From Rhizodiscina lignyota (taxonomy: Eukaryota): 64,000 nucleotides of DNA. How positions within the stretch are numbered: the stretch's first letter is position 1; every line of letters starts with the position of its first letter. The position numbers and the translations under genes are program-made. Below, piece by piece: positions 1 through 64,000 of the stretch. Location of the stretch: contig ML978123.1 of NCBI GenBank assembly GCA_010015805.1, positions 992,001 to 1,056,000 on the forward strand, in the 5' to 3' direction. The notes below the pieces were generated by a model. The model saw nothing but the letters and a program-made list of their open reading frames with translations. It was not told where the DNA came from and did no database searches.

Positions 1-2
1 GC

Positions 3-278
3 GCGGTCGTAAGTCAACCGGGGTGGGAGTATGGGGCTGAGGAGCAGTGGAATGGTGTGGTGGATGCTACTGTTGAGTTAGTCGATGCATATGAAAGTTT
101 GGGGAGCATGGAGAGGACCGAAGGGCTCGCCGCCGGGAGCGGAGAGGTGGTGATGAAGGATTGGAAATTCAAGGCACGGAGTGCAGTTAGAGGGATCATG
201 GGCAGGGGGAAAGGGAGTTGGGAGGACACAGATGGGTGGGAACGATTGAAAGATGCATTGGAGCAGTTAAAAGGCTAG
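3..278 (+). CDS. 3' end (5'-truncated by window) of TPR protein, EMW1/TTC27-like
   Basis: Frame is open from base 3 (AVVSQPGWEYGAEEQWNGVVDATVELVDAYESLG...KDWKFKARSAVRGIMGRGKGSWEDTDGWERL) to TAG at 278. It resembles the recalled C-terminus of fungal Emw1/TTC27. Confidence 0.7.
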   Translation, partial: AVVSQPGWEYGAEEQWNGVVDATVELVDAYESLGSMERTEGLAAGSGEVVMKDWKFKARSAVRGIMGRGKGSWEDTDGWERLKDALEQLKG

Positions 279-989
279 TTCTGGAAACCATGGCGGGAGG
301 TATCGGCTTCGAGCGCATAACGTTGGTAATGGACTCGCAGTTTGGGCGTCCGAAAAGTAAAGATTCTGACGTGTTCAAGTATTTTAGTGCATAATTTGCG
401 GAGTTTGCGGAGAGTTTTCGTGATGCTGAACTGTCGTGGAACTGCAGCGTTTGGGTTGAGCAGAAGAGCATGACACACTGCTCAGGAGCATAATCAAATC
501 AACGACGCTCATGAAAGGTACGTTCGCATGTCTATGCATGGGCATCCATGGGCATGTGACGCAAACGCCAAGACCACGGGAATGTCAATCTGTGATTGCA
601 TCGCCTTGGGGATGGGTAATCTGGGATCGATCAAAAGACATCATCGCAATTCTGAACTGTGCTTACCTTATACGGCATAGCGACCGCCCCTCTCCGCACT
701 TGCAGGGGTCCGAAGACCCTGTGGCGTCGATCACCCCCACAGAACGTCATCTTACAGTTGCACGGCACCACACAGCCCTTGCATTGGTACGCAGCGTTAT
801 TAAAGAGGCAACTACCATTGGCACTCCCCGTACTACCCTGACTATCATACCCACTACATATATTCTTCCTCTCTTCTCTGCTTCTTATCTGGCCAATTCC
901 AATATCTTCTCTCACATTCTCACGAAAACTTCGAATCCTGATCTTGAACTTGAACTTTCACATCCACAAATAATCAAAACACCGACAAC

Positions 990-1580
990 ATGAGCGCCCT
1001 CGCACCCCCTGACTACGACGACCTCCCATACACGCCAAATACCCGCTCTGAAGTTGAAGCAGCATTCGCGTCGAATACGCTCACGCAGACTGCTTCAGCG
1101 GGCCAGGCTCCGCCGTACAAATTCCAAGATCCATCATCTCCGGTGACGGGACGACCAAGCCTACAGAGCCGCTCCAGTAACAATTACATCGACGCCACCA
1201 CCACGGCAGCCACCAAGAGCACTGCGAGCCCACCCGCCACACTTGCCCCACGTCCCAAGGGTATTCCCATGCCCGTGTCTCCTAGCGCCGAGGACCTGGC
1301 AGCGCAGAATGCTGCTGCAGAAGCGGCGTTCCTTGCAGAACAGGCAGCTGCGAAACGATCGAGTGTCGATATGAAGAGCGATAGCATTGCCAGAGTGCTG
1401 AGCCCGGAGAGTGGAAACGAGGTAAAGGCCGGCAGTCCAAGGATGTTGAAGGTGCACGGGAGACAACAGAGCTGGAATAAGGAGGACATGAAGAGGATGA
1501 TGCAGGAGCCATTGATGAAAGAGGATGGCGGTCCCATTCAAGGGTACTCTGGCAAAGGAGGAGGTGTGACAGGCTTCTGA
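990..1580 (+). CDS. Hypothetical 196-aa low-complexity protein
   Basis: Single-exon ORF with good ATG context (ACAACATGA) and a pyrimidine-rich leader. Pro/Ala/Ser-rich, with a C-terminal HGRQQSWNKEDMKR segment. Confidence 0.7.
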   Translation: MSALAPPDYDDLPYTPNTRSEVEAAFASNTLTQTASAGQAPPYKFQDPSSPVTGRPSLQSRSSNNYIDATTTAATKSTASPPATLAPRPKGIPMPVSPSAEDLAAQNAAAEAAFLAEQAAAKRSSVDMKSDSIARVLSPESGNEVKAGSPRMLKVHGRQQSWNKEDMKRMMQEPLMKEDGGPIQGYSGKGGGVTGF

Positions 1581-1811
1581 ACAGGTGGAAGAGGAGCTTG
1601 GTGATGACCAGGAAGTAGAGTGAGAGATGCTGAGAATGTCTAATCGAGCACGGTACGATTGGCTTCGAACAAGAGACAGGGGTGAGTCTAATTGAGATTT
1701 ACGTATCCATGAGGGATGAGGAGTGGGGGACTAAGAAAAGCAAAAGGCAAAAAAAGCCTATTGGCATAACGCTCTCAACATTGCCTCATGACAACCGAAT
1801 ACTCTTAGTAT

Positions 1812-2922
1812 TTAGGACAGCCCGAGCTCCTTGGTGAGCAGTTCCAAGTACCCATCAACCATGCTATGGACCAGATCGTCAAACGACCTGAACTTGAACC
1901 CAAGGACCTCCTCAGTCTTGCTAGCATCGTACTTCAAAGGCCTTGTGATCATCTTCCCTGTAGGCTTGAGCATGCCCTTCTCTACAGCCTCTGGATAGTC
2001 TCTCTTCACAACTTCCTTAGCATCATTATAGTCGCTGCCCTTCAGTCCGCCGGTATTCAGTGCGAAGCTTTGACCGCCAGCAATAGATGGGTCGAGCGCG
2101 CGGACATGCGCCTGCGCAACGTCCCACAGGTGCACCAGCGTGCCAGTCAACGGTCTGGGGTTGTCGGCTCCGACGAGAATGCCCATTACGAGCGGGTTCG
2201 TGCCTGAGGAATAATAGCCCTTGCTGGCGGTCTCGAGCTCGTTCTTCCCAATCACGAAGGCAGGCATGATGTTGTTGATGTCGAAGTACGGATGGCTGTC
2301 CGCAATCCAGTCGTTCGTGGCGTTCAGCGCATATGCCTTGGACGCAGCGTATGCTTCGACTTCGTCTTTGAATGGGCGTGCGGTTGGGTTGGGCGTAGGC
2401 TCCACGGAGTAGACCTTCTCATGGGGCTCTGGATCCGAGAACGCGCTCCATGGAATGGTCCCAAAGAGCGAGGATGTGATGACAACACGCTTCACCGACC
2501 TCTCTTTCTTGGCTGCGTCGAGGATGTTGGTGGTGGCCTTGATAGCGGGCTTGATGAGCATTTCCTCGTAGAGGTCGGCACTGTGGCCGGCAAAGAGAGG
2601 AGACGCGACGTGGATGATTCCAGAAACACCCTTGACGGCCTCGTCATAAGCGCCATCTGCTACGATGTCGGGGATATGGACGAACTCCAGCCTCGAGCCG
2701 GGATTGATCTCTTGAATCGTCTTGGTGGAGGAGATGGACTTGGCTTTGGCGTCGCTACGAACGGCCGCGCGAACGGAATAGCCTGCGAGAAGGGCTTCCA
2801 CGACGACGCGGAAGCCTATCATGCCAGAGCCGCCAGTGATCTTTCAAGCGTCAGCTCGCTACTCTGTGTAGCAATCATGGATTGGGTTCACTTACGAGAA
2901 CGAGTTCGCCTTTCGATGCCAT
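1812..2922 (-). CDS. NAD(P)-dependent epimerase/dehydratase-family (aldehyde reductase II-like) extended SDR
   Basis: Exon 1 is 2922-2896. Intron 2895-2841 (GTAAGT...GCTGAC...AAG) restores VLITGGSGMIG, the Rossmann motif. Also IIHVASP, VVITSS and catalytic YAASK. Confidence 0.9.
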
Positions 2923-3951
2923 TGCTGTACAGAGCTTGTGGTCGTTCGTATGAAATGAGTTGAGTCAAGAAAGTCTTGAGAGTAATTACCAGATTAGGAG
3001 AGTAGTCGTCGCTTGAAGCAGTAATGGACAATATGAGAGCGAATATCAAGAATATATATATGAAGATGCTTCATAGCTCTAACTCCTACTTTGTCTCGAG
3101 TCGCATCCTTCGTCTACGGCGCGCTCAGTAATCGTTCGCAGGCGCTGTATGGTCCTCATCATCGTTTTGCTGCCTGACGACGAGCGAAGGAACTTCATTA
3201 TTCCTCATCTACGTGACTTATCTCTATCCGAAAACCTCTTAGCTAACATGCGGGCCACTAAGTCACGCCGACGATGAACCAATCTTGCGCTGGATATGGG
3301 CAACAGCGCCCCTGACGCCCAGCGATTACTCATTGTGTGTGGCTTTGAGACGGAGACCGTGTATCGTGAAACTATCGAATTGGTGGTGTATCCGATGAGT
3401 ATTTGGCCTTTATCGAGGTTGCAAGTGCAAAATTGTCGAATGTAGTTTGAGGTACAACAATACAAGCGGTTTGTAGGAGAAATACTAATCGGCCTCGCTC
3501 CACTTACTCATCGTCCTGTCAGCACGACGATTGGTCGCACACGGCGGGAACAGGTCGGGAGCGAATAAAACGTGGCAAGATCCCTCGATAAGTCCACAAA
3601 TACTGCGTTTGGGCTGGCCGAAAGCCTGATTTGTAGTGCTCCCGCTCTTGATGACAAGCTGGAAACGACCAGATGCAGTTATTTCTGTTTATGTCTAGCC
3701 CTCCACATTCTTCAAGACGGAACGGAAATAACAGGGCACCGAAGAATCGAGAAATATCACAGAAGAGATAGGCAAAATTCAGTGGTCCAATATTCGTTCA
3801 TGGCATTTCCATAGCCTCGTGCAAATATGTACAGGCGAAGCATAGCAGGCCCACTTTCGAGCCATTCATTATCAAGGAGCGGTCCGTCGAGAACCAACTT
3901 TCCAAACTTCATCAATTCATAAGTTCAGCGTCCAAACCCGTTGCTAATTTC

Positions 3952-6900
3952 TCATTGCCCATATCCAGATCCACTCGACACATGCAACGCTCCCTTCAGG
4001 TGCAGCTTCCTGCTGCTCGCTCCAACGTACACAGTCTTCTGGTACTTGCTGATGACCCAGTTTTGGGTCTTGGTGTCCCAGTTACTGAGATCCCTACGAG
4101 TGACGTCCAGGCTAACTGTCTTCTTCTCGTTAGGGGCCAGAGTGATTTTGTCAAAGTTCCTCAGAACGACCTTTGGATCGTTCGGGCCGCCAAGGCTAAT
4201 ATAGAGTTCCACGACCTCGTCACCAGTGATCTTGCCGGTGTTGGTAATGGTGGCGCTGACTGTGAATAGAACATCGTACAGCTGCGGGTTACCACCTGGT
4301 GCACCACCAGCGGGGTTCTTGGGCTGCGCGCTGCCGTCTGCAGCGTGAGCGGGCCACTTGTGACCGCTGTCATAGTCGGGATCTTCAGAGGCAACCTTAG
4401 GATCGGAACTGTTGAGCCATGGGTAAATGTAGTAAGGAACTTGGTGGAAGCTAGCTGGGAAGACATAGTCTGAGTAGTCCTTGGAGACCTTTCCAAAGGA
4501 TGGTGCAGGCTTGGTGTGACCTGAAGTTGGCGTGTAGGGCTTGACGGGGTGAGACTTAATTTGGAGGTTGGAGTACGAGAAAGTGGTGTAACTGATGCCG
4601 TAGCCAAACTCATAGACTGGGTCGACACCCTTCTTATCAATGGCACGGTAGTCGATAAAGATACCCTCAGTGAAATCATCCTGAGGTGCGCCGTGGCCGT
4701 TGTTGGGCTCGTACATGACATCGGTACCGTAGTCTGATCTTGACTTGGCAATCGAGAATGGGAGCTTGCCACCAGGGTTGACACGTCCATAAAGGACATC
4801 AGCGATACTGTTACCAGCCTGCTCCCCGGGAAGGCCAGCCCAGAGGATAGCGGTAACGTTGGGGTTCTGGTAGAAGGAGTTGACGAGGACAGCACCGACA
4901 GTGCTCATGACAACAATGGTGTTGTTACAGACGGCGGTAACATTCTGGATGAGGGCGTCAGCGTCGTGCCAGAGAGTGAGGTTATTGCGATCTCCCTCGT
5001 TTCCATCGATATCAAGGTAACCTTCGCCACTGTCGGCAGAGACGAAGACGACAGAAACAGATGCCTGAGATGCGACCTGGGCAATCTGAGCGTAAGCCCA
5101 GTTGTCTGCAACCGATTGGATCACACCGCCGGAGGTCTCCAGCACGGTGTTTTGGATAGCAGTAAGCGGATCAACAAGGTAGGGGAAATTGGCAGTACCA
5201 GAACCCCATCCCATGGCTAGTGTTCCATTGTCGCACTGGCGGTCGCCGCAGCCGTTAGGTCCCCACAAATTGGTGACAGCACCTTGGCCAAAGACACCGG
5301 TGTACTTCTCCTTGCCGGTGAGGGGCAGACCGCCCTTGTTCTTGAGAAGGACGATGGACTTAGAAGCCGCATCGCGGATGTTCTTCGCGTGCTCAGCACG
5401 GACGTCGACATGTTCGTTGATGACAGTGAACTCCTCATTCGCAATGAAGTGCTTGGGGCCAAAGGTATCGAGGGTCCAAGAGTCAAAGTTAACAGGCTTC
5501 GTGTGCTTGTCGCGACCAACGTAGTAATATGCACTCATAATACGAGTGACCATGTCGTCGATACGCCATTCCGGGACTGTACCATTGACCACAGCAATGG
5601 TGAGGTTGGTGCCCCAGTAGGTCCTGTTGGTATCGAACAGAGTATCTCCAGGCATGGTCATGTCAAGGCCGGCATATGCGGACGCGACACCGGAGTGCTG
5701 AGCTTGCCAATCAGACATGACGAAGCCTTGGAAACCGAGTTCGCCTTTGAGAAGGTAGTTGAGCGTGTAGCTGTTTGCACAGGCATAGCTATTGTTGACC
5801 TGGTTGTATGAGCACATAATGGCACCAGTACCAGCGCGAACGGCGTCGGCGAAAGGCCTTTTCATATGTCAATAACTCCGCTTTCAAATCGTACGTTTGA
5901 GGATGGTCATACCATAGGTACAGCTCGTGCAGTGTCACATCGTCAATGTTGCTGCTTAATGCTTCCGTGATGGGGAATCCATAGCCATTGGCTTCGCCCA
6001 CTTGACGGAAATGCTCTTGTTCATTAAGGATGAAGTGCTTAGTGCAGGCAATGACACCAGACGACTGAATTCCCTGCACCGTCTCGCCAACTGCAATACC
6101 GGACAAGACTGGGTCTGGGCTGAAGCCTGCAATGATTCATTAGCGCGGTCGGCAAGAAAATTATAGGAACTGTGCAACTCACCCTCCCAGCCTCGACCAC
6201 CCTCAGGAGAACGTCCAAGAGGGCCAACTACAGGACCCAATTGAGTATCGACACCCTTGTCTCGGTGCTCCGCGCCCATGTCTGCGCCTCGTTGCCTCCA
6301 CAAGGAGCGATCCCATGATGCGGCAACGGTGCCACCAGCTGGGAAGGCGGAGTTGTAGTCCGCTACAGCATTTGTTAGCAACGCTTCGTCTAATACAAAC
6401 TACGTGGCGGAGAACATACTGTCACGAACACCAAGGGGAGAGTCCTGGTTGCAGAATCCTGGGAAGCCGAGGCGAGGCACCGAGCCAGTATTACCGACGC
6501 ACTGCTCACCCTCCCATCTGTTCGTAGTCAGTAGTGTACTCTTGACAAGTTATCATGCCTTTCTTACCCAACACCCGTCGTGATGTTGACCTTTTCCAAA
6601 AGGGTCAACTGCTTCACGAACGCCTGGGCCTTTGCATATGCCGCTTCCCAGTTGCCAGATCCGTCGGCCCATGGAGAAGGATATTTTGGCGGCGAATATG
6701 CCAGTTTGGCATCGCTCTGTAGCAATTGTGGTCAGTGATCTGTATTTTCGTGTTGTTGAGGAATGTCGTCGCGCCATTGCTTGTTGACGCGCAGCTGAAA
6801 GGGATAATACATGTGGAATACTCGGCGTTGTAGCATTATGATGAGAGGGCGGGAATATTATGTTCAAGAATGGGAACAAATATATCGCCAATTGCACGCC

Positions 6901-7045
6901 TGAGCGAGGCATATAGTCTGGAAGATGTATACTTCGTGTGGTGCCAAATGCTCGAGAGATGTGTTTGCTGGGGTGAACTTACAGATTGCGCTTGCGCAAC
7001 CGCGGCAGCCACGACAACGCCGCTGAAAGCTTGGGCCAAACGCAT
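3952..7045 (-). CDS. bglA: Secreted GH3 beta-glucosidase (BglA/Bgl1 type), multi-exon
   Basis: Signal peptide [19 protein letters not shown], then [53 protein letters not shown], nucleophile motif GFVMSDW, ADSGEG acid/base region and an Fn3-like C-terminus. Several GT-AG introns lie between 5865 and 6982. Confidence 0.95.
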
Positions 7046-7414
7046 TCTTGCGGAATGCGGCAGTGGCTTGTGGCGTGCAAGTGTGACGATTCAGCAGGTC
7101 CCGCTGTAAAACTCCGAGCACAGCAGCGAGCGCGCGCTCAGTCGACAAAGACGCGCTCCAAATGAATTGCTGAGCTGCTCAGATGGTAGAGTAATACCAA
7201 CGGCGTCTCAAAAGAGGGTTTGGCCGCGTTTGAGAAAAATTCTAACAGTGTGCTAGGAGAATCGGATGGGCCTAGCAACGAATTTGGGTTCCCAGCAACG
7301 AACAAAGGGCGACCACCTCACTCAGTGCAGAACAGAGACAATCGAGGGAGGCAGGATCCTCAATTGCAATAAGAGCGGGACAACCTCATATATCCAGAAT
7401 TTTTTTACCCCAAG

Positions 7415-7665
7415 CTCCAGCTCGGTTCCTAGAGCTGCAAGAGCTTGCAGCTTCCCTTGACTCCAAGCTAGCAGAGCTCCCCATGATGCCATGCTTCCGT
7501 GGCCCATCGCAACTTGCAGGCGGGACAAGGGGCCTTGCTGGGGACGGTCGATCGCCTTTTCCATGCTCACTGATTGGAGGAATGACAGCGTTTGCGGGGT
7601 TCGGACGTCTCCTCCTTGCCGTTGGCCATACCGGAAGTGGTACTACTCCAGGTCATGACCTGGGG
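7415..7665. promoter_or_regulatory. Cluster of putative CreA/Cre1 sites (SYGGRG) upstream of the GH3 gene
   Basis: CTCCAG at 7415 and 7646, CTGGGG at 7538 and 7660, GCGGGG at 7594. That is five sites in ~250 bp, against about 1 expected at uniform composition. Confidence 0.4.
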
Positions 7666-9217
7666 AGACACCGTGTTCCTGAAGGCTCTTCGCGCAACCA
7701 CGGCGATGCACAGGGATGGAGCACGAACATCGTAAGCAGCAGACAGCATTAGCCGCCGTTCGTCAGTGGCTGGCACGTTGTAGCAGTGATGTAACGTGCA
7801 GCTTTTCTCCGTGCCGCCGTTCGTATCGTTGTGGAGAAGTTGGGATGGCGAGATTGAGAACAGCATGGAGATCACGCACGTACACGAAAGGCTCCAAAAT
7901 CACGCGCATTGAAAAGGCGTCCTCGAGTCATTGCCGCATTGGAAGCCGTTCCTTTATTGAAGCATATCGATAAAAGCGCCCAGGGTGAAGTGAATCCAGA
8001 TCTACAGGTCCGAAATATCAGGGCCTGTCCAAATATACCATTGGCCATGTCTGGCAAGGTCACAATGACACGATGAAATGGAGCTTCATTTCCGCAAAAC
8101 TTACTATCATTCACATCATCTTACTGTCACCCGCTCATCTGCGATGAATTCGGGCTCCATCTCCCTTGTAATAGCCGCTCAGCCAGAACATTGTGTGATT
8201 CGAATGCCGTGCACATTTGCGAGGCAGCTGACCTGTTGAGTGGCGCACAGAGCAGCCTGCTCCTTGCGCGTCTGCGAGCCGCTCAGAGTGGTAGAAAAAC
8301 GATGTTGGGCCAAGCGAGGATGGCTTGTGGAGGTAGTAATGAGTATGCGAACTGCGGAGAGACGTGCGGGGTGAAGCCTGTGAAGGTGGAGTGCAAAGTA
8401 CCAGGTTACACGATGAAGTGGCATCGGCTCTCCCGCAAGGTGGAGCAAGATGAATTCATCAATCATGGGTCTGACACCCAGGCGGACCGGTGCAGCTCGT
8501 CTATTCTTCACGGAGTTTAGATGCACCGCATACGAGAATTTCCCTTCGCTTCTAGTGCAAAGTAGTGCAGATTGCATCTCAAATCAAAGGTTACAAGTCC
8601 ATCTTTCGGTGGTATTGATTCCTTCGTTCAGAGACCGCCCGACTTGAAAATATTGGGGTTTCGGATGAGCTAGAGTACTGCCGGTCAGGATATCCATTGC
8701 TTTACTAGTTTGTTCAAAACGATTGAATTTGGGGATCTTTTCATGGTTGATTAGGCATTTTGTAACTTTTACCTGCCGCCTTCCCGCGGAACTCTGCCAA
8801 GATGCTGGAGGCGGCTGAACCGGGTAAATTAGCTGGGGCCACTATTTTCCCCAGCATATTACCGCAACAATTTTGCAGCTGCCCAGAAAAGAGCTTGCAG
8901 CCCCTTGCAGAGAAGGATTTTGATTCTTCCATACGACCTTCCATACGAAGTCTTGGTCGGCCACTATTTCGAGATCAGGGTTGCAACAACTCGACTGAGA
9001 GATAATTTAGGCGCACTTCGTCAGCAAAAACCGCGCTGCAACACTGCCAGAAAATATCAAAATTGCATTCGTCAGCGAATTAATGACTTCCATAGGCCGA
9101 GATGACTCCAGACACCATCGCCATGGAAAGCAAGGGTATATATGCAATATCGTGATCGTGAACTCGTCAAGAGGGTCTTGCCGTAGCTGCATCCCAATGT
9201 AGGGGTTGACTGATGCA

Positions 9218-10116
9218 TCATTCGAAGAAGTCGGACTCGCTTCCAGCATCCAAGCCCTCGGCGTCGCCATCTTCCATAACACTGTCCCTTCCGTCTTGGT
9301 GAGAAGTGTCCGTCAAGGACACGCCTCCCTGCGCAGGCGCAGAGTTCCTTACTTTCGGCTTCGGGCGATGTGAGAGGCTAAGCGATTGTGATTCCTTTTT
9401 ATTGGGATCCAGAACCATCTCATCCCGCAAGGACTCCAATGCCTTCTCCCCCTTCTTCATGGTTTCCTCGATTTGAGCCCACACCTTCGCGTCTCCTCTC
9501 ACTCCGGCGTCTGTAGCATCGTCATCGCCGACAGTCTTGCCATCCTCTTCGCGTTGCTTCGTCGGGTAGAGAGCAGAGTATCGTTGGGAGAATGGGAAGT
9601 ATAGCGTATAGTTGACATCCACCTCAGCGACGTGGAGCTTGTGCTTGAGATGCTCCTGCTGGGACGGATCATTCGAATTCTCTAGCTCTTTCGTAGCTCT
9701 CTTTAATCGACGTTGGGCTTTCTGGGAATCTAATGGAGCTCACTCAGCATATGCGCCAGTAGAGCTGTTAGATGAAGCTACTCACCGAAGAAGCGTATCA
9801 TCTGATACTGACCCGCCCTTTGAGTCTGCTTCTGCTTTGCCAATGCCACTTTCAAATCCGCCTGATATGCCTGGAGTTCTCTTTCCTTCTCCAGTCTCAC
9901 ACCTGCAGGCAGGTTCGTCATCTTCTGGAGCAATTTTTCCAAATCCCTGATCTTCTTCTTCAAGGGAGTCGTCAGGAACTCGTTTCCAAGAGGAGGGCGA
10001 CGCGCCGGTGCTTTGAAGGCCCCATCCTTTCTCCGTCGCTGATGGGTATTGAAGCGGAGCTCGCTTTCTTGAAGTCCTCCGGATAGTTTCGCGCGTGCTC
10101 TTGTAGCCGTAGGCAT
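9218..10116 (-). CDS. EFG1: rRNA-processing protein Efg1
   Basis: LKKKIRDLEKLL...ERELQ...YQMIRFF, then intron ~9785-9730, then QKAQRRLKR...DVNYTLYFP and an acidic C-terminus ending ESDFFE. Confidence 0.88.
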
Positions 10117-10497
10117 CGTGATCTTGAGGTTTCAACGGAACAGAGGCATGAGGTTCAAACAAAGTTGATGAGATGAACTTAGCCTCCGTGTCTTGAGAAA
10201 ATCTGGGGAAGTACGTGAGACCGGGATTGTGTGAACATTTCAACAAGACTGGAGCGGCTGCTTTTTGATTACGTAAGCAAAAGAAGAATGCGGGCCGTGC
10301 ACGTGCCACGCGAGACTGTCGTGAGCGACGCGTTATCAATTATCATGGTTATCCACGCCTCCACGTTTCAGAGGAGCGGTTCCACACTATTGCCACGAAT
10401 TATCGACCTCTGATGAGGCCGATGCACACGAACCACTGGAATACATGTCTTAGCCCTGATGCTGCATGAATGATCGTCTCCGATCCACCGGGGCTAC

Positions 10498-13404
10498 ATG
10501 GAAGCTGCCATTCGCTGGTCGCCGCACCCAACTGCGCTGAACTCAAGATTCATTATTGTTGATGTTGCTGGTAATCGGCTTCGCCTCTGCGAGCTTGGTG
10601 CTTCCAAGGGTAAGGCGGTCGGGTACAAGCAAATATGTCAGCGCGACAGGTTACCGAACTTTACGGCGTTCGACTGGTCTAAGACCCAGGATTCTCTCGT
10701 TGCTATTGGAGCTGCCTCTGGAGAAGCGACTCTGGTCCAACTTGATTCCACAGTCACTTATCCAGACAGTATAAGGGCGTTCCCCATCAAACATCAGCGG
10801 AAATGCAACTCCATTGCTTTCAGCACGAACAACCTCCTGGCGACCGGCCTGGATAGAGTACGTAATGACTGCTGCATGAACATTTACGATCTTGCGGCTG
10901 CCATCTCTCCGGGCCGGCAGCAAGAACCGTACCGCAAGTTGGCAAGCTCAGAGGCGATTATGAGCATCAAGTTTTTTGCTCAACAACCGGACACGCTAAT
11001 TGCGGGTGTGTCAAGACAATGCATCAGATTGTACGATCTGAGGGACCCAACAGGAAACGTCTCTCAACTTCCGACCCGGCAGGTACACAATCTGGCTATT
11101 GATCCACTGGATGAGAACTACTTTGTCTCTGCTGGACCGTCCGGTGAACCTATCGTCTCCGTGTGGGACAAGCGGTTCACTTCATCGGCCATCCCTGGAA
11201 CGCCATCCGGCGGCCTGCCTGGACCAATTGTGGAATTTCGTCCTGCAGTAGACACTGCACAATCAACTTCCATCTGGAGTTTGCGATTTTCTGGAACCCA
11301 AAAAGGCGTCTTTGGTGTTCTATCCAGCGCCGGAGAGATCAAAATCATCGAACTAGCCCATCATTCTGGGTCTGGAACCACTTTATCGGCGCCAGCAAAT
11401 CCCCATGGTGGAAGCGCGTGGTCTTCAAGAACGTATGCGAGCTATACTCACAACCTTACGTACCCTTGGTATCAGACCGAACATCGCCATGATGAAAACA
11501 TGCGGATTATCGCATATGACTTCATGTCTGCTGGTAATCCCATTGATGATCATGCGGCTGTAGCACTTCACCCAGATCGAGCGATCCAGGTCTTTAGGAT
11601 TCCCTCAAAGGCAGGACCACTTAAGATGACCGCACTTGATGAGCTTTACGCCTGGGGCCAAGCGACTGCGGTGGTGAGGCCGATGCCGAATTACTCAAAA
11701 GTTGCATCTGATCTAGAAGAATTGCAAATGAAAACGCTACCGGATCATCATTCTGGAACAGTGGAAGAGAGCACCTCCACGATAGACGCGCAGGTCGAGA
11801 GTCTTCGGTTGAGTACCTCGATCAAGAGCATGGACACGCACCTATCCAGCCGAGAAGCGCATTGTCATCTTCTAAACATGAATTTTCCTGAAAGCAAATT
11901 AAGTTTTGAAGACATGCTCCGCCTTCAGACAGTTCAGCGGCGCCGGTGTCTTGAAGGATACCTCTTCAATCCAACAAAGAACAAGGACATTGTTGCCAAT
12001 GATCCTTGGCTTGTGGACTTGTGGGACACTGTCAGGCGATTCCATGATCTAGCCAAAGATAGCGGCATGAGCATGAACGGCATTGATTTGAGCTACTTGG
12101 GAATTTTTTCGATCCTAAGCAACTCGTTGGGGCTCAATAGCCGTAATCGATTACTTGGTTCAGAAAAGCATGCAGAAGGAATCTCCATTCGCGTTGCGAT
12201 AAGAGATCTTGTTGCCCGGAAGGGCTATTACTCCTTCAAAGGTGTCAAGTCTTCATTTCCGGAACACAGGCAGCTCTGCCTACTTCTCTGCGGCTGGACC
12301 TTTCACAAAGAGCGTTTACGAGCAAGGTGTCTAGAGCTTGTTGAGGCGGATGAAACATACAAGGCCATTGCTTTGTGTGTGTTTCGCGGCTACAAGGACC
12401 TCGCGCTTGAGCTTCTTAAGACTGCAGTCAAGCAAAAACGCATTCAGAACATCGGGCTCGGCGCCGTGATTGCATGCGACTCTGTTGACGCGGAGCAACG
12501 TGAGCTTTGCCGGTGGATGAGCGATGAAACAGATGATCCTTACCTCAAGGCAATGATGGAGTACTTCGTGTCCGGCGACTGGGCCAGAGTTGCCAACATG
12601 AAACAGTTGGCGCTCGTGGACAGGGTGTCTGTTGCACTCAAGTACTTCGAAGACGATAGACTGCAAGAGTTCATCAAGCTGCAGATGAGCGAAGCAATTG
12701 TGTACTCCAACATTGAAGGCATCGTCCTTACGGGCTTGGTCGACAAAGGCATGGATCTATTCGAGCACTACATCCGCAAGCACAACGACATTCAGACACC
12801 TGTCCTTGTGATGGCACACACTGTGCCTCTTTATCTCAAGGACAGCCGCTTCGATGCCTGGAAAGAAACATACTTTATGCAAATGCAAGCCTGGCGCGCA
12901 TTCACCCAACGCACTCGCTTTACCGTTCTGCACAATCGTATGAGTGTCACACGCGACAGCCGTCAACTTATCAAGCCACCTGATCAGCGGGTCAGCTTGC
13001 GCTGTTTGCACTGCCAGCAGAACCTGGCGTACCATCCACAGAAGACAGTTCCAGACGAAATGGATGGGGATACTACCACCATCACAACTTCTCTGCCGAG
13101 GCCAAGCAACACCCCTAGTATGAACGCTGGGACCATATGCCCACATTGCAAGCGGCCGATGCCTCGATGTGGGATATGTATGCTCTGGCTTGGGAGTCCA
13201 GATCCTGCGCGTCCAGGCGGCGCAGCGGCGTTGGCGGAGAAGAGCGAAGGGAAACCTAAGGAGGCAATGGCGTTGGAAAAGATGACTGTTTGGTGCATGA
13301 ATTGTAACCATGGCTTTCATGGAGGTCATGCGAGGGAGTGGTTTGCAAGGCATCGGCTGTGCGCCGTGCCGGATTGCGGATGCCATTGTGGGGTGCTTCA
13401 TTGA
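10498..13404 (+). CDS. SEA4: SEA/GATOR2 complex subunit Sea4/MIOS (WD40 + solenoid + C-terminal zinc finger/RING)
   Basis: Intronless 968 aa. WD40 N-terminus (RKCNSIAFS, LATGLDRVRND), GIVLTGL, C-terminal CPHCKRPMPRCGIC and WCMNCNHGFHGGHAREWF...CAVPDCGCHC. Confidence 0.92.
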   Translation: MEAAIRWSPHPTALNSRFIIVDVAGNRLRLCELGASKGKAVGYKQICQRDRLPNFTAFDWSKTQDSLVAIGAASGEATLVQLDSTVTYPDSIRAFPIKHQRKCNSIAFSTNNLLATGLDRVRNDCCMNIYDLAAAISPGRQQEPYRKLASSEAIMSIKFFAQQPDTLIAGVSRQCIRLYDLRDPTGNVSQLPTRQVHNLAIDPLDENYFVSAGPSGEPIVSVWDKRFTSSAIPGTPSGGLPGPIVEFRPAVDTAQSTSIWSLRFSGTQKGVFGVLSSAGEIKIIELAHHSGSGTTLSAPANPHGGSAWSSRTYASYTHNLTYPWYQTEHRHDENMRIIAYDFMSAGNPIDDHAAVALHPDRAIQVFRIPSKAGPLKMTALDELYAWGQATAVVRPMPNYSKVASDLEELQMKTLPDHHSGTVEESTSTIDAQVESLRLSTSIKSMDTHLSSREAHCHLLNMNFPESKLSFEDMLRLQTVQRRRCLEGYLFNPTKNKDIVANDPWLVDLWDTVRRFHDLAKDSGMSMNGIDLSYLGIFSILSNSLGLNSRNRLLGSEKHAEGISIRVAIRDLVARKGYYSFKGVKSSFPEHRQLCLLLCGWTFHKERLRARCLELVEADETYKAIALCVFRGYKDLALELLKTAVKQKRIQNIGLGAVIACDSVDAEQRELCRWMSDETDDPYLKAMMEYFVSGDWARVANMKQLALVDRVSVALKYFEDDRLQEFIKLQMSEAIVYSNIEGIVLTGLVDKGMDLFEHYIRKHNDIQTPVLVMAHTVPLYLKDSRFDAWKETYFMQMQAWRAFTQRTRFTVLHNRMSVTRDSRQLIKPPDQRVSLRCLHCQQNLAYHPQKTVPDEMDGDTTTITTSLPRPSNTPSMNAGTICPHCKRPMPRCGICMLWLGSPDPARPGGAAALAEKSEGKPKEAMALEKMTVWCMNCNHGFHGGHAREWFARHRLCAVPDCGCHCGVLH

Positions 13405-13694
13405 TAAAGACCATGTATAAATAGTTAGTTTTCGGAGATATCACATTGGATCGCTTCTAGCTGTAATAGTGTGCCCTGTAAAAGCTCGCCCAGCTCCGAG
13501 ACTTGCGCTTCTATTGACGAAATATTACTGAACTCGGTTTTGAAGCGCTAAGAATAGATGTGTTCACTGGACTTTACTTTGAACATGTGAAAATTGCATA
13601 ACGGAACACGCAGTGACGTAAAGTTAATTCTGAAGCCTATTTAATGTATATTTTTGCACCGCTCTCTCGCTTCCGCCTTTCACCCACAAACACA

Positions 13695-15459
13695 ATGCCT
13701 CCCAACTACGACGATGAGATCGACTTCGCTGCGCTTGCGCTGCAAGATCCTGATTTCGCCAAAGTCCTCAGTTCGACTGGAAAACTTGATTTCCACGATG
13801 CGAAGGCGGTGCAGTGAGTGATTGAAACCGACTGTCGACTAATGGAAGGCTTTTTGATCTTACCTCCGAATCAAGACAGTTGACCAAGAGTCTCCTTAAA
13901 CGTGATTTCGGACTTCAGATTGAGCTCCCAGATGACAGATTATGCCCTCCTGTAAGCAATCAAAGCACTACGCGTATAGAACGCGTCTAACATCACGCGT
14001 CTCTTAGGTGCCTGTTCGGTAGGTCACGCACACTCATTGCCCACTTTATACGAAATAGTTCTGCATCATCCTTTTCGCTATACTTCTCTTGGCAGGAATG
14101 CATCATCTTCATTAACGTTTTGTCTTCAATCTTCATTTGTCCTTAATGGGCAGCGACGACATTCTTACTGCGCTTCGTTTGAACGTGTTCAAGCCTCAAC
14201 TGGCGATTTCCGCGTTTATCATAGTATCATAACTTCATAATCCTGACATCGACACAGCTACAATTATGTCCGATGGATTGAAAGCCTAATCGATACCACT
14301 GGCCCTTCATACATGGACAAGTATGACCCGGAGCGCTCAATCATTGGCATCGACATGTTTGTTTGATCCCATCACTCATTTTTTGCCCCACTCTAACACC
14401 TTCATAGTGGAACTGGTGCTTCAGCAATCTATCCGCTCCTCTTCTGTGCCTCACGTCCGAGCTATCGTCTCGGCGCAACCGATATTGATCTTCCATCTCT
14501 CACCTCGGCAGCGAAGAACATCTCCCTGAACGACCTCTCATCGCGTATCCGACTCCTCGAGACGACTTCCGCTGATCCACTTATCCCGCTCGATGGTCTA
14601 AGCATTGAACATGCAGACTTCACCATATGCAATCCTCCATTCTACTCATCCGTCGAGGAAATGCAGGCGGCGTTCACGGGTGAGGGGAAGTCAAAACCTC
14701 CAAGCGCGGTCTGCACGGGTAGTGAGAATGAAATGGTGACTGAGGGTGGAGATGTCGGATTCGTACTACGAATGGTAGAGGAGAGTAAGCAGCTCAAAGA
14801 GAAGGTGCAGTGGTACTCCAGTATGCTCGGGAAGTTGGAGAGCTTACGGGCGGTCGTTGCCAAGCTCAAGGAGATTGAAGTCTCCAACTGGGCCGTATGC
14901 TGTCTCAGAGCTGGTGCAAAAACGAGGAGATGGGCTGTGGCCTGGAGTTGGGGGGACTCGAGGCCGAGAAATGTGCGTTTGTAATCTTCACTCCTATGGT
15001 GGCGGTACTGTTACTCTAACGGTGATGTAGGATGTGGCACGAGGAGAATCGCTTGGCAAAGAGTTCTTGCCGGCCGCCACGGAGCTCACGATACCAATTT
15101 CTGCCAAGAATGTTGATGAGATAGTCGAAAAGCTCAACAAGATGATGGAGTCACTGGACCTCCGCTGGCTGTGGAAAGTGTCGCTGAAAGCCGGTTTGGC
15201 TATTGCGCGTGAGAACGTCTGGTCGCGGGCTGCGCGGCGCAAGCAGCAGCGCCAGGATGCGGATCGAGGCGAGAATGCAAAGCATACTAAAGATGGTGAC
15301 GACTCCGACTCCGACGAGGACGAGAAAGTGGCGTTGGCTGTAAAGATTACCGCAGAGAAGGAGGCGATCCAGCTGAGGTGGCTGAGAGGCAGTGACTATG
15401 TACTCTTCGAGAGCTTCGCCGGCATGCTGAAGCGGACTGTGCGAGAGACTGGAGGATGA
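13695..15459 (+). CDS. METTL16/DUF890-family RNA N6-adenosine methyltransferase (U6 snRNA m6A)
   Basis: Reconstructed exons 13695-13813, 13876-13951, 14008-14018, 14258-14356, 14408-14972, 15031-15459. These give [28 protein letters not shown], SAM-binding GIDIGTGASAIYP, catalytic CNPPFY, EMVTEGGDVGF, WYSSMLGK and TRRWAVAWSW. Confidence 0.92.
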
Positions 15460-15530
15460 CGACTTGTGGTTGATATCCCGCCTCGGCGTAGCGATTTCCA
15501 TCGCTGATCTAAGTTGGGTATCGTGGATAT

Positions 15531-15914
15531 TCACATTCTGGTCCCTTCCTCGTGCTTGCGATCTGCGATTTCTAGAAGAGCTCTGGCACGGGGTGGATCG
15601 AATATTCCTTCAAGCCTCTTCTTGAGCGTATAGTCAGAAACACAGGCGTTTGGGCAAGCACCGCTGACCAAAAACAACTCAATTTCTTCGAAGAGGTCTT
15701 GGTGGCGCTCCTCTTGTTTGTTCATCAAGCTTGCCAAGCGAAGGTCCCGTATCGTATTCCCTTTATATGGCTCGTTCGGTTGGCACCTCCTTGGGACAGC
15801 AGCTTGAACAAAGCTAGTTGTAGATTTCATGAGTACCGGCTGTCACTCTCCAGGTGAACTCCACAAATTGAACTATATTTCCGGCGAGGCCAATTGCGAA
15901 AGTGGATCAAGCAT
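15531..15914 (-). pseudogene. Internally deleted, frameshifted remnant of a fungal NACHT/NLR-like gene
   Basis: ATG at 15914 gives MLDPL(S), a 1-nt frameshift, then AIGLAGNIVQFVEFTWRVTAGTHEIYN (SesA/HeLo-like N-terminal signature). This joins directly to LFKLLSQGGAN, a second frameshift, then PNEPYKGNTI...IELFLVSGACPNA...ARALLEIA (ankyrin-like C-terminal segments). Confidence 0.6.
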
Positions 15915-16430
15915 CGTGCCCAAGGTTTATTCACGTGCTGCAGAACGATGACATAGATGATGACCAGAGGAACCACAAGGCTGTGGCCACGGTGAACATA
16001 AGGTCGCGAATACCAAACTGATGCGTTTTGGTCAAAAACAAGCTTACAGAATGGATACAATTCAGCTTGCTGTGAGAATGAACGGGGATCTTTTGACGAC
16101 ATAGGAAGACTTTCGGACTATTGAAAGAGCTGAGGCCGAATGCGTTGGCGGCGAAGGGACAGCTGAGCCACTGCAATTCAGCCTTGACATGCACAGTACC
16201 CTCCGGCCTTGCTACCTTGCAGCATCGCAAATTTGTTTAATTAGCCGTTGATTAGGCATTGATGTCGATTGCTGGGCAGGCATGCACATTGACATAGTCA
16301 TTACGGAGTACCAATGGCCAAAAGGCCATTCTCCAAGGAGGTCCGAAGCTCAATCAATTTAGCAAGGCCTACGAAGAGTAACTTGTTCTTCCGATGTATT
16401 GTTCAAGACGCCGAGATCCATCATGATAAT

Positions 16431-17403
16431 TCACCACTTGTTCTCCTTCCTTCCCAGGAAATCTTTCAGCGTTGCTACAATCTTCTCCAGAGAAGACAGC
16501 CACACCTCCAGTTCCTGATCAACCTTTGCCTTGTCATCCCCCATCTTCGCATAAAAGTCTTTCCTGTATGGCGTCGCACTCATCGCGGCACTGAAGATCG
16601 GCTTGACCATGAAGGAGTGGTGAGGCTTGAGGGTTTCGCCGTAGGCAGCGCGGAAGGAGTTTGAGAGTTCTTCGGTTGGGTTGCTCACGTTCTGGCGGAG
16701 GGCTTGGGCGGTGAAGTCGAGACCACTGATAATATAGCCAAGTCAGCTCTGCGTAGTACCAAAAGTACGGTATACGGAGAAATATATTGAATGAGAAGAG
16801 GAAGTTATATACCGGTTCAGCCATACAAGGCCTTCCGTCGCCGTGTGCTTCTTTGCTTTGAGCTCATTCTGGACGAGGGATTGGAGAGTGGCAGATTCGG
16901 CTGGCGCTTCGCTCTGACGTGTGCGAATTTTCTATATATTCACATTAGCAATTTGGGTGCGAGATGGCGACGTTTTCGATTGCTATGAGCACTGAAGGAG
17001 ATCAGACGGAAAACGACGTACTGTGATGTTTCCGGTCATGTCTCCCTTCACAGGCTTAAATGCGACAGAGCCCAAGACGTCTATCTCACAAAGACGTCAG
17101 TAGAGCGATCGTGTTATAACGTCTTGCATATCCTTAAATATCTTCGACTCCTCGCACACAGGGCAGTTCTCAGATGGGTGGTCTCCAAAGGCATTCGAGG
17201 TCAGGACTTCGACGACTGCACCTCATCTTCAGCTCGAACAGAAGGCACAACGCACCAAAGAGGGTAGTGAGACTCTCCGCAGCGTCACAAAACTCGGTGG
17301 TAGATATAGCATTGTCGTTGGCAGCATCGACAGGCACGTCTTTGAAGGACTTCTTCAAGGTGTCGAAGTAGGTCCCACCAGCCGGAACTTGAGGTGCAGA
17401 CAT
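16431..17403 (-). CDS. het-c2: Glycolipid transfer protein HET-C2/GLTP, 4 exons
   Basis: MSAPQVPAGGTYFDTLKKSFKDVP...AAESLTTLF|DVLGSVAFKPVKGDMTGNIT|KIR...ATEGLVWLNR|GLDF...AYGETLKPHHSFMVKPIFSAAMSATPYRKDF. All joins are canonical GT-AG introns. Confidence 0.93.
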
Positions 17404-17932
17404 GATGAGAACTTGAGAGAGATGCTTCCTATGAAATTTGCAGAAGCTTGAGAGTTCAATTGACGGTGAGAGAAGTCGTAGGTCAAGTGAAGAAAGGAAA
17501 GAAGTACAGGGGCGCCGCAGCTGTTGAGATGCAAGCTGAGGGGCCACAGCACGTTGCGGTGTGGATCGTGAGCTCGCTTGAGCTTGGCTGGCGTAAGGGC
17601 CTCACTGGCGCGTCCTGGTTTCAGATGCTCTCAACCCCTGAATGAAATTAATTGAATGAGGCTCAAACTTTTGCTTAGCTGTCAGGTACAATCTCGAGAA
17701 TGGCTTCTGGAACCATGGCTGCATGGAATACAGCTTGAGCGAAAGCTTAACGGCGAGCTCCCCGCCCGCAATGACATCCCCCGAGAGGGGCAGCAATAAT
17801 GTAACTCCGCGTTCGCTCGCGCAAAGAAGTGCGGGACGCCTCGGAAATATAAATCTAAGAAATATGTCTCTGGCTGTAGAATGTCAATTCTCATTTCGTT
17901 GATCCTAAATGACATCCACAATCGTCCCAAGC

Positions 17933-19064
17933 ATGGCCAAAACGTACAAGATTGCCACCATTCCAGGTGACGGCATTGGCGTCGACATCACAGATGCGGC
18001 CATTCAGGTATTGAAGAAGTTGTCAGACGCGTCTGGGAGCTTCCAGTTCGAGTTCACAAACTTTGATTGGAGCAGTAAAACGTACAAAGAGCGTGGTTAC
18101 TACATCCCGGAGGATGGCATTGAGCAATTGAAGAAGTTTGACGCCATTTACTTTGGAGCCGTTGGTTGGCCTGGTAAGCTCGTGCACAATGCTCTAGTCC
18201 ATTCCTCTCAAAGTCATCACCGCCTCACGGCTTCCAGATGTTCCCGATCATATATCTCTATGGGGTCTCATGCTGCCACTACGCAATTCCCTTTGCCAAT
18301 ACGTCAATGTTCGTCCGACTCGGATCATCCCAGGCACGTCCTCTCCTCTCGCAAACTGTAAGCCCGGAGACCTCGATTGGGTCATCATCCGCGAGAACAG
18401 CGAGGGCGAGTACGCCGGCCATGGTGGAGAGACACACACCTATTACGATAACGCTGTCGCCACGGACGTCAGCATTTACACTCAAGTCGGAATTGAGAGG
18501 ATCATGCGATTTGCTTTCGAGACGGCAAAGAGCAGGCCAAGGAAGAAGTTGACAATGGTTACAAAGAGTAACGCCCAACGCCACGGGATGGTCCTCTGGG
18601 ATCGGATATTCAACTATATCAAGAAGGAATTCCCGGAGGTAGAGACCGACAAGATGCTTGTTGATGCTATGACAGTACGCATGGTGTTGCAACCAAGTTC
18701 AATGGACACAATTGTGGCCACGAATCTTCATGCGGACATCCTGTCCGACTTGGCGGCCGCCCTATCGGGGAGCATTGGAATTGCACCCAGTAGTAACTTG
18801 GATCCAACGAGGAAGAATCCAAGCATGTTCGAGCCAATCCACGGGAGCGCGCCCGATATTGCGGGGAAGGGGATTGCGAATCCCGTTGGCGCATTCTGGA
18901 GCGCTGCCGAGATGGTTGAGTGGATTGGCGAAAAAGACGCTGCTGCAAAGTTAATGAAGGCCATAGAGACAGTGACGGAGGCAGGAGTGAAGACGAAAGA
19001 TTTAGGAGGGAGCAAAAACACCAAAGAGGTAACTGACGCAATTTGCGCAGAGATTGGGAAGTGA
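17933..19064 (+). CDS. Tartrate dehydrogenase/decarboxylase-like (isocitrate/isopropylmalate dehydrogenase family)
   Basis: IATIPGDGIG, FGAVGWP then intron 18174-18237 then DVPDHISLWG, IIRENSEGEY, VTKSNAQ, NLHADILSDL, MFEPIHGSAPDIAGKGIANP. Confidence 0.9.
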
Positions 19065-19164
19065 TATGTCATAGGCAGTGTGTACTAATAGTGTAGATAA
19101 AATCTTACCAATCGTCATTCACTTCCGATTGAAGTCTCTTTAGCGTAGAGATTCGATGAGAAAG

Positions 19165-19894
19165 CTATTCCATATATTCCTTTGGCACTGGCGGTCTAAA
19201 TACTCCAGGAGTGATCTTGGTCTTGGTCTTGGTTTTTACGAGCTCTGTCACGACAGGTCCGGCTCGATGCCATGGCCACATAACGTATCTTGCTTTTCCA
19301 GTCATTAGAGCCAATGAGATCTGCTAAAGTCAACGAGCTAAACAGTGTATTGGTGCTCCAAGAATTCCTTACAGGCCCGTAGTCACGGCTGTCCATGCTC
19401 TTGTCACTATTGTCCCCTTCTACCCAAACATGGTTATAAGGAATGATCACAGTGTCTGGACCTCCAATCTTGCCTCCATTCTTCACCAAGTCTCTTGCTA
19501 CATCGAGCGCAGTATCAGCTTCATCAACCCCCTTATAACCAGCACCATATCTGACTCTTTTCTCGGGCACTACCGTGTCGCCCGGCAGGCCTACCACCCT
19601 TTTCACACTTAGTTTCTCTGTATTATTCATCGGGGTCCAGAAGAAGATAACGTCTCCTCTCTTGATGTGGTTTATGTTCCAGGCTTTTGTCGTGGATGAG
19701 TCCACGCGTTGAGGCGTCTTTCGAAACTTCGTTATTAGAACGAGATCTTCTTCGCCTGTCTCGTGGTAGGTCGGCGACAACGTAGGTGCCATTGAGTCGC
19801 CTGTGATGGCGGCAACCTGAAGTACATGGTCATTGATGCTGATGATGCAGCAGCCGAAGACCGTAAGGCGCCATAGGTGTATGCCGATGCCCAT
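19165..19894 (-). CDS. IMP2: Mitochondrial inner membrane peptidase subunit (S26, Imp2-like)
   Basis: Catalytic GDSMAPTL and VKRVVGLPGD, plus WVEGDN...SMDSRDYGP. An intron at ~19372-19321 leads to ISLALMTGKARYVMWP...TAG at 19165. Start codon uncertain. Confidence 0.8.
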
Positions 19895-20583
19895 GAGAGC
19901 TCGGAGATGGCGCGGGAGGTTGGACCGTGGATGATGGCCGCGATCTCGTGGACGCGGGACAACAATAGACCAGTAATAGTTGGCCTCGAATGGTCATATC
20001 ATTTTGCTCTAAAGTATGTAGCGGCTATAACCTCTTGAATTCGAGGTCGTGTCGTGTGAGTAAAGCCATTGAAGTCCGGAGCTTGCCGGCGTTAAATTTC
20101 TCGGCTAAATTTCTCGGTCAAAGCTCTCAATTGCAGGGACTGCCTCTCCTCCACCCTTCTGGCTTCATCCACAATTGGTACATGCTGTGCTTGGCCTTGC
20201 GACTCGAATCTCAACAGAAACTCGTAAGACGGATTTTGAACTTGAGCTAGAGCTATTCACGAAAGAAGTGCTCATGTTTCAAGTCGAGAAAGAAGTAAGA
20301 CCGGAGGGATTTTCAGATGTTTCATTTCAGCTCATTACGCCTCATATAAATTCCTACTGTCCTCGACAGTCGCGTCAACTGTTTTGTTCTGCTTCGCTCC
20401 AGTTTTAAAGCATACACTTTCCCCGCAGAGCTCGTAATGTCGAAGCTGTCAGGAGGTGCCCAGAACGTCCTAGCGCGTGAGCACGTGCATTCGTGTATTA
20501 TAGGATTTCTTCTTCAGAGATCTCTCTCTTGAATCAATCCACGAGATTCACAACTTCGTGCTTGCTACGTGCTCCTCCAATAG

Positions 20584-21330
20584 AAGCCATCTATTGTAAT
20601 TGTACACGGCTCCTTTCACGTCCCCGAGCATTTCGACTCTCTCATAACCGTCCTAAGTAATGCTGGATATACTGTTACTGTGCCTCTGCTCCCTTCCATA
20701 TCTGCAAAGCCAGCTGTAACATCACTCGACCCAGACATCCAGGCGGTGCGTGACGCTATCGAGGCTGAGTTGAAAGATGGGAAAGACGTCATCGTGTTTG
20801 CCCACTCTTACGGAGGAGTCCCGTCCTCTTCTGCACTGAAAGGCCTGAGTAAGACGGTTCGTGAGAGTCAAGGCTCAAAAGGAGGCGTAATCAAAATCAT
20901 ATACTGCGCAAGCCATCTGATTGACGAGGGAGCGACGCTGGCAGAGCTAAATCCGGATGCATTGGAAGCTGCGAAGACTGTAGCAGTCGACGGCTTCATG
21001 GCGCCTCCGGAAGGGTTCCGCGAGCAGTTCTACAACCTTCAGACGGAATCAATTGCGAACCACGCGCTCAGTCTGCTCCGGCTGTGGTCAATTGGCATGG
21101 TGTTTACGAAAGCAACCTACGCCCCATGGCGACATGATGAGATACCAGCAACCTACATCTTCTGCGAAAAGGATCGAGCTGTGCCGCCTCCATTTCAAGA
21201 GCTCCTTACCAAGGACCGTAACTTCGAAATTGTCAGGACTGACTCTGACCACAGTCCATTTCTGGATCGACCTGAATGGGTTGCAAAAGTCATTCGAAGA
21301 GCTGCCGGAGAAGACGTAATGGATCTTTAG
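20584..21330 (+). CDS. Alpha/beta hydrolase (Abhydrolase_6, methylesterase-like); 5' end unresolved or damaged
   Basis: KPSIVIVHGSFH (oxyanion), AHSYGG (nucleophile), CEKDRAVP (acid), SDHSPF (His). An in-frame TAG lies immediately upstream at 20581 and I found no phase-compatible first exon. Confidence 0.75.
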   Translation, partial: KPSIVIVHGSFHVPEHFDSLITVLSNAGYTVTVPLLPSISAKPAVTSLDPDIQAVRDAIEAELKDGKDVIVFAHSYGGVPSSSALKGLSKTVRESQGSKGGVIKIIYCASHLIDEGATLAELNPDALEAAKTVAVDGFMAPPEGFREQFYNLQTESIANHALSLLRLWSIGMVFTKATYAPWRHDEIPATYIFCEKDRAVPPPFQELLTKDRNFEIVRTDSDHSPFLDRPEWVAKVIRRAAGEDVMDL

Positions 21331-22079
21331 TTGACTTCCGCGACAGGCCGCCTGAAGAGGATTTGATTCCGAATAAGAGCTTTGGGCTAGATCGCATAGC
21401 AACAAATCGACCCTTTTCTACGCTGAGCTAAGCGTTGACCTCATTCGTAACTGAAGAGAACAAGCCATCATCCAGCAGGTCTTAGATGGACTTCATTCCT
21501 TGCTCGTGCGACAGGAAGCGTCTGGGTCTCCTTGGCTGCATGTTTCCTTACCTCGAAACTCCAGTTACGCACCTATGAATGCTTAGTGCAAGTGCCAAGG
21601 ACTTTCCATGCATAGCGGAGCGGGAAGGAATGTTACTTCTTGGGCGGTGCTATCACAGACGCTCATTCGAGAGTTCCATGTACATTTCGACTCTTCGGTC
21701 GATTTGTTAATCCTCCAATCGACCCTATGACCGCGTCAGCATAAAATCTCTCCTGTCTAGAATCTCACCTGCGTAACAAGGCAAAATATCACCTGGATCT
21801 AGGCCCGCCTTGGCAATATACGATATAGAAGTCCATCATGTATTAATGGCACGATGGTGTGGCGCTGCTTCTTGCAGGTTGTCCTCTGAGTGTCCAGACA
21901 AGGTCAGCTGCATTTTCATTTTTAGTGCTGTGCACTTCGCTGAAAAGGCCGGCAAATCTGCTGATTTCCTTTCATATCCGACCGCTCAAGCGGGATACAT
22001 AACACATTCAGAGCCAGGTCCTACCTGGCTTTACAGCATTCAACCCAATTCTTCCAGATCACTATCAAGAAACGCCAAC

Positions 22080-22401
22080 ATGCAGCTCAACCACTTCCTC
22101 ACCCTTCTGTCAACATCTATGACGCTCACTCTTGCGGCTCCGATCGGCGCAAACACCAAGCGAACCATGCTTCTTAAAGGTCCACACGAGCGAAAGGCTC
22201 GGCAGGTTGAGAGTATGCAATTCTTGTTCTTTAGAAGCCATACAAGCTTATTAATGAGCTTCAGTGATGGGAGTTTCCTGTGCATTTGCCGCAAACACCG
22301 ACCCCAATATGGCTGGGTTTGAATTTGACCCAGAAGACCTATCGCAGATTTGTTTTATACCTGTGAATCAGGGTGATAGCTCGAGCCTGAGCGGCCCTTG
22401 A
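22080..22401 (+). CDS. Small secreted pre-pro-protein (89 aa), two exons
   Basis: Signal peptide MQLNHFLTLLSTSMTLTLA|AP and dibasic NTKR. Intron 22213-22264 (GTATGC...TTCAG, phase 1) joins in frame to MMGVSCAFAANTDPNMAGFEFDPEDLSQICFIPVNQGDSSSLSGP*. Confidence 0.6.
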
Positions 22402-22769
22402 TATAAAATGCACTGCAAAGGCACAGGAGGAAGCCATCTTTTCATTAAATCTTAAGACTTTCTTCTTGGATGTGATATTATCAAGATGAACATGGCGTTT
22501 GAGATTCTCAGTGTGACAGACCAAAAGAATGCAGAATATCGTGTGGTAACTTTCATCTCCTCCAGTTGCACTCTTAAATATGACAAATGACTCTCCATTA
22601 GTGACTGTCATAGATTGATTGCTGTTCAAAATGAGGCTCAGTAGAATTACGCTTTGAAGTCGATTTGACTATGAGCTGAAATTGCCCCCTAGTCTACCCT
22701 GAGTATTGTTTCAATGATATCGTACAAGTCCATACCCTAAATGTTTTCATCTCCATCTTTGCCTCAAAT

Positions 22770-24326
22770 TCAGAAACCAAACCATTTGTCTAAAGCAGCT
22801 TTTGCTGCATCCACGTCCGGCTTCGCATTTTCTTCTGCCACCCAAGCAACCACTCCGTCAGGCCGAATCAGCAAGGCGTGGAGGTCGCATCTGTCCTTCG
22901 CACCCATGGTGACATAATCGACTCGGGTCCTGTACTTCGAATCAACAATCAGTTCCTTGAGCGCCGCGTCGTCCTCAAAATCGAGAAATAAACCCCGGCC
23001 CCCCTCCAGCTTGGAACCCAGCCTCGAGCCATCATGCAGCTCGAAATCCGGCGCGCTACAGCCGACGAGCGGATGTGCGTGTGGCTCACTGTCACCGAGG
23101 CTGTAACGCTGTGACAAGCCCCAGACACGGCCGATGAACAGGTTAGTCCCATCATCTGTATCAATAAGGTCGGAAATGAGCTTTCGGACTGCCGCACCGT
23201 ACAGGTCAGGCACTACCGTCGAGACTTGTGCGCGTGTCCACTCGAGCGCCCATGCCGCAATGGGGTGACGCTCGCTCTCATATGTATCGAGCAGCGCCAG
23301 ATCTGCCGGAGCCCTGTCAGACACAGGCTCAGACTCTTGCCGGACCATCGCGGCCAGTTTCCAGCCTAGATTCATGGCGTCGCCCAGCCCGACGTTCAAA
23401 CCTTGGGCTCCGAGTGGCGAGTGGATGTGCGCAGCGTCACCGGCGAGGAGGACACGGCCCTTGCGGTAGCTTGTCGTTTGCTTGGATCGATCAGTGAACG
23501 AGGAGGCAAGGTGGATTTTTGTGATCTTCACATCAGTGGTCCCTGTGATACGGTTCAGGACTTCTTGAATGTGATCCTGTGTGATGTCTTGTGTGCGGTC
23601 AAAGGTAGTGCCGAAGTCCAACAGATGCAGACTCTTCGGAAGCCCTACGATGTACATCCCGGTTTTTGTAACGTGGAAACCCGGTTTCAACTTATCGGGG
23701 TCCTCGAAGTCGCAATTGACCGCATAGCCAGTGAACTTAGCTTCTGTTCCGACGAAGTCGAATCCGGCGGCTTTACGGATCACGCTTCGTCCGCCATCGC
23801 ATCCCACGAGCCACTTGCCGCGAAATGATTGATTTTCTCCAGCTTCCACTGTGACGCTGTCCTCATCCTGTGCGGCGATTTTCGTAACGCCATTACCCCT
23901 GAGAATCGTAACGCCCAAGATCTCAGCACGCTCGGTGAGTGCCGTCTCAATGCACTCGATGGTCGTAGGGCCGGGAACGAGGGCCGGCCCGGGAAGGCGG
24001 TACTTCCAACGGTCCAAGTCGAGCTTATTGGCATTGAGCATGATGCCGGCGAAGTGGCCACCGAACTGGAATCCCTCTGTCTTCTGGAAGGAGGAGGGCC
24101 GCTCACTGAGGTCAAAGAACTTGCCCAGAAGCCCGCGCCGGTAGAAGCTCTCCACTGATGAAGTGTTCAGACCTCGCCAGCCCAGCGGCTTGACCTTCCA
24201 GGGCGATTCGAGCTTGACGTCGCGCTCCAAGACCAGCACAGAGGCGCGTGCCAGTCCCAGCTCACACGCTAGAAGGAGCCCGACTGGCCCTGCACCGGCG
24301 ATGACAACGTCGTAAGTCTTCTTCAT
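22770..24326 (-). CDS. Class A FAD-dependent monooxygenase (FAD_binding_3; rifampicin-monooxygenase/aromatic-hydroxylase-like)
   Basis: Intronless 518 aa. VIAGAGPVGL, LVGCDGGRS, RVLLAGDAAHIHSPLGAQGLNVGLGDAMNLGWKL, and a C-terminal thioredoxin-like LIRPDGVVAW...LDKWFG. Confidence 0.92.
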   Translation of the reverse strand: MKKTYDVVIAGAGPVGLLLACELGLARASVLVLERDVKLESPWKVKPLGWRGLNTSSVESFYRRGLLGKFFDLSERPSSFQKTEGFQFGGHFAGIMLNANKLDLDRWKYRLPGPALVPGPTTIECIETALTERAEILGVTILRGNGVTKIAAQDEDSVTVEAGENQSFRGKWLVGCDGGRSVIRKAAGFDFVGTEAKFTGYAVNCDFEDPDKLKPGFHVTKTGMYIVGLPKSLHLLDFGTTFDRTQDITQDHIQEVLNRITGTTDVKITKIHLASSFTDRSKQTTSYRKGRVLLAGDAAHIHSPLGAQGLNVGLGDAMNLGWKLAAMVRQESEPVSDRAPADLALLDTYESERHPIAAWALEWTRAQVSTVVPDLYGAAVRKLISDLIDTDDGTNLFIGRVWGLSQRYSLGDSEPHAHPLVGCSAPDFELHDGSRLGSKLEGGRGLFLDFEDDAALKELIVDSKYRTRVDYVTMGAKDRCDLHALLIRPDGVVAWVAEENAKPDVDAAKAALDKWFGF

Positions 24327-25451
24327 GATCGTGCACGGTCACGGTGCTGCTCAATATTTTCCATGAAACTGATTCCAAGGAATGGCAGCAACGAATCTCC
24401 CGCGAATACCCAGATTTAGTAACCGGGCTTGATGTAGGATTGTCTCTTTGGCTTCGGTCAGTGCATTACACAACAAGATGAATTCAGATTGGAGCAGCAC
24501 TGTCAAAGTGTCAAGAAAAAGTGAGTGTAAGTACTTAGCCTAGTGGATGAGGCCTCTCTTGGTTTTAAAGGGCCTACACAGAGACGTCTCGAATGCACCC
24601 GGCCAGCTCGGGCTTTTCTAATTCCCGAACGCAGGATACACAAAATGCAAGCCGGGCTTTTAGTGAACCCCGATCAAGTTGCACTACATTGATTTATGAC
24701 CCAAGGGGCTGAACGATGTGCTTTTCCTCACTGGGCTCTAGTCACCCTGCTACCATCCCCTATTTCGTGCTTCCAAAGGCCCGAGAGAAAAATATCTGTC
24801 TGATAGCACATGGTAACGATTTTAGAGTGTTCATCTGCTCTCTGTCGAGGTCTGAGCACGGGCGAAGATAAAGAAGCCCACATTTCGAAGGATTCAACTG
24901 GTCGACCTACGAGTTCCAAGGCAGTATAAGGTACGGAGTATTCAAGGCGTCGTGGAGAGGCTAGGTGAAGCTCACTGAGGTCTAGGTAGCCAGCCAGGAG
25001 TTTTATCTTATCTGATCCGTCCCTGGCACCGAGACACCCCCGGCGTAATGAAACTCGAATCTTCCCCCCTCGCCTCTCGTTGTTGAGACATATTTTCGAT
25101 CTCTACGTTCACTGCGATCGACCAATATGGTTGCCCCCAATAAGTTCCCAGTTTTACTCAGCCTAAAGAGCTTGTTACTTGGTGTCTGTGTTGTCTTACG
25201 GTCGACTCGGGCAGATTATTGGTCCTCCTTCTGCATGGGTCCTGTTGCCTGGCGCTGAGGCAAATCTGCTAACTAACAGTCATTGTTTACTCTTTCTCCA
25301 AGCTTCTCTCAATCATATCTTATTTCAATCAGAGAAAACAGGCATATACAAGTTTACTATGCTATGAAGCACTGATTGTTGCACAACCATCAACTTCCAT
25401 TTTCTTCCATCTTGAAAAGTTTCGCTATCTCCTTTAGTATTCGAGATCGCT

Positions 25452-26723
25452 ATGGACTTGACTGCTCCCAAAATTGCTGAAAGAGAGCACTTCGACCCAC
25501 TCGAAGTGGTTGATCAACTCGCAACAGACCTTGCAGACCAGATCAAGAGCAGCAAACATTTCATCGCCTTCACCGGCGCTGGCGTCTCTACGTCCGCAGG
25601 CATACCCGATTTCCGAGGTCCAGAAGGTGCTTGGACGCTACGAGCCCAGGGAAGAGAGCTCAATTTCAAGTCCAGCACCACACTACAAGCGATCCCGAGT
25701 CCGACGCACATGGCGTTGGTAGAACTGCAGAACAGGGGCATTCTCAAGTACCTCGTCAGCCAGAATTGTGACGGCCTGCACAGGCGGAGTGGGATACTAC
25801 CTGTGAGTCTGAAATTGGTAACTGAATGGTGTCGCTCAATACTGATTTTCATCAACACTCAGGACAGAATATCTGAGCTTCATGGCAACAGCAACCGCGA
25901 GTATTGTAAAGATTGTGGAAAAGAGTTTATTCGCGGTATGAGATTGCTTCATATTCGACAGCGAACTATTCTCTGATTCCCACCAGATTTCCGAGCCGTC
26001 TCGACTTACGAAAAGTCGATCAAAGATCATCGCACAGGCCGCAAATGCACTCGCTGTGGATCAGCTCTACACGACACCATCATTAACTTTGGCGAAGACC
26101 TCCCAGAGCGCGCCTTCAGGCTGGCCTACGACAACGCCAAAAAGGCTGATCTCTGTCTTGTGCTTGGATCATCGCTTACAGTGACCCCAGCAAATACAAT
26201 TCCTGAGGTCGTTGGACAGAGGAAGAAGGCCAAGCTTGCTATTTGCAACCTGCAAAGGACGCCATTAGACGATAATGCCCATCTGCTTATTCACACAAGG
26301 ACGGATGATTTAATGATACGCGTCATGGATAAGCTCGACATTCCTATCCCAATATTCATTCTTCGTCGCCGACTTGCTGTCGAAGTGGAAAGCCAGGCCG
26401 CAGACCGACATCAGCTCAAAGTGTACGGTGTAGACGTTGACGGGACGCCCGTTTCATTTCTGCGGTCGGTCAAACTGGAGCATAGTAGACGCGTGGCGCG
26501 ATCGGAACCGTTTGTTATCAGCATTCGCGATAGCCTGGACCACGGACCGTTGCTAAAGCTGGAGCTCGAGTTCATGGGTCATTACGGAGAGCCGAACGTA
26601 GCTATTGCGCATGAATTTAACGGCGAGGCTAATCGGCAGTGCTTATATCTTCTGGAATATAACCATCAAAATGGAGAGTGGAAGACAAGTAAGCAGGATG
26701 GTCAAGCATGGGAACCTCGATGA
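25452..26723 (+). CDS. Class IV sirtuin (SIRT6/7-like NAD-dependent deacylase), 3 exons
   Basis: FTGAGVSTSAGIPDFRGPEGAWT, LVSQNCDGLHRRSG, SELHGN, zinc ribbon CKDC...CTRC, LHDTIINFGEDLP, LGSSLTVTPA, NLQRTPLD. Introns at ~25803-25862 and ~25935-25987. Confidence 0.92.
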
Positions 26724-27396
26724 GAGTCTGCGAGAGGGAGAATGTAACCCGGTCCGATGGACCGTCTCTGCTATGATCACAATCCAGGCAAGTAGTTGTT
26801 GATACCTACACAAATTTTGAATGCACTTATGACGCGATGCTAGTGGTTCGTAAGGAGATGGGAGCCGGAAGTTTTAGCCTGTTTCGATGCTTTCTTGTTA
26901 TTTACCACAAATTACGACACTAGTGTTGCGAGACATCTCCGCCTGGCGATAACAATGCGCCCCGTTCCTCGGAATAAATCCATCAAAGTCCACTTTCGCC
27001 TCTAGACCCGAGCTACTCATATTTTAAAATGAAATTTACCCAAGGCAGCCCAAGTCTGGTGCACAAATGTCACCAGCAGCCCGGATCGATGTGCTCCCGG
27101 CCATTAGCCACGGACTTCGTCGATTAAGTCCGTGACATGGCGACGATTCAAACAAATTCAATCTCCAAGAGCAGTTTTCACTCCCGGATCGATATGCTTC
27201 GGAAATATTTCAATGGTTCTCAGACCGATTGGCCGAAGTACGGCGTCTATATTCGTCCGCATTCCGTCTTCCTGGAGCATTCATATCTGGAGGCGCAACA
27301 CATACTTCGGGATGGACCCCTCGAACCAATTCCATTCTATTCAATTGACTTCCTACCGGGCCTATATCTCTGCGATTCGGAAACAAAGCTCTGAAA

Positions 27397-28527
27397 ATGG
27401 CCAACAAAGCAGCGTGGCTCATGGCCAAGCAGGCCAAACCTTTCAAAGTTGACGAGGCTCTCATGCCTGTGCCAGGAGACGACGAAGTTGTCATCAGAAA
27501 CCATGCAGTTGGAATTAATGCGGCAGACATTCTGGTTCAACAGCTGGGTATCATCTATCAAAAATATCCCAAGGTCATTGGCGTGGACGTTGCTGGAGAG
27601 GTCACAACCGTTGGCGAAAAGGTCATCAAGTTCAAGCCAGGAGATCGCGTCCTCGCCTGGATCAAATCTAATATGGCAGAAGCAGGGTCAGACGGTGCTT
27701 TCCAGCTCTTCGCCAAGACTTCTGGGGACTTTGTTTGCAAGATTCCTGACGATGTCCCGTTCAAGAACGCATGTGTCATGCCCCAGGGTATGGGCACTGC
27801 ATCCATGGGTTTATTCGCCAAGGAGGACGGCCTAGGTCTACCATATCCACAGGTCCCTCCAAAACCGACTGGAGAGGTCATTGTGGTTTGGGCTGGCGCG
27901 TACGTTGTCCACGCACCCAAAAAGCTCTTGTCCGATAGCTGATAGGGCAATAGCACCAGTGTTGGAAGCTGTGCGATCCAATTGGCGGTTGCTGCTGGCT
28001 TGGAGGTAGCCAGTACCGCCAGTGAGCGAAATCACGAGTATTGTAAGAACCTTGGGGCGAAGTGGGTGTTTGACTACAAGAGCGAAACTGTCGTAGACGA
28101 TATCCTCAAGGCCCTGGAGGGCAAAACCTCAGTTGGCGTGATGGATGCTTGGTCTCGGGATCCGTTTCCGGGAAAGAGCGCAGAGTTGGCTATGAAACTC
28201 AAGGGGAATTCGTTCTTGCAGACCGTATTTCCAAGTATTCTGTTACCGAAAGAAGTTCCCGAAGGCCTTACACTTGGACATGGTGAGTCTGTGCCCACGT
28301 CAACGAAAGAAAGAAAATAACATGTGTTTGCCGCAGTTTCGGGGATGCATGCTGACGTTGTTTCCGCCGTTTGGGGAGATTGGATGCCCAAGGCTCTGGC
28401 GGCTGGAACTTTGAAGTGCGCACCGGAGCCTCTAGTGGTAGGTCAGGGCCTGGAAGAAGTCCAAACTGCCTTTGATCATGGCGCTTTTAGCACGTCAGCG
28501 CAAAAGCTAGTCGTCGAGTTGCCGTGA
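27397..28527 (+). CDS. MDR-family zinc-binding-type oxidoreductase / trans-enoyl-reductase-like (CipB/ToxD-like)
   Basis: VVIRNHAVGINAAD, IGVDVAGEV, FKPGDRV, GAFQ. The intron starting at 27900 restores WAGATSVGSCAIQLA. A second intron lies at ~28283-28336, and the protein ends SAQKLVVELP. Confidence 0.88.
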
Positions 28528-28799
28528 CAATACCATTCTGGATACCGGAAGACTGTGTGCGTTAGTAACCTCTCTGAGAAAGTGCCCCGCAGTGAAAGGA
28601 GGAGATGAGCTGTATGTTAAGCGAGAAGATCGAAGATATCGGTACTCTGTAAGAAGAAGATCATTTTTCGATATCCCCTTCTCTACCATTAAGGTCCAAT
28701 GTTTTCATAACTTCCTTCAATCAAAGGCAACGTCTGTAAAATGAAATTTGAGCAAAGTCAAGTTTCGATAAAAATTCAGTCTATAACAAAAGTACCTAT

Positions 28800-31700
28800 C
28801 TATCTCGCCTTAACCCCCATCGCCGCCTTCTCTACTTCCTCCGCCTTCCTGGCTTCCTCTTCTTCTTTCTTCCGATCCGCCTCCTCCTGCTCCTCCCTCT
28901 TCCTCTTCTCCTCAAACTCAATCTGATCTGGACGGCGCAGCGCAATATCCCTTGGTCGGAAGTCCATAAACGCCGCCTTCAGCCCCTGCTCAATGGCCCA
29001 GCAGCCCACATAATCCAGAAGCATGACCGTAGTCATAGTCACCTTGAACTCCGTGGTGAACGGGACGAGCTTCAGTCTCTCGTTGATGTCGGGCACGAAC
29101 TCGGTGGCGCAGGAGAAGGCGACGCCTGCAGGGATGATGAGGCCGTACCACATGCCCTTGTTCTCCCTGATAGACTCGCGGAAAGGACGACCTTGGTAGT
29201 TGATTGCGAAGGTGGAGACTTGCTGGATGAGCTGGAGGAGATAGATGGCCGAGTTAAGGAGGGAAGGCTCGAATTCGCCTTCGAGGTCGACGTCATCGGA
29301 TTTCCTGTTATACCAGTGAGTATATGAACGTAAGAGGGTTAAGAAACTCGGAAAGGCTTACTTCTCGGTCCTAGACACATAGTTCGAAATATATATCAGG
29401 GTGACAATGTGAATCGCAAACTGTCCCAGTACACTTCCAACAATGTATGGGTTGAAAATGTTCGGCTGCGGTCTCTCTTTTGATAGCTGCTCGACCGTCT
29501 TGGCGCGCGAGATGCTCAAGAAGCACACACTCATCATCATGCCGCTGATCGTGACCTGACCGTCGCCAAACTTGATACCATCCAGGTATAGTACACTCAG
29601 ACTGTAGGCGCTGATGAGGCAGTTCAATGCGAGGATCTTGTACATCTGGATCGTGGCAACGAGTGTGCAGCGGCCTTGGCGGATAATGTTCGGGATCGCC
29701 ATGACATCCTTTAACTTCGAGGTAAAGGGGGCCGCGACAGAGGCATCGCCCAGCTTGATAGTTGGTGGTTCGTTATCGTCGAGTTCAGACTCCATCATGC
29801 TTTGTGTGAACTTCTCAGCCATTCCGCTCATAGCTTGCTGTGCTTGCAATTGACGCTGTTGCGCAGGGGTCAGATTTCCATTGCTCTGGGGAGTGGGCTT
29901 CGTCTCCGTCGATGTCGCAGTGAGCACTTTGCCGTTGGTTTCAACCTTGACGTCCGGTGCGCCGCCAGCCTTGGCCTTCTTATCAGCCTCCCTTTGCATA
30001 GCTTTCTCGTAGTGCGGGTTCGTCGGACCAGGAGGATACAAGTGTGCGATCAGGACCGGAACGGGAGGTGCAGGCTGGTTAAAACGCTGCATGAGGGAGA
30101 CTTGCTTCTGGTAGACTTCCTTCATCTTGGTGTTGCGGAAGTTCTCCGCGATCTTGTTCAAGACATCTTGAGTACCATTCAACAAAGCAACACCAACATG
30201 GGCCTGCTTCAGCGCCCCGACGTCATTGGTGCCATCACCGCACATCAGAGTTGTGTAGCCGGCATCCTTGAGCCCCAGAAGAATCTCTTCTTTCTGCTTG
30301 GGGGATACACGAGCGTACACCCATGTGTGTCGAAGAAGCTGGGTCCAGGCTTCTTGGCCTTTAAACTTCGCCAAGGCATATCCGGTAACGCAGAGGTCGT
30401 TCGTGTCAATGATTTTGGAGTCCAGCGGCTTCGTGGGATCGACCTTGATGCTTATCTTATCATCAATGCTTCTCCAGACAAGATTCTCTCCAGAGTCATC
30501 GTGTTCAGGAGCATCCAAGATCAAGACCTCCCTGTCAACAATCTCAACTTGGCGCGCAACGTGAACTGCCGTCAGAGGATTGTCGCCAGTGATCATGACA
30601 CAGCGATGACTGCTCTCGTTCAGCATGCGCACGGCCTTGATGGCGTCCTCCTTTAATGGTGTCTGTAGAACAAGGAATCCAGCAAAATGGAGGTCACGCT
30701 CAACCTCTTCACGTTTGAGGTCGTTGATGCGTCCCTGGCCAACCTCATTCTCAGTAGACAGATACTTGTATGCTAGAGCGAGGACACGACCACCATTTCG
30801 TGTGAAATGTTTGAATGTCTCTTCATACTTCGGTGGAATTTCGACCAACATGTTGCGAATTGTTTCTGGTGCACCCTTGACACCGACAAAAGTGGACCTA
30901 TTGCGCTTCTGGGTCTTGCGATTCATGGCAGTGACAGTGGCAACTGAGCTTTGCCTCTTCAATGCAGACGAAAATTGGAAGCGTCGCTTGATTTGGACTG
31001 AATCCGTGTGGGTAGCATAAGCAGCGCCATCAGAACCTGAGAGCTTCTTCGCGGTGAGAATATCCTTGTCCCCAAGGGTCCAGCCGAGTGCGCTAAGAGT
31101 GGCCTTCTCCATAGGCTCTCCAACGATATCGCCTTCATCTAACTTGACAAGTGCATGGGCGGTTGCAAGGACAAGAGTCGTCTCGTGTCCAACTTCAGGA
31201 ATGGGCACTAATTGGACTTGAGCACCATCTGCTTCTGCCTTGGCGTTTGGATCGTTCAAGGTGAGTCCAGCAATTCCGTCAACGACCAGGTCTTCTCCGG
31301 TCAAAGTGCCCGTCTTGTCGAAGCAGGCAACATCCACACGGCCAGCAAAAGGGATACGGAAAGGTTCGGTACAGAAGATGGCGAACTTGCTGAGCGCGGC
31401 CAAGCTTGTGTTGACAGCCAAACTCAGCTCCATGGGCAATTCCGGAGGTACGACGCTGGTGATGATGAGCACACAGTCCAGGAGGAGTTTCGATCGCTTC
31501 CTGTCCCTAGCCACACCCTCCTTCCACACGTACCAAGACGCGGCGATGGCAAACAGGCACAAGAACAGGATAAAGAGGAGAGCTTCGACATTGTTTGCAG
31601 ACACACGTTCTGTGGCAAAGATCATGGTTCGCACGAGACTACCTTGGCTCGTCTCGAACCCAGTCTTCGTGACAATAGCCATGGCACCCTTGTCGGGAGG

Positions 31701-32828
31701 AGATGGAACACCAGATGCGACGCTATGCATTGTATCTGGTGCGTCCTCGCTTGTTGTGCCATGGGTGACTTGAAGGACCTTAGTACCACCCCAAACGAAA
31801 GCATTCTTGTCCAGTCCTTCCGGCTCAATGCGTGCGTCGCCTGGTCGGAGCTGGACCGAGTCTTTCAGCACAGGCGTGCTCTCTCCGGACAACATGGCCT
31901 CATTGACAATAGTTCCACCTTCAACCAAGAGCATGTCACAAGCGACACCACCATCATCCTTACTTCGGCCGATAGACGCAAGGTCGCCAGGCAGTAGCTT
32001 GTCGCTCTGAATCTCCGTCCACTTGTTCTGCCTGTACACCCAGATGTCGTATGGCTTGATGCTCATCCCACGGAACTCATTGAGGGTCCTCTGCCTCTGC
32101 CAGACCACCGTGCTCTCAAAAACAATAAGCATGAAGAGCGTAAAGAGCGAATAGTACCAGTATTCGTCCAACAGCCAGAGTCCGACGCAGAATATCTGAA
32201 AGACGAAGAAGGGAGCGACAGCGTGCTCCTGGAAGAGCTCGGAAAAGCTAGGCACAGGGATGTCGAAGGTATTGTCGCCGTAGTGTTCCTGGAGCCTCTT
32301 GATATCCGCTGGAGAAGTCAAACCTCGTGATTTCTGGAAGTCTCCGATAAATGGCTTCGGCTCTGCATCCAGCGAATACACCAACGGCGCAAAGCTCTTC
32401 TTGTCCTCGCTGTATAGAAATCTGCGCTTCTGGAACAGGAACGAGAGGCTCGTCCTTCCGCCCACATTATCCCTCTTCAATGGCACAACCTCTGCGCTTC
32501 CGGCGTTCGCGATGGGTACGACCTTGATGAGTTTCGCCGTGTTGACATCATTGGTTTTCGTCGAGGTGAAGAGCGACTTGAGGTCGACATTCCATTTTGT
32601 CATGAGCCATATCAGCGCTTGCAATGAGAAGACACCGCCGCTCCACACAAATGTCCATTCCGAAGACTGGAGGTATTTCTCGTAGTTGACCGGGTTAAGG
32701 TACACATTGAGGAAAGCAGCCCAGAGGATCACAAACGGCCACACGTAGGCGTGTAGGTAGAGAGGAAGCGGGTTATGCAGGCTCGCCGACTTGATCTGCG
32801 CATTGTCGACGAGCATTTTGGAGGTCAT
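28800..32828 (-). CDS. SPF1: ER P5A-type ATPase Spf1/ATP13A1
   Basis: LSGESTP, VVPPELPMELS, phosphorylation site CFDKTGTLT, KGAPE, MITGDNP, MCGDGTNDVGALK. One intron at ~29361-29305. Start taken at MTSKMLVDN. Confidence 0.95.
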
Positions 32829-33247
32829 CGTGGGTATGTACAGAGGTGGATGTTGTCGAGGTTCAGGCCACGGGTTGATAACGCGGCGAGTCGAATCTTT
32901 TGGTAGTGGCGCCCGGCGTGGCGGATCCTGCCGCGCGCGTGGGATGCAATGAGGCTCAAATGTCCCGCGCGGGTCCACTGCAGGTGGGGGAATTTCACAA
33001 GTGTGGCTGAAATCTTGGCGTTATAAGATGAGTCGAAGTGAGAAGCTGTGACGGTGGATGTTTGAGTATTTAAGTGCCAAACTTTCATTCTGTGTGTCAC
33101 AGCAACCACAAATACTCTAGAAATAATTCACCACGACTTTCGACACCAATTCAACTTGACAGTTTGCGCAAACGAACCAAGCAGCATCACCACCATAACG
33201 GTACACACGATCAACACTTAAGCACGAACCAATTACTACGACCCAAC

Positions 33248-35230
33248 ATGGAGAAGGCGAAAGAGATGGCCGAAGCGCCAAAGGAGATTTCCAAGCGCGC
33301 CGCGGAAAAGGCAAAGAAGAAGCTCGAGAAAGCAGCAAAGAAGCAGGAATACGCCTCGCGACCCAAGCCTGATGCCGCCAGCACTCCTTCGAACGCCAAC
33401 CCCTCCTCGATGTTCGACGAAGGATGGCTGAAGCGAGTCTACGAGGAGAAGCCCGTCAAAGAAGTGCGCACTCGTTTCCCTCCAGAGCCCAATGGCTACC
33501 TCCACATCGGTCACGCAAAGGCGATCGCGGTGAACTTTGGTTTCGCGAAGCACTATAACGGCATATGTTTCCTACGGTTCGACGATACCAACCCGGAGAA
33601 GGAAGAAGAGGCGTACTTTACAAGCATACGAGAGATAGTGGCGTGGCTGGGCTTCAAGCCTCATCAGATCACGCATTCGAGTGATCATTTCGACAGACTT
33701 TACGAGCTGGCGGAGGAGTTGATACGGCGGGATAAGGCGTATGTGTGTCACTGCACGAAGGAGGAGGTGAATCTTCAGAGAGGAGGGCCGGACAATAGGG
33801 GCAAGAGATTTGGGTGTGCGCATCGTGATCGCCCAATCGAAGAGAGCATCACGGAGTTTCGAAATATGCGCGACGGGAAATACGCTGCGGGCGAGGCGCA
33901 TCTGAGGATGAAGCAGAGCCTGACGGATCCGAACGAGGGCAATCCACAGATGTGGGATTTGGCGGCATATCGCGTGACTAAGAACAAGGAGCACGCGAGG
34001 ACGGGTAACAAGTGGAAGATATACCCTACCTACGACTTCACGCACTGCCTATGCGACTCGTTCGAGGATATCTCGCATTCGCTGTGCACCACAGAGTTCT
34101 TCCTCAGCAGGACATCGTACGACTGGCTTCTAGAGGTTCTGGACATCAAGAAACCCAAATCAGACGAGAAGGGCCCGATGCAGCGCGAGTATGGCCGGTT
34201 GAATGTTGCAGGAACGATTCTGTCGAAGCGTCGCATCCAGCAGCTTGTGCAGGGCCATAGTGTGAAGGACCCGAACGATCCTGAGAAGACCATTAAAACC
34301 ATACCACCGGCTGTAAGAGGCTGGGACGATCCACGATTGTTCACGCTTGTGGCATTGAGGCGTCGCGGCATACCTGCGCCTGCGCTGTTATCATTCGTGT
34401 CTGAGCTAGGTGTCACCGATGCTCTGACGAACATCCAGATCGTCAGATTCGAGGCCGCAATAAGGAAATATCTGGAGCGCACAGTGCCACGTTTGATGTT
34501 GGTGCTTGATCCGATTTTGGTGGTCATTGAGGACTTGCCTGAGGACTATGAAGAGGTCTTGACCGTACCATTTGACCCAAAGAAGCCCGACGGCGACAGC
34601 AGAAAAGTCCCCATTTCTCGAAAGATATACATCGACCGCGCAGATTTCCGGGAAGAAGACGACCCGAACTTCTTCCGCCTCGCGCCCGGTAAGACTGTTG
34701 GTCTACTGAATGCACCATTCCTAATCAAAGCAACGTCATTTGAGAAGGATGAGAACGGCAAAGTCACGACGATCAAAGCGACTAAGGTGCCGACAGAGGC
34801 CGAGAAGCCGAAGGCATTCATCCACTGGGTTGACGGAGCGTCAGGCATTGATGTCGTTGCTCGCCAGTATAACACCCTCTTCCTAAGCGATGAGCCGAAC
34901 ACACTGGACTGGAAAGAGGGTGGATATGCCGACAATTTCAATCCCAACTCCGAGGTGTCGTACAAGGAAGCGAAGGTTGAGAAGGCGCTTGGTGATTTAA
35001 TGAGCAAGCACAAAGTTACTCCTCAGCTTGCAGATGCAGAGGAAAAGAAGGGCGAGGAGGCGAATGGTGAGGAGAAGCAGGAGCACGGCATGGATAAGGA
35101 GAAGGCGTCAGATGATCTTGTACGCTTCCAGGCTGTGAGGACAGCGTACTTCTGTGTGGATCTAGAGAAAGAGGATGGGAAGGTTGTACTGAACCAGATC
35201 GTGACGCTGAAGGAGGATAAGGCGAAGTGA
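33248..35230 (+). CDS. GLN4: Glutaminyl-tRNA synthetase
   Basis: RTRFPPEPNGYLHIGHAK (HIGH), LRFDDTNPEKE, IYPTYDFTHCLCDS, SLCTTEF, LSKRRI, GWDDPRL, FFRLAPGK. Intronless; first plausible ATG is at 33248. Confidence 0.93.
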   Translation: MEKAKEMAEAPKEISKRAAEKAKKKLEKAAKKQEYASRPKPDAASTPSNANPSSMFDEGWLKRVYEEKPVKEVRTRFPPEPNGYLHIGHAKAIAVNFGFAKHYNGICFLRFDDTNPEKEEEAYFTSIREIVAWLGFKPHQITHSSDHFDRLYELAEELIRRDKAYVCHCTKEEVNLQRGGPDNRGKRFGCAHRDRPIEESITEFRNMRDGKYAAGEAHLRMKQSLTDPNEGNPQMWDLAAYRVTKNKEHARTGNKWKIYPTYDFTHCLCDSFEDISHSLCTTEFFLSRTSYDWLLEVLDIKKPKSDEKGPMQREYGRLNVAGTILSKRRIQQLVQGHSVKDPNDPEKTIKTIPPAVRGWDDPRLFTLVALRRRGIPAPALLSFVSELGVTDALTNIQIVRFEAAIRKYLERTVPRLMLVLDPILVVIEDLPEDYEEVLTVPFDPKKPDGDSRKVPISRKIYIDRADFREEDDPNFFRLAPGKTVGLLNAPFLIKATSFEKDENGKVTTIKATKVPTEAEKPKAFIHWVDGASGIDVVARQYNTLFLSDEPNTLDWKEGGYADNFNPNSEVSYKEAKVEKALGDLMSKHKVTPQLADAEEKKGEEANGEEKQEHGMDKEKASDDLVRFQAVRTAYFCVDLEKEDGKVVLNQIVTLKEDKAK

Positions 35231-35640
35231 GGTCTCTGATATTGATGAAATGTTGCATGGGTAAGGATTCGGAGAAGGCGTTTGGTGAGGGTGAGAGCAG
35301 CACCGTTAGGTATGAGCAACGCAATTGATGATAAAGATCTTTCGCATTCAGAAATGTTTTCAATTTTCCTGATGACGGTGCGCAACGTGGGCCAGAAGCC
35401 GTTGCAGAATTTATGCTGCCGAACGTTCCGGAAATAGCCCAAATACCGATCCAAGAACTGATAATGACAGGTTCATCGGCCATAATGGCATGACCTGTCC
35501 GTCGCTTGCGATTCCTAGGCTTAGCTACTGTATCGCGATATTGCCGCGGCCGTTTTCTGGATGTTGCTCAATGTCGCACAACGCCACGATTGTCTGGCGA
35601 TGATATCAAGTAATCTTCGACGAATGTCTCTTCTCGATGA

Positions 35641-36167
35641 TCAACCTCCTCTTCCTCTACCTCTGCCACGCCCTCCACGCATACCGCCTCGTCCTCTGTC
35701 TCCTCTTCCGCCGTGGTGGTCGCCGCGCTGGTTGGAGCCGCCTCGTCCGCCGCGCGAGGCTTGATCGCGCTGCTGTTGTTCTTTAACTAGGTCGACGATT
35801 TCGTCTGGCACGCGAAGGTATTTGATCTGCGCAACTGTCTTAGTAAAATTTACTGGATAAACCCACGCGCGCAGTGGTTGACTGCGCCTCAGTCTCGCCC
35901 TGTATCTTGACAAACATACATTGTTTCCCCGCACATACACCTCTGGTAAGCGAAAGAAATGCTCTCCATCCGGCATTGTCTGCACGACTTCCTTCAGCGT
36001 GAGGTTCATCCAGGTGTCGCAGTTGACGAGGTGGCCATTGAGCGTCTCTCCATCCTTGAGCTCGACGAGCATTGGGTGGCCGATCGCGGCATTGAGGAGA
36101 CCTAAAGGGAGCTTTAAAATTCTTAGTGCGTCCGTTTGAGGCTTTGGATGTGTTTGAAACTCACCAT
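35641..36167 (-). CDS. LSM4: U6 snRNA-associated Sm-like protein Lsm4
   Basis: ATG-only first coding exon 36167-36165, intron 36164-36112, then [28 protein letters not shown]...VRGNN, intron 35919-35827, then IKYLRVPDE and an RGG-rich tail. Confidence 0.93.
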
Positions 36168-36811
36168 ATTTACGAGTGCCGAGGGATGGAGATCGGGTGC
36201 GATGTTTCGTGCGTAAGTTGACAAGCTTCTAAGCTAAACTGTGGATCGACGTCAAAGCGCGGTTGCCGATGGGCGGCCCGAGGAGTTGCCGTGCCGCGAG
36301 GTACCGGCTTAAAATAGTTTAGCGTTGGTTGTACCGTACTGCACTCATAGGCGTACATCCTCTCCATTTGATACATTATGCGTGTCAGAGCTGTGTATCT
36401 ATCATTATTACTGTCTAAAGTAAATCAAAATATGCTTTTAGAGGTGTCCTTGCATGCGCCAAAGAGCAAAAGCCTCTCATTCTGGGCCTGTTTTGTCACC
36501 GGTCAACATCGGAATCGGAGTCGAAGGAGTCGGTGATAAGTGGAAGAGGAAAGGCTCCGCTTGGAGCTGACGACAGCCCGCACGATCCTTCGACATCGGA
36601 AGGGCTGAGAGCGCTGCGGCCACTTTTCCTTTTGACCTCTTGCTCACACGACTCGCTGCGCGGCTGCCTAAAAAGTTGAAGCCCTCCCCCCATCTCTTCG
36701 CTCTCCACATCGTTCCTGAATTCTCAGGTCACGGTATGGGGTTCCTGCAGTAGGTTCCCGATTCAACATCTTTCCACTTGCAGTTTTTCTATGTCCATTT
36801 AGATCTACATT

Positions 36812-39006
36812 ATGCGCGCTGTATTAAAAGCTTGCTCGTCCCTCCTCATCCCTACCCTTCGTGCCATTGTTTCGGCCGGGGCTGTGCCAATTGCTGCGAC
36901 ACCACCCGCCGCTGACTCCCTCGAAGCGCTCCCTTTTCTCCTCGGTGCGTGATTCCCATTCCACCCGCTGTTGCTCTGAATCAACTCTGCGATCGCCGGC
37001 TGGAGCAGCGCGACTGACGCCGTTTTATAGACTCCGGTAGCGCGCAGGCAACCTTCGAAGTCCCGTGTGGAGGCTGTCTTGGCGGCTCTGATGACGACGC
37101 TCTTGTAAGCTGCAGCTCCAGTCCAAGAATAGCAGGGCTTGAGAGCAAATATCTGATCATGCCCTCGGTGCTTCTCTAGTCCTTTGATTTTCAGGCATAT
37201 CCTTCGGAGCAGCCTTGTGGCACCTCCAACCTTACGCTAAACGGCGAGCCCCTCGCCCAGCACTGGTCCAACACTCGTGGGACCGGACACGGCACAGTCA
37301 CCTCCAACTCCCACAACCTCGAACTCACCTGGGAATCGAACTGCCTCTTCGACGAAGCCGCGGCTCCGCCGCATGGCAGCAGCGACGGCGGCAGAGACAC
37401 CGCCCAGGTTCTGACTGTTACCGTCCAGAAGGTTGATGATCGTGCACCACTGTCGCTATCCGGGTTTACAGTCTCCTTCAACCAGCTTCCACATCCACAT
37501 CCACAGTTGCTTCGCCTTGATCTAGCTCCTGTCTCCCCTGCTCCTGTTCACCCTTCTGAAGAGTGGAGGGCTCCCACACCACCCGATTATCCTCTCTTCG
37601 AACCTCCATTCGTTTCGCACAACCCGCCAGCTATCCCCAACGTTAATCAAAAGGCACTTCAACGGGCACTCCGGAAGCTTGAGAAGCTCGAACACCGGCA
37701 CGAAAAACTTAACAGAAAAATCGAAAAGCAAAAGAAGCTCATTGAGTCAAAGCTTAGCCACACAGACGTCGACATTAGCGACGAAATACGCAACTGTGAG
37801 ACCTTCCTCTGTCGGGTGTTCGCAATCAGCCATCACATCCACGACACCATCTCCGATCGTGTCACTTCTATATACTCGTCGCTCCACCAGCCTCATCATC
37901 TCGATCGTCCTCCTTTCCGTCCAGCCGCAGGCGGCAATCAGCGTCCCACCATGATCGACCATGATCACCACCTCTCCCAGTCTCACCCTCATATGTCCAT
38001 GATTCCAAACATCGAACGACCCCCACCGGCACACATCCACGGGGCTTCTCGGCCAGACGGCTATTCCACCCTTCCCGACGATGTCGAGTCAGGCCCAACC
38101 CCACCAAAATTTAGACGTCCTCATCGAAGACACCCCATAGTTGCCGCGATACACTTCATCCTTGTCATCCTCGGCCTTGCAGCTCTCTTTGCATTCGTTC
38201 GACGACGCTGTGCTTCCCTGCGCACCAGGACGGACCGCGCTGCTGCAAGAGAAGAACGAAGGAACAGGCGCGCCTACAAGCGTGCTGCAAGAAGAGCAGC
38301 ATTTAAGAACTGGTGGAAATCAAGCTGGGGAAGACGAAAGGATGCCGAGAGACGCATGGACTATGAAGAAAAGAGAGCATTGGTCCTGCAAGGTGAAGGC
38401 AGACTAGAAGACGCTATGCAAAACGAAATCAGCGAGCTTAGACGCGCCCACGACGTAGTAGACGCTCTCGTTCGTGCCGAGGAGGGAAGGGGTACAGTTG
38501 CTAGGCCTGTCTTCGTTGGGCACAGAATGCCCGGAATGGCCAGCATTGCCGGAGTCATGATGGGCGGCGAGCATGTGCCTGCACACTTGCAATATCACGG
38601 ATCCTCCAGTTCGGAAGATGAGACGCTTGTCAACACTCCACCGTCGTCGGCAGGCCATCCCCTCTCACGCACCAATTCGCTACCATCCTATCAGACCGAT
38701 CCTGACACTGATAACGAGAGTCGATATTCCTCGGACAATCCACCAAGTTATCGGACTGACGATGATACGGACTCCGACTCCGATGTCGATTCTACTTCGA
38801 ATTCCGGCAACAGCAACGTTAATAGCGGAAGAAGAAGAGTAGGTGCAGAAATTGTTGTCACAAATGGCTTCAATCACTATGCTCCAAGCGAGTACGCTCC
38901 AAGCTTACTGTCACCTACCGACAGCGCAAGCATCTTCACGCCGGATAGTAGTATTCCGGACGTGAGTCCTAGAGAGAGTGCGGAGACCGTGAGAACGTTC
39001 ATGTAA
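36812..39006 (+). CDS. Hypothetical type I membrane protein (signal peptide, Cys-containing ectodomain, coiled coil, TM, disordered tail)
   Basis: Exons ~36812-36943, 37031-37104, 37180-39006 join in frame. VPCGGC and CGTSNLTLNG in the ectodomain, TM IVAAIHFILVILGLAALFAFV, then REERRNRRAYKRAARR, DYEEKR and an SLPSY motif. Confidence 0.75.
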
Positions 39007-39461
39007 AACGCTTTCATATTTCGATCATTTCTGCTCGGCAACCTTCTTTCTCTCATGTTAACACCTAGGGTTATGGAGTTCGGGTTTCTTCTCGGTTCTA
39101 GGCGGGGATGGGATGGGTTTACGCTTCATGGCATATTGATTTTTATTTTTATTTTTATTTTGTCATCGCTGCTGCATTCACCGGTCTTTTGAGTATTCAA
39201 GACGCAGGATACAAGCCTTCGCAAAAATAAGAGCGGGCTCTAATACATGTACCAAATGCACATACCAATTTTATACTGTCCAAGAAACTTGTTTTACATT
39301 GAACGCATTACTTGTCCTGGAGCCCTTGCCTTACCCCAGTTCCCAACGCCTTTTAATGAGTCCTTCCTTGATTACTCCAGGCTCAGAGTTATTTCCAAGC
39401 AGTGTATTTCACCTTCACTTTGCCTGTGCCATCCACAATCCCATCTCTGCTTCAAGTTCCC

Positions 39462-41797
39462 TCAGCCTTGCACAACAGCAGGACTCACCTTCCTCCCCCT
39501 CATCCCCCAACCGCCACCAAACCCAAACCCACCACCCCTCCCCTCCTCCGCAATCTTCCCGCTAACATCCCTCCTCCGTCCCCCAGATGCACCCACACCC
39601 AAAACGTCTACACCCTCATACTCCACCCCACTCCGACTGATGACCCTCGTCGGCGTACCTCTCTCCCTCTCCATCTCATGCCCCTTCCCATTCATATACG
39701 AACCCGCCGGACTGCCAGTCCCAGCATATGAGTTCCTCGCCGCAGAGCCCCACCCACCCTGCTGCAGATACGGGCTCCGGTCCGTAGAATACAGGTTCGG
39801 ATTCGCGGCCTCGGCGACCGAGTTCCTGCTGCGCGCGCTGCCTGTCCCGCTCAGCGATGGCGAGGCGGTGTAGTCGTACGCTGCTGCGAGCCCGGCGCCC
39901 AGCCAGCTGCGTGGCCGCTTATCCTCCTTCTTCGACGCGGGGGAATGCCGCGGGACGTCGGGCGGCGGCGCGGCGAAATCGTAGGAGGATGGCGAGGGCG
40001 GGCCGATGGGCGAGTTGCCGCGCATGATGGAGCGCGTCGCCGTAGCCAGGTCGCCGTAGTACCGTCCCTTTGGGGTGCTGTTGCGGCCGTGCGTGTGCGC
40101 GGGTACAATTGGCGCTGGCGCAGCATCGTCGGCGGTGCTGTTGCTGTAGTGCGAGCCGGAGTCGATGGAGAGTTCGTCGGCGTCTTTGTCCTTGGGCAAG
40201 GGTTGCAAGGGCGCTGGATACATTGGCGAGGGAGGGTTCATGCCTAGTGGACGCATAGGAGGGGGAGAGGTGTCGATATGGGTTTGGGGGACGGGCTGGT
40301 AGCTGTGTGGACGGCGGACGGTGCCGCTGGTGTAGAGGTTGAGCGAGTTGGAGTCGTCTTCGAAGTCGTATTGACTCTTGGAACGGCTGTGGGTTGGCCT
40401 GCCACCGCTCTTGCTGCTCTGGAAGCTGCTGGTTGAGTCCTTCTCGACTACGAACCAGTTGTCGCTCTTTGGGTCATCCATGATTGGCGAGACTGGCGAG
40501 TCGGCTTGCCGTGTGTTGGGCCTATTGTTCGGAGTCGACATGGCAGACACGAAGGAGTTGGCAGAGTCGCGTGCAGTGATCGGACGAGGTAGGGCAAGAG
40601 ATGCAGATGAGTTTTGCACCAACGAAGCTCGATGCTCAGCCAATGTAGGCTCCCGTACCGACTTGGTATCGACATGAGATGCGCGGGACGACATTGGCTG
40701 TTGATACATGCTTCGCTTCTCTTCATTATCCAGTGCTACGCGAGAGAGCCTGGCGGTCCTGGGATTATGTGGATTGAAGGTGGTATTCGAGTCATTGCGG
40801 GTGTGGAAGAACGATATGTTCCTCGCCGCAACATCTGGAAGCAGTGGCTCCCGCGACTTGGAATTGCGGTCTGGGCTAGGATGAGTGACAGTAAGAGAGC
40901 TATCGGACATAGCGCTAGCTCTCTTAATGTCAGATGATTCCGAGACAGCAAGTGTAGCATTCGAATCCTTGTACTTGTGCTTGCTCTTGTTCTTCTTTGG
41001 CCGCTTCGTCAAGTTGTCTTCCAGAGGGTTCATGTCCGGTGGCAGTCTTGCGATCTTCCTGAAGATGATTACGAGGTACAGATCCATGATCAAGCTGATG
41101 AAGTGCAGTCCTGCCATTACAGCGCCAAGAAGCCATAATGCGAGGAAGATGGTATCTGTAGTTTGCTTGCTGCTGAAGAATGTCCGCCATCGTCCGCTTG
41201 TGCCGGGTTTCTGCAGGTAGTTGTTATTCGCCAGCATAGCAGTGAAGACATAGAACGGAATTGATCCAGTGTCGACGAAACATGCGAAGAAATGGTAGCT
41301 TGCAGAGCTCGTTGGCGTTCGTCCTTTCGCAGGGCGGAAGAGATGGTATATCGCATAAAGGATCGAAAGGATGTCTACTCCAGGCTATAAATTCTGTTAG
41401 TTGGGCTCCAATTGTTGGAACTGAGACTTCTCACCGGAATTCTAATGATCCATCCCTCAGTATTTTGCGTGCCCTTTACACAGATGGCAGCAATCAACGT
41501 TCCAACAGCACCAACGAGCTGCACAGCCCTGAAGACCAATTGTATCCATCGAACCCACTTAATACCACCTTTGGTCCTCTTGCTCATCGGCTTCGCGTCG
41601 ACGTTTCCATACGGCACAATCAGATAGCTATCGGGGTGCTTGTTGAAATCGACCGATGGCTCCAGCAATGGCCCCTCCTTCTTTGGCTTTGGGGGAGGTG
41701 CAGGTTGCCATGACTTTCGAGTGAACGCGCGAGGGTCGAATGTGTCCACGCTTGGCGGAGGGTCGTACATATAAGGCTGTTGGGAGTCTCTTCCCAT
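39462..41797 (-). CDS. Conserved-looking fungal multi-pass membrane protein with long disordered C-terminus
   Basis: MGRDSQQPYMYDPP...FDPRAFTRKSW...DFNKHPDSY, about 4 TM helices, intron ~41434-41387, then IFRKIARLPPDMNPLEDNLT and a Ser/Pro/Gly-rich tail. Confidence 0.8.
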
Positions 41798-42322
41798 TGT
41801 TAAGGTCCCACTATTACATCCACGTCTTAGCTCAAGCTCGATTGCTGATCCCCACCAGGAAGCTTGACAAGCTAGAGCTGCAGAGCGAGCGAGCGTTGGA
41901 ATGAACGACGATTGCTTCTTCGTGCGAAAGCACGGACACGCAATTCAAAGAGTGACGACGAGGAATGCAGAAGTCAAGATGAGCAGCGAAGACCCTTCTG
42001 ACGAGGATGATGTGGGTTTGGAATGGAAGTGTGGGTGGAGACTGGGATTGGACGGACGGTGGGGAGAGTTTATGATCTGCGGTTGGGCATTCGTTGGCCC
42101 GGCAACAATCTCGATAAACCGTTCTTGGCCGAACGTGGTATCTAAATTTAGCTGAAAGGAAAAGGAGAATTATATCATTAATGCCTCCATGGCAATGGAA
42201 AACATGCGAACAGATCAAAAACAATCGTCAAATGCATCCCCAGCAGTGTCGCATATCTTCCGTGTTACCCCGACGAGCCTCTAAGTGATATCAAGTGATC
42301 AAAAGATGGATCCGAGCGACTT

Positions 42323-44565
42323 TCACGGAAGTTCAGTCGCCTGAACGCTAGGAAAGCTCGAATGCCGGACATTCTTGATTCCATTCGACAAGGAGAATCG
42401 TCCTGAAAGCTTATCTGTACTCTTGTTGCCGAACGAGAACGGTGGTGGTGTTGGGACCGGGTTCACGTAGATCGCGCTGTCCGACGACGACGGGTCGGGA
42501 GCAGAGACGGGTTGCCACTCGACTCTGATGGGCTGATCTCTATTCAATTTTTGGCCGTCAAACCCTGTGAGGGGATGAGAGGTAAGCATGGTGATAGACG
42601 ACGTCTGAGTATGCCACCGGGAACTCACATAGTTCAAAGCGCAGATCGGCAGGACCAAGGACAGTTCGAATTTCGTAGTCCATGCGACTGTATTTCTTGC
42701 CGGTGCTCCACCAGTGTCTATTTTTCCTCTTAAACTTCGTGTCGTCGATACCGGCAAAGTTTGACTCGAGCTCGCACAGGACCTCAGCATCTGCACTTAG
42801 AGTATCAGCATCTTTCCGGCGAGAGACATCGGCTGAAGGAGAATACCAACCATTATTGACTTGTAAAGGAAGCAGGTTCTTGTCAAGGTTCGTGGAGATG
42901 ATACTGGTCGTGGATGACATTGTGATATCACCGGGAAGCATCTTACGACTGAACCTATGAACTATCGGTACGTCCACATTAATAGGTTCGCCCTGTATCT
43001 GTCAGTCTTTGTCTGCTCGTCCGTATGATTTACTGACTTTCTTAATGAACCAGGCAATAGCCTCATCTAGGTAATATTTGTTGTTCAACGGGTCCTTAAG
43101 CGCTTGTCGATTATAGTGCTCCGGATTTTCCTTATCATAAGGTATCCTGCAGCGGGTGCCGTATGATGCTCGAGCACAACGCCATCCGAGGACAGCTTTA
43201 CCGCTCTGAAGCTTGCGAACTCGGTCGATAACAACGCCTTTGCAGACAGCCAGTTGCGGATCCGGAGCAACATGGATTTGGATGTCACGAGCACAAGCGA
43301 ATGTACTCTTTCCGAGCGCATACCGGTCTCCCAGTCTCTTTTGAACGTATGCGGAGTTGCCGAGGCCGCCAGAAAGAACAAGGTGAGATATTGTGTCTCT
43401 TGGCCATTTCTGCTCGAACGATTGAAGTTGCTTGTCAATTTCTGCGAAAAGTCTCTGGATCTGAGAATCGAACATTCCTTGAAGCTCGTTCGAAGTAAAA
43501 GTCATCGCGCTTCTCGAGACACCGAACTGCGGATTATTGAAAGAAGAATTGAGCCCAGGGACCGGGATAGAGAACATCGGTGTCGTATCTGGAGAGCCGA
43601 AATCGCATTTCGTGCTCTGAAATTCCCGCGTCTTCATCATACTCCATGCCGCTTCGACTGGATCGATTCCAAGGTTGTACATTTCGTTCACTTGATGGAG
43701 GCGGGAATGACAGTGGTCTTCAAACTGTCTGTCGATATGTACCGAGCCAATATTCTTGCCCACGACGACATCCAGTTGTTGGAGGGTCAGAGCTCCTTTA
43801 TGGGCGCCGACGATGCGCAACACGGAGAAGTCAGTGGTGCCACCTCCAGCATCGCAGACTAGTAATGCTTCGCTTTCCTGAAAAATACCCGGTGCGTCTG
43901 AAGAAGTATGTACTGCAGCAGCTTCTGGCTCAGTAAGACCGAGGTCGATGGAATGTGTGGGATGTTGTCCATATCCCGCTCTCTCGACAATAGTTCGGAA
44001 CTTCTCCACAGTGGGATACGGTTGCCATGTTGTTGGCAGACTGAAGATAAATTCCACCATTGCGTGCTCCCAAGGCTTGTTATTTGGTAGTTCGGAACCC
44101 AACTTGAGTTGAATGTGCTGGTACAGCAGCCGCAGGTAGTCCTCGTACCATTTGTCGACTTCTTCCTGCGACCTCGGAGCATTCTCTAGGTCTCTCATTT
44201 GCGCGTCCTGAAGCACATTCGGGTCCAGGTATGTCTTGAACCATTCCCAGTAGTCCTTGTTTTCATCGTCCTTCTCTGCTTGATTCTCCGATCCGAATCC
44301 CCACGATGATGGCTGCGTCGAACCTTTCGGGTAGCAGATGATCGTTGGGACCTTGTTCTCATTTGCCTGGCCTCTGTGCGGCCATCTTGCAATCCATTTG
44401 ACGGTGTCACCTCGAGTTAGGTTGGCATACGCGACTCCGGTACCTGTTAATTATACGTCAGAGCTTGTACTCTTGTGCAATGGAATGTTTGAGAGCTTCT
44501 ACGAAGCACAGATACATACAGGTCATGCCAAAGTCTATACCGACGACGAGATCTGGTTTCTCCAT
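42323..44565 (-). CDS. Hsp70-like actin-fold ATPase (HSPA12-type, divergent), 4 exons
   Basis: MEKPDLVVGIDFGMT|CTGVAY (intron 44519-44444), IFSLPTTW, LTEPEAAAV, LLVCDAGGGTTD, LVLSGGLGNSAYV, DPQLAVCKG, RCARASYG. Further introns at ~43038-42993 and ~42629-42565. No EEVD terminus. Confidence 0.9.
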
Positions 44566-45467
44566 TTTTGCAACGGAGCGCGAGATAATTCGTTGTGAGG
44601 AATTTCAATCGCACGAAAGATCGGAGTGTATAATTTTGTACTAAATGAAAGACAGCGCGATGTTGGAGCGAGGTTACGCGCTTCACAGCCACGTGAGTGT
44701 GCAAGGCTGAACGAGGCTGGATCGCTCGCTGGGTCAGCGTCCCAACTTATCGGAGACTGTTTCACGATATGAAGGAATGGTTGGAGACAGGGGAGATCAA
44801 TCGGAATTCTTTCCTTGTCGTGTTAATTTGGCTAGATCAATATCGGTATGTCTCCATATCGATGCTACATTGAGTGGCCGCATTGTCTTTGAACGGCTCT
44901 AGAACTTGGCCCCCAACGCTAAGACTGGGGTAAGGAATACAGGAAGGAGTGAGAGGCGCAAATCTGCAATAAAAATCACAGCCATCTCGCTTCCGTTGCA
45001 GGAAGGTGCGCCGGGCGTCGATGGGCCTCCCTGGAACTCGCGCGGCTGCGTGCGTAACCTCCAACTCGTACGGCCGGTGAAAGGCTAATGTCTCGCCATT
45101 GGAGGCCCTCTGCAAAACAAGTGTGAAATTTATCCCACAAGCTAAGCAGAGCCGCAGCGTGGGTGTACCAAATCACCATTTCCGGTCCCTGCATTGCAGT
45201 TGGCAGCGCCACAATATCCAGCCTTGCGTGAGATCAACCAATCAAAATTCGACACTGACCCCCCGGCCTTCCAATTCCAGAGCAATGTAGACGGGGCGCA
45301 TCGGTGAATTTTTTTTTTAAAACTGAGTTTAGTCTCACAGCTGCTGCGGCACAGTAGGCGATGTCTTACTCTTCCCTCCGCGCAAAGCTTCGTGAGAAGT
45401 CGTTCAGCTTCATTTCAAGAGGAACACTCAACAACTTTTCATACGCAACCTCTCTTCAGATACAGTC

Positions 45468-46985
45468 ATGGTTTATCCACAGATATTTGCAACCGGCCCC
45501 GATCCAGCCTCGCCTTCCAAAGGCATAGCTTGGGTTGGAGTGGTCAGCAACTGGAGCACACCAATCGAAGGCTCAACTTACACTGGAACTTATACTGGAA
45601 CTCCGAGTGGAACAATCACAGTAAGCTATGATAAAGGACGTCACGACTCCACCACATTTGTCCTCAATGTGGCGACCTATACAACTGGGCTTTCAAGCAT
45701 AGCCCAAGGAATTAAGTTCACCTTTCCACCACCGGTAGCAGCAGCAGCAGCGACTACATCGGCCTCAATCAATACATCTGGCTCAGCCAGGACGTCCAGC
45801 ATTATAACAACGTCTCCTGCAGCACCAACAACAACAACACCAACACCAACAACATCATCACCATCACCATCATCATCATCATCATCATCGGGTAGCTCTA
45901 TCCCAAGCACGAGCTCTTCAGCATCTCCAACACGAGCTACCATTTCCCCGAACCCTATTCCTCACAATGGGAACCCGGTGTCAGGAGGAGCTGCTGCAGG
46001 AATAGCCATCGGTTGCCTGGCTGCCGGAGCCATCCTCGCGTCTCTCCTGTTCTTCCTGTTCTGTCTGCCGAAGGCCCGGAAGCGCAGGGACTATGAGCGC
46101 GCGCCGCTCGAGATGAACAATGTCCCGCCTATGAATGGTGCCAAAGGTGGCGCAACCACAACAACAACATCCAGTGGACTGGAAGGGGCGGCAGCAATTG
46201 TGGAAAACCATCTTCCGCAGACAGTCCCTGACAGAACGATCGCCGATGGTCTCTCGTCGCTAAAGACGTCGATTAGCAACCATGTCCTCAGCTACTATCA
46301 CATCGCTCCCTCCCAAGAGAAAACGTCGGCTCTGAATCTTGCCACGGTGCTAGGAAACAACACGCCTGTCTCTGTGGACAAGCTGAGTGGAATGATGATG
46401 AGCACGAGGACTCGCCCGGCAGCTATGCGGTTCACTCTTGCCTGGATCATTATCTCTCGTCTCGGTTTGGATGGCGATCCAGCAGCTACTTTCCTTCCAT
46501 GGCAATTTCTAAGCTGCGTTCAGAGCATGTCCAAGCCAGGCGGAGATGATGCTGGTAAGAAAACCATCTTCTTCATAATCGGCAATCACTGACACTTCCC
46601 AGTGCGAGCAGCCTTCCTTAGCAAATGGCGCACCATCACTGCCTACCTCTCCTCACAGAATTTCGGCCAAAACAATATTACAGACAACGACCCTCGCAAC
46701 GAACACATTGGCAAGGCTGTTGCTGACGCCGACAGTATCCTTCAGCCTTATGCAAACCCCCGGGAAGACAACGCGCAAAGGCAGCGCAATCTGGAAGAGA
46801 TCATGAAGCGGGCAGTGCGCTTTGCATATACGCTATTTGCACATCCAAGCTCCTTCAAGTTTGATTGGCAAGCCAATGCAGACAGCCTCGTGGTATTCCC
46901 GGGCATGCAGCAGGTAACGGACGAGGCTGGGGCTCCGCTCCATCCAACGAGGTCGTTTGGAGAGAAGGAGGTGGCACGTGTGTGA
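45468..46985 (+). CDS. Single-pass membrane protein: Ser/Thr-rich stalk, GxxxG TM helix, conserved-looking cytosolic domain
   Basis: TM VSGGAAAGIAIGCLAAGAILASLLFFLFCL followed by KARKRR. Intron 46555-46602 joins to FLSKWRTITAYL...RQRNLEEIMKRAVRFAYTLFAHPSSFKFDW...LVVFPGMQQVTDEAG. A possible extra 5' exon at 45361-45391 is also in phase. Confidence 0.8.
45823..45889 (+). repeat. Coding trinucleotide microsatellite (ACA/CCA/TCA) encoding the Thr/Pro/Ser stalk
   Basis: ACCAACAACAACAACACCAACACCAACAACATCATCACCATCACCATCATCATCATCATCATCATC is visible directly. Confidence 0.85.
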
Positions 46986-47876
46986 ACGGATAATTTGAGG
47001 GGCTGTTCATGGAATATTTGCTCCACTTGCTCGTTATAGTAATTAGGGACGATATGGCAATGATACCTTTTGATTATGAAAGCTTTCAAGAAACTCTCCG
47101 ACGAGGCTGAAGTTCAGCCTTGCGATAGACGTCGATTTAAAGGCTGCCAAGCTTTGACCACTCGTAGTCCAGTTCTCGCGGGACTTGGAATTTTGGAATT
47201 TTGGAACGCGGGCCGCAGACTGGCAGAGAAGCGCTAAGCCAAATAGGCTTGGTCCCCGCTTTAGGAATGGCTTGCATGGAAATGGGTGGGGACCAGATGG
47301 CTCTCGGCGAACGAGAGTGCCTCCTTAGCCCACCGGAAAGCAGACTCTGACCCCCTAAAATGAACTCCCAAAGACGTGTTTTGATCATTCTTATGTTTCA
47401 AATTTAGAAGCCAGGGACGGCAATTCCCTGTTCGTCCTCTAAAGTCACCGAAATCGAGAGTTGTTTCGTGTGGTTGCACTGTGGCTGAGAGTGATGGCTC
47501 GAGGAAAGGTGCATGTGCGGGAGAGCAGGACGCCTCCATCGCTTGTCGCTTGTCCATTGCTTGTCCATCGTGCCAAGCCAAGCCCGCCTCAGCTAAACTT
47601 GGAAGGAATGCACGAATGAGGAGGCTCTGCGGCAAACCGATCGCTCTCGCCGGTTTGAGCTGCCCACAGTCGAGAATTGGCACCGAACAATCGCTCTTCT
47701 TCCCTCACCATGAGATCTTGAACGTGATGACCGAGTCGGCAGCAACGTTCAAATCTCAAGACACTTTCTACGAGTACTACAATCGGAGCTTAGGGATGCC
47801 AAAGCCAGTTCATCACCGTTTCTCGATACGACAAGCGCATAGATAGGCGCCAACGTCAACCCCCGCACCACAATTC

Positions 47877-49646
47877 ATGACCATACGAACAATGGCGTCT
47901 CCTGGACCTTTCGATGCGATAAATACGGCCTTCAGACTTATCGAATTCTGCATGCAGATGAAGGATGTCTCTCTCGAGAACCGGGTATTCGTGACCCTGA
48001 TCCAGCGGGTTCAAGACGATGTTGAAGAAGCATTCCGTCTGATGCGCAAGCCCGAAGTTCAAGAACATTTCAACGTCGACCCGGGGAAACAAGAACGAGT
48101 TGAGAGCACGATACTCAGCGCACGCTCGGCGATCAACTCCATCGGAAGATTTGTTGAAACTGTGCGCGTCGACGAGGAGCGCAATGGCTCTATCGGCATG
48201 CTTCATCGGTTCGAGTGGGTCCTGAGACACCAAGCTAAACTCGGTTCACGAGAGCTGGAGCTGTCGACGTGCCACAAGAGCTTACTGAGCTCCATCGGCA
48301 TGATGCAAAGTCTGGAACTCCATCCGCTGAAGAACAAGACTGTCGTGACGATAACATCGAGCAACAGCTTGCTCATTTCACCCCGCGCGAGGCTACGTCA
48401 GCGCAAGTCCATTGCAACGATGGAGAATCTGATCGACTTGAGCGATGCTGATGAACCAAGGAGCGTAGGAGGAGAGCCAGAGACCGGAAACCTATCCTGG
48501 TCTATCACCGTCTCTCCAGCCGCAAGCACATCTCAGGTTTCGCAGGGCGTGACTCCAAATACAATAACATTGACGTTGCCAGAATTTGAGGAGTTGAGGA
48601 TACCGAATTGTCTCGCGGTTGGTGATCAGGTTTCTACTGGAGTCAGCAAACAAGAACCAATTCCAGCACCGGGCGAATTACCGGCCAAACAAACAGAACT
48701 TAGGGATAACACAGCAAGTATTGTGAGCCTCAACCCAAACAGCGACTGCGGATCTTCCCTGGAACCGGGGTCCCCTTACCGAGAATCCGAATTCGACCAG
48801 TTTGCTCCTCGGCAGGCAACCTCCGTCACTATACAGCGTCCGAATATCACTTCACAGCTGCCCGCATGCCTAAGGGCAGGATTTGCATCGTCAGAGACCC
48901 TCACTCCGGAGATGGATACAATATTATCTCCATCGTTGACGAGCGTCTCCTCCATAGAAGGGCTATCTTCTCCGGAAATGCCTTTTGCTTCACTCTCCGA
49001 GATTTCAGAAGCTTCGAACAACGCCGAGTCTCCTATGGTTGGAGATCCATACTTCCGGTCACCATCTGAATGTAGTAGTATCTCTGAGTTGCCATTCGAG
49101 ACATCACGATCGCCGGTCACTGCCCAAAATGCTGATGTATTATGGCCTTGCTTCAGGATGACATCAATGTCCGACATATCACTCCCTGAAACAATACAGT
49201 CTTCCGAGGACGCAAGTGTCTCCGGTATTGGAGGGCCATCCTTCCGGTCAACATCAGAACCCAACATCCTATCCGAGCTTCCAGTCAGTCATTCAACATC
49301 CTTTCACAACCTGATGAGGTCCGCCATGCCGCACCTCGCCCTCGATCGCTTCGATAGTTTCCGTCACACACCTTCAAATCCGAGCCACCCAAGCGCAGCT
49401 CCTCGACGCCACACAGCGCCAGTACCGCGCCGCCGACCTGTGCCGTCGAGCTATCAGGGTCGATCGTCGGTCTCTTCAATTACACTCCCGGAAGAAAGCA
49501 AGAGGACCAGCATATTTGGGGACTCGCTGAAAGTCGCCGTTGTTGAAGAACCTGAGACTTCGTCGACAGAACCTACGCGGCGCAAGGCGAGCAAAGAGGA
49601 AATACAGAGGCGACGGCGGCGACAGGATCTTGCACTAGGGACTTGA
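47877..49646 (+). CDS. Protein with helical N-terminal domain (SesA/HeLo-like candidate) and long Ser/Pro-rich disordered tail
   Basis: Intronless 589 aa. The first ~150 aa are amphipathic helices (FDAINTAFRLIEFCMQMKDV...RFEWVLRHQAKLGSRELELSTCHKSLLSSIGMMQSLE); the rest is low complexity. Confidence 0.7.
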   Translation: MTIRTMASPGPFDAINTAFRLIEFCMQMKDVSLENRVFVTLIQRVQDDVEEAFRLMRKPEVQEHFNVDPGKQERVESTILSARSAINSIGRFVETVRVDEERNGSIGMLHRFEWVLRHQAKLGSRELELSTCHKSLLSSIGMMQSLELHPLKNKTVVTITSSNSLLISPRARLRQRKSIATMENLIDLSDADEPRSVGGEPETGNLSWSITVSPAASTSQVSQGVTPNTITLTLPEFEELRIPNCLAVGDQVSTGVSKQEPIPAPGELPAKQTELRDNTASIVSLNPNSDCGSSLEPGSPYRESEFDQFAPRQATSVTIQRPNITSQLPACLRAGFASSETLTPEMDTILSPSLTSVSSIEGLSSPEMPFASLSEISEASNNAESPMVGDPYFRSPSECSSISELPFETSRSPVTAQNADVLWPCFRMTSMSDISLPETIQSSEDASVSGIGGPSFRSTSEPNILSELPVSHSTSFHNLMRSAMPHLALDRFDSFRHTPSNPSHPSAAPRRHTAPVPRRRPVPSSYQGRSSVSSITLPEESKRTSIFGDSLKVAVVEEPETSSTEPTRRKASKEEIQRRRRRQDLALGT

Positions 49647-50205
49647 GAAGAGACGAATTAAACAAAACACTAAACCGATGTTGGACGTTATTGAGAGGAA
49701 TTGATGCACACACTCTTTCCAGATCAGAGTGTTTCAATACTTCAATTCGGATTCGCTCATGGTTAAGCAAAGAGTGACGAAGCCCAGTCTTCACGACCCT
49801 TGACGTTCAAAGAGCCGTCAATCAGCGAATGGGAGACTGAAGAGAGAGGTCAAAACTTTGAAAAAGGATTTGACAAATAAAAATCTCCATATCCCGCGAG
49901 CGGGAAGACATACATGCGCGACTCTTGGCGCCAACACGACGAGCATATCACGTGGTGCGTAACTACCACAGTAAGCGACATGAGTGTTAGGAACTTATGG
50001 GGCAATACTCATTGAAACCGAAATTGGTGACGAATGGATTTCATGGGGCATAAAGGTCATATCTCCATTGGGCAAATATGGACAGGGTGGTCAGGGGTAC
50101 GCATGGTGAACATTATTCCAAATTCTACACGTCGAAACCACATTTCAAGCTCGGGTTAACCCGAGGATGCAAATACAACCGCCTCAATGCTCACAGGCGG
50201 TCGTG

Positions 50206-51183
50206 TTATAAGCTCTTTTCAACCTTCATCACTTCGGCAATCCCATCCGCAACAGCTTGGACCTTGACGCCATCCAGCCTCTTCAGCGGCCGCCTCGGGT
50301 ATCCACCATATCCATAATAGCTCTGGATGGCACTCTTTGTGCCTGGAATTGCAGCCTTCGTGAGCACCCAGTCGCCCTTGCTGAGCGTCTTCTGCAGCGA
50401 CATCGCCTCGTCGTACTTGCCCTCGCTCCAAAGGCTCCATACCTTGGCGCACGTCTTCGGCAGGACGTTTGCTCCGCCTGCAATGATGCCCGAGCCGCCT
50501 GATGCGAGCGTCTGTGCCGTGAAGTCTGCCATCCCTCCGAACGCCATATAACCGCTCCCTTCGCTCTTCGGGGTCTTGGCGTCCACAGCCAGAGCAACAC
50601 GCGTCAGCTTGCCAGTGTTTCCGCACGTAAACTTGGTGCCGACAATGTTGGGATGCTGGGACACGCGGATGATGAAATCAGAGTCCATGTCGATGCCCGA
50701 AACTGCTCCGGGGTAGTTGTACAGGATCAGCGGCAGCGGCGACCCGTCCGCGACTTTGGTGTAGTATTCGAACAGCGCGTCCTCGTCCATCGCATATCTG
50801 TAGTATGATGGAGGCACAAGCAGCACATATTCACCGCCTGCCTCTGCCGCCTCCTTGCAGAGGTCGATTGTGCCCCGGATGCTCTGCTCGCTCGCGCCGA
50901 CGATGATGGGCACATCCTTATAGCCCGCTTCATCGAGGGCAGAGCGCGTCTCACGTGTCACTGTGGCCTTCTCTGCTCGTGAAAGATGCACGGCCTCGCC
51001 ATTGGAGCCCATTGTGACAAGGCCCATGAGGCCCGCTTCGGCGAGCCGAACGGCGTGCTTACGGATGATTGGGACATCCAGGTCTTCAGTGTCGGGGTTG
51101 AAAAAGGTCATCGTGGGAGCATAGATGCCCGGTCGCAATGGAGTTCTGGCGCTGCCGCCATTCGATTGTCCGTTGGCGGCCAT
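50206..51183 (-). CDS. gaaC: 2-keto-3-deoxy-L-galactonate (L-threo-3-deoxy-hexulosonate) aldolase, DHDPS family
   Basis: PLRPGIYAPTMTFFNPDTEDLDV...GSNGEAVHL, ILYNYPG, Schiff-base GTKFTCGNTGKL. Closely matches the recalled Aspergillus GaaC / Trichoderma LGA1 sequence. Confidence 0.9.
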   Translation of the reverse strand: MAANGQSNGGSARTPLRPGIYAPTMTFFNPDTEDLDVPIIRKHAVRLAEAGLMGLVTMGSNGEAVHLSRAEKATVTRETRSALDEAGYKDVPIIVGASEQSIRGTIDLCKEAAEAGGEYVLLVPPSYYRYAMDEDALFEYYTKVADGSPLPLILYNYPGAVSGIDMDSDFIIRVSQHPNIVGTKFTCGNTGKLTRVALAVDAKTPKSEGSGYMAFGGMADFTAQTLASGGSGIIAGGANVLPKTCAKVWSLWSEGKYDEAMSLQKTLSKGDWVLTKAAIPGTKSAIQSYYGYGGYPRRPLKRLDGVKVQAVADGIAEVMKVEKSL

Positions 51184-52111
51184 CGTGTGTCGCGTGAGTT
51201 CGCTGAGGGTGCGATAGCGCTCTGAGTGTCCGCAATTGACGAGATTGACGGATTGGAAAAGCGAAAGGAGAGTGAGAGCTCAACACATAGGAAAATTGAA
51301 TCTCAGACCTTGACCTTGTAGTACCACCTACGGGACCCACTTGGCCTGCAGACCGCAGGATTTAAATGCGAAAGAAGGCAGCTTAGCCCAGCCCTGTCTT
51401 TTCCGACGTGCCCCCTCCATCCAAGCACTCTCATGGCGCACGTCATATAGAACGGAAGCACTAACAGTGCCGAGTGAGCCATTATAGCCTTTAAGGCCCT
51501 GATGATAGGGCCGGAGCGACGAAGATATGTAGCGACGACCCGTAACTTTTGCGTGTCGAGCGTCGCTGGCGATCAAGTGGACATGCAACCGCAGGCACAG
51601 CTCTGCCCCCCAGCCGGACGTGACTGGCCACAGCTGCGCGGGTCGATCAGGCTGATATGCTGGCAGAAATCGGCACGCCGGACCTCTGACGTGACTAAAA
51701 TAAAGCTGCCCCGGGTCCCCTGTTTGGTTGAGAGGGAAGCCGTCGCGGACTCGGCGGCGTGGGAGGTGAGTTGAGGTGTCGCACGAGCTCCCGCAGACGA
51801 AGTCTCGGCAGTGGACGTTGACGACTCGGCCTGATATTTTCCACGAATCAGCGGGGAGGGAGGCGACTCCAGAGCTCGGCAGTGTGGGGTTAGATCGACG
51901 TTTGTGTGGGATGTTTCGCTGTTCACGCCGAGAAGTGCAGCAGGACGAATGTGGGGTACCAAATGCTCCCTTTTGATGGGAGTCAATTTAAGTTATCGAC
52001 AGCGAGATATCAACTGGGCACAATTTTACATAGGACTGCCTTACATAGTACTGGCAGTAATGCTTTTATAGCGCGAAAAGCTCCTCGTCAATATCTTCGA
52101 GGAGCCGCGCT

Positions 52112-54108
52112 TCAGGCCTCAGTCTCCGTCTTCGGAGTAATGTCATGCTCCTGGTGCAAAATCTCACCAGCGTCCTTGTGAGTGTGCAGATCCTCCTCCA
52201 AAGCTTTGTGCACCTCCTCCTGGTGCGCCAATTCGTCCTCGTCGCCAAACAAACGGGCCACTTCTTCCAGCGGTAGGCCCTTTGTGTCAGGGAATGTAAA
52301 CTGAATGATGACAATCCAGATGGCACTGGGGATGATAAATACGAGATAGTATTTCCAGCCAATATTGCTGCAAGGCAAGAAGTCAGCCGCCAGGAACACA
52401 AGTCTCAGGTTAGGGGGCAAACTTACGCAAAAGCTGTTGGCGCTGCCTGAACGAAGGCAATGTTCAGCGTCAAAATAGCGACCAACCCCATCGCCAGTCC
52501 CTTCGGCCTCATGTGACTCGGCCACAACTCGCTCACGTATGCCCATTGCGTGCCGTTCAGGAGACCCTGGAAGAAGAAGTTGTAGCAAAAGATCATTGCA
52601 ACACAAGCTTTCAGTGCGGATCCATTGGTCGAAGGTGCACCGGACGTATCGACGAATTCAGCGACAAGGGCAGCTTCTAGAATGAGGAAAACCATGCAGC
52701 CGCCGATACCGAGCTGCAAGACCAGAGGACGGGGCAGACGATCGATGATGAAAAGTCCGATAAGAGCGGAGCCAAGACTCAGTGTCTGCCAGCCGCTGTT
52801 GTACAGGAGTTGCTGAGGCGTGTCGTAGCCAAGATTCTTGTAAATCAGTGGGCTATAGTCTGTTCATTGTCAGCTTTGAATTGCCATCGGCGCTTCCCGC
52901 AAGACGTGAGGCGTACTCGTGATGACCAAGATTCCGGAGAATTGATTAAAACCTGTGCATGCAAGACTCAACCAGAGTCTCCTGCGATAACTTGGCTTCC
53001 TAAACATGTGCATGTAGCTGGTATCGAGTGTCTTGTCGATTCGCATCTGGGCGTCAATTTGAATGTATTCGACTTCAGCTTCTTCCGGGCTATGGAGTCG
53101 GTGGAGAATTTTGCGGGCCTCATCATGGCGGTCCTTCATCAGGAGCCAACGGGGACTCTCGGGGAGCCAGTAGATTCCTGCAAGTAGAAGCAAGGGCGGG
53201 AGGCATTGTACAGCTGGCAAGTGGTCAGTATATTTCAATCAAGGTTTAGACGACGACGACGACGACGACATAGAGGATATACCAAATGGAGCTCTCCACG
53301 AGTCTTTGGAATCCATGAAGAAGAAGCCATACCCAACCCTTGTGATGATTAGTTTCAGTCGTCATTGAACTGAATGCATTGATGCTTACCATGCCGCAGC
53401 CATGTAGCCAAAAACATACATGGCCCCATGCAGATCTACGAGCAAACCTCGGTTCTTGGCAGGAACCACCTCTGCCATCCAAATCGGGACGGTCGCAGAC
53501 AGTAAATTGCCTCCAGCGCCGCTCCAGAATCGGAAGACAATGAACATGGCAACATCGACTGAGCCCGCTAATAGGGCACCGGAAATGAGGGTGACAATGG
53601 CGGACTGTCAAAGGTTAGAGGGAGATCGAACAATTTTCAAAGGAGGTGTGTCTTACAGCTGCAATAGCCCACTTCCGTCCATATTTCTCGGCCATGAAAC
53701 CAATACTGAATGCTGCAATAGTGCCGCCGACATAGTACATAGACTGCACGTGAAGATTCAGCGGGAGAGATCCAATCAACATCGAAACCCATTTTGGCGT
53801 ACAGTCATGAGGGCCAGAATAGCACTTCCGTTGCTCCTCGTCTCGAGCTCAAAATAGCTGTGCGGTCAGCTTTTGGCGTGTTTGTGGAGATCCATAATGT
53901 AGCTTACTCATTGAAGCTTGGAAACGCTGAAGTTTGTTCAGTCTTCATGAAAATACGTGTGGGCATCGAGGTACTCACCAAGTACAGGTGCAATTACGTT
54001 CGCGCTATACCCATATCCCACAGATCCAACGCCCATAGCAATGATGGCGAGCAGATTCGCCGCATTGTACTGCGTGGACTTTTGCGAATGGTGCAGCTCC
54101 TCCGCCAT
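52112..54108 (-). CDS. MFS sugar porter (multi-intron)
   Basis: GSVGYGYSANVIAPVL, EKYGRK, PIWMAEVVPAKNRG, LPESPRWL, NQFSGILVIT, IDRLPRP, YVSELWPSHMRPKG, FPDTKGLPLEEV. About 6 GT-AG introns. Confidence 0.9.
53249..53269. repeat. (GAC)7 microsatellite in an intron of the transporter
   Basis: GACGACGACGACGACGACGAC is seen directly. Confidence 0.85.
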
Positions 54109-55132
54109 GATGGAGATGTGCCAGCCCTGTAACGTGTACGAGAAGTGTTCCGAAGCTTTGGATCAGACGAAAAGGATTTGGACGGAGAAGTGGAACAGAA
54201 GGGCAAGAAAGCGGCGATATGAGCTCGCACCAGCGGCCGCACAGAGGTCATGCAGCCATACTTATGAGGAACTGATCGCCGAAACCGACGATGGATTGCG
54301 GGGTGTCGGGGAGGATTGGAGCCATGGAGAATGGGATCCGGGGTAGTTTGACTGGGACAATTGTGGAGACTGTTTCTAAAATGAACATGGAAGCATGTAG
54401 CAGCCAACGCACGTTCGTGGATCATGACCATTTGTGGTTGTGGAAATCGCCGCAAAATGCCGAGAGAAGGGGATGGGAGCCGCCTGGCCGGATACACACC
54501 CCGTTCGCAGGAGGAAAAAGAGCTGGTGGGACCGTATACGACTGGATCGATCTTTCTCCGAAGATGAGAAAAATTGCGATTGGTTTATAAGGGCTATTTT
54601 CGAGATCTGGCAGTTCAAAATGAAGGGTTGCTGTCGTGAACCCCAGACGTCAGGTCAGATGCAGGCGGCGATTTCGAGGGACCCTGACAGGTGTGGACAA
54701 ATTAAGCGTTGCTAAGCTTTGCGCCGAAAGCTTACGGACCCCGAGTCTCCGCGGTTGTTGCCCCTTCAACCCTTGTGACCACCACAAAACAGTCTGGTAC
54801 ACCGTAAGCTGCGATTCCGACTGAAAAGCTGTCCAATGACCATAATCTCACCAAAATAAGCAGTGCAATATGCAGAAATCCATGACGGAGCACAGTGGTG
54901 AACGCTGAAGATTGGTTTCTTAAAGAGATTCGCTCTCATACCCTGGGACATACCAATTGAGTGCAAAGTCGATGTGAACGGCAAAGTTGCCGATTTTCCT
55001 AGCGCCAAGGCCATATCGCCGACCTCGAAGTTCATGAACATGAAGGGGGGCTGTTAAACAAGTGTGGAGAGGATTAAGCTTTTGAATTGCTAAATCATTG
55101 CTACCACATTTTACCTCACCTTGATGGGGGTT

Positions 55133-56531
55133 TTATTTCAGACTCCACTTATCACCGTCCTTCACAATTTCGACTGTTCTCTTCTCGTCTAGACTCCTTC
55201 GTCCGGCTTCGAGAATGGCGCCTGTCGCGATCGTGTTTTTCAACGTTGGTAGGCCTTCCCTCGCATCCAGCTGGTCGAGTGTGACTTTGCCCTCGTTCAA
55301 CGCCGTCACCGCGTCGATGAACTTCTCGAAGCTGATGTATCCGTATCCGGTCTGACCTGCGAAATTGCCGGATTCGTCCGGGGCGTAGCGCATGTAGAAT
55401 CTGAGTGCCGATAGTTAGCCAACTGCAGTCTCAAGAGCGACATGAGTCGTCTGATCCACAAGCGAAGCAAAATGCCGATGAAACCGAACATACGGATTGT
55501 ACCACATCAAGCCTCCCTCATCCTCAGTAACATCGTAACCCCTCTTTGCCTGGTTCGTTCGAATCTCGCCTTTACTCGCCATGTAGTGGAAGTACTGATT
55601 TGAGTGCACACCGGCCTTCTGCGGCGCTGTCCAGCTTGCCGTGTACACTCCTGTGGCTCTACGCTTGTCGGCTTCGCCCTTCTTCTCCCAGTCCACCAGC
55701 AATGTAATTGTATCCTCCGTCTCAGGCACACAACCCAGATCGACCGCCGTTCCCTTCGAGGCAGACGCGGTGACTCTAACCGGAACATAGTCTGGCACCA
55801 TGCTCGCACAAACATCGACGTGGTGTGAGTTGAGGTAGTAGCTGATGTCCGAGTCTTTCCCCGCCCATGCCTTGAACGTCTCAAGTTGTGATTTCGGCTG
55901 GCTCATGTAGCTGTAGAAGTAGTTGAACTCTCCCAGCTTCTGTGCCTTATATCTCGCGTCTGCGTATGCCGGATCGAAGCGCTTGTGGTGCTCCACGAAG
56001 ACGAACACGCCATGCTTCCTCGACGCCTCAACTAGGGCTATATGTTCTGAGAGGAGCTTCGTTGCGGGTTTGGTGATGAGTACGTGGATCCCACGTTCAA
56101 TGGCATAGAGAGCGATAGGATAGTGGGTGGGGTCTGGCGTGAATATAGTGATTGCGGCACCTTTCGGCAGGGCATCGATGGCAGCCTTGTAGGCCTCAGG
56201 GTCGGTAGAGGTATCAGAGGGGTAAGATGTGAAGGAAACGTCGAGGTTATTGTACACGTCGCGTATATTCTTCTGGAGGTGCTCGCCTTCCCGTAATGTT
56301 ACCTTGAGGTCACGACATAAAGGTCTGAGTATCAGGAGACGTACGTATTGCCGGAAACTTCTTTCCAGAGACACCCACCATTGACAGCTTTCCTACCTTG
56401 CCCCGACGGCGCAGATCAAAGAGAGTCAGGCCTACCACGCCGACTTTTTTGTCCGATGTAGAGGCTCCAGTCCCTACGAAACCCGTAGTGTACTCCCCGG
56501 TTCCAATCATCAAAACATCAGGAGCACCCAT
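55133..56531 (-). CDS. gaaA: D-galacturonate reductase (Gfo/Idh/MocA family), 3 exons
   Basis: [15 protein letters not shown]...[77 protein letters not shown]. Matches recalled GaaA/GAR2. Confidence 0.92.
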
Positions 56532-57360
56532 GTTGGACGATCGAGCTGTAGTAAGAGTAATGTATGAAACGAAGTTGCTGTCGGGTTAGATTGAGGACGA
56601 GAATGAGTTCTGGTTTAGCGGAGTCTAGCTGTCTCTTGCGGAAGGAGCTCAATCAGGAGTCTCTTCAAAGGAAGGCGCTCGCACGAGAACAATTCCGTTG
56701 AGACGTGAACGACAGAGGTCAATTGGACACTGGAGCTTCATTTTGCTTTCTGGAGAATAAGATTTATCCCGAAGTCGCACGCGTGCTAGGACATGGATTG
56801 TTGAGGCCGACGTCACCGTGAACTCCAATTTCCACCTATCACGACATTCGTACATATCCGACACCAAGAATCCCTTTTTCCGCCGCCTTTCAAAAATTTC
56901 CGATCGGTGCCAATAAATTTAAATAAATTTAGGTTTCCGCTCAAGGTCTTCAAAGCAAATAGAAGAAGCCGTTGTACGGGTATATTCCAGTGTCTGAAAA
57001 GATCATCTTCTATGGAGTACTACTGGTGCTGTGAGCGTAGCGAAGTCAAATGCCTGCTTGGAAGCTGTTCCTCCGATGGCAAGGCGACAATATGCAGAAG
57101 TTGATATCTCTAATAAAAGGTCTCTCTTCCACCAAATGGGTGACATACACAAAAGTTCATGAATCTTCTCCAGGAATGTTCTTCCGCTCCTGGAAGCTGT
57201 GTTCGAGGTCGTACTCTTCTCCTTGCGTAGACGTATAAGCGATCAATTCATTTTACATCACACATCGTCTTCCAAAGTGTACACATGAACATTGTAGGAT
57301 TCATCGCCTATATCTGATCTCTTCCTCTAATTACTAGTATCTCTCAGACAAAATTTTGGG

Positions 57361-57369
57361 ATTGGAGGA
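57361..57369 (-). promoter_or_regulatory. Putative GARE (GaaR site, TCCNCCAAT) upstream of gaaA
   Basis: ATTGGAGGA reads TCCTCCAAT on the minus strand, ~830 bp upstream of the gaaA ATG. A second core CCACCAA is at 57129-57135. The motif also occurs by chance elsewhere in the window. Confidence 0.4.
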
Positions 57370-60300
57370 GCTCTTGCGTGCCAGATGGATGTTCACTTTG
57401 ACAGTCAAGCCAACCCTGCTTCCTGTCCCCTTCTTTGGGCCAGCCCGGCCACATCCAGGTCGAAGACATAACAGTATTGAGAGGAAAAGTAAGAAGGCGA
57501 TGCGGACCGAGTAGTCGGGCGACCCATAGAACATGTTGAGTAGCACTGCACTGGCGGCAGTTGCACTTCGCTTTGATAATTTTCGTTTTGAACTCGGGCA
57601 AATGGGCTTGCTGGACAAGCTTCTAGTATCTCCCGCATTGTATTCGGTCAATATGTGGCCAAACTAATTTCATGTCTCTCTGAAGCTTTGGGACGGTGTC
57701 CAATAACAGTATGTATCCTTCGCGTAGAACCGTTTGCCTGCTGGGCTGAGAACACGGCAATGTCCTCGAATTCTGTGGAAGATTCCCGTTAGGTTGTTTT
57801 CGTGGCGAATGATTTCAAACTAGTCTCCTGGGCGTTTCCCTTTCATCGCAAGGACGGCGCACATATTCCCATTATCAGCCAAGGTTGAAGACTATCGGAG
57901 CTGCCACTCTTCTGGCCAGATTTACGCTTCTTCCTCGGAGGCGGCCGCTCCCATCGGAACTTGTGCGATCCTCGACGAGCGATTCTGACGGTGGCGATGG
58001 GGCAATGATAGAAGGATCACTTGAGAACACTACGACTTTTAGCTGTGGCGCCTAGCTGCTCGACGAGATGAAATTCCTGACACAACTTGAGAAGAACGAA
58101 AGTGGTGGAAAGCAAACAGATATATCGAAGACAACCAGATAGGCTGAGGATCGGACAAAGATCGAAGTTGTCCAACATTTGGGAGCCAGGTGATGAAGTT
58201 ACCCAACCGAAAGTTCCCAGGCTGAAGCTTGGTCCTGAAAGGCCGGACAAATGGTTGTGACGGGAGGCACGGGGGTTGCTATTGTAGGCTCGCGGTTGAA
58301 CATGTCCCTCGCGAACAATAAAGTTCCACAATGATATTCGATCAGCCAATGGGTGGATTGTATTCACAAGTTCTTTCAATCGGTAGAATGCTGGTTTTGA
58401 GAACACAAACTCAAGAGCCGTGAATGCGCACTTGCTAGCTTCAGGTAGTGGAGCTACAATCCTGGTGTTGAGGTTATGCTGTTAGCCATTCTGGCATGAT
58501 AGTTAAATGTAAAGACTCCAATGGATACACAATTCCGCACTGGACTGGGTGCATTGTAGATTTAAGCATGAAAAGGCTTAACATGATATCAAGAACAAAA
58601 CACAAATCCTTGGTGGCATTCCAACTGTCTAAGGAGTAGAAGCAGTAACGATTCCGAGCTGGAAGCACGAGGAGTCCTTGGAGGCTCTAAAGACCTGGAA
58701 ATGGCTTATCGTAGGTGTGAGGATCCTAACACTAGTGTGCACCAATCTCCATGAGGAATATAACCGTCGTGGATGGAATGTCTCGTCAATCAGTCGATCT
58801 GCATGCCAAAACCAGGCGATGGAAGTGTCCCCATATGTTTGTTGATATGGAAAGTGGGCCGCGCCAGAAGGTTTAGAACGATGGATCCTTTCATCTCCCT
58901 GGCGCGTCTGCGCAAGATGCGGACAGCAACTGGATCCCGCTGTTTGAGGGTGGTGAAGGACCGAAAGATAGCTGATTGAGCAAAACAAAATGCGGAAAAT
59001 GTTGTACAGAAGTACATACAGATATTGAAAGTTTGATCATTAAGCGAGAGGCGAATAGCGACTTTGAATGGCATATTGGCAAGATGGGAGCTTTCAGACC
59101 AAAAAGCCGTCCGGAGTAGTTTGCTACTAGTAGACATTTCGAGCCATTCGATCACCGCAATCCTTCCGTTCAGAGCAGTCCGTGACTTGGAATATGCGAA
59201 ATGAAATGTGACGAAAGAGGCAACTGAGCCAATACGAAGCGCCAGGTGGCCGTGCACCCTACTGACTTCCCAGTTGCCCTCCTTAATTCCGCGAATTATT
59301 AGTGGAGGAGGCAGTCCTGTCAATGATTGTCATAAAATTGTGTCTACCATCTCCTTTCACGAGTCAAGTAGTAGCGCTTAGGACAGCATCCAGCAGCAAC
59401 AACGGAGATTCTCTGCTTCTGGAAGAACCATGAAATTGCCAAGGTGAGTCGAAATTGCGCATTTGCGCTGGCAGTGTGCTCCCAGAGGATTCGGCGATGG
59501 CTTGACAGCTCTGACGTGCTGGCGGCCTTGGTCGCAAAGACCCCGAATGAGGTTGTTTGCTGAAACACATCGTCCCTTTGAAACAGCGACTTCGGGGCAG
59601 CGCGCGTTGATTAACGAATCATAGAGCACTTGGCATGCTAGTGGTAAAGCCTCCTTTTGCCGACCCGAGATCGGGGCTGGAGAAGGGTGGAGTGCCGATG
59701 GAGTAAGGAGGCCTTCAACGTTGTGGTTGTTCTGCGGCGGTGCGCCGTGGTGCAGCGGAAGTGTCGCAGCGGAGTGCCCCTGAGGAGGCCAGGAGGAGGC
59801 GGTCTCTTGGCGGCAACGGTGCAGAGTCATGATCCGCCACAGGACAATTTCGCAGAGCGAGGCTGTGAGCGTGTCTTCCATGGGGACATGACGAGCACGC
59901 GCGCCGTCGTCGCGACTATTCCTGCTCCTTCTAGAAGGGCGACGGGACAAAGCGCGCATAGCAGCGAGTTAAATGAACATCATATTAGCCCACACGTCCA
60001 GTGAGCGGGCAGCGTGGGAGAGGTGCGGTTCGCTGGGCTGCAACGTGACCGCTTCATCTCCGAAGCGAGCGCTGCAACACGAGAGCGCGCTGCCTCTTCA
60101 CCTGTCAATCAGGGGAGGGCCTGGGAGGCCGGCCAACTACCCCCAATTGCGAGCCGTTAAACACTGATCAACTGGCCGGACCCGGTACCTGCGCTAGCGT
60201 GGCAGGGGTAGCTCGGGCGCCGCAATGCAGCACTTGACCTCCCGCCTGCTTGACGGCGGACACCAGCGCGGCGGCAACAAAGACGAGAGGCAAATTAGCT

Positions 60301-60629
60301 TGTGTGCGCTTGCACAATTTTAGCGTGAGGGCGTGCGCCGGCCTAAAGCTACTTTTTCGCGTCTGTGCCATGCGAAGCGCCTGCGACTGGGGAACACGGC
60401 GCAGAGCCAATTTCCCCAGCGCATCGTACAAATAACCCGCCCACCGTAAGACACGCTCTTCTTTCTCTTTCACCATCTTCTTCTGCTTCCATCTGCTGTC
60501 TAGCCTCTCTTTGACTTCGGTCGTCCACTCGTTACAACTAATACCCGCTCGAACAACTCGACGTCTTTCATTAATCACCAACCAAAACCCAACACTCAAA
60601 CACCAACCGCATAAACAAACTCAGTCAAA

Positions 60630-61441
60630 ATGCGCACTACATTCGTCGCTCTCTTCGCCGCTGGCGCCATGGCCGCCGTCTACCAGCCATACGGTGGCGA
60701 AAGCACCGTGACCGCAACTGCCGTACGTTTAGATCTGCTTTTAGTTTGACTTGCACTTATGCTAACATGCAATAGGAGGTCACCATCACCTCGTGCGGCC
60801 CAGAGGTCACCAACTGCCCGGCAAAGAAGACCACTTCTGCTGCCCCGGTCTACGAGACTCCATCGACCAGCTGCACCGAGTCGACGACCACCCCCAGCGC
60901 CATCCCAGAGAGCTACAGCGTTCCTGCCGCGCCTGTGTCTTCCTCTTCCGCATGGGTCTATGTCAGCTCTTCTGAGACCCCGAGCAGCGCTCCGGCCACC
61001 TACTCTTCCCCCGCTGCCCCAGTTGTTCCATCATCGAAGCCGGCTGCTCCCCCAGCCTACTCTTCCCCGGCTGCACCAGTCTACAGCTCCCCAGCTGCCC
61101 CAGCTTCTCCTTCTGCCCCGGCTGCGCCGTCTGTCGGCTACACTAGCCCGGCTTCGCCCGTGTACAGCTCCCCATCTGCCCCTGCATACTCTGCTCCGGC
61201 TGCTCCGGGTGCCCCAGCCCCAAGCGCTGGCTACTCTTCCCCCGTTGCTCCGGTCTATGGCAGCACCAGCGCTGCTCCTTACCCAATCGGCACTGGCTCT
61301 CCCTCCACCTGGGCCACCGGCTCGGTCAGCTACAAGCCAACCAGCACCAACAGCCCCGTCGAGTTCACTGGCGCTGCCAACGCTCTCAACGCCGCTGCTG
61401 GCTTCGGTGCCATCGGTGCTGCTTTCGCTCTCCTCATCTAA
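60630..61441 (+). CDS. GPI-anchored Ser/Pro/Ala-rich cell-wall protein (252 aa)
   Basis: Signal MRTTFVALFAAGAMA, intron 60723-60775, VTITSCGPEVTNCP motif, YSSPAAP repeats, GPI signal EFTGAANALNAAAGFGAIGAAFALLI*. Confidence 0.88.
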
Positions 61442-62744
61442 GCGTCTCCATCTCACCATCGGTACAAATGCCCTGCGCCAGCGTCTCTTTCGTCGGCGTC
61501 GGAGCATTGCTACTCATTGCATCTGCATACGGCCTGGCGCAGGTGGTTGATATGACGACTCGCTTATTTTCATGACGGAGGGGCTATGATGGTCTGCGAC
61601 TGTCCTTCAATCGCGAATTGTTTTCTGTGTTCAATGCTTAACGTGCGTTCATACCACCCTCGACAGCTGTTGACTTGTCGGTCATAGCTGAGGGACTCAT
61701 GCATGGTGTGTAATTGGTAATGGAGGGGTTTGTGCTTGGTGTAGCAGAAGAAATAAAAAGCTTTCGAGCAAATTACATTCTTTTGGCCATCTCTTGCGTG
61801 ACTTGTGTACATCTCGTGAAGCCTCGTGATTTATAACACAGCTCGTTTTTGCGACTTTTCTCTTTCTATGTGGGACATGGATCTGTGCATCCGGCCAATG
61901 GCCAAAACGTCCCTGCTGATTGCTCAATACTCACGTTCCTTGGGTGGAGCTTTGGGTACGTCTATCTATTGATGACCATCTGTAGTCTCCCCTGCTCCTC
62001 AGCAAACAGATGCCTTCCAACACGTAAGTTGTGGCACTGAAAGTATGCCGGAGAGGCCGTTTCACTGCTTGCACTGGCATCAGGCGCAGTTTATGACCAT
62101 CTGCTCGGGAAGTTTCCTTGCATCGACGGGACTACCGAATCTAAGCCCAGGGCGTCGCACCGATTAAGTTGATTCTGGTTAACCACGTGGAGTTCATCCA
62201 CGTTTAAGTCAATATGGTGACAATGACATTGTGGATTTTAATTTCATTTACTCTAGGGGATCAAATCTCTCTTCGCCGAGAAGCTGTGTGACAACCGAAG
62301 CCCAAACGAGCAGCAGACGAACTTTCCCATCCTCTGCCCCGACTGCACTCCTTTCACCACTTCAGGACTTGTGCAGTGCTGTATTTCATCTTTCCCAGGC
62401 TTCCACAGCTCTCATTTATCTTTGCGACCAGGCTTCGAAAGCGAAACTCGTCCAATCTTTTCATCAGGATTAAGCACACAGCAGTCCTTACCTCCGAGGC
62501 TGCTGTATTCAAACTGGCACAGCATGGTCGATATCAGTCTCCTGCGTCTGTTATCTGCAAGGTACATCCTCCGCGACAATGGGCTGCCCGAGACAATAGA
62601 GACAGTATCTGCTTCAAGGCCATTCTAGCCTAACAAAGAGAGAGGTTGATGGAGACTCAATGACTTTTTGTGATCCTCAACGCGATGTACATACAAGTAT
62701 TGTGTAACCAGTATATCCGCACCATGCATCCGCTTTGACACAGC

Positions 62745-63611
62745 TTACCAGTTCATAGCTTTCTCAACCGCGCTGACCATGGCCATATATCCATCCGCAG
62801 TCGGATGCATCAGCGCTGTTCCCGCGACACTTTCGTCCGTCTGGAAATACAACTCGCCGCTGTCACACAGCCGGTGTCCCTGGAACGCAGCGTCGATGTC
62901 CGCATATGCAATCGCGTTATTTGTGGCCGCTGTTTTGATAATGTTGTTCAGCCCAACGACAGACTGGTTGATCTTGTCGGCCATCTTGCCGCTGCCTAAA
63001 GGTATATCTGGGAACGTGGTCGGACAATTCTTTGGGTTCCCATTGATGTTGTATGGCGTGGCGTAGCCGGTGATGACGATGTGCCTCGCCTTTCCAACAG
63101 GAGGGTTGACCGATTTGGCCGCGGCGATCATGTTGTCCAGCCTCGTGTGTATCGTGCTTTCAATAGACGGAGAGGTCTGCGAAATGAATTCGTTGCACAG
63201 CGCAGTGTATGCGGTCGTGTTGAGCAATCCCGCCGCAAGAATGCAGTCTTCAACCAATTGAGACACATACCCCATATCGTTGCCACCTCCATCGATAGTG
63301 ATGAAATCCGGACGACCAAAGTCGGGCGATTGCGTTTGTTCCTCTATCTGTGTCGTGTTTGTCCCTCCGCACGCAAGGAACTGGAATGTGCTACCTTTCG
63401 AGGCGAACTTCTGGTTGAGCTGGAAGGGATACGATGCCATGGTGCGAGCACAATCGGGACCAGCGCTGCCATCGATCTTGTACGGTCCAGCGCCTGAAGC
63501 CCATGAGTCGCCAAGCGCAGAGAAGGATGTGTATTTCGCGGACGTGGATACTGCGACGCTCTTCACGCCAAGCACCAGGATACTGAATATGAGAAACGAA
63601 GGAATGATCAT
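62745..63611 (-). CDS. Secreted SGNH/GDSL hydrolase (SEST-like esterase/lipase)
   Basis: Signal peptide, block I ALGDSWASG, block II FLACGG, block III TIDGGGND, FQGHRLC, block V LMHPTADGY. Intronless. Confidence 0.9.
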   Translation of the reverse strand: MIIPSFLIFSILVLGVKSVAVSTSAKYTSFSALGDSWASGAGPYKIDGSAGPDCARTMASYPFQLNQKFASKGSTFQFLACGGTNTTQIEEQTQSPDFGRPDFITIDGGGNDMGYVSQLVEDCILAAGLLNTTAYTALCNEFISQTSPSIESTIHTRLDNMIAAAKSVNPPVGKARHIVITGYATPYNINGNPKNCPTTFPDIPLGSGKMADKINQSVVGLNNIIKTAATNNAIAYADIDAAFQGHRLCDSGELYFQTDESVAGTALMHPTADGYMAMVSAVEKAMNW

Positions 63612-64000
63612 TTTGAAACGAATGGCTTAAATGGACGACTAGATGCGAAATTGCTTGATTGAATGAAGGAACTTAGCGCGATATCATAAATGAAAAACGG
63701 TTCGAAGGCCTAAGACATGGTCATATAAAAAGGTCAGAGCAAATGTCTGCCACCTACCTGGTCTTCGGAAGCGATTAGGGAATCTCCATGACCTGCCGCT
63801 CGCTTGCATGCAAGAATCTGAGCACAGGCGGATAGCCTCTACCAGATCATGGCAAAGGTCGCGAGAGCTTGTGTAATTGAGGTGGTTGTTGAATGTTTGA
63901 GCTCATCTCGCATCCGTGATTCCCTGTTTCGAGCGAAATTCTGATTGGGGGTCGTGTAACTTGCATGCCCGATTCCTGCATCCAACGCTGCACCTCTGCT

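Follow-up and report, generated by a model that had tools for sequence, protein, structure and literature searches.

A conserved head-to-head gene pair encodes an HSPA12-like ATPase and a membrane-anchored protein predicted to bind its nucleotide-binding domain

Why does an Hsp70-like ATPase gene lie head to head with a gene whose product spans a membrane once, and do the two products work together? The question is raised by a 64,000-nucleotide stretch of the Rhizodiscina lignyota genome (the window), in which an earlier note had described such a pair on a shared promoter region of about 0.8-0.9 kb and had read the membrane protein as an exchange factor for its neighbour. We confirmed two divergent genes in positions 42323-46985, with a gap of 902 nt from ATG to ATG. 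Gene 1 (42323..44565, minus strand) encodes a 665-aa ATPase of the Hsp70 superfamily (HSPA12-like, DUF8340). Its start ATG lies at 44565 and its stop codon at 42323-42325, and its five exons (44565-44520, 44443-43038, 42992-42851, 42790-42629, and 42564-42323, the last including the stop) are separated by four GT..AG introns of 76, 45, 60, and 64 nt. Gene 2 (45468..46985, plus strand) encodes a single-pass membrane protein of 489 aa, the same sequence as database protein P0001, with a start ATG at 45468, a stop codon at 46983-46985, and two exons (45468-46554 and 46603-46985, the second including the stop) around one intron (46555-46602). The splice models were based on GT..AG sites and ortholog alignment, and in gene 1 the alignment backs the intron at 42850-42791 (60 nt) as well as the exons for the C-terminus. 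The 902 nt between the genes (44566..45467) are presumed to be a shared promoter.

The gene 1 protein starts with MEKPDLVVGIDFGMTCTG, contains the phosphate-2 motif CDAGGGTTD as well as SGGLGNSAYVQ, and ends in ...QATELP, and therefore lacks EEVD; the description of a protein with all nucleotide motifs and no EEVD was correct. Its nucleotide-binding domain (NBD; aa 1-484, 43038..44565, minus strand) carries DFGMT, WFK, TEPEAAA, CDAGGGTTD, and SGGLG, which were invariant or nearly so in alignments of 32 and 58 orthologues. The phosphate-1, phosphate-2, and adenosine motifs and the catalytic residues by which the Hsp70/actin-like ATPase superfamily is recognized are all present. When searched against the PDB, a profile of gene 1 orthologues matched the NBD of mortalin (E 1.7e-5) and DnaK (1dkg_D, E 9.1e-4), covering subdomains IIA/IIB. 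The Pfam HSP70 model (PF00012) scored 14.7 bits on gene 1, under the cut-off of 20.6, and 20.1 bits on a paralogue. The C-terminal region (aa 485-665, 42323..42992, minus strand) is conserved up to about ...IRVEW and then runs into a variable tail; no Pfam match was found in the C-terminal ~200 aa, and the extra part of longer Fusarium forms (P0269, P0284) also has no Pfam domain. A canonical Hsp70 identity was rejected on the basis of the PF00012 score below the gathering cut-off, the missing EEVD, and the lack of a Pfam substrate-binding domain. A protein database search returned 841 relatives of gene 1, for which the precomputed label is PF27033 DUF8340. In a language-model feature search of the Atlas, a chordate HSPA12A cluster was among the look-alikes (rank 28, score 0.96, 189 features). 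The ATPase had been called HSPA12-type; the superfamily assignment stands, and the HSPA12 label comes solely from this language-model likeness.

The N-terminal part of gene 2 (45468..45986, plus strand) consists of a variable region with weak beta strands (aa 1-89) and a Ser/Thr/Pro-rich stalk (~aa 90-173). It is presumed to be extracytosolic, because under the positive-inside rule the KARKRR that comes after the transmembrane (TM) helix places this part outside. The helix itself (about aa 173-200, 45987..46067, plus strand) contains GAAAGIAIG, which comprises two GxxxG motifs, and is followed by KARKRRDYER; the family consensus is GAxAGIAIGCxxAGA. The Ser/Thr stalk and GxxxG helix reported earlier are thus both seen in the sequence. 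The small N-terminal domain reported with them did not hold up, as it was modelled at pLDDT 43-62 only and is not conserved across the family. By eye, no cleavable signal peptide was found in the N-termini of the gene 2 protein and 18 homologues, in which 60-190 residues stand before the TM helix. An exhaustive HMMER search identified 1039 relatives of gene 2 at E<=0.001, among which the cytosolic domain is conserved and not the translocated part. The word-based search had matched only gene 2 itself, and its profile version, swamped by low-complexity words, gave nine matches. Some homologues carry the automatic names 'Mid2 domain-containing' or 'cell wall integrity and stress response component'.

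The entire cytosolic part of gene 2 is 289 aa long, and its conserved, folded domain (aa 241-489, 46188..46982, plus strand, broken by the intron at 46555-46602) is modelled as nine helices and, after them, five short strands. The order of helices and then strands agrees with what had been described, and the size is about 250 aa and not ~220. The domain was modelled at pLDDT above 90 in gene 2, and a domain-only homologue at pLDDT 93.7 and pTM 0.90. The proposal that this domain is GrpE-like, to be checked by Foldseek against GrpE, was not borne out. Foldseek against the PDB returned 0 matches at E<=0.001 (best E 0.23 with the complete model, 0.30 with just the domain), and GrpE was absent from every fold search. 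No BAG chain appeared in the fold-search lists, although absence from such lists alone carries little weight, and MIEAP (PF16026) was never among the matches in searches with the domain. At E<=10, ten domain-only sequences matched none of the Pfam families GrpE, BAG (PF02179), MIEAP, and GIL1_IRKI_C, and the 25 families listed, out of 88, for 74 family members do not include any of the four. Across the gene 2 protein, these 74 members, and the ten domain-only sequences, Pfam gave just mucin or TM-segment models and scattered chance matches. PDB sequence searches with gene 2 yielded TM-segment or low-complexity matches only, and the family profile matched no GrpE chain (PF01025 family). An Atlas structural search found a plant cluster (TM 0.53 by query and 0.42 by row, 190 aligned residues), 63% of whose members carry GIL1_IRKI_C (PF24994); such a value, close to 0.5 and obtained between two predicted models, counts as weak. 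Judged by its model, the domain has no solved look-alike that we could find.

To survey the neighbourhood of gene 1, metagenomes were scanned with its orthologues, which gave 207 confirmed relatives and, from these, 80 retained loci. Wherever the flank upstream measured 2700 nt or more (39 loci), the gene 2 domain profile matched there on the opposite strand; with a flank of 1200-2699 nt it did so in 11 of 15 loci, and with <1200 nt in none of 26. It had no matches at other places in those loci. After near-identical loci were merged by hand, the head-to-head partner was present in 30 of 30 non-redundant loci; gene 1 identity across the linked loci ranged from 30 to 66%. The 64-kb window itself contains a single match to the profile. 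In named genomes, the best homologues of both genes were found on equal-sized contigs in all 11 judgeable pairs (10 species), and in Coniosporium the pair has adjoining locus tags, W97_02172 and W97_02173. The trees of the two genes were congruent (Mantel r 0.925, 35 pairs), with 0 of 2000 permutations reaching this value and a top permuted value of 0.40. Two of the checks suggested in the earlier note, the neighbourhood survey and the co-phylogeny, turned out in favour of the pair, and it is strongly supported that the two genes are one functional unit. Congruent trees are, however, expected of any two tightly linked genes, and shared regulation alone would suffice for both the strict linkage and the congruence. 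The genes could then be merely co-regulated neighbours on a bidirectional promoter, acting in the same process through proteins that are not in contact. Against this, every one of the 30 non-redundant loci preserves the arrangement, even where ATPase identity falls to 30%, and in Dothideomycetes gene order is shuffled within chromosomes.

Contact between the proteins was assessed with a complex test on Patellaria atrata orthologues, P0021 and residues 240-510 of P0124, whose identity to the proteins of the window is 58% and 36%; it is this pair, and not the window's own, that was scored. The complex was predicted at ipSAE 0.76, which is 0.38 above the best control (0.38), with at least 74% of contacts shared between runs and a partner pLDDT of at least 82. 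Of 78 solved complexes, 51 reached the mark of the test, as did 2 of 108 pairs that were mismatched; the mismatched pairs at the mark (two or four) scored 0.34-0.59 only. The claim that gene 2 is an interaction partner of the neighbouring ATPase is supported by this prediction on the ortholog pair. An older version of the test was also passed by 7 of 44 blind-drawn neighbouring gene pairs, which favours co-regulation without contact, as does the finding that the interface residues of gene 2 are no more conserved than the remainder of the domain (0.472 vs 0.439; p 0.21 by permutation). On the ATPase side, conservation at the interface is higher by a narrow margin only (0.812 vs 0.741; p 0.049). 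Given the complex score and an invariant partner residue, H272, inside the predicted interface, we regard mere co-regulation as rather unlikely.

The predicted interface comprises, on gene 1, a lobe-I segment mapped from P0021 (aa 25-45, …TRG.T.KW.A……QANEN, 44355..44417, minus strand) and the end of a subdomain-IIB helix with the start of the hairpin (aa 288-307, REFQSTKCDFGSPDTTPMFS, 43569..43628, minus strand), which aligns to mortalin ...AEKAKCELSSSVQTD in the IIB helix/hairpin. The main ATPase contact of gene 2 is predicted at aa 238-275 (46179..46292, plus strand), with an LPQ..PD motif and the helix ...SISNH. This stretch includes the near-invariant D255 and H272, the sole invariant polar residue of the partner. 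QANEN (gene 1 aa 41-45) is the putative equivalent of DnaK 28-33. In the available part of one paper, GrpE is described as contacting DnaK at residues 28-33, at residues 51-61, and in subdomain IIB at helix 255-272 and hairpin 276-302 (PMC10825016), and in that of another, subdomain IIB is named as the target of all nucleotide-exchange factors (NEFs) (PMC4753570). The models suggest that the cytosolic domain of gene 2 most likely binds the ATPase NBD at the lobe-I loop and IIB, and such a contact would be compatible with opening or clamping of the cleft alike. The exchange-factor idea thus keeps its predicted contacts at NEF-used elements, while kinship to GrpE is not supported.

On balance, we read the pair as a two-gene module conserved in Pezizomycotina, in which an HSPA12-like ATPase is probably matched with a dedicated membrane-anchored partner that binds its NBD and is possibly a regulator of the nucleotide cleft. 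Gene 1 encodes an Hsp70-superfamily ATPase, presumably cytosolic, with intact nucleotide motifs. Gene 2 encodes a single-pass protein in which the outer part is variable and rich in Ser/Thr, the TM helix carries GxxxG, and the cytosolic domain has ~250 aa. Both are transcribed divergently off one short spacer and inherited together. The gene 2 domain would bridge the lobe-I loop and subdomain IIB over the nucleotide cleft. We propose that, by being bound to the NBD, it would hold the ATPase at a membrane, and that it would probably control opening of the cleft and hence nucleotide release or retention. The membrane tethering, the nucleotide-cycle control, and any role in sensing are inferred.

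A bolder version of this module, which we consider unlikely, makes the gene 2 domain the founder of a new structural class of co-factors that bind the cleft of Hsp70-family proteins. Anchored in a membrane, it would serve HSPA12-like ATPases exclusively, as exchange factor or as clamp, and would be a distant homologue of the plant GIL1/IRKI C-terminal domain. If it were true, HSPA12-type ATPases might be paired with such partners eukaryote-wide, turning a membrane or surface cue into an ATPase switch. Somewhat less probable still is that the ATPase is a dedicated chaperone for the insertion competence or assembly of its neighbour, which would be a client and no regulator. Post-translational targeting is assisted by Hsp70-type proteins, and such aid would suit the absence of a cleavable signal peptide in 19 of 19 N-termini despite the 60-190 residues before the TM helix. 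However, the predicted contact joins a folded cytosolic domain to the NBD cleft and not an unfolded segment to a substrate-binding domain, the conserved part of the gene 2 family is the cytosolic domain and not the translocated part, and gene 1 has no substrate-binding domain recognisable by Pfam. It is highly improbable that the domain has a GrpE/MIEAP-like fold, homologous to known exchange-factor architecture, and makes gene 2 a receptor-like exchange factor, since the order of helices and short strands, the GrpE-like predicted NBD footprint, and the Atlas match to the plant GIL1_IRKI_C cluster are outweighed by the lack of a Foldseek match in the PDB at E<=0.001 and of a Pfam match to GrpE, BAG, MIEAP, or GIL1_IRKI_C, the family profile that matched no GrpE chain in PDB sequences, and the absence from the gene 2 model of the long coiled-coil stalk borne by GrpE, which acts as a dimer.

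We compared the module of ATPase and cleft-binding partner with known systems. As in GrpE-DnaK, the predicted footprint covers a lobe-I loop and the IIB helix and hairpin, which are GrpE-contacted elements; unlike GrpE, gene 2 has no sequence or fold match, no modelled coiled-coil dimer stalk, and a membrane anchor, and its exchange role is putative. RodZ is a bacterial single-pass membrane protein whose cytosolic HTH domain ties the filament-forming actin-fold ATPase MreB to the membrane. It resembles gene 2 by analogy only, in that the cytosolic domain of a single-pass protein binds (for gene 2, is predicted to bind) an actin-fold ATPase, whereas RodZ-MreB is bacterial, has an unrelated HTH fold, and involves an ATPase that forms filaments. 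The fungal cell-wall sensors Mid2/Wsc share the Ser/Thr-rich stalk and single TM helix, but gene 2 has no signal peptide or WSC domain, and its cytosolic part is a 250-aa folded domain and not a short tail. A Mid2/Wsc identity was rejected, as the likeness is one of architecture only and the Pfam matches are limited to mucin and TM-segment models. In working principle, the nearest known architecture is Snl1, which the available parts of two papers describe as a yeast exchange factor for Hsp70 that has a BAG domain and is anchored in the ER membrane (PMC3962485; PMC4753570). Snl1 has a single TM anchor, and its cytosolic domain binds the NBD of an Hsp70-type protein, as predicted for gene 2, but this domain is a three-helix BAG bundle that serves canonical Ssa/Ssb. 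The gene 2 domain, in contrast, has ~250 aa, nine helices and five strands, and no BAG match, and the gene adjoins that of its own atypical ATPase and encodes a long Ser/Thr-rich outer part. Like the atypical animal Hsp70s HSPA12A/B, gene 1 combines a divergent Hsp70 NBD with the absence of both EEVD and a canonical substrate-binding lid; membership in the HSPA12 group is suggested by the Atlas features. HspA12 function is called "presently unknown" in the available part of a 2026 review (PMC13580251), and our literature search found no description of a dedicated HSPA12 partner. Among named domains, only the plant GIL1/IRKI C-terminal domain (PF24994; DUF641 proteins such as COST1) resembles the gene 2 domain in structure, with a weak TM and no sequence-level match. 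In the part of a further paper that was available, the DUF641 protein COST1 is described as stimulating the NTPase RHD3 (PMC13189119).

The literature search found no description of the gene 1/gene 2 pair, fungal HSPA12 included, and nothing on DUF8340/PF27033, on PF24994, on HSPA12 with Mieap, or on GIL1, IRKI, and MIEAP together. HSPA12-type Hsp70s are widespread, and the module supplies an invariably linked partner predicted to bind, predicted interface residues, and a membrane address, so that binding, nucleotide exchange, and localisation become directly testable. If the gene 2 domain opens or clamps the cleft, the factors that converge on subdomain IIB, which are structurally unrelated to one another, would be joined by one with a new fold, and two large fungal families of 'hypothetical proteins' would be given a role.

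The intergenic spacer contains CACGTG (44690-44695), followed by GCAAGGCTGA/CGAGGCTGG at 44701-44720. Among 38 non-redundant intergenic regions, the 7-mer AGGCTGA was present in 27, compared with a maximum of 16 across 20 shuffles.

The window holds two real genes that diverge from each other, with 902 nt between the two start codons (ATG to ATG), and the earlier note described them correctly in essentials. Gene 1, which encodes an Hsp70-superfamily ATPase of 665 aa, lies on the minus strand, starting at 44565 and stopping at 42323-42325. Reading of the sequence and comparison with orthologues gave five exons (44565-44520, 44443-43038, 42992-42851, 42790-42629, and 42564-42323), separated by four introns of 76, 45, 60, and 64 nt, all GT..AG. 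Gene 2, which encodes a single-pass membrane protein of 489 aa (the partner), lies on the plus strand in exons 45468-46554 and 46603-46985, and its product is 100% identical to the database protein P0001. Both proteins are on record for Rhizodiscina lignyota. The public model of gene 1, P0002 (614 aa), rightly drops the 60-nt intron and splices out a further 153 nt (43095-43247, minus strand). The 51 aa lost in this way (VCKGVV...QALK) form the end of the nucleotide-binding domain (NBD), and all orthologues keep them. The 153-nt intron is probably spurious.

Gene 1 belongs to the Hsp70/actin-fold family, carrying the motifs DFGMT, WFK, TEPEAAA, CDAGGGTTD, and SGGLGNSAYVQ, which were invariant or nearly so in orthologue sets of 32 and 58. 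The Pfam HSP70 model scored 14.7 bits on gene 1, below its cut-off of 20.6, and the orthologue profile matched two solved NBDs, that of mortalin at E 1.7e-5 and that of DnaK at E 9.1e-4. The protein has no EEVD, and no Pfam family matched its last ~180 residues. Of the 841 relatives returned by a word-based search, the top 120 were 50-89% identical and came from Dothideomycetes, Leotiomycetes, and lichen-forming fungi. The precomputed label PF27033 (DUF8340 in the Atlas, our source of look-alike clusters) is attached to some relatives. The label "HSPA12-type" is based solely on an Atlas look-alike, a chordate HSPA12A cluster (score 0.96, rank 28). In the accessible portion of a 2026 review, the function of HspA12 is described as "presently unknown" (PMC13580251).

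The N-terminal part of the gene-2 protein is poorly modelled (pLDDT 43-62). After it come a Ser/Thr/Pro-rich stretch, a transmembrane (TM) helix at aa 173-199 containing GAAAGIAIG, the basic cluster KARKRRDYER, a ~40-residue linker, and a cytosolic domain at aa 241-489, for which pLDDT exceeds 90. By exhaustive HMMER search the protein has 1039 relatives at E<=0.001, falling to 487 at a cut-off of 1e-10 and 76 at 1e-30. Every named relative looked up was "hypothetical" or auto-named; they came from Dothideomycetes, Sordariomycetes (Fusarium, Colletotrichum, Xylariales), Eurotiomycetes (Fonsecaea), and lichens. Conservation was confined to the TM helix and cytosolic domain, with H272 and L343 invariant and D255, I269, Y277, P344, and W371 among the near-invariant residues. 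Across P0001 and 18 homologues, 60-190 residues precede the sole TM helix, and no cleavable signal peptide was seen by eye in these 19 N-termini. The basic residues that follow the TM helix make an N-out, C-in topology likely. The gene-2 intron (46555-46602), within the cytosolic domain, is shared in position (about 135-140 in the profile) by most metagenome loci encoding gene-1 relatives, and the domain is a single uninterrupted ORF in five (L004, L033, L050, L062, and L071). Two Fusarium oxysporum relatives, P0269 (677 aa) and P0284 (732 aa), have about 320 additional C-terminal residues with no Pfam match, which could be a genuine extension or a merged gene model.

The strongest result of the analysis is the strict head-to-head linkage of the two genes. 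We scanned metagenome contigs with the gene-1 orthologue alignment (434 pattern matches, 207 confirmed), kept the best 80 of the 207 loci, and ran a gene-2 cytosolic-domain profile against their six-frame ORFs. The partner domain was present in 39/39 loci with an upstream flank of at least 2700 nt (30/30 after near-identical loci were merged by hand), in 11/15 with 1200-2699 nt, and in 0/26 with less than 1200 nt; in each of the four misses of the middle class the flank was under 1500 nt, too short to reach the domain. All matches were on the opposite strand upstream of the ATPase gene, with 301-1566 nt between the end of the matched ORF and the beginning of the ATPase match, and none occurred elsewhere in the 80 loci. 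The linked ATPases are 30-66% identical to that of the window, and the pairing is therefore older than deep divergences and than at least one duplication event. In named genomes, partner and ATPase homologues were on contigs of equal length, apparently the same contig, in all 11 pairs that could be judged (10 species); the count excludes six more named gene-2 homologues whose species had no entry among the best 120 gene-1 relatives. Chromosomes in this fungal class (Dothideomycetes) keep their gene content but not their gene order, so same-contig evidence alone is weak but retained adjacency is notable. The pair has adjacent locus tags in Coniosporium (W97_02172/W97_02173). Patellaria atrata has two pairs, P0026/P0144 and P0021/P0124, on separate contigs (1,828,131 and 735,242 long), which suggests that the module was duplicated as one unit.

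The two genes are also co-inherited. For the window and 34 non-redundant loci (leaving out near-duplicates and L002, L032, and L060, where the domain is partial), a tree of the partner domain and one of the main ATPase exon gave the same clades. The Mantel r was 0.925, a value reached by 0/2000 label permutations (top permuted value 0.40), and the partner evolved ~1.6 times faster than the ATPase. Since linked genes have a common history, this congruence shows the absence of partner swapping and is not proof of co-evolution. In the intergenic region a promoter word recurs: the 7-mer AGGCTGA, often as GTGCCGCAAGGCTGAG, occurred in 27/38 non-redundant regions (spanning loci L004-L076) versus at most 16 in any of 20 shuffles, mostly 230-500 nt ahead of the exon-2 match of the ATPase. 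The window has it as GCAAGGCTGA and CGAGGCTGG next to an E-box CACGTG, all within 44690-44720.

A direct complex of ATPase and partner across the nucleotide cleft is predicted. Modelled from the P. atrata orthologues P0021 (657 aa) and P0124 (residues 240-510) without use of the supplied alignments, the pair passed the complex test, with an ipSAE of 0.76 versus 0.38 for the best control; the mark was reached by 51/78 solved complexes and 2/108 mismatched pairs. At least 74% of contacts agreed between runs, and partner pLDDT was at least 82. The partner has no solved look-alike and hence no similar complex has been solved, making model recall of a known complex unlikely. Mapped to the window proteins, the predicted interface comprises aa 238-275 (including D255 and H272), 418-428, and 469-489 of the partner, and aa 25-45, 288-307 (REFQSTKCDFGSPDTTPMFS), R326, and T330 of the ATPase. 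The first ATPase segment includes QANEN, which would correspond to the DnaK 28-33 loop region. Residues 288-307 align to mortalin ...AEKAKCELSSSVQTD, the end of the helix of NBD subdomain IIB and the start of its hairpin. In the sections consulted, the DnaK contacts of GrpE are given as 28-33, 51-61, the IIB helix 255-272, and the hairpin 276-302 (PMC10825016), and a review names subdomain IIB as the target of every exchange factor, despite their unrelated folds (PMC4753570). Counting against an exchange-factor footprint, conservation at the interface did not clearly exceed that of the remaining residues (partner p 0.21, ATPase p 0.049).

The earlier note had also called the cytosolic domain GrpE/MIEAP-like, a likeness that our searches did not support. 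Searches with the whole gene-2 model and with the domain-only homologue P0144 (pLDDT 93.7, pTM 0.90) found nothing at E<=0.001 among 350,542 PDB chains with Foldseek (best 0.23 and 0.30); no Pfam family or PDB sequence matched the domain, and MIEAP was absent from all domain search results. GrpE is nearest to the partner in its predicted footprint on the ATPase, and the nearest known architecture is that of Snl1, described in the available part of PMC3962485 as an ER-anchored BAG-domain exchange factor of yeast. The Mid2/Wsc sensors resemble gene 2 in outer layout only. We found no description of the pair in the literature searched, with subscription journals outside its coverage.

The earlier note's idea that gene 2 acts like an exchange factor beside its own Hsp70 is still live. 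The partner would tether the ATPase to a membrane and may control the opening of the cleft, acting as exchange factor or clamp. Two partner molecules might pair through the conserved GxxxG helix, and a sensing role for the variable outer part is speculative.

The single named look-alike of the cytosolic domain was a plant cluster, 63% of whose members have GIL1_IRKI_C, at TM 0.53 by query and 0.42 by row over 190 residues, a lead rather than a test. According to the portion of PMC13189119 available, the RHD3 GTPase is stimulated by COST1, a DUF641 protein, a hint that the gene-2 domain type may regulate NTPases more widely. Both proteins, ATPase and cytosolic domain, have plant structural look-alikes in the Atlas, that of the ATPase being a Streptophyta Hsp70-like cluster (TM 0.72) in which 15% carry DUF8340.
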